From assembly GCF_017348835.2 (NCBI RefSeq), contig NZ_CP072315.1: a stretch of DNA of 64,000 nt. One strand, given 5' to 3'. The notes beneath the pieces are model-generated. The model was not told the origin of the DNA, made no database searches, and saw only the letters and a program-made list of their open reading frames with translations. A program made the position numbers and the translations under genes. Of the stretch, positions 1-64,000 are shown in pieces (within the stretch, counting starts at the first letter, position 1; each line of letters begins with the position of its first letter). Origin of the DNA: Escherichia coli (GTDB lineage Bacteria; Pseudomonadota; Gammaproteobacteria; Enterobacterales; Enterobacteriaceae).

Positions 1-47
1 GATATCATTACCTAATAACTTGGTGAAAGAAAATCTGTAATTTTTAG

Positions 48-425
48 TTAACTAAAATTAATAGTCTCAATACTGCTCAAGAATTCTTTTTTTACGTCCG
101 GTGTAAAAGGTATACGTTCAATGTATTTATAAAGTGTCGCAAATGTTTTGGGTTCAATGTTTCGGGAGATAATGTCATCAATCGGATCTTCGAACATATT
201 GATAAAGATATCGACATGCTGCTCTCCGCTTTCTGATGCCTTTGAAAGAAGACTGACCACTTCAATGTAGCGATTATCCTGCTCTGCAATGAACAACCAG
301 TGCCCTTCGTTAAAGGCGGGTGCAGCGCTGTAGCGTTTAACAACAATTTCTGAAAGATTATATCCTGCCTGATTCAGCAGATTATTAAAGTTGAGTTGAG
401 TTGAAATCACGTCTAACGTTTTCAT
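48..425 (-). CDS. hypothetical protein (125 aa)
   Basis: Complete ORF with AAGGAGG Shine-Dalgarno about 7 nt upstream of the ATG; no family recognised by eye. Confidence 0.5.
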   Translation of the reverse strand: MKTLDVISTQLNFNNLLNQAGYNLSEIVVKRYSAAPAFNEGHWLFIAEQDNRYIEVVSLLSKASESGEQHVDIFINMFEDPIDDIISRNIEPKTFATLYKYIERIPFTPDVKKEFLSSIETINFS

Positions 426-594
426 AAAACCTCCTTTTCATCTGTACTTATTATACTGTTACCCAACCCCCAGCTAATAACCTCCCAGCAAATTTTCAGA
501 AAAAAAACACCGCCTTTTATTTAAGATTGAACACATCCTTTTTAAATACCAACAATGATTATGAAACCACAATGTAAGTGAAGCGCCATTATGG

Positions 595-607
595 AAAAGT
601 AACTTTT
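595..607. promoter_or_regulatory. palindrome site AAAAGTAACTTTT (member of dispersed AAAGTNACTTT family)
   Basis: Exact 13-bp palindrome read directly, about 170 bp upstream of the ORF starting at 425; function inferred only from over-representation. Confidence 0.4.
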
Positions 608-832
608 GTGCAGCTCATAAATTTTATTTATTAGTTACGTTCCTTTGTCTTGTGGTCGAAGTTCATCAGGCGAGGCCTAAGAAGAATATGTGTGGTTTCA
701 GCCAATGCGGTGATCGGGCATTATAATTTGGTCGGGCTATTATACGTGGGTAAAGGTAGTGGTAGGGAGAGGATCAGGTTAAATTGCATTTTCCCGGTTG
801 CCTTCCCTGGCCTACCGGTTTCAGGTCAGACG

Positions 833-2014
833 CTAAGACCAGCGGTAATACTTAAAGTAGTCCTCATTTACAGCCAAAAACTCCCTTAAACCGTTCATTA
901 ATCCCTTTTCAAACGCTGTAACGATAAACCGGTATCCGTCCAGTGTTTCAATGTAGTAGATCCCGCCCGGTGTTATTCCAACATGCAACACCTCGGCTGT
1001 CATCATAAACTGGCCTTCCGGAAAATCATGCGACAGGTATATAAAACCCGTCGTGGCCGGTGCGGGTGTGGCATTCACTAAGACACCGTTAAACTGCTGC
1101 CCGTGCCTCGCCGGTACAAGCTCACTTCCCCTGGTTGACTTATCGAGCAGCCCCTTAACATCTTTTTGCTCTTTAGATGAGGTATAGCCCCGCACATCAC
1201 TCCCATCACCTGGGCGAGAGCCGGTGCCGACATGTGCAAGACGACGGTAAGCGCTGCGCATATTGATGTGGCAGGATGCCCCGGCTCTACCCTGAAGCCT
1301 TACGCCAAAATCTTCGCAAAGTAATAAAATCTGACGTAGCTGGTGTTCATACACGGACGCAGAAAGTGAAAGGTTGAAACTGGAAAAGGTCAGTTCTAAA
1401 ACCTTTTCCCGTTTGTCATTGAAATGTGCTTCCAGCCTGATGATTGGCTTTTCCGACATTGCAAAAGCTTTGTCCGTTGCTCTGTACCGGCATTCATCTC
1501 CGAAACATTCTTCAACAACGCTGGCTATAACCGTGTCGTGATCGCCATCTTCCGGAGCTGGCACAAAGATTTCAAATTGTGCCGGTGTCTCCGGCTCCAG
1601 CAGAACGGGATATAAACGCGGAGAATTAAGCAATGCGCATTCAGAATTAATGAGCTTAACCCAGGCGCTTTTGTCGTCCGGATCCTTAAGCTGCTGTCCA
1701 AGGTTATCGCAAAAGTCTACTATCTGACGGGTATGCTCATCCGTGACTGCACAGATCAGGTTAAGACCATGCGTGGCCATACTCAATTCCCGGGTTCGGG
1801 ACTGGGAATTGATCGACCAGGGGTTAAGTGAAAGCGAAATAGGGCTTATGGAAGGGACGACCGTCTCATTCTGCAAATCTGTAAGCTGGCAGTTCGCAGT
1901 AGGCTTCGGGGAAAGGGTACTAAATATGTAACTTGCCTGTTGTTTAGTACTGGCCTGGATATAAAACATCGCGTCCATGCTTGTATCCCGGGATGAAATT
2001 GAAAATAGCTTCAT
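833..2014 (-). CDS. hypothetical protein (393 aa), immediately downstream of higB-like gene
   Basis: ORF starts 9 nt after the higB-like stop with an AAGG RBS; no HTH or other motif recognised. Confidence 0.5.
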   Translation of the reverse strand: MKLFSISSRDTSMDAMFYIQASTKQQASYIFSTLSPKPTANCQLTDLQNETVVPSISPISLSLNPWSINSQSRTRELSMATHGLNLICAVTDEHTRQIVDFCDNLGQQLKDPDDKSAWVKLINSECALLNSPRLYPVLLEPETPAQFEIFVPAPEDGDHDTVIASVVEECFGDECRYRATDKAFAMSEKPIIRLEAHFNDKREKVLELTFSSFNLSLSASVYEHQLRQILLLCEDFGVRLQGRAGASCHINMRSAYRRLAHVGTGSRPGDGSDVRGYTSSKEQKDVKGLLDKSTRGSELVPARHGQQFNGVLVNATPAPATTGFIYLSHDFPEGQFMMTAEVLHVGITPGGIYYIETLDGYRFIVTAFEKGLMNGLREFLAVNEDYFKYYRWS

Positions 2015-2022
2015 TTTTAACC

Positions 2023-2319
2023 TTAATGGATGAGCGATTTATAGTCATGTGCTGACAAATGGACATTATGTGCGCCATCATTCCATTCAAAGAATAATCG
2101 ATACTTAGAGTTTACTCGAATGGAGGAATAACGGTTTGACGTCATTCTTAAGCGTTCATAACGCAAGCTGTTGGATAATAACTCCCGCTCACTCTGGACA
2201 TTATCCAGCGTTTCGAGTCGACACAGAATCGCGTTAATAATTTCAGAAGGAATACCTGCCGTTGTTTTTCCATTACGGAAGAACTTTTCAAGCCGTCTGT
2301 CTTTAAATGAATGGATCAT
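2023..2319 (-). CDS. higB: HigB-like type II toxin (RelE/ParE superfamily, plasmid killer family)
   Basis: N-terminal MIHSFKDRRLEKFF and C-terminal YRLFFEWNDGAHNVHL..HDY resemble HigB family signatures; GGAGG RBS upstream. Confidence 0.6.
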   Translation of the reverse strand: MIHSFKDRRLEKFFRNGKTTAGIPSEIINAILCRLETLDNVQSERELLSNSLRYERLRMTSNRYSSIRVNSKYRLFFEWNDGAHNVHLSAHDYKSLIH

Positions 2320-2368
2320 AGTTCCTCCGTAATAATTGACCTTAAAATTAAATTAAAAGGGCTTTGAA

Positions 2369-2839
2369 TTAATGAATCCCTAAAATGCGGGCGGCGACTG
2401 CCAGCTGCTTATCACTTAACTGACGCTGGTGGGTTAAAGAAGACTTAAGGCTTTCCAGAAAATTATTACTGCTGGATTGCTGGGTGATTGCATCAACCAT
2501 TTTTTGATGAGATCTGCACCATGCATTGAACGCAGAGTTGTGGGCGTTTTCAGTCCTCAAACGCTCGTTTTGCAAGGATGCTGACACTTTGCGGGCAGCT
2601 TGAGCATTAATGCGGTACAGCGCATTCAGCGTGTAAGCAGTGCGGGTCGTTTCGAGGCTGTAACCCGTGGCTTTACAAGCCATACAGCGACTTCTATAAA
2701 AATGCTTACGCTCTCCCCGACCATTGCATTTATCGCAAAGAATACGAAAAGTATATTCCGCAGTACCTTTTACAGAATCAACACAGCGGATTTTTGCGCT
2801 GGAGATTTCAATTCCACTGCGATCATAATATTTGGTCAT
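2369..2839 (-). CDS. zinc-ribbon protein (156 aa), function unknown
   Basis: Paired CxxC motifs (CDKCNGRG ... CMACKATG); GGAGG RBS upstream. Confidence 0.5.
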   Translation of the reverse strand: MTKYYDRSGIEISSAKIRCVDSVKGTAEYTFRILCDKCNGRGERKHFYRSRCMACKATGYSLETTRTAYTLNALYRINAQAARKVSASLQNERLRTENAHNSAFNAWCRSHQKMVDAITQQSSSNNFLESLKSSLTHQRQLSDKQLAVAARILGIH

Positions 2840-3105
2840 AATGTGATTCCTCCGGTTAGTTCTGGAGTAATCATGACAGAATGAATCTACTGGCTAATAA
2901 CCTGAGAGTAAATATTTTAAAAAAACATTGAGAGAGGGTCTGCAAATTTATACACGAAGGATTCAAATATAATTTTGTTTAAAAAATTAAGAGCATTCTG
3001 AAGTAAAAGTGCATCAAAAAGCATTCATGGATAAATCATGTACTGGTGCCAGCCATTTAAACGCGGGCATTGTTCCGGAGTGATTAAACGGTTTAGCATC
3101 ATAGA

Positions 3106-3132
3106 TTAAAACCAAAAGGAAGGCGTCCTTCC
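3106..3132 (-). terminator. putative rho-independent terminator downstream of Ig-like gene 1
   Basis: Perfect hairpin GGAAGG-CGT-CCTTCC followed on the minus strand by TTTTGGTTTT. Confidence 0.5.
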
Positions 3133-3273
3133 CGTCTCGGGAATATTACTTTCCCGTTTGCAATTTAAGAGCCACTTAATGAGAAAGTAATAATTAAGTC
3201 ATGCTCAACTCTACATATTACATTGAGGATGGCGTAACAGGGTACGGCATACTACCGCACCCTTCTGAAGAGC

Positions 3274-5664
3274 TTATGTTTGAGGGAATTCTATAGCAAA
3301 TGTGGCCGTGCCAGATTGACCACTTACAGCGGGAGTAACGGGATACGTGCGCTCTTCACCATTACCAAGATCCAGTGACAGCGATTTAGTTTCACCAGGC
3401 TGGACCGTAACTCCGGCAACCGTAACGCCGAACTGGGCATTTTTCTGAACAGTCAGGGTTCCGTTTAACTGTCCGGTAATGATAGAACCGTCCTGACGCC
3501 GCAACACACTGGTTCGGATGATGGCCAGCGGCGTGTTGTCCGTTGCTTTCAGTGCTACGGCTGTGGCCAGCGTCTTGAGATTATCCAGCATAATCAGATT
3601 CGCAGGCTGGTAGGTAAAATTAAGCGTTTTAGTGGTCCGGTTACCTGATTCGTCAATAGCCAGTGCCTCCAGATGATACATCTGTCCCGATTCGTCAGTG
3701 TTGGGGAAGATTCTGGGGTATTCCGGAATAAAGACATCCTTGGATAACGGCGTGAATGCCAGGGTGACCTTTTCAGAGTTAGGTCCACCAGCGAGCTGAA
3801 GCGATGTCAGGGAAGCATCCCCAGAGGCATCAGTAACGCTTATGCGAAGGTTCTCAAGCCCTTTAACCAGTTTTCCTTCTGCGTCTGCGCCATTAAAACT
3901 GAACGCGATAACCGGAAGCGTTGAGTCAATTTTCAGCGGTGCATTAAGCGTTTTGGTTCCGGTGTTTCCAACAAGATCCGTGGCAGAGACGCTAACCACC
4001 GTATAATCCCCGTCCGGTAGACCAGCGTATGAGAAGGTGGCGTTTTTGGTTTTATAATCGCTTTCACTGACGGTCACAGGCTTCAGCGTGAAAGGTTCCC
4101 CCCGGGCATTTTTAAGGGTGGCTTCGAAAACTTTGGTATCCCAGTAGCTGATGTTCCAGGCGTTGACGCGATCATTATCGGTGGCCGTCATAGTGATTGT
4201 CTTGGAGGCCTTGTTTACCTGAGCGACATTAACCACCGGTGGGTTGTTATCCCAGATAACCGTAAAATTACCAGCAAGCGCATCGAATATGCTGTCACCA
4301 TCTTTTCCCGAGTAAAGGTGCAGATACTCAAATCCTTTGTCACTGGTGTAGTTGAAGTTAACCGTCATCTCGCATGAACTTTGTCCGATAGGTATAGTGC
4401 AGAACCAGGCTGCATTTTTTACCGTTCTGAACTTTTGCACGTATGGTCGGGGTTCAGCGGTTACCTTTATGCGGCTAATGGTGGCGGTTTTAACGCTGAT
4501 TGAGGCCTGAGTTAACCACTCACTGGTATCACTCCGGTACATCTCTTTAGCCACTATCTTCGGGGCTATTTCCATCGCCGGGGCTGGAGTGAAGTTGAGG
4601 GAGTTATGATGAATTCGTCTTACTCCTCCTGCCAGAGTCTGGAATTCATGATAAGTATCCCCCACATTGGGATATATGTATTTGAAAGTATAAATATTAT
4701 AAGTGCTATCGGACGTCTGGAAATTCGAGTCCGCCCAGCCATATTTGGAACCGTTAACAGCAGTAAAGTCACTTTTTTTCCTTAATACCCGTACGGAAAT
4801 AGGGTTCTGGAAGACGGTCATGCCAGACTGATAAGTGACCCATGATCCGGTAGTGGCGTCCTGCACCTGGATGATATCGTCAGGCTTAACCCGATCAATT
4901 ACGCTTCGGCGGCTTAGTTCGATCCTGTTTCCCGCTTTGTCATAAAGGTAGATCCCCACTTTATATTCAGAGCGGTTTTCCGGTGCCAGGGCATTGCTGC
5001 TTGCGTCGGCGACTTGAACGGTTACGCTACCTTCCACTGTATTAATTTCCGCTGGCTTTTTACGCTCCACTCCAGCGGCATCGGTTATGAAATATTCAGC
5101 ATTAGCAAGCCCGGAACCTTTATCACTCAGTCCATTAAAGACCAGTGCCTGGACGCTGGCGTACTGCATACCGGCTGGTACTGAAGTGAAGATCGCTTCG
5201 CTGCCAAAGTTCCACCCGTTTCTCGTATAACTTATGGTACCCGTTGCCGGAGGCGTTCGGTCAATTGCAAGCGGGTAATCCTGCCGGGAGACCTCCTTCC
5301 CTTGCAAGTCGGTAATCACCTCTCTGAGGGTGAAGCTATCTTCTCCCATCGCTGGTACGGTCAGAGTCTTGCCGTAATAATCAAAGCCTGTCGAAGATGT
5401 GGTACGGTCATCTACGGTAACCAGGCTGCTTTTCGTGCTCCAGATGAGGCTCCCGTCACTTTTCAGCAGACTGAGCGTAATATAACGGTCCAGACCGGAA
5501 ATAACGGCAACGTCAAAGCTCGTTACCGGATTAATCCATACGGATGCAGGCGATACGGTCTTTTTAACGTTCAGGGTATCTTTAAAGCTGAATTCTGCGA
5601 TTTCAGCGGAAGCTCCTGCGCTGAAACCTGCAAATGCAATAAGCAGGGCTAGTTTGATTTTCAT
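3274..5664 (-). CDS. large secreted Ig-like/adhesin-like protein, ~800-aa paralog 1
   Basis: Start moved to the Met preceded by AGGAGA RBS (track start 5691); signal peptide MKIKLALLIAFAGFSAGASA; shares CxIPxGxxSC motif and C-terminal GLENLRI..LAGGP..NFTYQPANL module with ORFs at 9285 and 17587. Confidence 0.7.
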   Translation of the reverse strand: MKIKLALLIAFAGFSAGASAEIAEFSFKDTLNVKKTVSPASVWINPVTSFDVAVISGLDRYITLSLLKSDGSLIWSTKSSLVTVDDRTTSSTGFDYYGKTLTVPAMGEDSFTLREVITDLQGKEVSRQDYPLAIDRTPPATGTISYTRNGWNFGSEAIFTSVPAGMQYASVQALVFNGLSDKGSGLANAEYFITDAAGVERKKPAEINTVEGSVTVQVADASSNALAPENRSEYKVGIYLYDKAGNRIELSRRSVIDRVKPDDIIQVQDATTGSWVTYQSGMTVFQNPISVRVLRKKSDFTAVNGSKYGWADSNFQTSDSTYNIYTFKYIYPNVGDTYHEFQTLAGGVRRIHHNSLNFTPAPAMEIAPKIVAKEMYRSDTSEWLTQASISVKTATISRIKVTAEPRPYVQKFRTVKNAAWFCTIPIGQSSCEMTVNFNYTSDKGFEYLHLYSGKDGDSIFDALAGNFTVIWDNNPPVVNVAQVNKASKTITMTATDNDRVNAWNISYWDTKVFEATLKNARGEPFTLKPVTVSESDYKTKNATFSYAGLPDGDYTVVSVSATDLVGNTGTKTLNAPLKIDSTLPVIAFSFNGADAEGKLVKGLENLRISVTDASGDASLTSLQLAGGPNSEKVTLAFTPLSKDVFIPEYPRIFPNTDESGQMYHLEALAIDESGNRTTKTLNFTYQPANLIMLDNLKTLATAVALKATDNTPLAIIRTSVLRRQDGSIITGQLNGTLTVQKNAQFGVTVAGVTVQPGETKSLSLDLGNGEERTYPVTPAVSGQSGTATFAIEFPQT
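4765..4775. promoter_or_regulatory. palindrome site AAAGTCACTTT (dispersed family)
   Basis: 11-bp core palindrome read directly, inside Ig-like gene 1. Confidence 0.3.
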
Positions 5665-6224
5665 GGGTTGTCTCCTGATCAGGTTCCCCATGATACTTTT
5701 TCAGTGTTCGAGATCTTTTCGGGAAAATAGCTAATTTTAATGTTTTTCTTTTCTGCCCGGCGGGACCTGTTTTGTTCCATTTTTATCAGTGAATGTAATG
5801 AGACCGATTCGTCCACTGTTAACAGTGTAAAAGCGAGGTTGAAAGCCAGCTTTGAGAAGGTTTTCAATAGCTGAAAAAAAATCTTTTTTGAGCATTGGTT
5901 TCAAGATGGTTTTCCTTTTATGCCCGGTGCCGCCGGGACGGTGGCATTAAATATACGCCATGTAAGTAAATTAATTTTTACCCATTTGATTGTCAATACA
6001 AACAAAAAATAAACCATGTTTATTATTTTACCAGCGATGCTATTTTAAAGTCCGTCTAAAATAAAAAACCAAAAAGTTAAATTTGAAGCCATCCTTCCTA
6101 AATTCATTTCTTGCGCATATTAGCCCCTGCTTTAAGTATATAATTTTTGAAAAAGTTGTCTGGAGGTTATTAGCTCGTGCATCTGGATTGTTAATATAAA
6201 GCCAACACAGAAAAGGAAAACAAA

Positions 6225-6989
6225 ATGTATAAATTAGTATCTCCTCGTGAACTGACTGAGATTATTACCGGTTTACTGCTTAAACCTGAACTCCTTGGTG
6301 AGCTGGACTCACCAGAAAAGCATCGGATGTTTATGGCAGATTTAGGCCGGGTGGTGGCAGAACATTGTGGAGGTCTGGTAAACAGCGTCGTCTTGCCAGG
6401 AGCTGAAGTTACAGTGCCGGATGGGTTACCGCTTAACGGCCAGCCAGTACGTTATCTCGGAATCAAAGAGAGCATCCCTCACCTCCTTGTAGAGCCTGAT
6501 GCTTCCTTACCTTCGCTCGCTAAAAACGTCTGGATGTATGCAGATCCTGAAGGCTGGAAAGAACATTTTGGAGCTGAGGAAGACTGCCTTACTCATGAAA
6601 TGATGCAGCTGTTCCGTAAAGGTATCCAGGCTCTTCAGAAGGAGCATGATACCCCTGAAATTAGCCTCACACTTCAGGACTGGCGCCTGGAGGAGGAAAC
6701 ACTGAGAGAAGAGGACAGTCAGGCCTATCAGGTCAGCGTTACCGGCCAACATAACATCCACTGTGAAGTTGTTAACAAGGAAGGTAACCCCTGTTTTGGT
6801 GTCATGTTCGAAATCGATCAGGGTGTGCCTGCCTTACACATCAACACCGGCGGGGATATGTTGCTCCACATTCATTGCGCCCATAACGGACTCGTTCTGA
6901 CCCCTGATGCAAGCGGTCAGCGATTTGAGAAGGCTCCCGTTGACCGCTTCGCTTATAACAGCCCATCCCTGCTGTTGTCTGCCGACTAA
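6225..6989 (+). CDS. hypothetical protein (254 aa)
   Basis: Complete ORF after a long AT-rich intergenic region; no motif recognised. Confidence 0.5.
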   Translation: MYKLVSPRELTEIITGLLLKPELLGELDSPEKHRMFMADLGRVVAEHCGGLVNSVVLPGAEVTVPDGLPLNGQPVRYLGIKESIPHLLVEPDASLPSLAKNVWMYADPEGWKEHFGAEEDCLTHEMMQLFRKGIQALQKEHDTPEISLTLQDWRLEEETLREEDSQAYQVSVTGQHNIHCEVVNKEGNPCFGVMFEIDQGVPALHINTGGDMLLHIHCAHNGLVLTPDASGQRFEKAPVDRFAYNSPSLLLSAD

Positions 6990-7069
6990 CCAAGGCCAAA
7001 TCTGAATTGTCCTGTTTAAGTAACCAACCCGCTGCCGCCAGGCGGGTAAATCCTCTTAATGGAGTTTTA

Positions 7070-7831
7070 ATGCAAATCTCAACTGAAGTTCTGAACGTCT
7101 TATCTCGCTGCCGTGCTGAAGGGAACTTTCTTTTCCTGGCCGACCAGCTCGACCGCAGCATTTATGTTAAGACAAACAAAGTGCTGGAAGCTGCCGGTGG
7201 CAAATGGAACCGAAAAGAGCAGGCACATATTTTTACGGCGGATGCAGCTGAGCGTATCGAGCAAATCATTCTGACAGGTTCGGTCGACATCCCACGTGAT
7301 TTGTTCAATTTCTTCCCTACCCCTGAGAATTTAGTCACAGATATGGTTCTACGCGCTGAACCAGCTGCCGGGGAACGTGTTCTGGAGCCTGAGTTTGGTG
7401 ATGGCCGCATTCTGAAAGCCTTAAAACTGGCGGCTCCGGATGCATTGATTACCGGGATCGAATTGAACGATGAGCGATTCCTTGCAGTGAAGAACGATAG
7501 TGTCCTTAGCACAGGGGCCGAGCTGGTGCATACCGACTTTCTTGGGTACCAGCCCGATGAAACTTTTGATGTTATCGTTATGAATCCACCATTCCTTAAA
7601 CGCTCTGACGTTAAACATGTCATGCATGCCATCGCAATGCTCGCTAAGCGAGGTCGCTTACAGGCCATTCTGTCAGCTGGGGTATTGTTCCGGGAAGACA
7701 CACTGACAAAAGCGCTCAGGGAGCGAGTCAAACAACTTGGCGGACAAATTTCGCCTCTTCCGGATGATACATTTAGGGAGTCCGGAACAAAGGTCAAAAC
7801 AGCCCGCCTTGAAATTGATCTTCGCCGCTAA
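7070..7831 (+). CDS. orphan SAM-dependent N6-adenine methyltransferase (NPPF type)
   Basis: Motif I LEPEFGDGRIL and motif IV VIVMNPPF; start set at the ATG with GGAG RBS 5 nt upstream (track start 7007); no adjacent restriction endonuclease. Confidence 0.65.
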   Translation: MQISTEVLNVLSRCRAEGNFLFLADQLDRSIYVKTNKVLEAAGGKWNRKEQAHIFTADAAERIEQIILTGSVDIPRDLFNFFPTPENLVTDMVLRAEPAAGERVLEPEFGDGRILKALKLAAPDALITGIELNDERFLAVKNDSVLSTGAELVHTDFLGYQPDETFDVIVMNPPFLKRSDVKHVMHAIAMLAKRGRLQAILSAGVLFREDTLTKALRERVKQLGGQISPLPDDTFRESGTKVKTARLEIDLRR

Positions 7832-7924
7832 CTGACAAGCAACCGGAAAGAAATCTTAATACGAGTAGCCGGTTAAAGTTACCTGACCGGCTTAACTGAC
7901 TAAATCAATAAAGAGTGAACAGAA

Positions 7925-8188
7925 ATGACGCATACTGCCGTTTCTCAGGCTAATAGTGCTTTGCAGCTACCCACGCTGGAGCATGTCTACGCACTTCTGA
8001 AAGCAAATTGTAAACCTGACCGCTTTGACGGGCGTGACGGACCCGTGTGGGGCCAGGAATACTCGTGGAATCTGGCAAAAGATCGCTTACAGGATCTGGA
8101 GAAATACGGTAAGGCATATGTCTCCCGTCATGAAGACCGTATGGGGGAAGGATTTAGTTTTGGTCCTGACCTGTTAATTATTCGCTAA
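7925..8188 (+). CDS. hypothetical protein (87 aa)
   Basis: Small complete ORF co-oriented with neighbours; weak RBS. Confidence 0.4.
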   Translation: MTHTAVSQANSALQLPTLEHVYALLKANCKPDRFDGRDGPVWGQEYSWNLAKDRLQDLEKYGKAYVSRHEDRMGEGFSFGPDLLIIR

Positions 8189-8208
8189 CGCTCTTAAGGC
8201 CTGATGAT

Positions 8209-8820
8209 ATGGTAAGCACAACTGGAAAAAATATGTTTTCAAAGCCTATGACCACTTTCACACCAGAACGTATTGAACAAATTTTGGAATTTTCCGAGGG
8301 TAGTAACCCAAGCGAAGCAATGAGTCTTAGAGCTGACGAAGTTGCTGTACTGGCACGTATTGGAAAGGCAGTTATGTCGATTGCGCCTGTTTATCAGTGC
8401 GAGTTTTGCCACCATGACGCAACCGGGCAACTTCAGTGGCACTGGGAAGATGTGAACAAAGCTTTTTATGATAAATACGATCCAGACAGACGCGGAAGAC
8501 GTCGAATCCTCTATACCGCCCCGCCGATGCCTTTAGTTTCGGCTGACCTGCTTAACATGGCTTCATCTGCTATTGAAGACTTGCTCACTAACAAAGACAG
8601 AAGTGGTGCGGGAATGTGGAATGACATTCCAGAACAGCTACGACGCGCAGCAGAACTGGTAATGGATAATAGCCGGGCCGCTGAAATAGAAGCGATGCTG
8701 ATGCGTCTTTATGTAGAATGTGACACCGGTGAGCGCAGAGGCAACGGCAGTCAATCTGGCGTAGCAATGCCTTCGTGGCAAACCGTTGAAGAGGCACGTG
8801 TGTTGCTGGGGGTGAAATGA
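8209..8820 (+). CDS. hypothetical protein (203 aa)
   Basis: Complete ORF, co-oriented; no motif recognised; alternative start at Met9. Confidence 0.45.
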   Translation: MVSTTGKNMFSKPMTTFTPERIEQILEFSEGSNPSEAMSLRADEVAVLARIGKAVMSIAPVYQCEFCHHDATGQLQWHWEDVNKAFYDKYDPDRRGRRRILYTAPPMPLVSADLLNMASSAIEDLLTNKDRSGAGMWNDIPEQLRRAAELVMDNSRAAEIEAMLMRLYVECDTGERRGNGSQSGVAMPSWQTVEEARVLLGVK

Positions 8821-9284
8821 TGCAGTTCTCGCCAGGGCAGTTTGTAATTCACAACAAGAAGCGCCTTGCGGAACGAAGGTAGACGTACTGACTGAGGTTC
8901 ACTCCCCTCTCGACTGGTGGCGTAATACCGCCAGGTTTTGATTCATATATGCCGTCCGTTAACGCATTTATATCTGTCATACCTAATTTATCCTGATTCT
9001 TTTTTACACAAAGTAAAAGCATCACTTAATGCGATATGTGGATGCCGATAGTTTCAGGCTAATGTTATAAGTTTTGCAATCGTTGCCAGTTTGGATACCA
9101 CAGCAATGTCAGATGTAATTCCAAAAAGAAAGATTTACGTCCTGAACGCACAATAAGGTTTGTCGAAAGGCAAATTATAGATTTGTAATTTCGAGCACCA
9201 TATGGAGAAGTTTTTTATACTTTTACGAACATAGTGACCTTTAGGAAAAGCTTAAAATAACACCAAACCTAAAGGGGAATAAGA

Positions 9285-11705
9285 ATGAAACATCTCGCTT
9301 TTATTACTGCTGTAGCCGGACTCGGTATGTCTGTTCAGGCCCCAGCTCAGATATATGAATCGGCCTTTAAGGACACGAACGGTATTGAGATCCACGCCCC
9401 GTCTTCTCGTCTTATGCTTAATCCGGCATCACCGGTAACTTTGACACTTATTTCAGGTCTTGATCGTTTCGTTAATGTCAAAGTCACGAAAGACACTGGA
9501 ACTGTCATTCTTAATACTACGACTACACGGACGGGTGTATCAGACCGACTAACAGCTGCTGACGGTAGTGAGTTCTACGGCAAAAAAGTAACTTTGCCTG
9601 CTTTGGGTGAAGGCAAATTTGTCGTTCAGATAAACGTGTTAGATCTCAATCAGAAGCCTGTAGCGACCTATAACTATAACTGGCTAATTGATGTCACCCC
9701 TCCAGCGGCAAATGCTCTTACCGCTAATACTGGTTCTGGCTCTACCGCTGGTGACGTGTGGAAGCTTGGATTAGAGGCAACGGGGCAGTATGACTTCACC
9801 TCTTCGGGCGTAAGTGATGCAAATGGTATTGATAAGGGCCTAATATATATTTACAGGCAGGACGGTAGCCTCTACAGCACTACACAGATGCAGTATGACG
9901 TATCCGGCCAAAAGATGTACCACACTTACTCTAAGAATTCAGTTAAGGGAACCGGAATACCAGACAGCAACCTGGATGAAGACTTTACTGCAAAAGTTGT
10001 TATCTTCGATAACGCAGGTAATAGCCGAACGCTGCCAACTCAAAAATTTCGCTACGACAACACGCTGGGTGAGATGACACTGTGGGCCGTTCATGATCCA
10101 AATACGTCTTCCAGCGTCGTACCCGGGGTTTCTAATTATCCGGCTTACAAAGCCGGTATGGTCGTTAACGAAAACCCTATTCGATTAGTCTACCGGATCC
10201 CAAAATCTAACTACCGTGCTTATTCAGAAGGTGGGCTTCAGTTCATCAATCAATATTCCGCCCCCAAAGAGATAGCTGTAGACAGCACTTATGCTTATGT
10301 TGAAATGACTCTTCCCTATGGCTCAATTAATGGGGATATGGCTCGTATGGCGAACTTTGGCCAGTGGGGAGGGTATTATCCGTCATACAGCCTCGTTCTA
10401 AACCCATCTGCAAACCAAACGCCTGCATTTGCGGGTACCTGGGTAGATTTCCTCGATGATAAGGGGAACTGGGTTAAGTGGAAGGATTTTGAGAGTGTGG
10501 CTTCATCACGACTGCCAATTAAAATTTCCCGACTTCGTTTTAACGTTGAAGCCCGGCCCTTTGCACAGGAGATCGGCGGTAAGGCGACCTGCACCATTCC
10601 GGCAGGAAAAACCTCGTGTGAAGCGCCTGAGACGTTTGATATGGCCTTGGGTACCCAGGGCTACAATAGAATCCTTTACTTCGTTCGCAGCATCAGCAAT
10701 CCCATTTTGCGGTCTGAGCAATGGATTATGACACGCTGGAACAATAAACAACTGCCGGTAATAAACTCGATATCATATGACGAGACTAACAAGCAGCTGG
10801 ATGTACTGGCGTCACTTGAAGGCGATGGTAACTGGTTCGACTCGGTCTCATTGAGGGAATTTTATCTTTCCGATAAGAACACCGGTACCCGGATGTCACC
10901 AACAGGCGTAATCAAATCTCGTATCTCAGGTAACTACACGATTGCTTATGATTTATCCCGTCAGTCTGAAGGAAAATACAACGTTGAGGTCAACATCAGG
11001 GACTTCTTCCAGAACCAGACCAATAAAACTTTCGGAGAAATTGCTCTGGATAACACTCCTCCGACAGTGGCCATAACATTCGACGGAAAGCCGGTAAAAG
11101 ACGATACGGTAGTGTACGGCCTGGAGAACCTCAGGATCGCTCTGGCAGATAATCTGACAACCCCGAGGATAACCCGTCTTCAGCTCGTAGGTGGCCCCAC
11201 AGCTGATAACGTTGAGCTTACGTGGTCACCGGCAGGCAAAGATACATACATGCCTGAGTATCCGAGGCTGTTCCCAAATTTCGAACCATCTGAAAATTAT
11301 TCAATTAGCGTAACAGTTGCCGATAGTCAGTCGAATACCAAAACCTATACTCAGAAGTTCAGTTATCTACCGAATAACCTTGTGCAGTTACATAATCTAC
11401 GCACATTGTCGGTCAGTTCACCTCTCAAAACGACAGATGGCGTACCACTTGCGTACCTGTCCACTAACGTTCTGCGTAAGACAAATGGAGAAATTGCTAA
11501 AGGGGTCCAGAACGCAACGCTGACTGTGCGGAAGGATGCAGCCTTCGGTATTAAATTTAATGGGGCACAGGCGGCTCCAGGCGAGTCAGTTGAGGTGCAA
11601 ATAGATATGGGCCAGGGGGATAATCTTCTGTTACCCGTTTATCCTTCCGAAAATGGGAAAGTTGGCACCTCAGAATTCATGATTCAGATCGACGAGTTGA
11701 AGTAA
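9285..11705 (+). CDS. large secreted Ig-like/adhesin-like protein, ~800-aa paralog 2
   Basis: AGGGGAA RBS; signal peptide MKHLAFITAVAGLGMSVQA; conserved ISGLDRF, ATCTIPAGKTSC and C-terminal GLENLRI..LVGGP..FSYLPNNLVQL module shared with paralogs. Confidence 0.75.
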   Translation: MKHLAFITAVAGLGMSVQAPAQIYESAFKDTNGIEIHAPSSRLMLNPASPVTLTLISGLDRFVNVKVTKDTGTVILNTTTTRTGVSDRLTAADGSEFYGKKVTLPALGEGKFVVQINVLDLNQKPVATYNYNWLIDVTPPAANALTANTGSGSTAGDVWKLGLEATGQYDFTSSGVSDANGIDKGLIYIYRQDGSLYSTTQMQYDVSGQKMYHTYSKNSVKGTGIPDSNLDEDFTAKVVIFDNAGNSRTLPTQKFRYDNTLGEMTLWAVHDPNTSSSVVPGVSNYPAYKAGMVVNENPIRLVYRIPKSNYRAYSEGGLQFINQYSAPKEIAVDSTYAYVEMTLPYGSINGDMARMANFGQWGGYYPSYSLVLNPSANQTPAFAGTWVDFLDDKGNWVKWKDFESVASSRLPIKISRLRFNVEARPFAQEIGGKATCTIPAGKTSCEAPETFDMALGTQGYNRILYFVRSISNPILRSEQWIMTRWNNKQLPVINSISYDETNKQLDVLASLEGDGNWFDSVSLREFYLSDKNTGTRMSPTGVIKSRISGNYTIAYDLSRQSEGKYNVEVNIRDFFQNQTNKTFGEIALDNTPPTVAITFDGKPVKDDTVVYGLENLRIALADNLTTPRITRLQLVGGPTADNVELTWSPAGKDTYMPEYPRLFPNFEPSENYSISVTVADSQSNTKTYTQKFSYLPNNLVQLHNLRTLSVSSPLKTTDGVPLAYLSTNVLRKTNGEIAKGVQNATLTVRKDAAFGIKFNGAQAAPGESVEVQIDMGQGDNLLLPVYPSENGKVGTSEFMIQIDELK
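9584..9595. promoter_or_regulatory. palindrome site AAAAGTAACTTT (dispersed family)
   Basis: Read directly; the same site plus flank (AAAAGTWACTTTGCCTGCT) recurs at 34713. Confidence 0.3.
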
Positions 11706-11807
11706 CTACCCGGAGCCGACAGTAAAACTGACGGCTTCAATTTTACTGCCCTCCTCGACTCCGATCAGCCAGTACGTCTTCAGAGATTCGCAAGGAAGAA
11801 CCGAAAG

Positions 11808-11819
11808 AAAAGTTACTTT
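11808..11819. promoter_or_regulatory. palindrome site AAAAGTTACTTT (dispersed family)
   Basis: Read directly, about 100 bp downstream of Ig-like gene 2. Confidence 0.3.
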
Positions 11820-11859
11820 AATCGTACGTTTCCAGCGATGCTTTCAAAAGACAATGCAT

Positions 11860-12275
11860 ACTCGTTGATTACGACAATGGGAGTGAGTGTCGAACCCCTT
11901 GAGTAAGGATACCTGGTAAATATACAGCCCCGGGGATTCTCTTCCTTCAACCGGGGATGACAACGGGAGTGAGTCCGGCAACTCACACCTGTTGTCACTT
12001 CTCTGACATATCGTCATACGAGCTTACTCAAGCGCATCCACAAAGATGGGATCGTTTTGAATCTAAACTGGTACTGGTTAGCCAGTCACTTGCATCTACT
12101 CCCCCGTCGATATTTAAGTGACAATTGTAGTGATCTGCAATACTGGTGTCTCAGAAACACTGACGACGGTAGAGACTCAATACCCTAACCCCTGACAACA
12201 GAAGTGAGCTTAGAGGTGTTACGCTGCTGTCACCTAATGCTTGGGAATTGCCTGACTCACAACCATTGTCATCCG
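11860..12275. repeat. iteron-like inverted-repeat units (left remnant of iteron array split by the IS)
   Basis: Units such as TGACAACGGGAGTGAG...CTCACACCTGTTGTCA match the repeat family at 13990-15320. Confidence 0.5.
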
Positions 12276-13985
12276 GAGCTACTGATTAACGTTGAACCAC
12301 GGCAGCCTGGCGGCTGCAAATTGAAAACCGCCCCGGTTCGTCCTGTTGTTGCCGCACGCCCCGCAGAATATGTATGCTCTGAGGACCTGTTTTATTAAGG
12401 ACTCATCCCCTTATGTTGACCCGCAAAAGTATCGATACAGTTCTGCTCTCTGTTGGTGCTGAGAAGCTCTCACAACGAGAATGGGACTGGATGAAAATGC
12501 TCAAACCCATGGACCCACCACCTGCGATGGTGACGACCTCCATCCTGAAGCGCCGTGGCGATACAGCAGCCCTTACCCTGCTACAGGATACCGGGGTTTA
12601 ATCCATCCTCATGTTGTCCGGTTTTACTCCCCGCCCTCTGAAACGTCTGTTCACAGCCAACCAGTGCTGGACGTCCTTCCTGGATGCGGGCGGTCTGCGC
12701 GATATCGAGGTTGAAGCCGTCACCAAAATGCTGGCCTGCGGCACACGGATACTGGGTGTAAAAGAGTTCGGGTGTGATAACCCGGACTGTCAGCACGTAA
12801 AGTACCTGACCAACTCATGCGGCAGCCGTGCCTGCCCGTCCTGCGGAAAGAAGGCCACAGACCTGTGGACAGCAACACAGCTGAATCGTCTTCCTGACTG
12901 CGACTGGGTACATCTGGTCTTCACCCTGCCGGACACGCTGTGGCCGGTGTTCGAAAGCAACCGCTGGCTGCTGAATGACGTGTGCCGTCTGGCGGTGGAG
13001 AATCTGCTGTATGCCGCCCGAAAACGGGGGCTGGAACCCGGTATCTTCTGCGCCATCCACACGTATGGCCGTCGTCTCAACTGGCATCCGCATGTACATG
13101 TGTCTGTAACCTGTGGAGGTCTGAATAAGCATGGTCAGTGGAAAAAGCTGAGCTTCCTGAAAGACGCGATGCGTTCACGGTGGATGTGGAATATGCGGCA
13201 GCTGCTTCTGAAAGCGTGGTCAGAGGGGATGGCAATGCCGGAGTCGTTGTCACATATCACGACGGAATCACAGTGGAGAAGCCTGGTGCTGAAATCCGGC
13301 GGAAAATACTGGCATGTGTACATGTCGAAGAAGACAGCCGGAGGGCGGAATACGGCACGCTACCTGGGTCGTTATCTGAAGAAGCCACCAATAGCGGCTT
13401 CCCGACTGGCTCATTACAACGGAGGGGCAAGCCTGAGCTTCCGTTACCTGGACCACAAAACGGGAGAAACGGCGACGGAAACGCTGACACAGCGTGAGCT
13501 GGTCGCGAGGCTGAAACAGCACATCCCGGAGAAGTTTTTTAAGATGGTGAGGTACTTCGGGTTCCTTGCCAACCGTGTGTGTGGAGAGAAGCTGCCGCAG
13601 GTGTACCGTGCACTGGGGATGGATAAACCGGAACCAGTGGCGAAAGTGTGCTATGCACAAATGGTGAAACAGTTCCTGAGTCGTGACCCGTTCGAATGCG
13701 TGCTGTGTGGCTGCCGGATGGTATACCGCCGGGCCATTGCGGGGCTGAATGTATCAGGGCTGAAGAAAAACGCGCGGGATATCAGTCTACTGAGGTATAT
13801 GCCGGCCTGACACAGGCTAAGTGTGCCCGGGAATCGGTGAAAGTATAAAAAACAGCCTGTTACGGTATAAAAATCGACCATACAGAGAGGGAAACCACCG
13901 GAGTGGTGGGAAAAGCAGAAAGGCTCACGTGGCATAAGGCGTGGACAATGGTATCGACTGGTTTTTCAATTTCCTATACGTGAAC
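12276..13985 (+). mobile_element. IS91-family insertion sequence (about 1.7 kb, IS1294-like size); boundaries approximate
   Basis: Carries the HUH-Y2 transposase gene; flanked on both sides by the same iteron family; hairpin CCACCGGAGTGGTGG near the right end; GAACC at both junctions. Confidence 0.55.
12611..13810 (+). CDS. tnpA: IS91-family rolling-circle (HUH, Y2) transposase
   Basis: N-terminal zinc-binding cysteines (CPSCGKK), HUH motif WHPHVHVSV, paired tyrosines RYLGRYL. Confidence 0.8.
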   Translation: MLSGFTPRPLKRLFTANQCWTSFLDAGGLRDIEVEAVTKMLACGTRILGVKEFGCDNPDCQHVKYLTNSCGSRACPSCGKKATDLWTATQLNRLPDCDWVHLVFTLPDTLWPVFESNRWLLNDVCRLAVENLLYAARKRGLEPGIFCAIHTYGRRLNWHPHVHVSVTCGGLNKHGQWKKLSFLKDAMRSRWMWNMRQLLLKAWSEGMAMPESLSHITTESQWRSLVLKSGGKYWHVYMSKKTAGGRNTARYLGRYLKKPPIAASRLAHYNGGASLSFRYLDHKTGETATETLTQRELVARLKQHIPEKFFKMVRYFGFLANRVCGEKLPQVYRALGMDKPEPVAKVCYAQMVKQFLSRDPFECVLCGCRMVYRRAIAGLNVSGLKKNARDISLLRYMPA

Positions 13986-13989
13986 CGCT

Positions 13990-15320
13990 GGACTTTAATG
14001 ACAGTGGTAGTGATGGATAGGCTCATTTCCATTGTCGTCATTTTATCGGACAAGCCTCTTCGTCCTACAGGTTTAAGCTGACAATGGTAGTGATTGGATG
14101 ATCTCACTACTGTTGTCACTCAGTTCTTTGAGCGGACCCTTCCCTCGGTTGGTCGGCATTAACAACGGTAGTGACTCGATTGGCTCACTGCCATTGTCAT
14201 CGTGTAAATGACGTACCTTATCAGCTCAGCTGAAAGCAATGACAACGGTAGTGACTCTAATTGCTCACTGCCATTGTCGTCGTGTCTATTGAGAGCCTTA
14301 TCAGTGCACCTGAAAAGCAATGACAACGGTAGTGATTCTAATGGCTCACTACCGTTGTCACCGTGTGTATTGAGAGGATGGTCCACTTAACTGGACGTAT
14401 ATGACAATGGTAGTGACTTTAATAGCTCACTACCATTGTCGGTGTGTGAATTGAGAGGATGAGCAGCTCAGCTGTACGTCCATGACAATGGTAATGACTT
14501 AATGAGCTCACTACCGTTGTCACCCTGTTAATTAAGAGGCTCATCTGCTCTTCTGGAAGGCTATGACAACGGAAGTGACTTGCTGGGCTCACTGCCATTG
14601 TCGCCGTATGAATTGAGAGGATCATCCGCTCTTCTGGATGGCAATGACAACGGTAATGACTTAATAGGCTCACTACCATTGTCACCCTGTGAATTGAGAG
14701 GATGATCTGCTTAACCAGACGGCCATGACAACGGTAGTGACTTTCTGGGCTCAATACCGTTGTCACCCTGTGAGTTAAGAGGTTGACCCGCTCTACTGGA
14801 CGGCCATGACAACGGTAGTCACTTTCTGGGCTCACTACCGTTGTCGCCATATAGAATGAGAGGAGCATCAGCTCAACTGAACGGCAATGACTACAGTAAT
14901 GAGCTGGATGAAGCATAACCATTGACATCTGGCCCAACCGGAAGCCGTATTCGCCAATCCAATCGAGATTCACAATGGCCGTGACTCGCCGCATTAAGTT
15001 CCGGTGTCCTCCTAAAGCTGAACGCACACTCGGAGGACAATGACAATGCCAGTAAGGTACACATCATTACCATTGTCACTATAGCTACCAGAGAAGCCGG
15101 GATTTGAATGTCGATGGTAGTGAGTGGGTCAACTCACTGCCATTGTCACCCCGTTACGATATTTTCCGTTGGATGTACTGGCCAATGAAGTAAAGCGTAG
15201 AAACCGGGTGTTAACAGGTGACTCAGGAGAAAGCGTTGAATTTCGCAATCTCGATCTACATAGGGTGGTAGAGAACAATGACAACGGTAATGACTTTTGA
15301 CTCATTACCGTTGACGTGAA
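13990..15320. repeat. tandem array of about 16 units of ~80 bp, each containing a 15-bp-arm palindrome (TGACAACGGTAGTGA / TCACTACCGTTGTCA); putative Rep-binding iteron / incompatibility array
   Basis: Period about 80 bp read directly; inter-palindrome segments are also conserved (CCTGTGAATTGAGAGGATGA); adjacent to the rep gene. Confidence 0.65.
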
Positions 15321-15390
15321 AGAGCGGGCTGGGACTAACGAAAATCGAAGAAGTAATTTAGCACCCGGAGCCTAAACCGCCGGGTTAACT

Positions 15391-16479
15391 TTAGCTGGCG
15401 TTGCTGTTCTTTTTCTGGCTTCGAAGACTACGAATATAGCGCAGTTCTTCAGCGGTTAAATCATGGACGGTAAGAACATCATCGCCGTCAATCGGGTCAG
15501 CTGGTGGGCATAACTCACCTTCTAAAACAGAAGACCCTGAGTTCTCTTCTTCATCTTCAACCACTTCTAAAGGAGGCTGAGTATTGTTCAAATTCAGATC
15601 GGGATCCCGCTTATGAATCTGGAAGTATACTTTTCCGTCTTTCTTAATTTCGGTGTACTTGAGGTATCCTATCGATGCCAACTCTTCAAGAGCCTTTCTC
15701 ACGGTAGCATTCTGACTATTTGCTCGTGTTTTGAGGTTCAGACGATTTTTCAGCCGAGTAAGGGATATCGGTATAGGATTTGGCGGTAATGACTCTATGA
15801 ACGTATAGAGAGCCTGGGCGCTTTCCTTCTTGGCCAACTCCTTAATTGCCTTCAGCTGCATCAAAACCTTATGATCGTATTGATAGAGCTCGAAAATCTT
15901 AGGATCAACCTGAAGGACAACCTGATCTGATTCCGGGTCTAACAGGGCAGACTGTACCAGATGCGTTGTATAGACTTTGGACGAGTTATTACTGGTGAAC
16001 GACAAGGTAACGGATGCTAACCTGCGTAAGGAGGCGTCTATACGTTTTCTGGACGCTGTAGATGAGCGATAATTTTCAGGCGTACATAGCTTGAGGAATT
16101 CAGTGAATTTTAAGCTTATCGTGTCATTGTTAATCGGATGATTGGCATAGGTTCGAATGATGCCCATCCACGTCTTAAAATCTACTGACATATTAAGACG
16201 CTCACCGACAATTGAAATATTGGTGAACCCCTCGCTCTCCATTAAAGAGAGCGTCTGTAACTCTTTCGTTGCGTCAAAGCCAACCGTTTTATATTCCCGA
16301 TTTTGACGCCCCACACTCTTTGGTGATGGGACGAACAGCCCGAGCCGCATCAAAGCAATAGACTGCACCGTACGGTTGCTGTTAGGACGCAAAATGATGT
16401 CTTTACCTGATTCTTTCTCTCTAACAGAGAAAGCCCTGGTGACCAGGTCCTGCTGCTCAGTATCTTTCTCTTTAGTCAT
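15391..16479 (-). CDS. iteron-type plasmid replication initiator (RepA/RepE-like, IncHI/RepFIB-type)
   Basis: 362-aa protein paralogous to the ORF at 29890 (shared LRLxxF, TDFKxWxGII, YDHKxL, ESIGYL motifs); flanked by iterons on both sides. Confidence 0.7.
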   Translation of the reverse strand: MTKEKDTEQQDLVTRAFSVREKESGKDIILRPNSNRTVQSIALMRLGLFVPSPKSVGRQNREYKTVGFDATKELQTLSLMESEGFTNISIVGERLNMSVDFKTWMGIIRTYANHPINNDTISLKFTEFLKLCTPENYRSSTASRKRIDASLRRLASVTLSFTSNNSSKVYTTHLVQSALLDPESDQVVLQVDPKIFELYQYDHKVLMQLKAIKELAKKESAQALYTFIESLPPNPIPISLTRLKNRLNLKTRANSQNATVRKALEELASIGYLKYTEIKKDGKVYFQIHKRDPDLNLNNTQPPLEVVEDEEENSGSSVLEGELCPPADPIDGDDVLTVHDLTAEELRYIRSLRSQKKNSNAS

Positions 16480-17340
16480 AATAAGTTATCACTGAATGTG
16501 TAAACAGATTGGTGAATAGTAAGCCCCAGCGAACTCTATGTCACTGGATGGATCATTGTGATGATCCATATCTGTGCATAAGTTCTACCTAAAAAAACGA
16601 CTCCACTCATTAAAACTTGGCAAAAACTCTTTGCATACAATGACCTGCAACTCTTATCAACAACGGATCAGATCAAGTTAAAAAGATCTAATGAAAAGTC
16701 ACTACTATTGTCGCTCTGATCACTACTGATGTCAAAAAACTCATTACCAACGTTATAATAATCACTACTAATGTCAAAATAATCACTACTGTTGTCACTG
16801 ATCACGTCTCAGGCCTTGTGCCGTCTGGCCTGGAGGCAGCGGGGATCTCTTTTGATCTATCAGGAACACTAAGGTACTAATTATTGGAACTACCTTGTGG
16901 AAAATGGGGATAAATAAATGCTTAGTTCTTATACAGGTCTCAACTTGCCTCCCTGATAAAAACTGTCGTCAAAGCTAAATCACAGCCACAGGCATTTTCG
17001 GTGGATAAATTTTTGAGAAATAGAAGCATACATGCAGACTCGTGTCGCAAGTAATTGAAAGTAATGATTTATTTAAATAATGCGAGTCACCTTACCTCAC
17101 AGTGGAAGTTTAAGTCTAACCTCACTACCATTGTCACTTAAAATCATTACCAACGTCGAAATAGTCTCTACCATTGTCTTTTAAGTCACTCCCGTTGTCA
17201 CTTATGTCGCTACTGTTGTCAGTGACAATGCTCCAGCCCAGTAACCATGCGGCCTACAGCGTACCGGGATCTTCTTTGTACTCTCTGGCACCTTTGGGAT
17301 CATTTATTGGATCTACATGAGGGATAAAATCTTTTGACGA
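16480..17340. other. putative origin of replication (oriV) for the rep gene at 15391-16479
   Basis: Two clusters of five ~21-bp direct iterons (TCACTACnnTTGTCA; 16690-16800 and 17100-17230), each followed by a GATC-rich segment; AT-rich. Confidence 0.5.
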
Positions 17341-17448
17341 TTTCGTAGTGCAGTTATACCAGCGACTTAGCAAGACAAAAGCTGCAATTTAGTGACGAGT
17401 TACTAGTCTGCCCAACAAGAGCAATGCAGAGAAGATATGTGGTGAAAT

Positions 17449-17482
17449 GACCATGGTAGTGAGTCTAATCACTACCATGGTC
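17449..17482. repeat. perfect 14-bp-arm inverted repeat of iteron-like half-sites (GACCATGGTAGTGA-6nt-TCACTACCATGGTC)
   Basis: Read directly; candidate Rep-dimer operator or terminator for the upstream Ig-like gene. Confidence 0.45.
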
Positions 17483-17586
17483 CGCAGTAAGCGTTACTTA
17501 CGCAATGAACGTCGGACTGATTTGCAACAACATGGGCTACGGCGCATCAGAAGGCGGCCGTTGTGCTTCAGCAAAACAGCCCTGCT

Positions 17587-20043
17587 TTATTTTAATTCTT
17601 CAATGTTAATCATGAACTCAGATCTGCCAGTAAGGCCGGATACAGCAGGGAAAATAGGAAAGCTACGGCTGTCCCCGAGCCCCAAATCCAGTTGAAGCTC
17701 TTTGCTTTCACCTGGCATCGCAGAAACGCCATTTACAGTCACGCCGAATGCAGCGTCCTTACGGACAGTAAGCACTGCGTCCTGAAGCCCTGTAGCGATT
17801 GAACCATCCTTTTTACGCAGCTGGCTGGCATACAGAACAGCCAGAGCAGTATTGTCAGATGTTTTGAGAGAAGCATTGACAGCTAAGGTTTTCAGATTCT
17901 CTAGCCTGACGAGATTGTTTGGAAGGTAGTTAAATTCGACTGAGCTTTCTTTAACGTTGTTCATCTCATCTTTGGCCTGAACTGTGAGAGTGTATGTTTC
18001 GCCTTCATTAAGAGACGGAAAGATCTTGGGATAATTAGGTGCATACAGGTTGTTTCCCAGATTCACCCAAGACAATTCCACCGCATCAGAAACAGGGCCA
18101 CCGCGAAGAGTCATACGGCTTAAGGATGGTTTAGTTAGAGCATCGGTGAGCTGTATACGGACGTTCTCCAGCCCATATACTGTTACGTTTTTGCTGATCG
18201 GTTTTCCTTCGTAGCTAATACTTACAGATGGTGCTGTATTATCAACGACAACTGTTTGATAAGGGAGGTTACCGGTATTGTTGAATGTATCTTGGGCATT
18301 AATCACCACGTTATAACTGCCTTCTGGTACCTCTTTCATGTTGAACTCATACGTGTAGTTCCCAGACGCCATATTTCTACCTGTTTGTTTGCCGGTTACG
18401 CTTATTTCTGCGTTGTTACGGTTTTTATCTGACAACCAAACTCGATTTACATAAACATGGTCGAAATATGAACCATCTCCAGGTTGATTCACGTAAACCT
18501 GGAGAATGTTGGTGGTTTCATTGTAATCAAATCCAGTGACGGAGGGACCCAGTGTATGCCAGGCTATATTCTCCCATATAGGGGCAAAGAAGGTTGCTTC
18601 GGTGGTTGACCTTACTTCATAGCCACTATGAAGATAACCGGTAGTGCCATTTATAATATCCTGGGGCAAAGAGACGGTACAGGTTGTTGAGCCAGCTGGA
18701 ATACTGCATGTTGCTCCGCCAGTGATTTTTTGATCATATGGCCTGGCCTGTACATTGAATCGGATATTAGTAAGTTTTATAGGCATATCAGATGCCTTGA
18801 ACAGGTTCCAGTTTACGCTGTTGAACCATGTTCCATCAGCCTTTTGTCGTTCTATGGGTGAACTTCCCCAAGCCGGACTCTTTACAGAGGCAGGATCCCA
18901 GTTGAGCCAGCTGGCATACTGACCAAGATCTCCTCCAGACCATTGATATGTATTCACAGGTCTATAGTAGTTTCCATCTAAGGCACCCTGTGGCAGCTTA
19001 ACTTCCACGTAGACATAGGTGGCATCTTCGGAAAGGACCTGTACTCCGCCATAGTTATTGGTAATGCTCATGCCACCATTTCGATATGGCTTCCAGTTAG
19101 TTCTTGGGATACGTATAACCAACTTGTAGGGGTTTTCCAGCACTGTAAGGCCTCGTTTAAACGGGACGTATCCCGAAGAAATGCCGGGTACAACACTGGT
19201 GCTTACACGTGAGTCATGAACTGCAAATGGCGTAAATTCTCCCATTTGATCGTCATATAAAAACCGCTGGGGAGGAATGTTAAGCGTATTTCCTGCCAGG
19301 TCCGTAACGATGAAATTGAAGGTGAATTCTTCATCAAGATCACTTGAGGGCATGCCAGCCTGGGTGTTCATATCTTTAATCCACGGATAGAACGCACGTT
19401 TATTGGCTGTGTCATAACTCAGGTTATTGTCGGAGACCACAGAACCATTACTTCGTTTAATGACAAGACGGATCTTGTCAATTCCACTAGCATCCTCAAT
19501 ACCGTCTGCAAATATAGAAAACTGGCCACTACCGCCTCGGCCCAACTCCCAAAGTGGCCCAGAAAGTACCATGTCGTAACCTGCGTTTTGACTCGGATAA
19601 ATACTCTTATAGCGTGGAGGAGTTGTATCAACGATGAAATGATAAGTAGATGTGCTCACTACAGTCTGGCGAATATCCAGAGTTTCATTGACTACAGTAA
19701 AGGTCCCTTCTCCGAGCGCCGGTAGAACCATATCCTTTCCATAGTATTCTGTTCCATCGGCAGCAACGATACGATCTGCAACGCTCGTTTTGGTCGAGAC
19801 GGAGGAATACATAACCTTTTTATCGCTGTCTCGTGTGACCGTCACTCGCTCGTACCGATCAAGACCCGATATCAAGTTCAGAGTCAAAACACCAGCGGGA
19901 TTAAGATATGTTTGTGTTGCAGGTTTGATATTCCGAACAGCCTTATTGGTATCTGTAAATGAGTAGCTAAATACCTGAGCATGTGCCGAAGATACAGTAG
20001 CAAGGGCAGTTGCAACCATGCAGCCAATTAGAGTTTTACGCAT
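17587..20043 (-). CDS. large secreted Ig-like/adhesin-like protein, ~800-aa paralog 3
   Basis: GGAG RBS; signal peptide MRKTLIGCMVATALATVSSAHA; ATCSIPAGSTTC and C-terminal GLENVRI..LRGGP..FNYLPNNLVRLENLKTLAV module shared with paralogs. Confidence 0.75.
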   Translation of the reverse strand: MRKTLIGCMVATALATVSSAHAQVFSYSFTDTNKAVRNIKPATQTYLNPAGVLTLNLISGLDRYERVTVTRDSDKKVMYSSVSTKTSVADRIVAADGTEYYGKDMVLPALGEGTFTVVNETLDIRQTVVSTSTYHFIVDTTPPRYKSIYPSQNAGYDMVLSGPLWELGRGGSGQFSIFADGIEDASGIDKIRLVIKRSNGSVVSDNNLSYDTANKRAFYPWIKDMNTQAGMPSSDLDEEFTFNFIVTDLAGNTLNIPPQRFLYDDQMGEFTPFAVHDSRVSTSVVPGISSGYVPFKRGLTVLENPYKLVIRIPRTNWKPYRNGGMSITNNYGGVQVLSEDATYVYVEVKLPQGALDGNYYRPVNTYQWSGGDLGQYASWLNWDPASVKSPAWGSSPIERQKADGTWFNSVNWNLFKASDMPIKLTNIRFNVQARPYDQKITGGATCSIPAGSTTCTVSLPQDIINGTTGYLHSGYEVRSTTEATFFAPIWENIAWHTLGPSVTGFDYNETTNILQVYVNQPGDGSYFDHVYVNRVWLSDKNRNNAEISVTGKQTGRNMASGNYTYEFNMKEVPEGSYNVVINAQDTFNNTGNLPYQTVVVDNTAPSVSISYEGKPISKNVTVYGLENVRIQLTDALTKPSLSRMTLRGGPVSDAVELSWVNLGNNLYAPNYPKIFPSLNEGETYTLTVQAKDEMNNVKESSVEFNYLPNNLVRLENLKTLAVNASLKTSDNTALAVLYASQLRKKDGSIATGLQDAVLTVRKDAAFGVTVNGVSAMPGESKELQLDLGLGDSRSFPIFPAVSGLTGRSEFMINIEELK

Positions 20044-20198
20044 ATGATGCTCCGGGAATAGGTTATAGCCTTATTCTACGGATTCAGCCTACAAGGTCCG
20101 GTCGGATAAAGTGATAATTTGCCTGTTAAAAGAGACATCAAGTGAGAAAGCAACCAACGTACAGAATGCAAAATGGCGGCAGTGCATCTGGATGACGC

Positions 20199-20211
20199 AA
20201 AAGTAACTTTT
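20199..20211. promoter_or_regulatory. palindrome site AAAAGTAACTTTT (dispersed family)
   Basis: Exact 13-bp palindrome in the divergent promoter region between 20043 and 20416. Confidence 0.4.
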
Positions 20212-20262
20212 TGTATCCACTTTTTTGGATTTTAGCCTTCAAAATGAGTATTCAACCAATCA

Positions 20263-20275
20263 TAAAAGTAACTTT
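20263..20275. promoter_or_regulatory. palindrome site AAAAGTAACTTTT (dispersed family)
   Basis: Second exact copy 64 bp from the previous one in the same intergenic region. Confidence 0.4.
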
Positions 20276-20415
20276 TGATAGACGCTGCTCCTTTATGTTT
20301 GCCAATTGTGCTGATATGTTTGTAAATTCAAGGAAGCGAGATTTTAAAAGCATCTGTTGAGTCAAATTTATGTAAAATAACAGGGAAACCATCACTTCTA
20401 GGTTGAGGAAACCCA

Positions 20416-21042
20416 ATGTTATACATGCTCTTATGCTGTTTTCTGATGCTCAACAGTACATTCGTTATGTTCAGAGCAATGTCTGCAATAAGTAAAGGAT
20501 CCGCTAAAGAAAACCGGTCTGAAATATCGCTGATAGTCCTAGCAACACTTGGAATCGCATCACCATTCATTGTCGCAATGATTACTATTAATGAAAGTAT
20601 GACATCTAAAACAGTAACAGATTTTTCTTTGGGTGCTCAGTGGTACGGAATGGTTTCAGCGGTAGCGCTAATGGGGTTATATGCTCGACGCGTTTGGAAA
20701 GAGAAGAAGTCCTTATTTACTGGCGCTTTCCTGGCCTCTTCCTTAATGGCCTTTATTTTTACTGACAGCCTTGTTTTCGTATCCCAGAAGGACACCGGCG
20801 TTCTGGCTACTTTCGTACTCGATAAAAACGCTGGAGATATTGATTGTAGTCGCCCGGCTATGATTGTCCATTACAGTAAAGGTGTTCCAACGGACTGGCG
20901 TTGCCCAACCAGTATCATGTTGATGGCGTATTCTTCATATCCTTTTTTACCCTGGCCTGAGTATAGCCATGGTACCAGCCAGTCTCTTACGGTTGTTATT
21001 GATACATTTATGGAAAACGCTGTTAATCTCAGCCAAAAATAA
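20416..21042 (+). CDS. integral membrane protein (208 aa)
   Basis: GAGGAAA RBS; several hydrophobic segments; terminator immediately downstream. Confidence 0.55.
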   Translation: MLYMLLCCFLMLNSTFVMFRAMSAISKGSAKENRSEISLIVLATLGIASPFIVAMITINESMTSKTVTDFSLGAQWYGMVSAVALMGLYARRVWKEKKSLFTGAFLASSLMAFIFTDSLVFVSQKDTGVLATFVLDKNAGDIDCSRPAMIVHYSKGVPTDWRCPTSIMLMAYSSYPFLPWPEYSHGTSQSLTVVIDTFMENAVNLSQK

Positions 21043-21047
21043 AAAAT

Positions 21048-21070
21048 AAACCTCACTAGTGAGAGGTTTT
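21048..21070. terminator. putative bidirectional rho-independent terminator
   Basis: Imperfect hairpin AAACCTCAC-TAGT-GAGAGGTTT with T-runs on both strands, between convergent genes. Confidence 0.45.
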
Positions 21071-21099
21071 ATAAACCTGAGCCACCAATCTAATTAACT

Positions 21100-21381
21100 C
21101 TATATTTTTGTTTTAGCTTTTTTAAAGATAGACTTACCGAATAAAACAGCAATTATAGAGCAAAGGCCTGGCGTTAGGACAAAAGCTAATAATGCACTGC
21201 CAAAACTTGTCATTTCAGGCACCAGGAACCAGCTGATAGGCCACGTCAGGGCTGGTAAATTTAGCGGATCATAAAGCGCATGTAGAGCGCTTAACACACA
21301 GTAAAGTGCTAAAAAGCAAACTAGATAAACAACGATCCACATTTTAATTTGCTCAGCAATTTCAAATTTTGGACTGCCCAT
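21100..21381 (-). CDS. small membrane protein (93 aa)
   Basis: Two predicted hydrophobic helices; overlaps the upstream gene by 20 nt (operon). Confidence 0.5.
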   Translation of the reverse strand: MGSPKFEIAEQIKMWIVVYLVCFLALYCVLSALHALYDPLNLPALTWPISWFLVPEMTSFGSALLAFVLTPGLCSIIAVLFGKSIFKKAKTKI

Positions 21382-21823
21382 GCTTTACCTCAGTGGCTGA
21401 ATATTGATGGTTAATATCTTTAATCACCCGTAAGCACTTAGTGCATACCTTAGTTCGATTTGTCTGCTTGTCCAGAGTGTATTTAACTTCAAGTTGACCT
21501 CCAGCATTAAGCAAAGTGAGCATCTCATCTTCTAACACGCTTCGGTAAATGGTCTTGGCCGAGAGTGTGCCCGGTAACGAGTACTCAACATAATTGTTTG
21601 AAACTCTTACCGATTTAGGGATTTTACCACTGAGCTGGGTTTCATTCGTTGAAGGCATTACAGTTACTTTAATCACAGTTGCCGGTGACCAGAAATCCTG
21701 ATAACGCACTTTATGAATTTTATCAGCTCTAAGGCCTAACCACACATTTCCGGCGATAAGAACAATAAGCAATCCATAAACTGATCGTCGAATGTTACGC
21801 CTTTTAATCACAATGTCCCCCAT
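21362..21823 (-). CDS. membrane-anchored protein (153 aa)
   Basis: N-terminal transmembrane segment LLIVLIAGNVWLGL; same operon as neighbours. Confidence 0.5.
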   Translation of the reverse strand: MGDIVIKRRNIRRSVYGLLIVLIAGNVWLGLRADKIHKVRYQDFWSPATVIKVTVMPSTNETQLSGKIPKSVRVSNNYVEYSLPGTLSAKTIYRSVLEDEMLTLLNAGGQLEVKYTLDKQTNRTKVCTKCLRVIKDINHQYSATEVKHGQSKI

Positions 21824-21871
21824 CCCTCAAATATCATTCTAAATAACTGCACCAGGATATCATGAGCGTAA

Positions 21872-22048
21872 TTAATAGAATTCTTCATAACCGGGGTTTT
21901 CAGTTGAGTTTGCGGACTCTTTACTTTGCGGTTTCTCACCCTCTAGTTGAGTATCCCTGACAGGCTTGGATTTACCCATGCTCCTCTGAAAGGTATCCAT
22001 AACAAACTCAATATCTTCTTCTGGCAGGCTGGTGGGTTGGTTGCTCAT
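21872..22048 (-). CDS. small acidic protein (58 aa), translationally coupled; not in ORF track
   Basis: ATG overlaps the stop of the 563-aa gene (ATGA); reads MSNQPTSLPEEDIEFVMDTFQRSMGK...; below the track length cutoff. Confidence 0.35.
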   Translation of the reverse strand: MSNQPTSLPEEDIEFVMDTFQRSMGKSKPVRDTQLEGEKPQSKESANSTENPGYEEFY

Positions 22049-23736
22049 AGGACTTCCTCTTGTTGAATACGTTCGGCGTACAGGATGCGAACCGAAACGG
22101 TCGTGTTTTCAAACTCGTTCTCAAAAACGTCCATCCATTCCGTCCGGAATTCTTCCCCCAAAAGGTTATCGAGCCCCTGAAGAGATAATGGAAGAACGGC
22201 TGCTAGAGATCCCCCGGCTGCGAGATGAGATGCAGCTGCCTGGAGATGCAGCCTGGCCCGGTTATCGGCAAAAGGTGGGTTCATCACGACATAATCAAAC
22301 TTCTTCTGTTGATTAGACTTAGACCATGTGAGGAAGTCAGCTTCTGTCGTATCGTATCCCTTAGCCCGGGAGATAAGGCAATTCAAAGTATCAAGCTCGA
22401 TGCCAGTAACGATCACACCGGCAGGGAATGATTTAAGCAAATCCGCATGGCCAATATTAGGCTCCAGGAGGGTATCCCCTTCCCCTGCACCAAGCAGGGA
22501 AGATACATATTCGCTGATTCGGCAAGATGAAGGGTAAAACTGATGCGATACAATATCAGGCATCTCCCCTATCTGGCCGATGTAACGAATAACCTCACAC
22601 GGATCATAGGAAAATGTCACATCGTATTTTGTTACTGTTGCCCCTAAGAACCGAAGGGTGTCAGCGGCAACACTCGAAGATTTGCGTTCGGCGAGAGACC
22701 CTAAAGATGTCCAGCAACTCCATTTATTGTCCCCGTCATTTTTAAACATCAGTTCAGAAAGCTGCATCCGGGTATCAAAGTCGATGCACTGCTTAAGTAC
22801 AGGGAATGCCTCCAAAGATTTCTTGCTATGAGCCATACGGTCGGCAGGTAATGCCAGCGGTACGATAGCTGATAAAATATTGTTAAGCCGCTCGGCGATA
22901 TCAGGGTGGACGTCAATATGCATTGATCCATTTTTGTAAACCCTGAAACGAATACTGTTGCCATCGATGCAGATCCATTTTCTGAACCCCTCATGTTCGA
23001 CCAACGCCTCAACCAATGATTTGGTGTTATGGATCGCCTTCACCTGTTCGCCACGGAAGAATGCGCATATAACGCGGAGCTCGCTCAGCGGTGAAATGCC
23101 AGACTCTTTAAAATCCACCCTTAATTTCTGCCAGGGGTATTTAGACGGCTCGCAAACTCCGGTAGTGATCATGCGGGTGGAGAACCCAAAAGCTTTGTTT
23201 GTCTTGTGACTGCGGCTCAGAGACTGGAAGACGTCGTAAACCCTTTCTTTAATAAATTGATTGCGGTCATTAAGCAAAGCAACGACTGTGCCCACTACAG
23301 CGTCAGCTGTGAAATCAGGGATCACCTGAGGCGGCATAATATAACGGTCGGCCGTAAACTGCTTATCCCATTCGTTACGTTTGGCATCCGACATGATAGG
23401 CAAAACATCAGTGAGTGCCATAACGCATTTCCAGTATTCTGATCTCAGAGCGTTTTCTGCGAACAAAGCATCCGCTTCTGAGATGCTGTGGTTGTAGCCT
23501 GAGAGATAAGAATAAAGTTTCTGGTGATTGTGGGTTTTGAACTGGACAGCCATGAGTTTCAACAAGCAGAGTTCATCATTATAGGACTCAACAAGATCCG
23601 CGATAATGCCGAGCTCTTTGCGCATATCTGGAAGAAATGTTTCAGGAGAGCTAACCACCAGGCTATGAGAGGTTGTTAAAGCCAGTACGCTGTGACCTGC
23701 ATTATCGGGTTTAGCTTCAGAATCAAGAGATGACAT
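22045..23736 (-). CDS. two-domain protein: unknown N-terminal domain (~380 aa) fused to NPPF-type adenine methyltransferase domain
   Basis: C-terminal LEPNIGHADLL ... FDYVVMNPPF ... GGSLAAVLP is paralogous to the standalone methyltransferase at 7070-7831. Confidence 0.6.
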   Translation of the reverse strand: MSSLDSEAKPDNAGHSVLALTTSHSLVVSSPETFLPDMRKELGIIADLVESYNDELCLLKLMAVQFKTHNHQKLYSYLSGYNHSISEADALFAENALRSEYWKCVMALTDVLPIMSDAKRNEWDKQFTADRYIMPPQVIPDFTADAVVGTVVALLNDRNQFIKERVYDVFQSLSRSHKTNKAFGFSTRMITTGVCEPSKYPWQKLRVDFKESGISPLSELRVICAFFRGEQVKAIHNTKSLVEALVEHEGFRKWICIDGNSIRFRVYKNGSMHIDVHPDIAERLNNILSAIVPLALPADRMAHSKKSLEAFPVLKQCIDFDTRMQLSELMFKNDGDNKWSCWTSLGSLAERKSSSVAADTLRFLGATVTKYDVTFSYDPCEVIRYIGQIGEMPDIVSHQFYPSSCRISEYVSSLLGAGEGDTLLEPNIGHADLLKSFPAGVIVTGIELDTLNCLISRAKGYDTTEADFLTWSKSNQQKKFDYVVMNPPFADNRARLHLQAAASHLAAGGSLAAVLPLSLQGLDNLLGEEFRTEWMDVFENEFENTTVSVRILYAERIQQEEVL

Positions 23737-23983
23737 TTTACCGGTCCTTTAGAAAAAACTTTTACCAGGATAGCAACGTCGCTCAGTAACCTAATAGGTT
23801 CAGTGACACGAAAAAGTTTTTTATGTCTCTGAATAAAACTTAAAGATGTCAACTCATAGAAAGAAGCAAAAAAAAAGCCCCGCATAAACGGGGCAAGAAC
23901 GATACATGGAGGTTTAAAAAAGGCGGGCAAAAAGCCTGAATCCTTAATGACTCTGACAAAACCAGCACTTTGCCAAAAGTAAA

Positions 23984-25147
23984 TTATTCTGCGTCCGGCT
24001 GTGGGTCAGTATCCTGATCGGTCTCTTCCCCTGCCTTCTTAGCATTTTTTTTACGTGGGTATTTTGGCTTCTCACCATTAAGTTTTGCCTGACGATTCTC
24101 CGCACGGCGAAGCTGCTTGTTCTCTGATTCTGTGATCTCTTTTGAAAGATTTCTCAACATCTCCAGAGTACTGCGGTTCAACGTAATGTTGATTTCTTCG
24201 TCAGCACTTGAATCTGTCAGCTCCGGCAATTCAATATCCCCCAGTTTCTGTAATAAGCTGGTGGTGATGAGTTTGACGCCTTCTACGGCTTTTGTGGCAA
24301 TAACCGGCGGAATCCGTGCTGGCTTGAAGTCTGAAGGTCTGACTCGTACCTGACCATGTTGGGTTTTTTTCACCGTGATGCCATTCGCATCGGCCTGCTC
24401 AAGTTCTGCGATCATCTTCTTGATACGTGAAATTGCTTCTGTTTCGCCGAGCTCATCGATCAGTGAAAGCACGTTAACATACGAAATAGCGTCAGCATGA
24501 ATCCATTTCTTGATAACAACAGAACAGGTTGTCAGGCGGATAAGAGAACTGATGGTCGTCGGGCTTTTATTTTCACGTTGAGCAATTCGTTCGAGTGACC
24601 AGCCAGCAAGAGAATGTAGGCGACGATAGGACTCGCCAAGCGCAACAGGAGAAAGCGCAAGACCACGGTTACCATCAATGGTCGCGAGCTCACAGCCAAT
24701 TTCATCTTCTTTAATCTCAACGCAAAGGATTGTGATGTCATGATCTTCATCACATGCCATCATTGCGGCTTTTAAACGGCAGTGCCCCTGGCGAACAAAA
24801 GGTACCCCATCAATGACACGTACTCGGATAGGGTCTACATAGTCACCTCGAATGTAGGCATTCTTGATGTTGTAGATGTGTTCTTCAACCTCAGGGAGCT
24901 TATAGTAATCGTCACCCATTCCCATTTCGCGGGAGTTGAAGCCTGGCGTGACCTGAATTACTGAAGGGTGGATAGCCCATGCTTTCTGGTCACTTACTTC
25001 AGTACAAAGTTCAGGGTTTGCATCACGGAACTGTTTAAGCCCAGTGACGTAACGGCCTGTGCCAGTAACTACTGAAAAGGCAACATGGGCCGTTTTAAAG
25101 ACCTTGTCATTAGCTTGCTGTGTAGGTTCTGTCAGTAAAACACTCAT
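23984..25147 (-). CDS. ParB/Srx-like nuclease-domain protein (387 aa)
   Basis: N-terminal FNSRE ... VRQGHCRLKAA resembles the ParB N-terminal box; paralogous to the ORF at 28358. Confidence 0.55.
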   Translation of the reverse strand: MSVLLTEPTQQANDKVFKTAHVAFSVVTGTGRYVTGLKQFRDANPELCTEVSDQKAWAIHPSVIQVTPGFNSREMGMGDDYYKLPEVEEHIYNIKNAYIRGDYVDPIRVRVIDGVPFVRQGHCRLKAAMMACDEDHDITILCVEIKEDEIGCELATIDGNRGLALSPVALGESYRRLHSLAGWSLERIAQRENKSPTTISSLIRLTTCSVVIKKWIHADAISYVNVLSLIDELGETEAISRIKKMIAELEQADANGITVKKTQHGQVRVRPSDFKPARIPPVIATKAVEGVKLITTSLLQKLGDIELPELTDSSADEEINITLNRSTLEMLRNLSKEITESENKQLRRAENRQAKLNGEKPKYPRKKNAKKAGEETDQDTDPQPDAE

Positions 25148-25516
25148 AGGGGCTCCGTTACATTTTTCTGCTTACTTTCTGCGTAGCGGGGATACTACCG
25201 AAAAAAAAATTCATAATTTTTCGCAAAAAAGGTACTTTTTGAGCCTATTCTGATTTTTTACAAAAAAAGGTGGCTCCCCATTACTTGTGATGGCATAAAA
25301 ATCGCTTCATAAACAAATACATAAATCCAAAACATAAAGTTCAGGTATAAGTGAGGAAAAATCTTATAAATCCGAAATGCTGAAAGTCAAAACTGTGCGT
25401 CTTAAACAACTTTTTTTTGCTCCCTAAGTTATTAGTTAAAGCCCGTGGTTAGGTACGATACCAGCACCTAAATTTCTCTCTCAGGTATAGACACTTTGAC
25501 TCGACATCTCAGACAC

Positions 25517-26329
25517 ATGCCGATAATCAAATGGGCTGGTGGAAAAACGAAACTGATGCCTTTCATCAGCCATCACTACCCACACGATCATAGTTGCCGG
25601 TGGGTAGAACCCTTTATAGGCGGTGGTGCCGTTTTTCTGAACATGTTTGCACAAAATGCATTGCTTGCAGATAGCAATCCAGACTTGATCAACCTATACA
25701 GGACTATTCAAAGACAGAAAACTAACTTTATAAATCAGGTCCAAAACTTGGCGGATAAAACCTTTGTCGAAAAGGACTACTATGAGATGAGGGACCGTTT
25801 CAACAAAACCTGTATTTCTGGTCAATCGCTTCAAAGAGCGGCTTTGTTTTACTCCCTGAATCGCCTGGGCTATAACGGTATGTGCCGCTATAACTCAGAA
25901 AGAATCTATTCAGTGCCGTGGGGGAAACATACAGAACTGAAGCTTGACCTCAATAAAATAGACTACCTTTCATTTCGTCTTTCAGGTATTGAACTGATCA
26001 CCGCTGGTTTTGAGGAGACTCTGGCCGCAACCGGTGAAGGAGATCAGATTTACTGTGATCCGCCATATGACAAAACAAGCAAAACTAGTTTTGTCAGTTA
26101 CGATGGTAAACCGTTCAGCCAAAGCGACCACGTGCTGTTAGCAAATATGCTCGTTGACGCTCACAGAAAAGGCGCTGCTGTTGCGATATCAAATAGCCTG
26201 ACATCATTCACTTTGGGCCTCGATGAAGAGCGTGGATTCGTCATACACAGACTCAGCGCTTACCGATCCGTAGGAAGTAAGCCGAATACACGGAAAACGG
26301 AAACAGAAATACTGGCCGTGCTGAAATAG
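25517..26329 (+). CDS. dam: Dam-family DNA adenine methyltransferase (GATC type predicted)
   Basis: KWAGGK, EPFIGGGAVF, NRLGYNGMCRYN and DPPY motifs closely parallel E. coli Dam; ATG at 25517 (track uses TTG at 25496). Confidence 0.8.
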   Translation: MPIIKWAGGKTKLMPFISHHYPHDHSCRWVEPFIGGGAVFLNMFAQNALLADSNPDLINLYRTIQRQKTNFINQVQNLADKTFVEKDYYEMRDRFNKTCISGQSLQRAALFYSLNRLGYNGMCRYNSERIYSVPWGKHTELKLDLNKIDYLSFRLSGIELITAGFEETLAATGEGDQIYCDPPYDKTSKTSFVSYDGKPFSQSDHVLLANMLVDAHRKGAAVAISNSLTSFTLGLDEERGFVIHRLSAYRSVGSKPNTRKTETEILAVLK

Positions 26330-26337
26330 AGTAAATT

Positions 26338-27195
26338 CTAATCAACTAGGCTAATCCATTCCTCAAAAGTTAATACCTCAGGGTAAGTTCGTTGAACATA
26401 AGGTATAAACTGAAGCTCTTCTATTCTCCGGTCGCCCCTCTTTCCTTCGCAAATAAATGAAATGAGTCCTTGCTGAGAAAGGCCAGTAAGGACGCTCATA
26501 AGTCTTATATTTAGACTTTTAAGCTGTAAGTCGTTATTAATGTCCTCCACTTTATGAGAGCTCTGGCCTGAACGTTTAAGATACTCGTAAACCATGAAAT
26601 TCGAATTTCGTCGTTTTAACAATTTTTCGGTTATGCATTCCTGAATGAAGTCGCCAAGAGCATCTAAAAGCGGACTGAGAACTACCGGGAAAGTTAATGT
26701 GTAACTTTGAGAAGTTTTAGACAAAGTGAATGAGTTTAGAAAGCTAAAGTTTAGTCTCTTTTTTGAATATGGAACATAAGCGACAAGAGTAGTCGACATA
26801 ACAGTAAGTAAAGCTTCAAGATGGTTCACTGTTATTAAAGTGGTTTTATCTGTATTTCTAAGATTATGGAAATCAATAAACGCTACTCTTGAACGGCTAA
26901 GCCAATCTTGTACTTTAATGTCGATAGAAAATTGCGAGATATGATTTGAACATTCATTTTGGGTGATAGGGCATGCAGACGAAAGATGGTTATGGATTAT
27001 CATGCATAGCACAAAAAAAGGAAAACGGCAGGCTGTGGGGCATTGAAAACCGGTTAAAGAAAGCTTAGACGTTTCATATGCGCTTACCGGAAAAGTAACT
27101 TTTCTTAACGTTGGCTTTGACGATGTTCTTGCATTTTTACAAATGAAACCGAGACCCAGATCATTGTGCATTTTAAAGTCCATCTCCATCATCAC
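26338..27195 (-). CDS. hypothetical protein (285 aa)
   Basis: Complete ORF convergent with dam; no motif recognised. Confidence 0.45.
   Translation of the reverse strand: MMMEMDFKMHNDLGLGFICKNARTSSKPTLRKVTFPVSAYETSKLSLTGFQCPTACRFPFFVLCMIIHNHLSSACPITQNECSNHISQFSIDIKVQDWLSRSRVAFIDFHNLRNTDKTTLITVNHLEALLTVMSTTLVAYVPYSKKRLNFSFLNSFTLSKTSQSYTLTFPVVLSPLLDALGDFIQECITEKLLKRRNSNFMVYEYLKRSGQSSHKVEDINNDLQLKSLNIRLMSVLTGLSQQGLISFICEGKRGDRRIEELQFIPYVQRTYPEVLTFEEWISLVD
27091..27103. promoter_or_regulatory. palindrome site AAAAGTAACTTTT (dispersed family)
   Basis: Exact 13-bp palindrome with GG/C flanks, near the 5' end of the gene at 26338-27195. Confidence 0.35.
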
Positions 27196-27426
27196 CTTTT
27201 AGCCTTAACTGTATGGTATTGGTATACAAAAAATTAAAATTATAATTAATAAGATTATCATTTTTTTACAATAGAAAAGGTTCTGATAGAGGGGAATTTA
27301 AATGTAAAAGATTTATACTCGCAGATCTTTATGAGGGATAAAACCCATTGCGTAAGCAACAATATTACGTGAGTGAGTCCTAACGACAGTTAAAGTCTTG
27401 GCTCTATATTTAAGCAGCAAAAACAT

Positions 27427-28143
27427 TTAACTGTCTTGGAGTTTATTTAACTTAAAAACTGTTATTGCAGCATAATTTTTCGAATCAAATTCATAGAATT
27501 TTCTGACTTTTCCAGTCAAATGATAACGTTCACCCAATAAAATGTGATCCTGTTTATCGGCCGTTAAAGCGATCCCGTCATTTCTAACTTTACCAGTAAA
27601 TGTAAAAAAATAACTCCCTTTACTTTTTGCGTACGCGGCCCTGACTTCAGTAAATGTTAGTTCAATGCTTATGACCTGGCCGATATTGTAGCTATGTTTT
27701 AAAATTTCTTGTTCATTTTCCGGAGTTTCAGACAACATCACATCAAAAGTTGTAAAGAAACAATCCAGCTGGCGTTCTGTCAAGAAACGGTTATTGTCTA
27801 ATTGCGCCAATATACTATTAGAAAACTTAGTGTTAGCCTTTTTTGCTTTCTCAATAAGGACGTGGTTTCTGGATTTCCATGCTTCGAGTGTTGGGTTAAC
27901 ACGCAGTTCCGGAATGTTATCGAGAAAGGTAATTGGCTCTAGTGCCACTAATTTTTCAATAATGGGTCCAACTGTTTGTACCCCATGACACTTTTCACAT
28001 AAATCAGCCCCTTTGTGGCCTGTGCCCGCACATTCGTTACATTCTCTTTCGATAGGTGCATAATAATTTCCATCTCCGTTAAGTGATACATTCACTGAGG
28101 CTGGTACCATATGACCATCAAGAGTAAAGAAAAGAGATTTCAT
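27427..28143 (-). CDS. zinc-ribbon protein (238 aa), function unknown
   Basis: CNECAGTGHKGADLCEKCHG (CxxCxGxG-type) motif; last gene of operon with the ParB-like gene. Confidence 0.5.
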   Translation of the reverse strand: MKSLFFTLDGHMVPASVNVSLNGDGNYYAPIERECNECAGTGHKGADLCEKCHGVQTVGPIIEKLVALEPITFLDNIPELRVNPTLEAWKSRNHVLIEKAKKANTKFSNSILAQLDNNRFLTERQLDCFFTTFDVMLSETPENEQEILKHSYNIGQVISIELTFTEVRAAYAKSKGSYFFTFTGKVRNDGIALTADKQDHILLGERYHLTGKVRKFYEFDSKNYAAITVFKLNKLQDS

Positions 28144-28340
28144 TTTCGAAACACCTCCAAACGTGCCTCTACGATTGCTACAGCTTCTTTCACAGTTTTT
28201 TCATAGTGGTCATGCCCTTCAGGAAATTGATCAAAACGTTTACCGTGTTCTAACTCTTCCATGTTGCGTTTAAGGACTTCATGAGTTAGAAGCAAATCAC
28301 TATAATTATCGATAAGAGTCAGCTTTATAGGTTTAATCAC
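28140..28340 (-). CDS. small protein (66 aa)
   Basis: Stop overlaps the downstream gene start (operon position). Confidence 0.4.
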   Translation of the reverse strand: MIKPIKLTLIDNYSDLLLTHEVLKRNMEELEHGKRFDQFPEGHDHYEKTVKEAVAIVEARLEVFRK

Positions 28341-28357
28341 TCAACTAATCCTCGTTT

Positions 28358-29413
28358 TTAATATTCCTTAAGGAGATCTCGAATTTCCAGAAGCTCTTCT
28401 AATTTTGGTTTAGAAACAATGATTGCTGTATTTTCGTCGTTAAGTAAAGACAATAAAATATTTAGCTTTTCATCATTCAAGATTATTTGAACACCATCAT
28501 TGGAAAATATTACATTATTACTATTAACATTTTTGAACAAGTGTGCACTATCTCTACCAAATTTTAGTTCTGTTTGAGTATTCGTTATAGATTCCGTATG
28601 TGTACTTTCCACAAGCTCAAGAAATTCAGATTTTAGCCGTTCTGTTTTCTTATGCGAGAGGCGCTTAATACCCAAAGTCTTACGAGTGACTGCCGAATTT
28701 TTCTTTTCTGGTCCGCCTTTATTTAAGGTGTCTGGTCCTGCTCCAGCTGCATTGTGTTCAGGTATGCCTACAATTTTGCTCGTTGTAGTCTCAATATTCT
28801 TAACGCCAGGTAAGAAACCTTCTATATGTTTTAAAACCATTTTGTGATCGTTGGAATATTTTAACATTATTTCAATGGCGAGCGTTTTTTTGATTAGATT
28901 TAGGCTAATCAAACGTTGAAGCTCTAATGGCATATCAAGGATTTTTAGCATATTACGAATTGCGGTAGTTGATCGTTGATATCGCATTGCTAGTTCTTCA
29001 ACCGAATACCCGAGACTAACAGCATGAGCTAATGCATGAGCTTGCCCAACCGGATTTAGCCCATTGCTTCTGTTACCATCGAGGTTCTCAAGGTATTCTT
29101 CAATTTCGTTTTTATAATCGATTAGGATAACAGATAATTTTGGAATATTAGCACCTTCAGAAATTGCTAATTTTAAGCCATGAAAACGAGTATGACCTTG
29201 ACGAACTAAATATTTACCTTTTCTTTTTACGACCTTGATCATATCAACCTGCCTTCCTTCCTTAAAGGCTTGTTTGATTGACACAATCATCGACTTGACA
29301 GGTTCTTGTTCGTAACACAAATCTCCGATTACCGCCTCTCGGGGATTAAATCCCTTTTCAATTTCAACTAGATTAGTATCCACTTCAATGACTGTATGTT
29401 TGCTGTTGTTCAT
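28358..29413 (-). CDS. ParB/Srx-like nuclease-domain protein (351 aa)
   Basis: FNPRE ... YLVRQGHTRFHGLKLA ParB-box-like motif; paralog of the ORF at 23984. Confidence 0.55.
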   Translation of the reverse strand: MNNSKHTVIEVDTNLVEIEKGFNPREAVIGDLCYEQEPVKSMIVSIKQAFKEGRQVDMIKVVKRKGKYLVRQGHTRFHGLKLAISEGANIPKLSVILIDYKNEIEEYLENLDGNRSNGLNPVGQAHALAHAVSLGYSVEELAMRYQRSTTAIRNMLKILDMPLELQRLISLNLIKKTLAIEIMLKYSNDHKMVLKHIEGFLPGVKNIETTTSKIVGIPEHNAAGAGPDTLNKGGPEKKNSAVTRKTLGIKRLSHKKTERLKSEFLELVESTHTESITNTQTELKFGRDSAHLFKNVNSNNVIFSNDGVQIILNDEKLNILLSLLNDENTAIIVSKPKLEELLEIRDLLKEY

Positions 29414-29419
29414 ATCTTC

Positions 29420-29889
29420 CTCCTGTTTACTACATGATACATGAACCTCAAATTTGCCAAATAGGGCTGATACATCTAAAAGGTAAACTCAAAAAATTTG
29501 CTTAATAAAATTAAAATAAAAACTGTCTTGAATAAAACAATGATAGTAGACCCTCGTTCATTTCCGTTTGCGATCTGTAGATATTGTTAAAGGAGCGCTA
29601 TTCCTTGTTTTATATGGACTTATCATTGTTTTCAACAGGATAGATCAATTCTTTAGATCACTAAAGATCAATAGAGTTCAAGTAAAGATCACGGCATCTT
29701 TAACTCATTGATTATAGTGACTTTATGAAAGGATCCGGCATTCGGATGCATGCGAAAAGCATTTGAATGAATAAGGAAGGCATTTACTGGAATGCTTATG
29801 GCATTTAGGTTAATGCGTAAAAAGCATTTGCAAGAATATGTTATAAACAGTTTGCCAAATGAAAATCTTATCACCGACGAGTTAAGTTA
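29420..29889. other. putative oriV / rep promoter region of second replicon
   Basis: Four GATC sites within about 50 bp (29651-29700) and four ~21-bp direct repeats of type GCATTTnnnTGAATG (29735-29860) upstream of rep. Confidence 0.5.
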
Positions 29890-30765
29890 ATGATTAAAAA
29901 CAACGAGTTAATCCATCCTTTTGACGTAACCAGTAATGAATCAGGTAAGACTTATCAACTGACGCCTAACTCGTCCAAGTCGGTTCAGCCCGTGGCCCTG
30001 TTGAGATTGAGTGTATTTACCCCTGTCGGCACAAAAGAAAACCGCGACCGAAACTTTGAAGTTGATGCCTCTGATGAGCTTTCGTGTATGGAAATTGCAA
30101 GATCGGAGGGTTATGACGACATCAAGATAACTGGTGTCAAACTATCTATGTCTACCGACTTTAAGTGCTGGCTCGGGATCATCATGGCTTTCAGTAAATA
30201 TGGTTTTACTTCCGAGAAGATTACCCTGACTTTTAACGAGTTTGCGAAGATGTGTGGTATCAGTTCAACAAACATCAACAAACGAACTCGTGCGCGCTTT
30301 AAAGAGTCATTAATGAACCTTGCATCGGTAGTGCTTGCCTTCTCAGACTCTCGGAGTGGTCGGTTCACAGTAACGCATCTGGTGCAGAAGGCTATGATTG
30401 ATCCAAAAAGCGATACTGTTGAGTTGGTTGGGGATCCTTCTATGTGGGAACTGTATCGTTACGACCATAAGACATTGTTAAGCCTTCAGGTTCTATACAT
30501 TTTGGCTAAAAAAGAAGCTGCGCAATCTCTCTATATTTATTTTGAAGCAATGCCAGCTGGTACGTTGTTCGTTAATATGAAACGGTTGAGGGAAAGGTTG
30601 CTTCTTACAACCCCTATTCGTACGCAAAACCAGATAATTCGTAAAGCAATGCGGGAACTTGAATCTATCGGATATCTCGATTATCAAGAAGTTAAGAAAG
30701 GTCGCGACATACAATTTCAGATCTTCAAAAGAAGCCCTAAGCTGGCCCTCGCCAAACAAGGTTGA
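29890..30765 (+). CDS. iteron-type plasmid replication initiator, second paralog (RepFIB/RepHI-like)
   Basis: 291-aa protein paralogous to the Rep at 15391; iterons upstream and downstream. Confidence 0.7.
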   Translation: MIKNNELIHPFDVTSNESGKTYQLTPNSSKSVQPVALLRLSVFTPVGTKENRDRNFEVDASDELSCMEIARSEGYDDIKITGVKLSMSTDFKCWLGIIMAFSKYGFTSEKITLTFNEFAKMCGISSTNINKRTRARFKESLMNLASVVLAFSDSRSGRFTVTHLVQKAMIDPKSDTVELVGDPSMWELYRYDHKTLLSLQVLYILAKKEAAQSLYIYFEAMPAGTLFVNMKRLRERLLLTTPIRTQNQIIRKAMRELESIGYLDYQEVKKGRDIQFQIFKRSPKLALAKQG

Positions 30766-30874
30766 AAGCTACCAGGTATGCACTGGTTATAACATGCTGA
30801 AAAATAAGTTATTTATCAGTGCTATGCTTAGTGCTTCTTTTACTACTGGTCTTACATCTCGGCTTAATGTGCAA

Positions 30875-30887
30875 AAAAGTAACTTTT
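30875..30887. promoter_or_regulatory. palindrome site AAAAGTAACTTTT (dispersed family)
   Basis: Exact 13-bp palindrome about 110 bp downstream of rep. Confidence 0.35.
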
Positions 30888-30989
30888 CAAACGAACTCCT
30901 GACTATTCATCTGTATGCCTTTCTGGCTCAAGCGTACATGCTAGCCCATTCATTAAATGCCGTGGAGCAAGATGGTTTCGTGCGCACTC

Positions 30990-31500
30990 TATTCACGTGA
31001 ATGCCTTTTGTGGATTACGCCTCTTACATTCATACAAATGCTTTTGATGTCGGTATCCCAAAAAATCATTCATTGAAATGCTTTTGTTTGCCACTGTATC
31101 CCGAGCATAGCTATGCAGTGGTATAAAAAGGCATTTTGGTGAATGGCATTAGGTCGAATGACACACAGTACAGCTTTGTTAAGAGCGAGAATGGTCCAAG
31201 ACATCTATGACATTGGGCATCAGAAGGACTATGTGTTTGATATGAGATCAAAAAAATATCAGAAGCATCACAACTCCAATGGCATTCAAAGAAATGCCTT
31301 TGTTTTGTTAGTACACCAAACAACCCAAAATTCATGCAGTTATATCAAAGACTCATTCGCAAAAGGACTCAGCCAGAAAGCATTTGCTTAAATAGCATTG
31401 GCCAAAAGCATTCGAATGAATGATGTTCATATGGACAAGACAAAGTCCCACTCACGCCCAGAGGTGTAAAAGGCATTTAGATGAATGACGCACCGGCCGA
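30990..31500. repeat. downstream iteron cluster of second replicon (AAATGCTTTTG / AAAGGCATTT repeats)
   Basis: Multiple ~20-bp repeats read directly, inverted relative to the upstream set. Confidence 0.5.
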
Positions 31501-31659
31501 GGATTGTATGTAGTTTCTCCAACTGATAGTTGCCGAACCAGGGAGCACAGTGATATGCGGCCTTCTCAGAATCAAGAGATAGATATTAAGGGAACAAAAA
31601 AGATTAGATATGAAGCTTAGTTACCTGCCCGATATCTAGTTAGAGCTTTTCAAACCATC

Positions 31660-31672
31660 AAAAGTGACTTTT
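31660..31672. promoter_or_regulatory. palindrome site AAAAGTGACTTTT (dispersed family, central G)
   Basis: About 240 bp upstream of the pilin gene start. Confidence 0.4.
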
Positions 31673-31913
31673 ATGCTTGAGGAGTCTCATCAGCTTCAGG
31701 ATTGAGCTTAACGTAATCTTACCCCCTCCCCTCTTTCAAACTTTTACTAAGCGTTCACTGGTACTTTTCAAAGATTATGCTTTAGGCCCCTTTGCTTAAA
31801 AATTCACCAATCGCTAAACGTTAAAAAAAGGGGGTTTATGCGAACGGAAGGATCGGAATAAAAAAGTATTATTCATTCGCGTTTACGTGAACTCAAATCT
31901 ACACGGAGTAATT

Positions 31914-32267
31914 ATGGAACTTTCTTTAAATATTGGCCTTAGTGAAAAGAAATCTAACACGGCTGCACTTTTTAAAACAAAAAGCGCAAAAGTGATTTTG
32001 TTTGTTCTGCTGACCGTGCTTTTTTGCGGTCTGGCATATGCGGGTTCAGATGATGGGGCACTGGGAGATATTTGGTCATACATGAGTGAAAGTATGACTG
32101 GAGCTCCGGGCAAAATTCTGGCAGCCGCGATGTTGATCTCAAGCGTATATTTCTCTGTCCTTAAGCCTAACCCGGGCCTGGCACTGGTTTCATTATTCAT
32201 GATGCTGGTAATGGCCAACGGCGAGAAAATTATCAGCACCTTTATGGATGCTGGCGTACCGCTGTAA
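31914..32267 (+). CDS. trhA: F-type conjugative propilin (TraA/TrhA-like)
   Basis: ATG with GGAG RBS (track start is an upstream GTG); long leader ending GLAYA then a ~74-aa hydrophobic mature pilin; first gene of the T4SS cluster. Confidence 0.7.
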   Translation: MELSLNIGLSEKKSNTAALFKTKSAKVILFVLLTVLFCGLAYAGSDDGALGDIWSYMSESMTGAPGKILAAAMLISSVYFSVLKPNPGLALVSLFMMLVMANGEKIISTFMDAGVPL

Positions 32268-32317
32268 TTTATTGTTAATCATGCATGAGGGGGTTCATCC
32301 CCCTCTCTGGATTTTTA

Positions 32318-32635
32318 ATGAGTAAGCAGAACGACGTTCCTCAGCATACCTATAGATTCCCTTTCAGGATCAACATGCCTCTACTGATTTTGTTTTGGGA
32401 TGCAAAAAAAATAGGGCTTGCATTCATTCTGGTTGCATTTGGGAATATCTTCGAATGCTTCGGGTTTTCTGTTGTAGTAGCGGTTGTATATTGGATTGCG
32501 TATAACAAAGCAGCTGAGTCAGGAATAAGAGGATTGCTAAAACACAGACTCTGGTGGCTCGGTTTTTTGCCAGGTAAAGCAGTTTTTAGTAGCCGTTATT
32601 TCAACGATCCATTTATCAGAGATTTGTATTCTTGA
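32318..32635 (+). CDS. trhL: TraL/TrhL-like pilus assembly protein
   Basis: HTYRFPFRINMP and WWLGFLP motifs typical of TraL family; start uncertain (alternative ATG at 32285). Confidence 0.55.
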   Translation: MSKQNDVPQHTYRFPFRINMPLLILFWDAKKIGLAFILVAFGNIFECFGFSVVVAVVYWIAYNKAAESGIRGLLKHRLWWLGFLPGKAVFSSRYFNDPFIRDLYS

Positions 32636-32646
32636 TGGAGCTATGA

Positions 32647-33435
32647 ATGAAAATGCTAAGTGGCATTAACATCCCTTTTTTCAAAAAATCTAAAAAGGAT
32701 GAAAACGGTGATCTTGAACAGTCATACGTAAAGAAAGATGAAAGTGCTAAGGGACGTTTTTTGGACATTAAAAAACGATTTAGCCCACAAGCTGAAGCGT
32801 CAGGTGCTGGAATTACATACAGCGCCCTGATTAATCGTGATACAAAACTTATCCGCATTAATACTGTTTCAATAGCCGTCATTGGGTTATTGGTTGCAAA
32901 GATTCTTTTTTTCACTGACCCAGTGACGATTGTTACCCCTCCAAACATGAATGAAGAGATCACGGTTGTTGGTAACAAAGCATCGGAATCTTATAAAACA
33001 CAATGGGCTCTCTTTTTTAGTACCCTTTTAGGGAATATTAATCCAACTAATATTTCCTTTGTGACGGCCTATGTCCTCGATGCCCTTTCACCTGAACTAC
33101 AGGCTAAAACGAGTGAGTCTTTACAGGAGCAGATAAATATCATGCAGGCTCGTGGTGTTGAGCAGACCTTTAAGCCTAATGATATTTACTTTGATCCAAA
33201 AAATGACATGGTCTATGTCTGGGGTACCAAAACGACTCGACTTGTAAATGTTCCGGACAAAACTGAATCATCGAAATGGACTTATGAATGGGTTCTCGGG
33301 ATGAAAAATGGTCGCCCAAGAATTGCATATGTAAATCAATATTCCGGAACACCGAATATTAAAAAAATTACGATAAACGGCAAAGAGCAACTGGCAACGC
33401 TGGATAATCCGCCACCGTCTACAGGTAACAAGTGA
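32647..33435 (+). CDS. trhE: TraE/TrhE-like T4SS inner-membrane protein
   Basis: GGAG RBS; single N-terminal TM helix then periplasmic domain; position between traL and traK homologs. Confidence 0.6.
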   Translation: MKMLSGINIPFFKKSKKDENGDLEQSYVKKDESAKGRFLDIKKRFSPQAEASGAGITYSALINRDTKLIRINTVSIAVIGLLVAKILFFTDPVTIVTPPNMNEEITVVGNKASESYKTQWALFFSTLLGNINPTNISFVTAYVLDALSPELQAKTSESLQEQINIMQARGVEQTFKPNDIYFDPKNDMVYVWGTKTTRLVNVPDKTESSKWTYEWVLGMKNGRPRIAYVNQYSGTPNIKKITINGKEQLATLDNPPPSTGNK

Positions 33436-34706
33436 TGATTAAAAAAAAGGGCTTAGGGTTCAACGCAATTACCGCATTGATCATGCTCACGACTTCGAAC
33501 TGCGTAATCGCTGAAGAATACCAATTGCCAGCAACAATTAATAACCCGGTTGTAATGCCAGTTGGTGCTGACGGATTTCAGAATGGAGCTGCAAAAGCCA
33601 TTATTCCGGGTCAAGCTGGTTCTGAACAGTCAGGTGCACAAACAAACCTTAGTGAAGCCGGTAATGCGCAGGGACAAAAACCTACAACTGATCTCCCTAC
33701 CGTGCAACTTTCCCCAGCCAGCAATGCTTCGCCTGCGGTAAGCGCTATTACTGGAGCATTATCAAATAATCCTAGTCTCCCCGGATTTGACGCACAGACC
33801 CGCTCTGGTGCAATTGATAGCTATGGGAGACCAACAGGTACCTCTTCCCAGCAGAATGCAACCAATGCGACCGCCACGTCAAAAGCCGATGAACTTTATG
33901 TCGAAGCTCGTAACCGATATAAAGAAGTTCAGCGTGTAAATGTGCCGCCTGGTGGGAATGTGGTACTGCCAGTTTCACGAGGACTTCAAAACAGAATATC
34001 GACCAGCTTCAAGAATGCTTCTGTCAGCACTTCTACCCCTGCTGAAGAGGCAAGCATATTTGTTAATGGTGGCGATGTCTTTATTTCAACTAATACCGAT
34101 AAACCAATCGGGATTATGTTGTCGGAAGATCAGGTACCTGAATCGACCTATAACCTGACCCTGGTACCGCTTGATGTTCCCGGTGCGATGATTTCAGTTA
34201 CTACATCTTTAAGCCCATCTATGCAAGCCAAACGTGAAACCTCATTGGATAAGCAAAACTATGAGGAAATGTTGGCCCGCTCCCAGTCAGAAGAACTGGC
34301 TCCATCGGATCCAAAACAAGACGATCATAAACAAAGAATCATTGATTTATTGACTCCTGTGGCTCTTGGTGAGGTCCCTTCAGGATTCAGTTTACAACAG
34401 GACCGACTTTCTCGTATTCCTGCGTCAGAGCAGTCCCCATGTAACTTTAATATGTATGCAAAGCTCGGTCAGAGACTGGTTGGCTCACGTGAACTTATTG
34501 ATGTAATTCTTGTGAAAAACGATAAACCATACGGTCAAATCGTTGCTGATCAGCAGTGTATGGCAGAAGGCGTTATTGCAAGTGCTTTATTTGATAAAGC
34601 ATACCTGCAACCGGGAGAAGAAACAGAGCTTTACATAGTCCGGGATAAATTGTTCAAGGAACGCGAGGCCCGGGTTACAACCAGACCAAGTCTAATCAGA
34701 AAATAA
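33432..34706 (+). CDS. trhK: TraK/TrhK-like T4SS protein (VirB9-like)
   Basis: ATGA overlap with upstream gene; signal peptide; conserved position in F-like gene order. Confidence 0.6.
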   Translation: MMIKKKGLGFNAITALIMLTTSNCVIAEEYQLPATINNPVVMPVGADGFQNGAAKAIIPGQAGSEQSGAQTNLSEAGNAQGQKPTTDLPTVQLSPASNASPAVSAITGALSNNPSLPGFDAQTRSGAIDSYGRPTGTSSQQNATNATATSKADELYVEARNRYKEVQRVNVPPGGNVVLPVSRGLQNRISTSFKNASVSTSTPAEEASIFVNGGDVFISTNTDKPIGIMLSEDQVPESTYNLTLVPLDVPGAMISVTTSLSPSMQAKRETSLDKQNYEEMLARSQSEELAPSDPKQDDHKQRIIDLLTPVALGEVPSGFSLQQDRLSRIPASEQSPCNFNMYAKLGQRLVGSRELIDVILVKNDKPYGQIVADQQCMAEGVIASALFDKAYLQPGEETELYIVRDKLFKEREARVTTRPSLIRK

Positions 34707-34707
34707 T

Positions 34708-35169
34708 ATGGGAAAAGTTACTTTGCCTGCTCTGCTTGGGGCCACCGTGATTGGTTTTGTCGTATTTGCTTTAACCAGCTTTTACTACAGGTCAGAATAT
34801 ATACCAAAAAGGAGTGTATTAATCGTTCCGGACGCACCCATTAGTATCGAAGATGGCAGTAACGCTTTTCCCGTTCAGACAGTAATAATGAACGATCCAA
34901 CTCTTATTGATAAATTTGTAGGAGAGGACAATATTAATGAGGAGAATGCTTTTGACTATCACAAAAGTAACGTTTTGGAACCTAATTACAAACATGAAAT
35001 ATCTAGAACGAGCCAGATAGATAAAGCTGAAATGAATCATCCATCTGTTCGTGAAAACTGGGCCAGAGCAGGTGATCCCTATATCGTTCCTCAGATGTCT
35101 GACAGCGAACGAAATCTAAAAATTAAACGATTCCAGAAACCTACAAGTGGAGCTAATCATGGACATTAA
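34708..35169 (+). CDS. membrane-anchored protein (153 aa) within T4SS operon
   Basis: N-terminal TM segment; palindrome site overlaps codons 2-6. Confidence 0.5.
   Translation: MGKVTLPALLGATVIGFVVFALTSFYYRSEYIPKRSVLIVPDAPISIEDGSNAFPVQTVIMNDPTLIDKFVGEDNINEENAFDYHKSNVLEPNYKHEISRTSQIDKAEMNHPSVRENWARAGDPYIVPQMSDSERNLKIKRFQKPTSGANHGH
34713..34724. promoter_or_regulatory. palindrome site AAAAGTTACTTT (dispersed family)
   Basis: Read directly at the 5' end of the ORF at 34708. Confidence 0.35.
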
Positions 35170-36514
35170 AAAGGCCTGGGAAAATAAGACCGTCAGACTT
35201 TCTGTTATTGGCGCTCTGCTGGTAGTGATTGTTTATATTATTAGCCAGTCTATTTTTTCCACACCAGTTAAGAAAGAAAAGAAAACACAGAAAAAAGACA
35301 TGCAGACCAATTTGTTGTTAGATGATTCGCAAATGAACAAATTGAGTAATGAAGAAAGCCAGAAAGTATATAAGGAAATGGTTAAGCAAAACCGACTTGA
35401 TCAAAATGCGGCGAAAGAGGACCGCGAAAAAGCAGAAAAAGCCCAACAGGAAACTAAAGCCCAAGTTGCAAGTTTAACTTCTCAACTTCAGCAACTGTCT
35501 CAGCAAATTAATGATATGCAGACTAATCGAAACGGCAATCGTAACTTGGATGCTGGTAGTTCGCGTAAAACGATTAATGAGCAGGCACCGGCAGCTCCTT
35601 ATCAGCTTAATGCTAATGCGCCGATTAATGGCGTAAACCCTAATTACGCGTCTATCACACCTACGCGTAATAGCCCGATGAGAACAATCACACAAAGTTC
35701 CATTAAGACTAATGGTACCGATGGTGTCATTCAGGTTATGCCCGTGTCTGAAAACAGAATCAAGGAAGGCAGAGAGGTCATTGCAGGAGATAAAGCGCCT
35801 ACTCGGACTGTACGAGGTGATGGTACTGCGCCAGTTGATAGCAAAGCGCGGCATGCTGCCCGAAAAGATGAAATGTTTCTTCCGGCAACATCTATTATCA
35901 CTGGTGTTCTGATTACCGGGCTTGAAGCGCCTACAAGCCTTTCTTCCAAATCAGAACCAATGCCAGTAACAATGCGTATTAAAAAAGATGTCATCATGCC
36001 CAATAATTTCACCATGGATTTGCGTGACTGTAACCTTCTGGGTTCAGCTGTTGGTGATTTGGCGTCACAGCGTGCTTACATACGTGCCACTTCTATCTCT
36101 TGTGTTAATTCAAAAGGGAAAGCTTTTGACGTAAAACTGGAAGCATATGCTGTAAGTGAAAATGACGGAAAAAATGGGATCCGAGGCACGCTTATCAGCC
36201 GAAATGGTAACGCAATTGCAGGAGCTGCATTTGCCGGTGGACTTTCTTCACTTGCCGGTAGCTTAAGCCCCAGTAAGGTATCTTCACTTAACATCGACCC
36301 TAATTCACAGGCTCAGTATCAGTCCCCTAATTTTGGTGCACTTGGGGCATTAGCCGGGGCTGGTGCAGCTCAAGGTGGCCTTAATCGACTCGTCGATTAC
36401 TACACCGCAATTGCAGAACAACAGTGGCCAATCGTAGAAATTAGCCCTGGCCGAGCTATTACATTTGTCGTTCAGACCGGAACTACAATTCCAACGAATC
36501 TGACCAGTCGCTGA
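35159..36514 (+). CDS. trhB: TraB/TrhB-like T4SS protein (VirB10-like)
   Basis: ATG with GGAG RBS (track start is upstream GTG); N-terminal TM, coiled-coil/Pro-rich region and C-terminal VirB10-like domain. Confidence 0.7.
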   Translation: MDIKKAWENKTVRLSVIGALLVVIVYIISQSIFSTPVKKEKKTQKKDMQTNLLLDDSQMNKLSNEESQKVYKEMVKQNRLDQNAAKEDREKAEKAQQETKAQVASLTSQLQQLSQQINDMQTNRNGNRNLDAGSSRKTINEQAPAAPYQLNANAPINGVNPNYASITPTRNSPMRTITQSSIKTNGTDGVIQVMPVSENRIKEGREVIAGDKAPTRTVRGDGTAPVDSKARHAARKDEMFLPATSIITGVLITGLEAPTSLSSKSEPMPVTMRIKKDVIMPNNFTMDLRDCNLLGSAVGDLASQRAYIRATSISCVNSKGKAFDVKLEAYAVSENDGKNGIRGTLISRNGNAIAGAAFAGGLSSLAGSLSPSKVSSLNIDPNSQAQYQSPNFGALGALAGAGAAQGGLNRLVDYYTAIAEQQWPIVEISPGRAITFVVQTGTTIPTNLTSR

Positions 36515-36521
36515 GGTTTAA

Positions 36522-37004
36522 ATGGATAGTTTAGAAAAAAAAGAATCGACTGAATCAGCTGGACCTGAAATCACTAAAAAAATGGTGCGAGAAAGGACAA
36601 CAAAAAAAATTACCTTCGAAATTGATATTGAAAAAATATTGAAGTATTTATTTTTCTTCGCCTTTGCCGTTTTGGTCATTATTTATGGTTATAAAGGCTT
36701 TATGAATGTTTACGATTACTTCAATAAACAATCACAGCCTTCGTACAAGATTGCAGTGCTTGACATGCCTGAATTACGTAAGGAATTTTTCAAGCATCAC
36801 GGAGGCCGTACTGCTGACAATGATAGAACTCAATTCGAAGAATATTTCAGAACATTAATGAAGATCTACCGTGACCGTGGCTATTTAATTATTGATGCAA
36901 CGCTTGCCGTTACTGTACCGGATAGTGTTGAAATCGTCACTTATATGGAACTTGAAGATAGCTCTGAAGCGGTACAATCAAGTTCTTATAATGCAAAGAA
37001 GTAG
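36522..37004 (+). CDS. membrane protein (160 aa) within T4SS operon
   Basis: Central TM segment YLFFFAFAVLVIIYGY; co-oriented. Confidence 0.5.
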   Translation: MDSLEKKESTESAGPEITKKMVRERTTKKITFEIDIEKILKYLFFFAFAVLVIIYGYKGFMNVYDYFNKQSQPSYKIAVLDMPELRKEFFKHHGGRTADNDRTQFEEYFRTLMKIYRDRGYLIIDATLAVTVPDSVEIVTYMELEDSSEAVQSSSYNAKK

Positions 37005-37017
37005 AGGGCACCCAATA

Positions 37018-37875
37018 GTGAAAAAGTTACTTTTCCCTTTAATGGCGGCTTTCGCCATTATGGCGAATACGGTCACTTATGCTTCAGAGCAGGTCCTAAC
37101 TAATAGTGATGCTGCTGCGTTAATGGCAAAGGCAAAGGAAGGCGGCGTTTCACCCAGTCAGATCTCGGGTGCGTTATCAAAAATGAAAGGATATAAACCT
37201 AAGGATGCCATATACATTCCTTCTGGTGGGCTATACCTCTTTCAGGACGAGCGTTCGCAGCTAATGGCAGTAACGACCGATGGCCGATACTCCCTTACTG
37301 GGGGAAGCCTTGTTGATGTAATTAAACGTAAACCTGTTCTGACTGTAGAAGAAATCAGAAATTCCTATTTTATTAGTCTTGATGAGGCCCCCTTCCCTCT
37401 GGAAACTGTAGCGTCCATTCATCTGGGAAATTCAAAGCTTAAGAGACAAGCAGCCATTTTCTTAACACTTGATTGTGACGGTTGCATGGAACTTGTTAAG
37501 AAATTTTATGCAGATCGGGACAAGTATCGGATAGATATTGTTTTAGTTCCCTCACCCGGTGAGCCAAAAGAAGAGCTTAGAAGGCTCTGGTGTAGTAAAG
37601 AAAAAGGAAAAATAAACAACCTCGATATTCTTCGTTGGCTAATGGGAAGCAAATCCGACATTGAAAAAAGATTGCTCTCTCAAAAAGAAGCAGAAGAATG
37701 TCCGGCGGAACCTTTGGTAGCGTCATTGATGCTCGCAGGAATTTATAAATTGCAGGGTGTACCTTCAGTTGTCAGACAGGATGGTTTGGCTGGTAATGGC
37801 ATTCCAAAAGATTTCGACTACTGGTTGAACCAAAGCGTTGAACCTCTCTTAAAAAATCCATTTGAGACAAATTAA
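37018..37875 (+). CDS. periplasmic thioredoxin-fold thiol:disulfide interchange protein (DsbC/TrbB-like)
   Basis: GTG start with signal peptide VKKLLFPLMAAFAIMANTVTYA; CDGC active-site-like motif; the track start at 36892 would overlap the upstream gene by more than 100 nt. Confidence 0.55.
   Translation: MKKLLFPLMAAFAIMANTVTYASEQVLTNSDAAALMAKAKEGGVSPSQISGALSKMKGYKPKDAIYIPSGGLYLFQDERSQLMAVTTDGRYSLTGGSLVDVIKRKPVLTVEEIRNSYFISLDEAPFPLETVASIHLGNSKLKRQAAIFLTLDCDGCMELVKKFYADRDKYRIDIVLVPSPGEPKEELRRLWCSKEKGKINNLDILRWLMGSKSDIEKRLLSQKEAEECPAEPLVASLMLAGIYKLQGVPSVVRQDGLAGNGIPKDFDYWLNQSVEPLLKNPFETN
37022..37034. promoter_or_regulatory. palindrome site AAAAGTTACTTTT (dispersed family)
   Basis: Read directly at the start of the DsbC-like gene. 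Confidence 0.35.
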
Positions 37876-37884
37876 GGCTAGTTT

Positions 37885-38835
37885 ATGAACATCAAAAGAT
37901 TGGTACTCAGTGCTCTGGTTGTAGGTACATCCTCATATCTTACGGGGTGCTCCATCGGGAGTTCCGAATCCGAATGTCCAGGCATTGAAAAGGGCGTTAT
38001 CTGTAAAGGTCCTCGCGAAGTTATGGAGTTAACTAATAATCGAGATGATCTGTCTGCACTTGCGGGGGAAGAGTCGGAATCGGGAAAGGAGAAATCGGCT
38101 GTCAATGACAGCCGTTATCCAACTGAAATTAGCCCTCCAGGGGAAGTCAAATATCCACAGTCTACAACCCTTAAAAATCAGCCTGTGGCTTATTCAAAAA
38201 CCGAAATTAAGCCAGTTGGTCAGTTACCTGTCATGTACGATAAAACTTTAAAAATGGGTGCCCCTACTTCATCCATTGGACCACGGCCTATTTCTGGTGT
38301 ACCGGTTAATTCAAACGTAAGGATGACTAGCAGTTATAGCACTGCCTCTTCAGCTGGTAACCCTTTCGTTCATCCGGCTGCGGAAGTCGTTAAACAAACA
38401 AGCTATCCGGTTTCTGCTGGAAATGCACCACGCTACGTTGCACCTAATTCTGATATCAGCCCTGGCAAGGATATGTACTCTCTTTACAATGGCCAGCCCG
38501 TTAACCCTACTCTCAACACTGGGCAGATCCAGCAATACCGTTCGCAAGGTTATAAACAAGCTGTAGTGGCTCCTGAACCACTTGCTGTTCTGCAACAGGG
38601 GAAAGTAATGAGAATTACTTTTGCACCTTATACCGATGATAACGATGCGCTTAATCTTCCCGGCTACGTTTATGTCAACGTAAAACCGCAAACATGGATT
38701 GCTGGCAAGAATTCGACCTCAAACCCAGCTCGCATAGTTCCTTTAGAAGTACAGGATGCGGCCCGGGAAAATATGCAGCAGCAACAAAAAGCAACTAAAG
38801 CTGTCTCTTCGAACGGCATTGTTAGACAACTGTAA
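37885..38835 (+). CDS. trhV: TraV/TrhV-like outer-membrane lipoprotein
   Basis: Lipobox LTGC after signal peptide; position before the traC homolog. Confidence 0.6.
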   Translation: MNIKRLVLSALVVGTSSYLTGCSIGSSESECPGIEKGVICKGPREVMELTNNRDDLSALAGEESESGKEKSAVNDSRYPTEISPPGEVKYPQSTTLKNQPVAYSKTEIKPVGQLPVMYDKTLKMGAPTSSIGPRPISGVPVNSNVRMTSSYSTASSAGNPFVHPAAEVVKQTSYPVSAGNAPRYVAPNSDISPGKDMYSLYNGQPVNPTLNTGQIQQYRSQGYKQAVVAPEPLAVLQQGKVMRITFAPYTDDNDALNLPGYVYVNVKPQTWIAGKNSTSNPARIVPLEVQDAARENMQQQQKATKAVSSNGIVRQL

Positions 38836-38843
38836 GGTCAAAT

Positions 38844-41525
38844 ATGGAAGCTATCAATAATTACAATAGCGGTTTAAATCGCCATCAATTAGGTGGGTTT
38901 ATCCCTGTTTACGATCAATTAGCAGGGACTCACTATTTTTTGATTGATGGCAACAGATTAGGGTTTATGTTTATCTGTAATCCATCACCTGGAGTTTTTG
39001 ATAATCAGCAAGATGTTCTTGCTGAAATGTTCAAAATGGATTTTCCTACAGATACTGTCTGTCAAATATCTCTGACTGCATTGCCAGACTTGACTTTACA
39101 GCTTAGTGCTTGGTCAGCTGTGCGAGGTGGGCGTATGACTGGGAACGATAAGCTTAAAGCAGATCTGCTTAATGGTTATCAGTTGGACTACTACGACAGA
39201 AGTATGCATAAGCCTTTAAAACCTGATCATGATAACCTTATGTTGAGGGATTTTCAGGTATGGATCTCGCTATCGATTCCTTTACAGTCTGCCCTTCCTA
39301 CCGAGCTGGAACATTCGCGTATCGATTCACTTTACTCTGAACTTGTAAGTAAGTTAATTACGATTGGACTGCATCCGATTAAGGTCGATGCAGAAAACTG
39401 GCTCTATTGTATAGATAAGGTCGTAAACCCCGGAAAGAACTCTCGGTGGGCTGAAGGTTTTATAGACGTTAACACTATGAAAAGGCTTAATGAACAAGTT
39501 AACGTTCCCGGCCGTAAGTATACAGTCACAGAAAATCATTTCTCATCAGTCACACAAAGTGACGACGAATCTGAGCATCGTTACTTCAAACAACTTTCCG
39601 TTGTAAAGTTTCCTGAATACGTCAATTTCGGTTGTATGTATGAGTTAGTAGTTAACTGGATGCATGGACGTAAGACAATTTTCAGCCCATTTATGATCAC
39701 TCAGACTGTTCAGTTTGCCGATCCGCTCAAGTTGTCAAAAGAAAACGTCCGCTACAAAGCAATCACTAATAAACAGGCAAGTATACCTTCAGTTGTCACA
39801 TTCTGCCCTCGCCTGCGGGATATGGATAATGACTACATGGCCGTAACTCGCGAGCTTGAGGATGGCGCAAAGCTTTTAAGAGGGTATCTTACTTTCACTG
39901 TTATGGGTAGTAATGCCAATTCTGTGCAGACAGCAGCTAACGATCTCAAATCCTTTTACCTCGAAAGCCGGGTCAAAGTAGCAGATGATTCCTTTATCGT
40001 TTTCCCGTCATTTATGTCATGTCTGCCAATGTGCAATGACCCAAAGACAATTTTCGACCTTGACCGATCCGAAGTAGTGAGCAACACCGGAGCGGCTCAT
40101 ATGACGCCGATCTTTGGGCCCTGGAAAGGTAATACAGATAGACCAGTACTGAGTTTAGTTTCTCGTGAAGGTCAACTCATGGGACTTGATATTTTCAAGA
40201 CTTCTGCAAGCTATAACATGGTTATTGGTGCAACGTCAGGTGCAGGCAAGTCATTCTGGACAGCATATCTAATCAATAACTATCTTGGAGCTGGACCGCG
40301 ATCTAATAACCTCGTTCATTATCGCTCAACATTTAAGCATTTTTTAGAAAACGAATACCCAGATGATGATCCTGATGGTGCTCAAGTTTTTGTAGTGGAC
40401 GTGGGGCGTTCTTACCAGGGGATTGCGGAACAATATACAAACAGTCAATTTATTGATTTCGGTAAAACCCCTGACTTCACCCTAAATCCCTTTGCCTTCC
40501 TAACTGACATCACTGTTAACGACGATGTATTTAACGAAGCACCTGAATTTACCGGTGAATCAACTTCAAACGATGCAGAAAAAGACAAAGTTGCTCAGAC
40601 CATAATGGTTCTGAATCAGCTAAAAATTATGGCTTCAGAGAAAGGCCTTATCGATGATTATCAACAATCAGTGATGCTTCAGCTTATTGCAGAAGAGTAC
40701 CAGGAATCCAGAAAATCAGGTCGGACCGGTTCAATAACCGGCTTTGCTCTGCGTTGCAAGAAGCATGAAGACAAACGTATAAAGGATATTGGGGAGCAAC
40801 TCGGAGCATGGTGCGAAGGTGGAATTTATGGGCACCGGTTTACCGATACGTTGCCTCCAATCAACTTCGACAGCAGATTTATTGTTTTGGAACTGGAGGA
40901 GCTAAAAGGCACCCCCCACCTTCAGACAGTTGTTTTAATGTCTATCATTCAGGCTGCTCAGCATGCAATGTTCATCAAAAAAGATGGGCGTCGTCGCTTG
41001 TTCATCCTAGATGAAGCTTGGGAGTACATTCGTCCTGATAATTCATCAGGTGCCGGAAATCAATCAAACCAATTCTTCTCTTCCTTCCTCGAAGCGGCAT
41101 GGCGTAGGTTCAGGAAAACAAACTGCGCTGGCATCTGTATCACACAGTCGTTTGAAGATTATTTTACTTCTTCTGTTGGCCGGGCCCTGACTGCTAACTC
41201 GCCTTGGAAGATAATCATGAAACAAGAAAAAGAAAGCATTGAAGCAATGAAGGCTAATAAATATTTTTCTACTTCAGATGCAGAATATGAACGAATGAAA
41301 AATATTCGTACAGTCAAAAAGGTGTTTTCAGAGATGTTAGTCAGGTTCGAAAACTTCCAAGAGATCTGTCGGTTATACGTAGACCGGAAAATGGAGCTTT
41401 GTTTTACTACGGATAGTGCTGACAGGAGTAAATTATGGGAAATTCAAAGCCGCGAGAATTGTAGCTATGGCGAGGCAATAGAAATTCTCTATGCTCAAGA
41501 AGTAGCAGCGGGTTTGGCCGCGTAG
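38844..41525 (+). CDS. trhC: TraC/TrhC-like T4SS ATPase (VirB4 family)
   Basis: 893 aa; Walker A GATSGAGKS; Walker B-like LFILDEAWEY. Confidence 0.8.
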   Translation: MEAINNYNSGLNRHQLGGFIPVYDQLAGTHYFLIDGNRLGFMFICNPSPGVFDNQQDVLAEMFKMDFPTDTVCQISLTALPDLTLQLSAWSAVRGGRMTGNDKLKADLLNGYQLDYYDRSMHKPLKPDHDNLMLRDFQVWISLSIPLQSALPTELEHSRIDSLYSELVSKLITIGLHPIKVDAENWLYCIDKVVNPGKNSRWAEGFIDVNTMKRLNEQVNVPGRKYTVTENHFSSVTQSDDESEHRYFKQLSVVKFPEYVNFGCMYELVVNWMHGRKTIFSPFMITQTVQFADPLKLSKENVRYKAITNKQASIPSVVTFCPRLRDMDNDYMAVTRELEDGAKLLRGYLTFTVMGSNANSVQTAANDLKSFYLESRVKVADDSFIVFPSFMSCLPMCNDPKTIFDLDRSEVVSNTGAAHMTPIFGPWKGNTDRPVLSLVSREGQLMGLDIFKTSASYNMVIGATSGAGKSFWTAYLINNYLGAGPRSNNLVHYRSTFKHFLENEYPDDDPDGAQVFVVDVGRSYQGIAEQYTNSQFIDFGKTPDFTLNPFAFLTDITVNDDVFNEAPEFTGESTSNDAEKDKVAQTIMVLNQLKIMASEKGLIDDYQQSVMLQLIAEEYQESRKSGRTGSITGFALRCKKHEDKRIKDIGEQLGAWCEGGIYGHRFTDTLPPINFDSRFIVLELEELKGTPHLQTVVLMSIIQAAQHAMFIKKDGRRRLFILDEAWEYIRPDNSSGAGNQSNQFFSSFLEAAWRRFRKTNCAGICITQSFEDYFTSSVGRALTANSPWKIIMKQEKESIEAMKANKYFSTSDAEYERMKNIRTVKKVFSEMLVRFENFQEICRLYVDRKMELCFTTDSADRSKLWEIQSRENCSYGEAIEILYAQEVAAGLAA

Positions 41526-41553
41526 AGTAAATATCTTCAAGCAAAAACAATTA

Positions 41554-41585
41554 AACCAGATGTCTCATAAGAATCTGGTTTTTTA
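41554..41585 (+). terminator. rho-independent terminator after trhC
   Basis: Hairpin AACCAGAT-11nt-ATCTGGTT followed by TTTTTT. Confidence 0.6.
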
Positions 41586-41949
41586 TTGTATGCCTTAAGT
41601 AAACAAATGAGGTTATGACTTAATGAGTTCATCACTGTGCTGCAAATTTTGGTTTTATAATTAATATGGCTTAAAAACAGTGACATAATTACAAATCGCA
41701 TTTAGGTTGTGTACGCATTAAGTAAACAAAATTTATAACATCAATACTGACTTTATAAGATGAAATTCACGTAAATTACATTTTTGTTTACCAAAGGTAA
41801 TCAAAGGAGCGCGGCATTATTAGTGAAAACAGATCACTGGTGTCATATTGCATACAAAACTTAATATCCTTTAATCATTCTTCTAAAAGTTTAATATTAA
41901 CGCTTTGGTTTATGAAAATTTATCCAATTTGCTCACCGAAGACTTTTAA

Positions 41950-44900
41950 CTTATTTAACCCCCTTTATCGCCAATCTGTGATTTTCTAATGTTAGCCTAC
42001 AGTTCTAGGGCCCTTGCTCCCATGATGCGAATCCTTCCACCTAATAAAGATTAACGCCTCATTCCTGTATGCCGGTCTTACGACGCCAGTGCACGGACAA
42101 TTTTTGGTCATCACAAGGCCAGGCGGGAGATTTAATCAGGGCGTGGTGTTCCTTAGCAGCAGCTGCGGCACTGTAAGCCGAAGGCGGAATTAACTCCTTT
42201 ATCGCCATCTGGGGACGTCATTAGGGGTACCCCTTTTAACTTGCTCAGGACCATTAAGCTAAAATTCCGGATAGTGATTGACGTAAGATTTAGGCTAAGC
42301 AGGTAAAGTGATCCCCGCTCCCGGGGTGACCACTTTATACAAAAGGCCGATCGGAAGATTGTCCTTAGGGAAATATTCCTTTAACACAGCACGGGCACTT
42401 ACTGCCGCTGCCGGATTTAACCCCCTTAATCGCCAAACTGGGGTACTGTCCTGATGCTGGCCTTCAGTTCTGGGCTGGGTGGCTATCACTTCCTCCCATA
42501 ATGCGAAATGTAACTGCTGATACAGATTAACGTCATATTCCTGCGTGCCGGTCTGCCAACACCAGTGCACGGGCTTTTTTCGGTCATCACATTACCGGGC
42601 AGGAGATTTTATCAGGGCGTGGTGTGACTGAGCAGAAGCTGGGGCACTGTCAGCAGCTTGCAGATTTAACCCCCTTAATCGCCAAACTGGGATTCTGGTC
42701 TGATATTGACCTTCCGTGCTGGGCGGGGTTCGGTTTGCTAACACTTACTCCCATGATACGAAATGTGCCTGCTGATACAGATTAAAATCACATTACTGCA
42801 TACCGGTCTGCCGACACCGGTGCATGGGCGATTTCCGACGATCTCAAGAACATATGGGAGATTATATCAGGGAGAGTAGTATGCCTGAGCAGCATCTGAA
42901 GGCACTGTCAGCCGCTGTCAGATTTAACCCCCTTAATCGCCAAACTGGTGTTCTGTCCTCATGCAGGCCTTCAGTTCTGAGCTGGGTTGCTATCACTTGC
43001 TCCCATAATGCGAAATGTACCTGCTGATACAAATTAACGTCGTATTCCTGTATGCCGGTCTGCCGACACCAGTGCTCGGGCTATTTTCGGTCCTAACAAG
43101 ACCTGGCGAGAGATTTAATCAGGGCGTGGTGTGACTGAGCAGCAGCTGGGGCACTGTTATCCGCTTGCAGATTTAACCCCCTTAATCGCCACACTGGGGT
43201 TCAGTCCTGATAGTGTCCTTCCGTCCTGGGCTCGGTTGCTAACACTTGCTCCCATTGCGCCTGCTGATACAGATTAAAGTCACATTACTGCATACCGATC
43301 TGCCGACTCCGGTGCATGGCTTTTTCCGATAATCACAAGGACGGACGGGTGATTTTATCGTTGCATAGTATGTCTGAGCAGCATCAGAAGGCTCTGTCAG
43401 CCACTGGCAGATTTAACCCCCTTAATCTCCAAACTGGGATCAGTCCTGATAGTGTCCTTCCGTCCTGGGCAGGGTTGCTAACACTTGCTCCCATGATACG
43501 AAATGCGCCAGCTGATACAGATTAACGTCTCATTACTCCATGCCGGTCTGCCGAAACTGGTGCATAGCTTTTTTCGATATTCGCATGAACAGACGCTTGA
43601 TTTTTTCAGGTTGTAATATACCTGAGCAGCATCTGAAGGCACTTTCAGTCGCTGTCAGATTTAACCCCCTTAATCGCCAATCTGGGATTTTCTGATGTTA
43701 ACCTACAGTTCAAGGCCCTTGCTCCCATGATGCGAACCTTGCAACCTGATAAAGATTTAAGCTTCATTCCTGTATGCCGGTCTTACGACTCTAGTGCACG
43801 GGGACTATTTTCGGTCATAATAAGACCTGGCGGGAGATTTAATCAGGCGTGGTGTGACTGAGCAGAAGCTGGGGCACTGTCAGCCGCTGGCAGATTAAAA
43901 CCCTTTATTCGCCATCTCAAGACGTCATTATGGGTAGTCCTTTTAACTTTCTAAGGACCATTAAGCTTAAACTCCGTTTAGAGAATGACGTAAGATTTAG
44001 GCTAAGCAGGTTAAGTGATCCCCGCTCCCGGGTTGAACACTTTATTCATCGTACGAGCGAAAGATTGTCCTTCGGGAAATATTTCTTATACACCGCTCGG
44101 GCACTTACAGCCACTGGCGGATTTAACCCCCTTAATCGCCAAACTGGGGTACTGTCCTGATGCTGGCCTTCAGTTCTGGGCTGGGTGGCTATCACTTGCT
44201 CCCCTAATGCGAAATGTGTCTGTTAATACAGATTAACGTCATTTTCCTGCGTGCCGGTCTGCCGACACCAGTGCACGGCCTTTTTTCGGTCATTACATTA
44301 CCGGGCAGGAGATTTTATCAGGGCGTGGTGTTACTGAGCAGGAGCTGGGGCACTATCAGCAGCTTGCATATTTAACTCCCTTAATCGCCAAACTGGTGTT
44401 CTGTCCTCATGCTGGCCTTCAGTTCTGGGCTGGGTTGCTATCTCTTGCTCCCATAATGCGAAATGTATCTGCTGATACAGATTAACGTCATATTCCTGTA
44501 TGCCGGTCTGCCGACACCAGTGCTTGGGCTATTTTCGGTCATAACAAGACCTGGCGAGAGATTTACTCAGGGCGTGGTGTGACTGAGCAGCAGCTGGGGC
44601 ACTGTCATCCGCTTGCAAATTTAACCCCCTTAATCGCCAAACTTGGGTTTTGTCCTGATGCTGGCCTTCCGTTCTGGGCGGGGTTGCTATCACTTGCTCC
44701 CATCATGCGAAAAGTGCCTGCTGATACAGATTAACGTCATATTCCTTCATGCCGGTCTGCCGACACAAATGCACGGGCTTTTTTCGGTCCTTACAATACC
44801 GGGCAGGAGATTTAATCAGGGCGTGGTGTGACTGAGCAGCAGCTAGGACACTGTCAGCCGCTGGCAGATTTAACCCCCTTAATCGCCACACTGGGGTTGC

Positions 44901-45000
44901 CTCCTGAAGTTGGGTTTCAGTTCTGGGCTAGGTTGCTAACTCTGCTCCCATAATTCGTAGTGGGCCTACTCAAGAGATTAACACCTCATATCTTTAGACT
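41950..45000. repeat. tandem array of about 13 diverged direct repeats of ~235-257 bp (at least three unit subtypes, higher-order duplication)
   Basis: Anchor CAGATTTAACCCCCTTAATCGCCAAACTGGG recurs at about 41955, 42416, 42664, 42921, 43171, 43411, 43660, 44121, 44371, 44620, 44868; every unit contains TCGCCA and ATTTAAC. Confidence 0.8.
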
Positions 45001-45361
45001 GGACTGACGACAACGATTCACAGTTAGGAAACGTAAATCAGCACACCGGTGAGATAGATTTTAGGGTCTAAGCAAGAAATAGGGTAGGCGTGAAGATTCA
45101 TTAATGGAGCTCATAACGTCAAAGCGTAGAGAAGTCGACAAGAATCGTGGTTTAAAAAGAATGAGCATTAGGTATGGACTAGAGAGTCTGAGCTCTCATC
45201 TGCAAGTTAAGCTCACAAAAAATCATAAAAAAGTAAACAAACATTAGCTTAGGATTGAAACAAAGGATAGAATTGTACGTATAACAATGAAATGGACGCA
45301 TTATGCGTAAAGTTTACATATATGCGTAAAAGTCGGTTTTCAGTGCAAAAAGGTCATAACC

Positions 45362-46615
45362 ATGAATTTACTTGAAAAGATCGCCCTCGTTGGTCAGCGC
45401 ATGAAAAGCGAGCAGATTTCTCTTAAGGAATCTCTGATGGCTTCATCAAGAGTATCTGTTTCTGATGATAGTGTTGATGGTGTTGATAGACTGATCTACA
45501 ACCACTGTTTAAATAAAAAAAATCTCTCTGATTTTTTTGGGAAGTCACGAGTAACGTTCAATAAAATACTTTCGGACTTAGAAGAAAAAGAAGTTGTTGG
45601 TGCACCTATTTATCAAAACAAAAATCATCTTTACACCCGCTGGGATGTTCAAAAAATAATGGATGCCCTGGGTTATCCCAAGTACCGCGATCATTACTTT
45701 AGCAGAGCTATTGTTACTCAGAATCATAAAGGCGGTACAGGGAAAAGCACTACATCTGTAGCTTTAGCAGTAGCAGCTGCTTTAGATCTACAACTGAATG
45801 CACGTGTATTAATGATCGAATGGGACCCACAAGGTTCGATTGGAAGCAGCATGATTCAAAGTGTCTCAGAAGATGATGTCTTCCTTACAGCAATTGATGC
45901 AATCCTTGGAATTTATGAAGAAAATTCTGAGTATAAAAAATATTTAGATTCAGGATTCTCTGAAGAAGAAATCATCACTAATATGCCTTTTTCAACGCAT
46001 CTGCCAAACTTGGACGTGATAACGGCATTTCCGACAGATGCTCGTTTTAAAGATAAATACTGGCAATGTTCTAGAGAAGAACGAACGTCTTTGTTACTAC
46101 GTTTCAAGGAAGTTATCTTACCGGTACTGAAGCAGAACTATGATTTGATTATTATAGACACTCCACCTGAAGATTCACCTTTGATCTGGGCTGCTGACGA
46201 AGCGGCCGATGGGATTCTTGTCGCAGTGTCACCACGTGAATATGATTACGCCTCTACTACAGACTTCATGCTTACAATAAGTGAAAGGTTTAAACAATCA
46301 CCAAGTAAGGGCGATAATTTAAAATGGTTCAAAGTTCTTGCTGTCAATGTTGATGACAAAAGTCCATATGAAAGAATAGTTTTGGATAAATTAATCAGAA
46401 CTGTTCAGGACCTTTTGATGTCCGCTAACATAAAAAATTCTGAAGCATTTAAGGCAGCTGCTTCCAAAGGGCGTACAGTGCTTGATATCAAAAAATCAGA
46501 GGAACTTTGTTCCGCAAAGCAACTTGATGTCGCAGAAGAATCTGTATTACAGGTATATCAACAATTTATAAATGAAATAAAAAGTTTTTCAGCTAAGCAA
46601 GGAGTTAACGCATGA
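45362..46615 (+). CDS. parA: type Ia partition ATPase ParA (SopA/P1 ParA-like, with N-terminal extension)
   Basis: Deviant Walker A KGGTGKST; 417 aa. Confidence 0.8.
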   Translation: MNLLEKIALVGQRMKSEQISLKESLMASSRVSVSDDSVDGVDRLIYNHCLNKKNLSDFFGKSRVTFNKILSDLEEKEVVGAPIYQNKNHLYTRWDVQKIMDALGYPKYRDHYFSRAIVTQNHKGGTGKSTTSVALAVAAALDLQLNARVLMIEWDPQGSIGSSMIQSVSEDDVFLTAIDAILGIYEENSEYKKYLDSGFSEEEIITNMPFSTHLPNLDVITAFPTDARFKDKYWQCSREERTSLLLRFKEVILPVLKQNYDLIIIDTPPEDSPLIWAADEAADGILVAVSPREYDYASTTDFMLTISERFKQSPSKGDNLKWFKVLAVNVDDKSPYERIVLDKLIRTVQDLLMSANIKNSEAFKAAASKGRTVLDIKKSEELCSAKQLDVAEESVLQVYQQFINEIKSFSAKQGVNA

Positions 46616-47616
46616 GCGATGAGCAACATATCGGGAATGATAAATCTCGATATTTAAACGCACCAAAGCGGACAGAAGTCGGTCACCGTTCAGGTCTTGC
46701 GGGTTTGAAAACAGCACCTCGCATAAAAAAGTTATTCACTCTTCATAAGGGCCGAAGACTTGAAGCGGAACATGTGATTGTTCCAGCCCAGAGAGTGGAG
46801 AAGGAGACCTTAGTCCATCCAGCAAACCCACGAAATCAAGAAGCCCTTACAGATTATTCTGTTAGAGATATTCTTAAGCAGATTGAAGAAAGAGGGGTCG
46901 ATACCGAAGGGATCGCTGTAAAAAGAGATGGGGTTTATTTATTAATAGAAGGAAGTCGCAGACGTTTCTGCTGTATAAAGGCAGAAAAGGATCTCCCCCT
47001 GTGGGTACTACCGGATGAACTAACCGAAGATGATATAAATTCAATTATATCCGCAGCACAAACATCTCGAAAATTTTCATATAGAGAAGTTGGGTTTCAA
47101 TTTATCAAGAAAATGGAAGAAAAGGGATTTTCTACTAATGAAGAACTCGCAGCATATCTTGGGATTAGTCATGTATCGGTAGCCAAAAGAATCCAGGCGG
47201 CACGTATTGACGAAACATTGATCTCTTTATTCCCGGATTATGAAGGAATACCGAACTCCTATTATAGTCGCTTGTCTCGTTTACAGAAATATGTGCAAAA
47301 AAATCTATTTCCTTTAGATGAAGTAATAGATAATGTTAAAGAGGAAACAAAAGATTTAGACATTGGAGATCTCCAAGTTGCCCAAAAAGTTGTAATGGAG
47401 AAAATCACACAATCTGTGGAAAGTGTTTGTGAAAAATCTTATTCCACAAAATGGGAAACAAGTGATCTTATTACTTTTGATAACAAAGATAAGTATGCAA
47501 GAATCAGTAAAAACAATACTGGAAGAAAAATTCGCATTGAATTCAATAGGATAAGTGCGGGTTTTATTAAGGAGCTAGAGGAGTTCATAAAAGAAAAATT
47601 AAAAGTATCAGAATAA
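46612..47616 (+). CDS. parB: partition protein ParB (centromere-binding)
   Basis: ATGA overlap with parA; ParB box-like LLIEGSRRRF; 334 aa. Confidence 0.7.
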   Translation: MSDEQHIGNDKSRYLNAPKRTEVGHRSGLAGLKTAPRIKKLFTLHKGRRLEAEHVIVPAQRVEKETLVHPANPRNQEALTDYSVRDILKQIEERGVDTEGIAVKRDGVYLLIEGSRRRFCCIKAEKDLPLWVLPDELTEDDINSIISAAQTSRKFSYREVGFQFIKKMEEKGFSTNEELAAYLGISHVSVAKRIQAARIDETLISLFPDYEGIPNSYYSRLSRLQKYVQKNLFPLDEVIDNVKEETKDLDIGDLQVAQKVVMEKITQSVESVCEKSYSTKWETSDLITFDNKDKYARISKNNTGRKIRIEFNRISAGFIKELEEFIKEKLKVSE

Positions 47617-47621
47617 ATATT

Positions 47622-47646
47622 GAACTGCATCTTTATGATGCAGTTC
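47622..47646. terminator. perfect 10-bp-stem hairpin between convergent parB and downstream operon
   Basis: GAACTGCATC-TTTAT-GATGCAGTTC; AT-rich flanks. Confidence 0.4.
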
Positions 47647-47677
47647 ATATGATTTATATTTTTAATTTCTTGTTATA

Positions 47678-48067
47678 TTAATATGGGGTGTGCGCAGGTT
47701 CAGACATATAAGGTCTTAGTTCTATATGAACAGAAGCGCCATTCCCATCATTTACTACGTTTAAAGGTGCTTTGCCCGGCAATGACATAGTTGCAACGTC
47801 AGGTCCAGAAACAGCAAAATTATTTTCTGCTGAAGGCATTACTGTAAAAATCTTTATAGCAACATTTTCATGTCTAAATAAAGAAATCCCAAAAGTAGAA
47901 CCAGCTTCGGTATTGCTCACGTCCACAACCACAGGGGTTTTTCCTAGATATTCATTAGTTAGTATGTTTTTTACTAATGCCCCTTCCGGGACAGTATAGA
48001 TACGGTATGGATATGCTAAAACTGAGTGACAAAAACATAATAAAATAACAATTAATGTTTTTTTCAT
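47678..48067 (-). CDS. secreted protein (129 aa)
   Basis: Signal peptide MKKTLIVILLCFCHSVLA; last gene of the four-gene operon. Confidence 0.5.
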   Translation of the reverse strand: MKKTLIVILLCFCHSVLAYPYRIYTVPEGALVKNILTNEYLGKTPVVVDVSNTEAGSTFGISLFRHENVAIKIFTVMPSAENNFAVSGPDVATMSLPGKAPLNVVNDGNGASVHIELRPYMSEPAHTPY

Positions 48068-48585
48068 AGATTATCCTCATTCAAAAATAAAAGATATAAC
48101 TCTTGAAAATCGTGGTTATTAATTAGGTCCGCTTTTCCGGGAAAATCGTAACTAACAGAAAATAAAAGAGAAAGAGAATCTTTTCCTTTTGCTTTGGGAG
48201 AGATTCTGCTAAAAGCACGGTTAATAAACATAAGTTGATCTTCATTGTTGAAGCAAAGTCCAAGCATTCCAACCGTAGGAACTACGAATGTGCTTACGCT
48301 GCCTGGGGGCAAAAGTTGCTTACTACGGGCATTGTAAGCACAACGACTACCACCTAGCGTTAGGCCTGAAAGCTCAATAAAACTTCTGGTTCCATTCTTG
48401 GCGACAAGCCAAACATCAGTTCCTGAACTTTCGACACGTAAAGTAACTTTTCCGTCAGTAAAGGCCTCACTTTTATTGTATAGAATAGGGTCAAAACCAA
48501 CTGTCGGGAGTTCTTCGATTTTACTTTCTACTGACTGACAACCAGTCAGTAATGCAAACAATAAAAGTGTGATAACTTTAATCAT
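48064..48585 (-). CDS. lipoprotein (173 aa)
   Basis: Lipobox LLTGC; start/stop overlaps with neighbours. Confidence 0.55.
   Translation of the reverse strand: MIKVITLLLFALLTGCQSVESKIEELPTVGFDPILYNKSEAFTDGKVTLRVESSGTDVWLVAKNGTRSFIELSGLTLGGSRCAYNARSKQLLPPGSVSTFVVPTVGMLGLCFNNEDQLMFINRAFSRISPKAKGKDSLSLLFSVSYDFPGKADLINNHDFQELYLLFLNEDNL
48440..48451. promoter_or_regulatory. palindrome site AAAGTAACTTTT (dispersed family)
   Basis: Read directly, inside the lipoprotein gene. Confidence 0.3.
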
Positions 48586-49414
48586 CCCGCTTCCTTAGAT
48601 TGTTTTTGGCGCTGGTTATAAAAGATAATGATTCACCGGGGTAGAGAATTGTTTCTTTCGTCCAATAACGATAACCACCGAGGATATCTTTTCTTTTCTC
48701 AATATAAACCGGTTCAGAAAATTCTAAATGTTGATATTTCGGAAGAGATAAGATTTTATATTTTACTTGTCCAACTAAGAGGTAATTCTTCTCTTTAGGA
48801 TTGATGGTTACTGAATTACCAACACTTTGAGGTATGTTAAGTTTTTTTATATTTAGATCAGAATCGTCAGGAACGGACACTTGATCATTAGATGTCTTTC
48901 CGGGAAGAGTAAACCCTTTACCCTGATCCGGTCCAAAGATGGCAATTACATCTTTGTTGTTTCTTGTGATCGAAACGATAGCCTGAAGGGGCGTATTAGC
49001 AAGGTCATTTATAAACGATATAGTTATACTTGATTTAGGCTCGACCCAAATAATGCTTTTTCCGGATGTGCCTTCGCTTAATGCAATTTTTTCATTTAGT
49101 AAGATTTTATTTTTGGCAATGATATTATACTCAAGTTTCGGTATCACCATAAAAAGTGATTCTTTATTTGAAACATTCATGATTTCTAAGAAATTGGTTT
49201 TGGTCATGCTGGTCTTTAGAACAGGCCTATATTTACCATTTATAAACCACCTTCCGTTTATAAGCTCCGCTTTAGCAGATATAAGTGAATCACTTTTCTG
49301 AGCGGCAGAAGAAAAAGCATCTTTTCTTTGCTCTTTCTCTTGATGTGGTGCAGCTGCTGCGTGAAGATGCAAAAGTAATGTTGAAATTGAGATAATCTTC
49401 CATTTTATCTTCAT
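48578..49414 (-). CDS. secreted protein (278 aa)
   Basis: Signal peptide; overlaps both neighbours. Confidence 0.5.
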   Translation of the reverse strand: MKIKWKIISISTLLLHLHAAAAPHQEKEQRKDAFSSAAQKSDSLISAKAELINGRWFINGKYRPVLKTSMTKTNFLEIMNVSNKESLFMVIPKLEYNIIAKNKILLNEKIALSEGTSGKSIIWVEPKSSITISFINDLANTPLQAIVSITRNNKDVIAIFGPDQGKGFTLPGKTSNDQVSVPDDSDLNIKKLNIPQSVGNSVTINPKEKNYLLVGQVKYKILSLPKYQHLEFSEPVYIEKRKDILGGYRYWTKETILYPGESLSFITSAKNNLRKRDD

Positions 49415-50358
49415 CTTGTTACCTCAATGTTGTTTTCAATCGAATCGAGTTCTAACGGATAGGTTTTAAGTGAATAAAACTTGTTTGTTGTTTGTATTAG
49501 CTGATGACACAATAAAACTGGATTGTTCTTCATGATTATTTCTACTAATGTAAGTGCTGGTGAGTCAGTTGGCGGTATACCCGGAGCAACTATTACCTGG
49601 TCTTCTAATTTTGACATATAGAGTGATCCAGTATTTATATGTAAACAATTACCGATCAGTACTGGAAGATTGTTTTGAGTACGACCATGGGCTTTTCGAA
49701 TGCTGTTTACAGGATTCCTACCTAGGACCATAAGGTTGACGTCATTTATCATCATTGGTATTACGGCATGGTCCATACCGAATAGAAACTGGCTCTGAAA
49801 AATATTCACATTGGCATAGTTGAATGCTTGAAGCGCATTATAAGTATCAGTGAATGATGTGCGGATAGGGGCGTAATCAGAAGGGCAAACCCCAATTTTT
49901 ATATCGCCTTTGAGTAAAATCTGCATCATCGTACCAAGCTGGGTATTAAGAAGTTTTTTTACCTCTTCCTCTAAATAGTAACGATTTACAGCTTTATGCC
50001 ACTTTCCGCCCATTACACACCATCTCTCATTGAGGTATGTGCTGGGGTAAAATGTTCTCCGGTCTTTGTTTAATGGTAACAATTTTTTTAACATTTCTTC
50101 TCCGGCTCCGGCAGCTGAGAAATGCCTCACAAAACGTCCATCGAAAAAGCCACTGTTTATCGCCTTCATCAACTCTATGGGTTCCGGCCCATAGTCAAAC
50201 AAATTTCCAGTAGAGAAAATTACTATCTCTTCTTCTGGCTTTGTAACTGATTGAATCAAGTTGCACAGCGCAGAGTAATGTCCATGAGGATCTGCCAGAA
50301 AGAAAATCCTTCCCGAGAAGTTTGTAAGGTCTATAGTTTGGACGTGCTCAGCTGCCAT
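49411..50358 (-). CDS. calcineurin-like metallophosphoesterase-fold protein (degenerate motifs), 315 aa
   Basis: FFLADPHGHY (GDxHG-like) and GNLFDYG (GDxxDRG-like) motifs; first gene of the operon. Confidence 0.45.
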   Translation of the reverse strand: MAAEHVQTIDLTNFSGRIFFLADPHGHYSALCNLIQSVTKPEEEIVIFSTGNLFDYGPEPIELMKAINSGFFDGRFVRHFSAAGAGEEMLKKLLPLNKDRRTFYPSTYLNERWCVMGGKWHKAVNRYYLEEEVKKLLNTQLGTMMQILLKGDIKIGVCPSDYAPIRTSFTDTYNALQAFNYANVNIFQSQFLFGMDHAVIPMMINDVNLMVLGRNPVNSIRKAHGRTQNNLPVLIGNCLHINTGSLYMSKLEDQVIVAPGIPPTDSPALTLVEIIMKNNPVLLCHQLIQTTNKFYSLKTYPLELDSIENNIEVTR

Positions 50359-50513
50359 AAATTCCTCTACGTATGTTTACATCGATGATACGGTATTTCG
50401 AGCTATGATTTTTTTACATAAAGGCGTCATTTTGGATTCTAAGCCTAAGGACCTTTGTTACTTACTGGTAAAGGCTCCAGTCCTGGCTCTCAAACAGTTC
50501 ATACTTAGGATGC

Positions 50514-50524
50514 AAAGTAACTTT
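50514..50524. promoter_or_regulatory. palindrome site AAAGTAACTTT (dispersed family)
   Basis: About 200 bp upstream of parM in the divergent promoter region. Confidence 0.4.
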
Positions 50525-50721
50525 CTGATTATAATTGGCTCCTTTATAAACATGTTTACTTCATGAATACAGGATATTTAACGGTAATGTATTTAAAATG
50601 GAAGGATGCTGAAATAACATAGAGTTACGTATTTTTTTAATAGTGTTGATGTTGATAATAGGTCACCATTAATGTATAAAGTTAATATCTAATATGGTCC
50701 TATTAATAAAAGAGAGTTTTT

Positions 50722-51759
50722 ATGGCTGAACTATTAAAATCTGAAAGTCCTGTTTCACAATCATTGCAGGATATCACTGAAGCTTTAAAAATCGTTGTCG
50801 ATGATGGAAGTAAAGCTGCAAAACTGGTTTGTCTTAATGAAAGAAACGAATTAGTTCCCTTGCTCACACAAAATAGTTTTGTTCCAGATTTCCGTGTTCG
50901 CCATGAGGGTCTCAATCCTTTTAACTATCTTATTGATGGGCTGGAAAGGTTTTCGCATCACAGCGAATCTAGTAACTCACTGGAATCGACTGATGTATCT
51001 CACCAATACGATGAAATTAGCCGGTTAAATGTTCACCATGCACTTCATGCTTCTGGTTTAGTTCCTCAGGATGTTCACCTCTTTGTTACTTTACCTCTTA
51101 GCCAGTTCTATACTGCTTTAGGGGAAACGAATATTGAAAATATTCAGAGAAAAAAAGATAACCTGATGAAACCAGTTGAGCGTTATCTTGACGGTAAACG
51201 CTATTCTTTCAACGTTTTGTCTGTGACTGTTTTCCCTGAATCTTTACCAGCTGTGACCCGGGCAGATGAAATTGAGGATATTGCTTCATTTGAATCAAGT
51301 TTGGTAATTGATCTTGGTGGTACTACTCTTGATGTTGCAAGTATTACTGGGCAATTAGAACAGATTTCGAAAGTAAAAGGTTTTGACCGTATTGGTTGTT
51401 CTATTGTTTACGATGAGATCAGCAGGTATCTTGAATCTGAGAAACTGAATACGAGTAATGCTTACATTCATCATCTTGTTGATAATCGTCATGATAAATC
51501 AGCTTTGAAGGTTGCAGAGGACAAGCGTGACGGTGTTTTTGATGCGGTAAACTCTGCGGTACAGAAGTTGCAAAGTAAAGTAATCAGAGCGGTTACACAA
51601 GTCGAAGAGAGGCCTCATAATGTTTTCCTTGTTGGGGGAGGTTCATATCTCATCGAAACAGCTATTCGTAAACATTTTGAAACGGCTAAAGTTATCATGG
51701 TAGACAATCCGCAGTTCGCATTATCTTTGGCAATTGCTGATACTATTTATTCAGAATAA
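50722..51759 (+). CDS. parM: type II partition actin-like ATPase ParM/StbA
   Basis: AAAGAGAG RBS; phosphate-1 motif VVDDGSKAAKL, VIDLGGTTLDV, VFLVGGGSYLI. Confidence 0.75.
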   Translation: MAELLKSESPVSQSLQDITEALKIVVDDGSKAAKLVCLNERNELVPLLTQNSFVPDFRVRHEGLNPFNYLIDGLERFSHHSESSNSLESTDVSHQYDEISRLNVHHALHASGLVPQDVHLFVTLPLSQFYTALGETNIENIQRKKDNLMKPVERYLDGKRYSFNVLSVTVFPESLPAVTRADEIEDIASFESSLVIDLGGTTLDVASITGQLEQISKVKGFDRIGCSIVYDEISRYLESEKLNTSNAYIHHLVDNRHDKSALKVAEDKRDGVFDAVNSAVQKLQSKVIRAVTQVEERPHNVFLVGGGSYLIETAIRKHFETAKVIMVDNPQFALSLAIADTIYSE

Positions 51760-51770
51760 TGAGCTAGAAC

Positions 51771-52409
51771 ATGGCTAAAAACCCTATCTCAAATAAGGCA
51801 GATAACGACCGGATTCAGATCCGGTCTTTCTGGATATCCGAAAGAAAAGCACCCTATGTTTATAGTTTCTTGAAAAAAACAGAACTTTCTCATAGGGGTG
51901 ACCAACTGGATTTAATTAGGTCGGCTATTAGTACCGGGTTGGTATTGAATAATTTATTTCCTGACTTGGCAAATTTTATAAATGGTTTAAACGAAAGATT
52001 AACACTTGCAGATCTTAATAGGTTTCTGAATGATGGAAATACTATAGATACTGAACCTAAGCCTCCTATTAATGTATTGCTAGAGAATGTCTTAGATCAA
52101 AAGTTTAAGGAGTATTTAACACCTCTACAATTAGATAATTCAAAGCAGGATTCTGTTTCTGTAAAAGAAACCTTCCTTGTACAAAAGGAGCATGCCTGCT
52201 TTGGTGTGAAGATTGAAAATGAGGGAAGCGATACCTCTATACCATCTGAAAGCCCACTTTCTTCAGATGCATCCAAAATTTCAAAAGAAAAGTCCATTTC
52301 CGCTGTGGTGCCAGTGCTAGAAAAAGTATCGGATGAAAATCAAACCGCCTCCATAAGCATAAAATCTAAAGCTAAGGCAAACAAGCGACTGGCAACTTTG
52401 GCAAGATAG
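51771..52409 (+). CDS. parR: putative ParR/StbB-like partition adaptor
   Basis: Immediately downstream of parM; identity inferred from position only. Confidence 0.45.
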   Translation: MAKNPISNKADNDRIQIRSFWISERKAPYVYSFLKKTELSHRGDQLDLIRSAISTGLVLNNLFPDLANFINGLNERLTLADLNRFLNDGNTIDTEPKPPINVLLENVLDQKFKEYLTPLQLDNSKQDSVSVKETFLVQKEHACFGVKIENEGSDTSIPSESPLSSDASKISKEKSISAVVPVLEKVSDENQTASISIKSKAKANKRLATLAR

Positions 52410-52457
52410 GTGAGAGACAGTACAATCGACTTCTGAGTTCCAACTTGTCTTACCAGG

Positions 52458-52487
52458 AAAGCCAGCATACTTGCTGGCCTTTTTTTT
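52458..52487 (+). terminator. rho-independent terminator after parMR
   Basis: Hairpin GCCAGCA-TACT-TGCTGGC followed by TTTTTTTT. Confidence 0.65.
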
Positions 52488-52812
52488 GTTATAATAATTT
52501 CAGGCTTCACCTGGGTATGTAAAATTACTGTTAATGAAACGGTATTTTAGGTTAATTTGGGTGCTGTTACAGGAAGTGCGGATTTTTCCTAAATTTGTAA
52601 AAAACCTAAGAATTATCTTAATAAATCTGGTACTTAATTATTATTTTACTTATAAAGTCTCTGTGCTTTAATGGTTATGTAAGGATTTTTTGATACCCTT
52701 ATACCCGATGGACCTAAGGTCACTGACAACGATGTTCATGTAGAATCTTCGTTTCTGTAATCCCTTTTGTTCTTGTCCCAAATGTTTGATTATTATAATA
52801 AAGGCTGATCGA

Positions 52813-53265
52813 ATGCTATCTCGCAACTCACTAATACATGGTTTACGCCGAGACCAGTTAATCGGAGTTCTGACTATTTCAGAGTTTCCGGTAGTTATGG
52901 TAGAAAGCCACTTCATTCAGTCTGAGGTTATGGGAATAAAACCCGTAATTTTTAATATTGATGAGCTTCTTGTTTCTATATCCCCAATTTCCTCTCTTAA
53001 GTTCGATTGGGAGTGGGCCCCAGTTGATACAATACTCATTGAAGTTATCATTCCACCTGTAGAGTCAGACCTTGTAAGTGCAGAAAATGACTTCCTCCGT
53101 GATTCTGGTATCGGCCATATCCAGTGCGAGCCTGGCGGAGCATCAATACGACGTACAGTTACCTTCGTTGGTGGAATAACCGCTGATAACTTACTGTATC
53201 AGTTGAGGCTTATGTGCGTAAGTGCGTTAAAACTTTTAGGAGAGGAACTGGGGGATGAAGTCTAA
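52813..53265 (+). CDS. hypothetical protein (150 aa)
   Basis: ATG with AAGG RBS (track start 52786); no motif recognised. Confidence 0.45.
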   Translation: MLSRNSLIHGLRRDQLIGVLTISEFPVVMVESHFIQSEVMGIKPVIFNIDELLVSISPISSLKFDWEWAPVDTILIEVIIPPVESDLVSAENDFLRDSGIGHIQCEPGGASIRRTVTFVGGITADNLLYQLRLMCVSALKLLGEELGDEV

Positions 53266-53680
53266 GATTAGATATGTTTTATCTGGTTTTGTTGTGATAT
53301 GTGCATTTGCTGGAGTTTATAAAATCCTAAACAATGTTCCGGTTAAACCTGACCTTTTGGACTTCACTGGAAACACATTTAAAAAGACATCACTCTTCCT
53401 GCCATGTGATAAAAGCTCGCCTTCTTTAAACATTAAAATTGCTGATAACGAGAAAATCGTGATCAACGGCATCGCTTCAAAAGTAACTTTTGTTGAAAAG
53501 GCTGACCCCGTCAAAAGCCCTGGTTTTTGTGATGATCTTGATCTAAACAATTCTCGCCTTGTACATACGGCATCTTACAGCATGGTGATTTCTGAAACCA
53601 AAACAGGATATACACTCTCAAATTTCAAGCATCTTGCCGATGATGAATCATTAGGTGGTATGTGGTTTTATCAAAAGTGA
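53255..53680 (+). CDS. membrane-anchored or secreted protein (141 aa)
   Basis: GGAG RBS; N-terminal hydrophobic segment. Confidence 0.5.
   Translation: MKSKIRYVLSGFVVICAFAGVYKILNNVPVKPDLLDFTGNTFKKTSLFLPCDKSSPSLNIKIADNEKIVINGIASKVTFVEKADPVKSPGFCDDLDLNNSRLVHTASYSMVISETKTGYTLSNFKHLADDESLGGMWFYQK
53479..53491. promoter_or_regulatory. palindrome site AAAAGTAACTTTT (dispersed family)
   Basis: Exact 13-bp palindrome inside the ORF at 53255-53680. Confidence 0.3.
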
Positions 53681-54243
53681 CTTTTTATATGGCAACTTCA
53701 GACTTCTCTCTTAAAAACCATAATGTAAAAGCTTTTGGTCAGGATGCAGCACTTGTCATTGAGATGAACAATGAAGATGTTAGCTCATCAAAACCTTCAC
53801 CTTTTTCAAATGAGATTGATAATTATTATCTTACATTGCACGTCGCTCCGAGGAACGCCAAAAAAGATTATGACTGGGGCTCAAACCGTTCTGTACTTCT
53901 AAAATTGTCGACGAATGAAGTTATGCAGATGGCATCTGTATTTCTTAGAATCATGCATACTTTAAAAATTGATAAGAGGAAAACCTCACATCATGGCCAC
54001 GTCGTATACAAAAATATAAGCGTTACCCCAAACGAGAGGGGCGGTTTGTTGTTATCAGCAGGGATAGTTCCAGTCGATAAAGACGGCTTAAAACCCTTCA
54101 TGCACATGGTCCCCGTCTCACAAATGGACTGCGTTAAAATTGGCCTCTACATACTTGGATATCTTGCTCAAAAAACGCCTTGGGTAAGCTCCGAGTCTAT
54201 AATTACCGCGCTTCGCTTATCTGAAGCCAAGAATTCAAAATAG
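53662..54243 (+). CDS. hypothetical protein (193 aa)
   Basis: GTG start with AGGTGG RBS; alternative ATG at 53689. Confidence 0.45.
   Translation: MVLSKVTFYMATSDFSLKNHNVKAFGQDAALVIEMNNEDVSSSKPSPFSNEIDNYYLTLHVAPRNAKKDYDWGSNRSVLLKLSTNEVMQMASVFLRIMHTLKIDKRKTSHHGHVVYKNISVTPNERGGLLLSAGIVPVDKDGLKPFMHMVPVSQMDCVKIGLYILGYLAQKTPWVSSESIITALRLSEAKNSK
53673..53685. promoter_or_regulatory. palindrome site AAAAGTGACTTTT (dispersed family, central G)
   Basis: Read directly at the start of the ORF at 53662. Confidence 0.35.
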
Positions 54244-54362
54244 CGTATTAACATACGGAATACATGGAAAAATACAGGTTTTTTTAAATGTTATACGAAC
54301 GGATATTTCTGTTTTTCATCGTAAAGTGAGTTTAATTTTGCTCAGAAAAACAGGTATTCGTC

Positions 54363-57300
54363 ATGAGAAAATCAGGTTTAGGTTTAGCCCTGTTGTTTTC
54401 TTTAATTGCTCCGATTAAAGCGGTCTATGCCGAAGCGATTATGATTTCAGGAAAGCTACAGGCTGATTTGCCAGCCGTATCCTTTGACCCGGGGCCGGGC
54501 GACTTTGTTGCATACGTTAATTCTAACACTATCACTGCCTCAGGTGCAGGCACAGCCTGTAATGTAACGGTTGATGATCGAGCGACTTCCTCTGTTGATA
54601 ACCTCGTTTGTTTTTTTGAGTGGTTACCCAATACCTTGGGATTTACTTCTAACGGTTTCACTCTTTCAGGCGTTCCCAACACCACCGGTGATTTAAAACT
54701 ACCTTACAAGATTTCTTACTTCTCTGGTTCTGAACGGAAAAAAGTTGAAATAGTAAAAGGTGAATATTCAATCAAAAGTGTGGCACCGGTAAAACCTACT
54801 ATCACCGGTCTTAAATCATCCCTGAACGGATTAGTCTATGACGGCTTTTCTTTCAAATCGTATTTAAAGGATGAAGCGATCAAAGATATCGCTGTTTCTG
54901 TTGAGCCCCGCAATTATATTCAATACATCTCAATAGGTTCAGGCTCCGCCTGTGAAGTTCCTATTGGCGGAACTTCCTGTACCATTGAAGTTGGAAGCAT
55001 TAAGGCCAGTGATACAGATGAACTTTTGGGTTCACGTGATATCACAATTACAGCAAACTCTAAGAATAATTATTTCGCACCTCCTGAATCCAAAAAGCTT
55101 GTTGTTAACTGGGATTATCGGCCTCCTGTAGTAGACCATACACTTTGGAATTTTACCGATGAGGCTAAAACAATCAAAGTAGGTGGCCAGGACATCTATA
55201 CCGGAGCCAAAACCGTTGCTGTGGCCGTTAAGGTACCCCAGCAAGAAACAGAAGGTGAATGGTGGCTCCCAACAGCTATGTCGCTCACTATGACTCCGGA
55301 TGGCGTGTTTAAACCGACGACTAAAGTGACTTTAGATGATGGCACTGAGATTGATTTCAAACAGTCCTGGGCAACCCCTTTACGTAGAACTTTACAGCCG
55401 GTAAGTGGACCTCAAAAAGTCGGTGATGAGTACCTCTATATCTTCGACTTAACGGATCTTATAAACGGGTCCTACGCAGCGACTTTTACAGTAGAAAATA
55501 CGAGCAAAAACTCTTCTACGTACACTGAGCCTGAAAGCAAACTGATGCTGTCTGATAACCCAACGCTTATGGTTCTCAAAGATGGGCAGGTATTAACTAA
55601 ACGAGCACCCGTATACTTCCTGAACGAGATTATCGTTGCAGCTTTCCAGGGGCAGGCTGGGGTTGCTGACATAAAATCAGTAACAATAGACAACAAAGTA
55701 GTTTCGTTAACACCTACAAATTATAGAGGTATTTACTACCTGCCGGTTGGAGACGATTTAGCAGTTAATTCGGATCACGAGATTACTGTGGTGGCTGAAA
55801 ACCTTTATGGAAAAAACGTTAATTTCAGTACCGTTTTCACTTATCAACCTACTGGATTCACTCTCAAGAATCTGGAAAAAAACGTAACTCTTTACTCGCG
55901 TGTACGTCAGTATACGGACCTGCTTAGTCAAACAGCTGGTGATAAATGCACTCTGTTTACCACAGAGGAAAATGCGAATGCTTACCTCGCCTGGTATGGG
56001 GAAAAATCAGATGTTACAGCATGCTACCCTCAGTGGAACAATGTCCCTGATGGGTTGGAGTTCTATTTTAAAGGACGTACCCCGGGTCTAACTGGATTCT
56101 TTAATAAAACAGGTGAGAATCTGCTCGACTATCAAGTCTATATGATTAACGGGAAGGGCTCTAAAGCGGTATCCGCAAGGAATCGCCGTACTCTGACCAC
56201 ACAATTACCATACAACCCGATCATCTCTTACAAAAAGAATAAAGTCATAGCTGGCATCAATCCGAACACTGCTCTGGCTTATACGACCGGGGGGGAGGCC
56301 GCTCGAATATTAGCGAAGGTGGTACCAGCTGACGTTACGATGATCGTCTCTCAAAACGGCTCTGAGGCTGTCAAAACGTCATTTAAAAATCGTTCCTCAA
56401 ACAACGATGCAACGACCTTTGTACAAAGGGTTAAGGTTGCTGCTGCACCATTGTGGACAAAGAACGTCTTTGACATAGCTGTAGAATACTCAAAGGATCC
56501 AGAATTAAGAACTACAGACACACTCAACGTATATACGGTGCCTGATTTCAATATTCGAGCATCGATGGAAGTGGATGACAGAAAAACAGCCACATCTCTT
56601 GAAGTGCCCTTAAAGGTAACAGTGGGGCGTTATAACAACTCCACACGTAAAAGTGCATTTGACCGTAAAACAATGGGAGAATGGGACGTCACGATATACT
56701 CGCAAAAAAGTGTATACGGCAAAGATCCAGAAACAGGCCGTTATAAAACTACATACGAAAGAACTGCGCTGACTGAAGCATTGCCGGTCAATGATGCGGG
56801 CATTGTCGAAACCAAGATTAAAATTGAAAATATGGATCTGGGTAATATGCGTCTGGTTGGTGTGGCTAAGGTCAGATCGCCATTCTCTGATTTTGAAATG
56901 AAACGTGAGACCAGTGCTGTAGGCATTCGAATCTATAAAGGTGAGGAACTGGAGGGTAACCTGTCGAAAAGCCTTATTATCGGAAGGATCCCACTTAGTA
57001 CTCTGGTAAGCTTCAAATCTGCCAGTACTGCTAACTCTGACGCACTTGCCCCCACCGAATGGCAGCAGTCCTCTGATAATGGTCAAACCTGGAATATGCT
57101 TTCCGACATGACCGGAAAGAGAAGTGTAAGTATCAAAAAGACAGAAGTAGGAAAGTGGCTTTATAGGGCAAAAATGACCAATAAATTCACATCTAAGGTT
57201 TCCTACACAGATGCCTTAACGGTAGTTACCTACAAGCAGCCTAAGCTCAGTATAGATGTGACAGACATTCTTCAGGGCTCAGATGTACCTGTAACCCTGC

Positions 57301-58667
57301 TTGATAACGATGAGCCTATACCAGCAGGCACCGCTGAGGTTCTCTGGTCAGAGGATAAAGTCAACTGGGTGCAGGGAGATACAACTTACACTGTGGCTTC
57401 AGCTGATACCCTACCGTCTACGATTTATGCCCGGATGCGTTACCTTGATTCCGATGAACTGGCAGAGGAGTCTTCATGGAAGGAAACGTCTGCTCGGTTG
57501 GCAGCCGCAAAACCCAAGCGCCTTTCTGTCTCGGTAACGGGGGTTTCTAAGGTAGAGGTTGGTCAAAAAGTTACTTTGGAAGGTAAGTTCACGAACCCTA
57601 ACAGTAAGTACCAGAATGGTAATAACGTAGTTGAAGAATGGAAAACACCGGATGGCCAGACATTTAAAGGCTCTACACTGTCTGTTACCCTTACTGAGCA
57701 AATGTTGGATAAACAGGGATATGCTGCTTTTGAATACAGTGCATGGTTAGCGGACAATAAGGAGAATACGGTTTCTACCCGTAGAGTTTCTGTCAAATCG
57801 TGGGTTTATAAATTCCCCGAAATGAAAATAAGCTCCAAACTTAAATACGACATGGCACCGACCACCCTACGCGTTGCGTTGAGCGGTATTAAGGATGGAG
57901 ACTATCCTGGTGTTACTTATTCCCGAGAATGGATTTACGACAAAGAGAATCTGGTAATCACTAAAGATGAAGGTGACACCAAAGAATTTACAATTGAAAA
58001 TCCTGGCAAATATACATTGATGGTTGTTTTCAAAGATAACCGCAACAATGAACAGCGTATCGAAAATACCTTTGTTGTCGATGAACAAACGCCAATGAAC
58101 GTTGAGATGACACCCAAGTTCTCTAACAAATATATGAGAGCTCCACTCGATGTAACCTTAAGGTCAAACATCAAGCTATCTCATTCGGCGGACTCGATAG
58201 ATACGGTCACATACAAGGTGAACGGTGAGGTAATACCCAGCGGCAAAAATTATTGGGCTCAACTGATTTCGGGTTTAAAAGAAAAGAAATACGAGATCAC
58301 AATTGATGTTGTTAGTAAACTTGGACAGAGAGGTTCAGCATCTGTTGAGTTTGATGTCGTTAAAAACGCAGTGCCTAATTGTACATTGAGCTACACGGAA
58401 ACCAACCTAAGCTGGAGCTTTACCAATAAATGTGATGATACTGATGGAAAAATGGTTAGATATGAATGGTTCATCAACGGCGAATTAAGGAACGTTTTCG
58501 GTAGTACGGCTACACTTTCTAAAAACCTTAACCGTGGTAAGCAGGACATAAAAGTAATTGCTTATGATGATAGTGGAGACTTTGCAACGCAGCACGTGAC
58601 AGTTTTCGGACCGGCTGAAGAGGCAAGTAAGTCTGAAAACACTGTATCAATACCAAGCAGTGAGTAA
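54363..58667 (+). CDS. very large secreted Ig-like/adhesin-like protein (1434 aa)
   Basis: Signal peptide MRKSGLGLALLFSLIAPIKAVYA; Thr/Ser/Val/Asn-rich repeated modules; shares the CxxPxGGTSC motif with the three ~800-aa paralogs; strong terminator downstream. Confidence 0.75.
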   Translation: MRKSGLGLALLFSLIAPIKAVYAEAIMISGKLQADLPAVSFDPGPGDFVAYVNSNTITASGAGTACNVTVDDRATSSVDNLVCFFEWLPNTLGFTSNGFTLSGVPNTTGDLKLPYKISYFSGSERKKVEIVKGEYSIKSVAPVKPTITGLKSSLNGLVYDGFSFKSYLKDEAIKDIAVSVEPRNYIQYISIGSGSACEVPIGGTSCTIEVGSIKASDTDELLGSRDITITANSKNNYFAPPESKKLVVNWDYRPPVVDHTLWNFTDEAKTIKVGGQDIYTGAKTVAVAVKVPQQETEGEWWLPTAMSLTMTPDGVFKPTTKVTLDDGTEIDFKQSWATPLRRTLQPVSGPQKVGDEYLYIFDLTDLINGSYAATFTVENTSKNSSTYTEPESKLMLSDNPTLMVLKDGQVLTKRAPVYFLNEIIVAAFQGQAGVADIKSVTIDNKVVSLTPTNYRGIYYLPVGDDLAVNSDHEITVVAENLYGKNVNFSTVFTYQPTGFTLKNLEKNVTLYSRVRQYTDLLSQTAGDKCTLFTTEENANAYLAWYGEKSDVTACYPQWNNVPDGLEFYFKGRTPGLTGFFNKTGENLLDYQVYMINGKGSKAVSARNRRTLTTQLPYNPIISYKKNKVIAGINPNTALAYTTGGEAARILAKVVPADVTMIVSQNGSEAVKTSFKNRSSNNDATTFVQRVKVAAAPLWTKNVFDIAVEYSKDPELRTTDTLNVYTVPDFNIRASMEVDDRKTATSLEVPLKVTVGRYNNSTRKSAFDRKTMGEWDVTIYSQKSVYGKDPETGRYKTTYERTALTEALPVNDAGIVETKIKIENMDLGNMRLVGVAKVRSPFSDFEMKRETSAVGIRIYKGEELEGNLSKSLIIGRIPLSTLVSFKSASTANSDALAPTEWQQSSDNGQTWNMLSDMTGKRSVSIKKTEVGKWLYRAKMTNKFTSKVSYTDALTVVTYKQPKLSIDVTDILQGSDVPVTLLDNDEPIPAGTAEVLWSEDKVNWVQGDTTYTVASADTLPSTIYARMRYLDSDELAEESSWKETSARLAAAKPKRLSVSVTGVSKVEVGQKVTLEGKFTNPNSKYQNGNNVVEEWKTPDGQTFKGSTLSVTLTEQMLDKQGYAAFEYSAWLADNKENTVSTRRVSVKSWVYKFPEMKISSKLKYDMAPTTLRVALSGIKDGDYPGVTYSREWIYDKENLVITKDEGDTKEFTIENPGKYTLMVVFKDNRNNEQRIENTFVVDEQTPMNVEMTPKFSNKYMRAPLDVTLRSNIKLSHSADSIDTVTYKVNGEVIPSGKNYWAQLISGLKEKKYEITIDVVSKLGQRGSASVEFDVVKNAVPNCTLSYTETNLSWSFTNKCDDTDGKMVRYEWFINGELRNVFGSTATLSKNLNRGKQDIKVIAYDDSGDFATQHVTVFGPAEEASKSENTVSIPSSE
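55323..55333. promoter_or_regulatory. palindrome site AAAGTGACTTT (dispersed family)
   Basis: Read directly, inside the 1434-aa gene. Confidence 0.25.
57566..57577. promoter_or_regulatory. palindrome site AAAAGTTACTTT (dispersed family)
   Basis: Read directly, inside the 1434-aa gene. Confidence 0.25.
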
Positions 58668-58682
58668 TAAATTTTTAAATAT

Positions 58683-58712
58683 AAAGCCGGGACATTTTGT
58701 CCCGGCTTTTTT
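58683..58712 (+). terminator. rho-independent terminator after the 1434-aa gene
   Basis: Hairpin AAGCCGGGAC-ATTTT-GTCCCGGCTT followed by TTTTTT. Confidence 0.7.
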
Positions 58713-58749
58713 ATGCCCAACAATTGGACCTTTGAAAAATTAATACCGG

Positions 58750-58760
58750 AAAGTAACTTT
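58750..58760. promoter_or_regulatory. palindrome site AAAGTAACTTT (dispersed family)
   Basis: About 190 bp upstream of the peptidase gene. Confidence 0.4.
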
Positions 58761-58944
58761 GCTACAAAGGTATCTTTCATGGCCGCTAACAAGGCTGCGT
58801 CTACATGCTGAGAAATTAACATCCTTATAGGTTAATATTAGGTTAGTTTGCAGACTTCCGAGCGTTGAAAAACATGGATAATAGTTACTTGGATAGAGGT
58901 GTATCTACTTAGTAAAAATATTCTTCAGTGCTAGTGAGAAAAAT

Positions 58945-59457
58945 ATGAGCGACTACATACCTAAAAAGAGAGGGCTGCTTATACTGGATTGGTATGTCCC
59001 CATTAATATTTTATTGCTGATTCTCGTTATGTGTGTCTTTTTCACCCGTTATACATTTGGATACGGTTTATTGAATGGGTGCCTGCCTGCTGATTTTTAT
59101 ATGATTGATCATTCGGATAAAACTATTAAAACTGGTGAACTCATAGCTTTCAACATGCCGAAATCGGTTCGTTTTATCCCAGAAAATGAACGAGTCATAA
59201 AAATTGTTGCCGGTGTGGGCGGTGACAAACTCAAAGTAACAATGGATGGGGTTTATAACGGGGACAAATTTTTTGAAGCTAATGCACGTCGTATTTCAAA
59301 GAAATACAGTATTCCGTCCATTTTGATTGAAAAAGAATTGATAATTCCTGAAGGCGAAGTTTTCCTAATTGGGCAAACCGATCACTCATGGGATTCCCGT
59401 TTTTGGGGAACAGTAAAGCTGAATTCAGTAATTGGGAAAACATATGCGATCTTTTAA
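58945..59457 (+). CDS. trhP: TraF(RP4)-type signal peptidase I-like pilin-processing peptidase (TrhP-like)
   Basis: 170 aa with N-terminal TM segment and S26-like C-terminal region; position before traW/traU homologs. Confidence 0.6.
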   Translation: MSDYIPKKRGLLILDWYVPINILLLILVMCVFFTRYTFGYGLLNGCLPADFYMIDHSDKTIKTGELIAFNMPKSVRFIPENERVIKIVAGVGGDKLKVTMDGVYNGDKFFEANARRISKKYSIPSILIEKELIIPEGEVFLIGQTDHSWDSRFWGTVKLNSVIGKTYAIF

Positions 59458-60955
59458 TGTAAATAAAAAATATTTACCAATACTTCCTGGACTTGCGTTA
59501 TGTGCAGTTTTAAGTAATACAAATGCAAGCACTGAGTATCAACATGATGCTGACCTAATCGCTCAGCAAGCAAAAGGGCTTGGCGCTCAGGCTAAAGGTG
59601 CACAGCAGCCAGATGGGGCTCTTAGCCTTGATGCTACGCTAAATTCACCAGATGTGCAGAAGTACATTGCGCAAGCTGAAGCACTCAAAAAAAACCAGGA
59701 CCTGAGCAGGCAAACAAACCGTGGTTACGTGCCCGGTATGAATGCGGATAGTGTTCAAGCAGTTATAGACCATACCCAGGCTATAAGGGCCCAAAGTAAT
59801 AACTCTGATGCTGTCAACGATATAATTAGAAGACGTGATGAAATTCAGGAAAACGCCAGCCTTAATGAAGCGGCTCTGAAAGCTGTGGAAAATAAGCCGG
59901 AAGTCATGCGAGGACAATCTAAAAATATCGAAAAATTGTTTGGTTCCTCGGGCATCACAGCTGCTGACTTCGAAAGAAAAATGGATAGCACACGTGAAGA
60001 AGCACTATCAACTGAAAATGGTATAACGATCTTTGCTTCATTTAGCTTACCGGATTATGTACTGGAAGACCTTTTACGTACGGCCTCAGAGCATAAAGCT
60101 CGTGTAGTTTTCAATGGTCTAAAGAAAGGAACTACTCGGCTACCAGAGACACAGGCAGCAATAAACCAAATGATTGTCAAAGGAAAATTTGAATCTCCTT
60201 TGATTACAATTGATCCTGATAGCTTCAGTCAGTATCAAGTAACTCAAGTACCGACAATTATTTCTCGGGAGCAAGCTCGTTTTGCAAAAATGGTAGGGTC
60301 CTTCAACGTTGAGTTTTTTCAGCGAGAACTTGCTAAAAAACCCGATCAGGACATTTTTCCTGTTGCTGGTACGATTTATCCCGTTGAAGAAAAGAGCATC
60401 ATTAAAGAACTGGAAGAACGCGCACAAAAATATGACTGGGAAGGTGCAAAAAAAAGGGCCGTTGCGGACACCTGGAAAAATCAATGGATGGTCGATCTCC
60501 CTCCTGCCCAGGAACACAAAGAATTTTTAATTGACCCTACAGTGAGGGTCACTCAGGACGTAAAAGATAAGCAGGGCCGTGTAATAGCTTCCGCCGGTGA
60601 GTTGATTAATCCACTTTCGAGATTTCCTCAAAACCTGACGATGATAATTTTCGATCCACTCAATCCGGGCCAGCTGGTATGGGCTGAGCAGCAGTATCGA
60701 CAACGTCTGGGTAGTGGAAAAGTAATGCCAATGTTTACCCGTATCCAAAAAGATAATGGATGGGATCACCTAAATGATTTACGTGAAAAATTTAACGGTA
60801 AGGTGTTTAAAGTAAACGAACAGATTATCTCACGCTTTCAGATTAAAAATACACCTGCGCTTATAACTACTGACCAAGATAAATTCCGGATCACCCTGTT
60901 TAGCGAGGCAGAAGTCCGTGGAATCGGAGCCCCAAATCTTTCAGAGGAAAAATAA
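59444..60955 (+). CDS. trhW: TraW/TrhW-like pilus assembly protein (503 aa)
   Basis: ATG start with signal peptide MRSFNVNKKYLPILPGLALCAVLSNTNA (track uses upstream TTG); position in conserved W-U-N order. Confidence 0.5.
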   Translation: MRSFNVNKKYLPILPGLALCAVLSNTNASTEYQHDADLIAQQAKGLGAQAKGAQQPDGALSLDATLNSPDVQKYIAQAEALKKNQDLSRQTNRGYVPGMNADSVQAVIDHTQAIRAQSNNSDAVNDIIRRRDEIQENASLNEAALKAVENKPEVMRGQSKNIEKLFGSSGITAADFERKMDSTREEALSTENGITIFASFSLPDYVLEDLLRTASEHKARVVFNGLKKGTTRLPETQAAINQMIVKGKFESPLITIDPDSFSQYQVTQVPTIISREQARFAKMVGSFNVEFFQRELAKKPDQDIFPVAGTIYPVEEKSIIKELEERAQKYDWEGAKKRAVADTWKNQWMVDLPPAQEHKEFLIDPTVRVTQDVKDKQGRVIASAGELINPLSRFPQNLTMIIFDPLNPGQLVWAEQQYRQRLGSGKVMPMFTRIQKDNGWDHLNDLREKFNGKVFKVNEQIISRFQIKNTPALITTDQDKFRITLFSEAEVRGIGAPNLSEEK

Positions 60956-60956
60956 T

Positions 60957-61091
60957 ATGAAACTCGGATTTATTATAGGCGCTCTCTTTGCAACATGGCT
61001 GACGCTAAATTATCCGGACCAGATGAGAAGTTATTTTACCAAAGCCGTCGACTATATCGAAAGTGTTGCAACATTTATTACATCCAAGTGA
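60957..61091 (+). CDS. small hydrophobic protein (44 aa), not in ORF track
   Basis: GAGGAAA RBS 8 nt upstream; reads MKLGFIIGALFATWLTLNYPDQMRSYFTKAVDYIESVATFITSK; fills the trhW-trhU gap. Confidence 0.3.
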   Translation: MKLGFIIGALFATWLTLNYPDQMRSYFTKAVDYIESVATFITSK

Positions 61092-61093
61092 GC

Positions 61094-62155
61094 ATGATGG
61101 TGAAAAAATTCAAAAAGTTACTTTTAGAGTTCATTGTAGCAGTTATGCTTTCGCTTTCTATACCTGGTATGGCTATGGCAGCAGATGCTGGAGTCCCTGG
61201 GGCTATGTGTCAGTCAGCTGGAGTGTGGCAGGGCTTGATTAAGAATATCTGTTGGAGCTGCATTTTTCCCATGAGGATAATGGGCATAGGGGCTGCTCCA
61301 GAAGGCGCTGCACCTTCACGTCCGGGTTGCTACTGCACAGATCAGAACGGCGTACCGGAAATAGGTTGGCAATTGAGCTTCTTTCAGCCGGTGAAGATTG
61401 TAGAAGTTGTAAAGAGCCCCTGGTGCAGCCCCTTTCTTGAAGGCACGATGCTTCAAAAATCGCAGTTTGATATTGGTAAAAGCAACACTAATCAGCCAAT
61501 GACAGCAACTGAAGCCGGATTTTACGATGTTCATCTTTGGGAGTTCCCAATCATGACAATGCTCAAATTACTGATTATTGGCGAGTGCACTGCTGAACCC
61601 TATATAGATGCCAGCCTGACCTATATAAGCGAAGTGGACCCTATGTGGGAAAGTGATCTGCTTACACTCGTCCTGAATCCCGAGGCAGTAGTTTTTGCAA
61701 ACCCAATTGCCTCAATGGTGTGCGCTGCTGACTGTGTAGCAGTAACAGCAGGAAAGGATAATCTCGCTGCATACTTTTGTGCCGGATGCGATGGCAACCT
61801 TTACCCATTAACCGGCCACATTTACGCAAATGATGACGCTGTAAGGACGAGTTCACTGATTACCCAGCGTCTTCTGACAAAACTACATCGCCAAGGCATG
61901 CTGATGCGAACGATGGGAGCAGACGCAATGTGTGAGAAAACGTGGGAATACTTTACACCACGTTCCCAGTATCGGCTTTCAATGCTTTTCCCTACTCCTG
62001 AGGCGAAGGGACCGGATTGCTGTCATCGTCTTGGTGATTCGGTACACGACTGGTCAACCCTTAAAGGTGGGCGCAAAAAAATAGGCAACGATAATTATGT
62101 CTATATGTTGTGGCGTTACAATGACTGTTGTGTTCGCTACGTTCCAGGCGTTTGA
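61094..62155 (+). CDS. trhU: TraU/TrhU-like pilus assembly protein (Cys-rich, secreted)
   Basis: Start at internal ATG (MMVKKFKK...) 2 nt after the small ORF stop; signal peptide; many conserved cysteines. Confidence 0.65.
   Translation: MMVKKFKKLLLEFIVAVMLSLSIPGMAMAADAGVPGAMCQSAGVWQGLIKNICWSCIFPMRIMGIGAAPEGAAPSRPGCYCTDQNGVPEIGWQLSFFQPVKIVEVVKSPWCSPFLEGTMLQKSQFDIGKSNTNQPMTATEAGFYDVHLWEFPIMTMLKLLIIGECTAEPYIDASLTYISEVDPMWESDLLTLVLNPEAVVFANPIASMVCAADCVAVTAGKDNLAAYFCAGCDGNLYPLTGHIYANDDAVRTSSLITQRLLTKLHRQGMLMRTMGADAMCEKTWEYFTPRSQYRLSMLFPTPEAKGPDCCHRLGDSVHDWSTLKGGRKKIGNDNYVYMLWRYNDCCVRYVPGV
61113..61125. promoter_or_regulatory. palindrome site AAAAGTTACTTTT (dispersed family)
   Basis: Exact 13-bp palindrome at the 5' end of trhU. 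Confidence 0.35.
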
Positions 62156-62173
62156 TTTCTAAGGAGAAAATAA

Positions 62174-64000
62174 GTGAAACTTAGAAAAACAATCACCTCA
62201 GCGATTATTGCATCAATGGTTGCCAATACTATGAGTTGGGCTTTTTATGTCACACTCATAAACATGGTAATGACACCACGTGTTTACGCTGCTGACGCTA
62301 TATTTGACCAGCTCGAAAATAATTTTAACCTTGCAAATCCTAACGCAAATCGCAATGCAACCACCAGTGCTCAGGACATTGTGGAGAAATACAAGAACGC
62401 GGATTCAGGCGAGAATGTCAGTGGGAAGATCACCGAGAAATACGTGGGTAAAGCCGAATCCGCTAATCTTAATCTCGGGAAGTATGGGGCAGGGAACTCT
62501 AATGAAAGTGTCATGAAAAATGCCGCATCCGATGGAAAGTCTATTGGTAGCGCCGTACAACTGCCGAGTATGTCTGGAGGGACAATCAATTCAAACTACA
62601 CCAAGGAAGGGGCAAAGCTGCTCTCTCGTGATGCTAATGGCAACATTGGTATAAGCAGTAATCCCAATACTACTCCTGGAACCAAAACAAATACGGGAGA
62701 GATTTTCAGCTCAGAGCAAAAGCACAGCGATATAAAGTTCAACGCCGCAGATCGTTATGGGGATGAGGATGGCTTTGTTAACGATATAAAGAATCGGAAA
62801 AGCCAGTTATTTGATGCTCAAAGTTATGATGGCGTTGCCTACCGCACCCTCGTAAATGCTAACAAGGACAACCCGGCATCGTCTGTAAAGCCTAACGATC
62901 CCATGTTTACTGCGGGGAGAAATGAGATAACCAATGCTGTTGCTGGTACTGGAAACTGGCTTCAGAACTGTAATGTTGAGACCTCCAAAAAAACAGTAAC
63001 CACACACTATCCTGATTACAAAGAGTTCTACTGTAACTCGCCTAAGCAAGATAACTTCAGCAGCTGCACGATAACTCGTGACTTCTCTGTTCCTGTATAC
63101 ATTTCAGGCGGAAACGGAGACATGTCGATGTGCGGCGATAATTGTGTGCGTATATGGTTTGGTCGCCGTGATGACAACTACTGGAGTGACGGGGTATTTG
63201 ATAACGAACTGACATTAAAATTCCATCCGGATGCAAAATTGGCCTCAGCAAAGATTGTTAACGCGGAGTGGGATGACCACATGCGGGTAACACTTGATGG
63301 CACGCAGATTTTTGCTCACATAGATGGTGCATATCGAGAAAGTGACTATCCGGCTCCAAAGGGATCTTGGGAGTTAAAAAAATCGTGGAAACTCGACAAA
63401 GTATACGATGTAACTGAAAAGGTCAGAAAATCAGTTTATGAAGAACCTGATCGTGAAGTGACAATGGCATCCAGAGTCTGGGTTGGTGGGGGAGGTGAAG
63501 GGTACTTTGAGGTTGAGCTGACGTTTGAAAATATGAAGCTCGAAGATAAGCACGTCCAGGAACCAGCTGGTTGTTACGATGCTGTACAAACACCAAATAC
63601 ATTCTGCCGTTTCGATCGGTTTAAAGATATGGATGTTGGCACGAAGCGGCTTCCGGAAAGCGTGCTTTCTATGGCAAAGCCGCTGTATGAAGGCGATAAA
63701 GGCTTTCTTACCTGGAAGACTAACCTTGAAGGCTATTTTTGTGATCCATTGGCTAAAGACAAGATTTGCTCTTATGACGCCAGTGGGAAAATTATGAAAG
63801 ACGCTAATGGAAAGGACCTCTGTTACAACTACGAAGAAATTAAGAGTATGCCTGATGCATGTAGTTCTTATAAAAATGATGCAGCATGTGTACTCGATAA
63901 ACAAACATGTGCAGAGGGTTGGTTCGATGAGGGCACTAACAGCTGCTACATGTATGAACAGAAATACACCTGTGACAGAGGTAAGGATGTAGTTCGTGAG
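62174..64000 (+). CDS. trhN: TraN/TrhN-like mating-pair stabilisation protein, 5' part (truncated by window end)
   Basis: GTG start 7 nt after AAGGAG RBS; open frame of 609 codons to the window edge with no stop, so absent from the ORF track; Cys-rich C-terminal part. Confidence 0.6.
   Translation, partial: MKLRKTITSAIIASMVANTMSWAFYVTLINMVMTPRVYAADAIFDQLENNFNLANPNANRNATTSAQDIVEKYKNADSGENVSGKITEKYVGKAESANLNLGKYGAGNSNESVMKNAASDGKSIGSAVQLPSMSGGTINSNYTKEGAKLLSRDANGNIGISSNPNTTPGTKTNTGEIFSSEQKHSDIKFNAADRYGDEDGFVNDIKNRKSQLFDAQSYDGVAYRTLVNANKDNPASSVKPNDPMFTAGRNEITNAVAGTGNWLQNCNVETSKKTVTTHYPDYKEFYCNSPKQDNFSSCTITRDFSVPVYISGGNGDMSMCGDNCVRIWFGRRDDNYWSDGVFDNELTLKFHPDAKLASAKIVNAEWDDHMRVTLDGTQIFAHIDGAYRESDYPAPKGSWELKKSWKLDKVYDVTEKVRKSVYEEPDREVTMASRVWVGGGGEGYFEVELTFENMKLEDKHVQEPAGCYDAVQTPNTFCRFDRFKDMDVGTKRLPESVLSMAKPLYEGDKGFLTWKTNLEGYFCDPLAKDKICSYDASGKIMKDANGKDLCYNYEEIKSMPDACSSYKNDAACVLDKQTCAEGWFDEGTNSCYMYEQKYTCDRGKDVVRE

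What the first reader, a model, noticed from the sequence alone, without database searches (positions are those of the whole stretch)
60957..64000. Two genes missing from the ORF track: a 44-aa hydrophobic ORF and the TraN-like gene running off the window
A 44-aa ORF with a good RBS exactly fills the trhW-trhU gap. A 609-codon open frame with a GTG start after AAGGAG continues to the window edge without a stop, which is why the track omits it.
Basis: seen in the sequence. Interest (0 to 1): 0.25.

Follow-up and report, generated by a model that had tools for sequence, protein, structure and literature searches.

The report
Overlooked small gene beside truncated trhN
The end of this window is the known pilus-assembly operon of an IncHI2 resistance plasmid: the long open frame is the ordinary trhN gene cut by the window edge, and the 44-codon ORF between trhW and trhU is a real, conserved but usually unannotated small membrane-protein gene of unknown role.

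Summary
Both observations are correct, and both genes are absent from the ORF list for mechanical reasons: one is too short, the other runs off the edge.

**trhN.** The window is 100% identical to hundreds of IncHI2 plasmids. The frame from GTG 62174 to the window edge is the first 609 codons of trhN. In identical plasmids the gene is intact at 1062 aa. The fragment alone passes NCBI's IncHI TraN equivalog model, and the start position is conserved in four other lineages. This gene is already known.

**The 44-aa ORF (60957-61091).**
- It starts 1 nt after the trhW stop, behind a conserved AGAGGA, and ends 2 nt before the first possible trhU start.
- It is retained in the same slot in IncHI1, in Photorhabdus elements and in one unassigned contig.
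- It shows coding-type divergence: 20 of 31 differences fall at third codon positions, and omega is about 0.11-0.14. Its dN equals that of trhF and trhW.
- It belongs to an uncurated enterobacterial small-protein family that shares an N-terminal transmembrane motif.
- It is absent from IncHI3, IncC and Rts1.
- NCBI's PGAP annotation usually omits it, and the R27 literature treats the region as intergenic.

Its function is untested. My inference is a single-pass inner-membrane accessory protein, translationally coupled to trhW and trhU. Interest is low to modest.

The parts
59444..60955 (+). trhW, a TrbC/TraW-type pilus assembly gene. It is the upstream neighbour, and its last codons carry the small ORF's ribosome-binding site.
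   Evidence: Pfam TrbC_Ftype. NCBIfam TraW and TrbC. PGAP CDS in the identical plasmid L001.
60943..60948 (+). Shine-Dalgarno-like AGAGGA, with an 8-nt spacer before the small ORF's ATG.
   Evidence: Read from the sequence. The core CAGAGGA/CAGGAGA is conserved in IncHI1A, IncHI1B, L013 and L014.
60957..61091 (+). Gene for a 44-aa small protein: MKLGFIIGALFATWLTLNYPDQMRSYFTKAVDYIESVATFITSK. Predicted N-terminal transmembrane helix, a Tyr-Pro break, then an amphipathic helix.
   Evidence: ORF. Conservation and omega of 0.11-0.14. Syntenic homologues. Wider family. AlphaFold2 gives helices 3-18 and 20-43 with pLDDT 83.5. Annotated as a hypothetical protein in OW969785.1. The IncHI1 homologue is annotated as WP_022652169.1 and WP_000689657.1.
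61094..62155 (+). trhU (TraU family). Candidate starts are ATG 61094, ATG 61097 and GTG 61100; PGAP uses 61100. The N-terminus is signal-peptide-like.
   Evidence: Pfam TraU at 276.6 bits. PGAP CDS. Position 61094 aligns with a GTG in IncHI1.
62161..62166 (+). Shine-Dalgarno AAGGAG of trhN, with a 7-nt spacer before the GTG.
   Evidence: Read from the sequence.
62174..64000 (+). trhN, the first 609 of 1062 codons, cut by the window end. IncHI TraN-type mating-pair stabilisation protein.
   Evidence: NCBIfam NF011459 at 1433.7 bits on the fragment and 2530.8 bits on the full length. Pfam F_T4SS_TraN at residues 542-696 of the full protein. Identical to L001 7375-9201. The start position is conserved.

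Best explanation
The region is the distal end of the Tra2 'AN' operon of an IncHI2 plasmid, in the order rsp, trhF/trhP, trhW, small ORF, trhU, trhN.

**Shown.** trhN is the ordinary 1062-aa IncHI TraN homologue and is simply truncated by the window edge. The 44-codon ORF is a genuine protein-coding gene under purifying selection. It is kept in the trhW-trhU slot across the IncHI1, IncHI2 and Photorhabdus clade. It also belongs to an uncurated family of small enterobacterial proteins with the shared N-terminal motif M-[KR]-[LI]-G-F-x2-G-x5-W-L-[TS]-L-x-Y-P.

**Inferred, with lower confidence (about 0.35).** The product is a single-pass inner-membrane protein. K2 would face the cytoplasm, residues 3-18 would span the membrane, and the amphipathic C-terminal helix would sit in the periplasm. 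It would be made by translational coupling, since it starts 1 nt after the trhW stop and ends 2-8 nt before the trhU start. It would act as a dispensable or modulatory accessory of the periplasmic F-type pilus-assembly proteins TrhW, TrhU and TrhN, not as a core component, because sister systems lack it.
For: **Identity of the region.**
- 100% nucleotide identity to IncHI2A plasmids.
- PGAP annotates rsp, trhF, TrbC-family, trhU and trhN in the identical plasmid.

**trhN.** NF011459 equivalog and Pfam TraN hits. Intact 1062 aa, with the window part identical and the start conserved.

**Small ORF: coding-type divergence.**
- tblastn finds it in 1400 plasmids: 1115 at 99% identity or above (all sampled rows in this band are 100%) and 283 at 60-80%.
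- In IncHI2 versus IncHI1, 20 of 31 differences fall at codon position 3 (P = 3.7e-4).
- dN is 0.146-0.151, against 0.144 for trhF and 0.133 for trhW. dS is 1.1-1.3, giving omega of 0.11-0.14.
- The 44- versus 43-codon difference is a point change (AAG to TAG) backed by the conserved TGA. It is not an indel.

**Small ORF: conserved architecture.** The Shine-Dalgarno site, the ATG 1-2 nt after the trhW stop and the 44-codon length are all kept in L013 and L014, where TrhW is only 62-76% identical.

**Small ORF: wider family.** A full HMM search and a profile search find about 36 clusters. They include stand-alone chromosomal genes that start at the same M-K/R-L-G-F.

**Structure and transcription.**
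- AlphaFold2 predicts two helices broken at Y19-P20.
- The gap has no promoter-like site, terminator-like site or stable RNA fold. The folding z-score is +1.74.
- In R27, RT-PCR shows trhW to trhU co-transcription, and the interval has no promoter activity (PMC7366339).
Against: - There is no direct evidence of translation, such as ribosome profiling or proteomics.
- The gene is absent from IncHI3, where trhW and trhU overlap by 4 nt. IncC has an EAL-domain gene in the same slot, and Rts1 has traW and traU as adjacent ORFs 216 and 217. It therefore cannot be a core component of the type IV secretion system (T4SS).
- Chromosomal homologues lie in varied contexts unrelated to conjugation. The family's function is therefore not specific to conjugation.
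- Topology is weakly determined, because the net charge on the C-terminal flank is about 0.
- Against the Photorhabdus copy, substitutions are saturated and show no third-position excess.
Confidence: 0.8

Rival explanations
1. The 44-codon ORF is a chance open frame in a non-coding trhW-trhU spacer. The spacer's real role would be RNA processing or differential mRNA stability within the AN operon.
For: The window holds 302 ORFs of at least 44 aa, so the ORF alone proves nothing. PGAP does not call it in most IncHI2 records. The R27 transcript study treats the interval as an intergenic region and maps transcript ends around it.
Against: Differences are biased to third codon positions and omega is about 0.1, with dN equal to that of the neighbouring genes. 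The ORF, its start and its Shine-Dalgarno site are retained in four lineages down to 57-60% nucleotide identity. Homologous stand-alone genes exist elsewhere. No stable RNA structure or terminator is found. The '249 bp' spacer arises from placing the trhU start at Met36; the real gap is 144 bp and is filled by the ORF.
Confidence: 0.07
2. The gene is real but starts at GTG 60918, giving 57 aa and overlapping the last 38 nt of trhW, as automatic gene callers in public collections have it.
For: The protein collections hold 57-aa versions that start MESEPQIF.... An in-frame GTG at the same position exists in IncHI1.
Against: All stand-alone family members and the Photorhabdus and L013 copies begin at M-[KR]-[LI/A]-G/V-F. 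The conserved Shine-Dalgarno site precedes the ATG, not the GTG. The upstream GTG lies in a trhW codon context (CGT GGx) that is conserved for TrhW's own sake. In variant P0003 the extension changes at 3 of 13 residues, against 2 of 44 in the core.
Confidence: 0.08
3. The ORF matters only because it is translated. It would be a coupling or leader ORF that carries ribosomes from trhW to the weakly initiating trhU start, with the peptide itself having no function.
For: The spacing is very tight: 1 nt after the trhW stop and 2-8 nt before the trhU start. No obvious Shine-Dalgarno site precedes trhU. [quoted passage not shown]
Against: The amino-acid sequence is under purifying selection. The same N-terminal motif is conserved in monocistronic chromosomal homologues that have no downstream coupled gene. 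IncHI3 couples trhW directly to trhU without such an ORF.
Confidence: 0.15

Closest known systems
TrhN of IncHI plasmids (R27 R0005; NCBIfam NF011459), homologue of the F-plasmid TraN mating-pair stabilisation protein
   Same: Full-length match to the equivalog model. Same position after trhU. The start codon position is conserved. The protein is cysteine-rich (32 Cys) with a signal-peptide-like N-terminus. The Pfam F_T4SS_TraN domain is present.
   Different: Nothing differs. Only 609 of 1062 codons lie inside the window, and the start codon is GTG instead of the ATG of IncHI1 and IncHI3.
RefSeq 'hypothetical protein' WP_000689657.1 and WP_022652169.1 (43 aa, between trhW and trhU of IncHI1 plasmids) and ENA CAH6213577.1 (IncHI2)
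   Same: Same slot, same ribosome-binding site and start arrangement, 74-77% amino-acid identity. CAH6213577.1 is 100% identical.
   Different: The IncHI1 copies are one codon shorter (AAG to TAG). None has a name, family or function. Most IncHI2 records and the R27 reference numbering (R0007 trhW, R0006 trhU) lack the gene.
Stand-alone small hypothetical proteins of Enterobacterales chromosomes (47-80 aa; Serratia rhizosphaerae, Klebsiella, Kluyvera intermedia, Providencia alcalifaciens, Dryocola)
   Same: They share the N-terminal roughly 30 residues, M[KR][LI]GF..G....WL[TS]L.YP..M...F.K, at 40-55% identity.
   Different: They have longer, polar and acidic C-terminal tails. They are monocistronic and lie in contexts unrelated to conjugation: fimbrial operons, a Big_1 invasin, feoABC, MliC/PBP5 and PerC.
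Small membrane proteins encoded inside F-type transfer operons (for example TraL, TrbI and other small tra/trb products of F; recalled from knowledge)
   Same: Small, hydrophobic, and embedded between pilus-assembly genes with coupled translation signals.
   Different: No sequence relationship was detected. There are no Pfam, NCBIfam, PDB, PHROG or PADLOC hits. It is also absent from F-like, IncC, IncHI3 and Rts1 operons at this position.

Membership tests
IncHI TrhN / F-type TraN (NF011459, PF06986) | Score above the curated cut-off of the equivalog model NF011459 | tested here: met
   The window fragment scores 1433.7 bits against a cut-off of 1267, over model positions 1-609. The full-length protein from the identical plasmid scores 2530.8 bits over 1-1062.
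IncHI TrhN / F-type TraN (NF011459, PF06986) | Pfam F_T4SS_TraN domain | tested here: met
   The full-length protein scores 57.3 bits against a cut-off of 23, at residues 542-696. The window fragment alone gives no Pfam hit at E <= 0.01, because the domain is cut at residue 609.
IncHI TrhN / F-type TraN (NF011459, PF06986) | Intact reading frame beyond the window and synteny trhW-trhU-trhN | tested here: met
   The gene is 1062 aa with a single terminal stop in L001, whose DNA is identical over the shared 1827 nt. The same gene order is seen in IncHI1, IncHI3, IncC and Photorhabdus.
IncHI TrhN / F-type TraN (NF011459, PF06986) | Outer-membrane location and a role in mating-pair stabilisation | not testable with these tools
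   Only the annotation and the literature statement cited in PMC7366339 are available.
Unnamed small-protein family (this ORF, WP_000689657.1, chromosomal homologues) | N-terminal motif M-[KR]-[LI]-G-F-x2-G-x5-W-L-[TS]-L-x-Y-P at the very start of the protein | tested here: met
   In the alignment of 14 members, M1, F5, G8, L15, Y19 and P20 are invariant. G4, W14, L17 and F27 are conserved in at least 90%. HMM E-values run from 1e-11 to 1e-4 for distant members.
Unnamed small-protein family (this ORF, WP_000689657.1, chromosomal homologues) | Purifying selection on the peptide | tested here: met
   Omega is 0.11-0.14 for IncHI2 versus IncHI1 and 0.21 within IncHI1.
Unnamed small-protein family (this ORF, WP_000689657.1, chromosomal homologues) | Translated and inserted in the membrane | not testable with these tools
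   Only hydropathy and the AlphaFold2 helices are available.
Curated families of T4SS, phage or defence small proteins (Pfam, NCBIfam, PHROGs, PADLOC, PDB) | Significant profile match | tested here: not met
   No hit reaches a curated cut-off or falls below E = 0.005.

The most novel reading that the evidence does not exclude
The 44-aa product would be an unrecognised, lineage-specific component or modulator of the IncHI1/IncHI2 H-pilus transfer apparatus. For example, it could be a membrane tether for the periplasmic TrhW/TrhU/TrhN assembly, or a determinant of the differential trhW versus trhU-trhN expression seen in R27. It would also be the first handle on an uncharacterised enterobacterial family of small membrane proteins. 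Several chromosomal members of that family sit beside surface-adhesin loci: fimbriae and a Big_1 invasin. In IncHI the gene lies two genes downstream of the Ig-like RSP adhesin.
Probability: 0.25. Interest if true: 0.4.

Novelty: new member of a known kind. Interest (0 to 1): 0.25.

Why it matters
IncHI1 and IncHI2 plasmids are major carriers of multidrug resistance, including mcr-1, tet(X4) and resistance in typhoid strains. Their transfer genes are studied as targets.

A conserved gene inside the AN operon is missing from the R27 reference numbering and from most PGAP annotations. The region has also been analysed experimentally as 'intergenic'. This omission could confound interpretation of polar mutations, transcript mapping and reporter fusions in that interval.

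The practical gain is modest. It amounts to a corrected gene map (144 bp containing a 43-44-codon gene, not a 249-bp spacer) and one small-protein family worth a knockout. The trhN part is a window-edge artefact with no biological news.

Tried and rejected
- **Curated libraries.** Pfam, NCBIfam, PHROGs, PADLOC and PDB sequence searches of the small protein and of 14 family members gave nothing significant.
- **First protein search.** A word-index search with the single peptide returned only 56-57-aa IncHI2 versions. The exhaustive HMM search was needed to reach the wider family.
- **Non-coding reading of the gap.** I looked for promoter-like sites, terminator-like sites and RNA structure and found none. 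The fold is weaker than that of shuffled sequences, with z = +1.74. This reading was rejected.
- **Same ORF in other systems.** I looked for it in IncHI3, IncC and Rts1. It is absent from all three.
- **A misleading hit.** NZ_CP037911.1 (57% identity) is an indel-ridden assembly, not a divergent lineage.
- **Conserved partner gene.** I looked for one next to the chromosomal homologues and found none. Their contexts are heterogeneous.
- **Antisense ORF.** The 157-aa antisense ORF inside trhN (63431-63904) carries 3-4 stops in the other lineages and was rejected as spurious.
- **Literature.** I found no paper that names or tests the small ORF.
Full report
**What the sequence shows**

The stretch 58.9-64.0 kb of the window carries a tightly packed run of genes on the + strand:

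| Feature | Coordinates | Note |
|---|---|---|
| S26 signal-peptidase gene | 58945-59457 | |
| TrbC/TraW-type gene | 59444-60955 | |
| 44-codon ORF | 60957-61091 | |
| TraU-family gene | 61094/61100-62155 | |
| Open frame from GTG | 62174-64000 | 609 codons, no stop |

The small ORF's ATG lies 1 nt after the trhW stop (TAA, 60953-60955). AGAGGA (60943-60948) precedes it with an 8-nt spacer. Its TGA stop (61089-61091) lies 2 nt before the first possible trhU start.

AAGGAG (62161-62166) precedes the GTG at 62174 with a 7-nt spacer.

Both genes are missing from an ORF list for mechanical reasons. ORFs that run off the source are not listed. The small ORF is shorter than a 60-aa threshold even in its longest 57-aa form.

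**Where the window comes from**

The region 60800-64000 is 100% identical to hundreds of IncHI2A plasmids of Escherichia, Salmonella, Enterobacter and Klebsiella. In total 1117 PLSDB records match.

In the identical plasmid NZ_CP021727.1, PGAP annotates rsp, trhF, a TrbC-family protein (TrhW), trhU, trhN and trhI. This is the distal part of the Tra2 'AN' operon described for R27 (PMC7366339).

**trhN**

- The window's 1827 nt are identical to that record. The full frame has a single terminal stop.
- The 609-aa fragment alone scores 1433.7 bits against NCBIfam NF011459 (IncHI TraN equivalog, cut-off 1267), aligned to model positions 1-609. The full protein scores 2530.8 bits.
- The full protein carries the Pfam F_T4SS_TraN domain at residues 542-696. 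The window edge cuts that domain, which explains why the fragment gave no Pfam hit.
- The GTG aligns with the ATG start codon of IncHI1A, IncHI1B, IncHI3 and a Photorhabdus element.

This gene is known. Nothing unusual was found in it.

**The small ORF is a real gene**

An ORF of 44 codons is not evidence by itself: the window holds 302 ORFs of that size or larger. The evidence comes from comparison with other lineages.

*Distribution.* tblastn finds the peptide in 1400 plasmids. Of these, 1115 are at 99% identity or above (all sampled rows are 100%), including the Enterobacter IncHI2 lineage that is 96% identical in DNA. Another 283 are at 60-80%, and these are IncHI1-type plasmids.

*Substitution pattern.* The table compares IncHI2 with IncHI1.

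| Measure | Small ORF | Neighbouring genes |
|---|---|---|
| Nucleotide identity | 76% | synonymous sites saturated |
| Differences at codon position 3 | 20 of 31 (binomial P = 3.7e-4) | |
| dN | 0.146-0.151 | trhF 0.144, trhW 0.133 |
| dS | 1.1-1.3 | |
| Omega | 0.11-0.14 | |

*Length difference.* The 44- versus 43-codon difference is not an indel. It is AAG to TAG, one codon ahead of a conserved TGA.

*More divergent elements.* The same architecture is kept in Photorhabdus elements (L014-L016; P0008 is named Photorhabdus heterorhabditis by its source) and in an unassigned contig (L013). That architecture is a Shine-Dalgarno site inside the end of trhW, an ATG 1-2 nt after the trhW stop, 44 codons, and a TGA a few nt before trhU. 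In these elements TrhW is only 62-76% identical and the small protein 52-55% identical.

*Alternative readings of the gap.* The gap has no promoter-like or terminator-like site. Its RNA fold is weaker than that of shuffled sequence, with z = +1.74. A structured non-coding element is therefore not supported.

**It belongs to a wider, uncurated family**

An exhaustive HMM search of 1.84 billion representative proteins gave 18 hits. A profile search of the 5.8-billion-protein collection gave 36 clusters.

Apart from IncHI-type copies, the hits are stand-alone proteins of 47-80 aa in chromosomes of Serratia, Klebsiella, Kluyvera, Providencia, Dryocola and Enterobacter. All are named 'hypothetical' and none has a Pfam domain.

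They share the first roughly 30 residues. M1, F5, G8, L15, Y19 and P20 are invariant. G4, W14, L17 and F27 are nearly so. After that they diverge into polar, acidic tails.

Every member starts at M-[KR]-[LI]-G-F. This argues that ATG 60957, not the upstream GTG 60918 chosen by automatic callers, is the true start.

The contexts of the chromosomal members are heterogeneous:
- chaperone-usher fimbrial operons, twice;
- a Big_1 invasin;
- feoABC;
- MliC/PBP5;
- PerC.

No common partner gene emerged. Pfam, NCBIfam, PHROGs, PADLOC and PDB gave no significant match.

**Anatomy and likely mechanism**

Residues 3-17 are strongly hydrophobic, with a 15-residue Kyte-Doolittle mean up to 2.0. The rest is amphipathic. 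AlphaFold2, run with a 5-sequence alignment, predicts helices 3-18 and 20-43 broken at Y19-P20, with mean pLDDT 83.5.

From this I infer the following:
- The product is a single-pass inner-membrane protein of signal-anchor type, with K2 inside and the C-terminal helix in the periplasm. This topology is weakly determined.
- It is made by translational coupling with trhW and trhU.
- It acts as an accessory to the periplasmic F-type assembly proteins.

The accessory role is an inference and has not been shown. Three observations count against any core role:
- IncHI3 plasmids (TrhU 78% identical) have trhW and trhU overlapping by 4 nt with no such ORF.
- IncC plasmids carry an EAL-domain gene in the same slot.
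- Rts1 has traW and traU as adjacent ORFs 216 and 217.

The slot between W and U is evidently a variable insertion point in MOBH/MPF-F systems.

**Relation to the literature**

R27 gene numbering runs R0007 (trhW), R0006 (trhU), R0005 (trhN), with no gene between trhW and trhU.

The R27 transcript study describes a 249-bp trhW-trhU 'intergenic region'. It found no promoter activity in it and showed trhW to trhU co-transcription by RT-PCR.

The 249-bp figure corresponds to a trhU start at Met36, which removes the predicted signal peptide. With the PGAP start the gap is 144 bp, and the 43-codon ORF fills it.

So the ORF is transcribed in R27, but it has been overlooked as a gene. Some database records do annotate it as a hypothetical protein: WP_000689657.1, WP_022652169.1 and CAH6213577.1. 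I found no paper that names or tests it.

**Verdict**

trhN is already known and is merely cut by the window. The small ORF is a genuine, conserved and under-annotated small-protein gene of an uncharacterised family. It is a useful annotation correction and a reasonable knockout candidate, but it is not surprising for a conjugative transfer operon. Interest is 0.25.

Noticed in passing
window 61094-61200; L006 5144-5250: The R27 literature's '249-bp trhW-trhU intergenic region' implies a trhU start at Met36 (MCQSAG...). That start would delete the signal-peptide-like N-terminus (V/MKKxKKLLLE...AMA|AD). With the PGAP start the gap is 144 bp. Some GenBank records (CP047536.1) also start trhU 45 nt late.
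   Followed up: yes
L009 3498-3501; L011 2809-3474; L012 2857-3528: The trhW-trhU junction is a variable slot among MOBH/MPF-F elements. IncHI3 has a 4-nt overlap, IncC has an EAL-domain gene, and IncHI1, IncHI2 and Photorhabdus have the 43-44-aa gene. One IncHI3 plasmid (L010) has a TnpB-family gene inserted there.
   Followed up: partly
L018, L023, L027 (chromosomal homologues); window 54363-58667 (rsp): Several family members lie next to surface-adhesin loci: two chaperone-usher fimbrial operons and a Big_1/invasin giant protein. The plasmid copy lies two genes downstream of the Ig-like RSP protein. This may be coincidence, since adhesins are common in islands.
   Followed up: partly
window 58683-58712: A GC-rich hairpin followed by a T-run (AAGCCGGGAC-ATTTT-GTCCCGGCTTTTTTAT) lies just after the rsp stop, in the rsp-trhF spacer. 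It looks like an intrinsic terminator. The simple scan did not list it. The homologous R27 spacer was reported to have promoter activity.
   Followed up: no
window 63431-63904 (- strand): A 157-aa antisense ORF lies inside trhN. The equivalent region in IncHI1 and Photorhabdus has 3-4 stops in every antisense frame, so it is a chance ORF.
   Followed up: yes
NZ_CP119735.1 (hit H1); NZ_CP126784.1 (hit H84): Natural IS insertions occur in this gene block in some IncHI2 plasmids: an IS2 within the region matching window 60800-64000, and an IS1 within trhU. About 14% of matching plasmids (153 of 1117) are typed as non-mobilizable.
   Followed up: no
L008 (NZ_CP037911.1): The only tblastn hit below 60% identity is an assembly full of single-base indels. 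Almost no CDS is listed in 10 kb. It is not a divergent lineage.
   Followed up: yes
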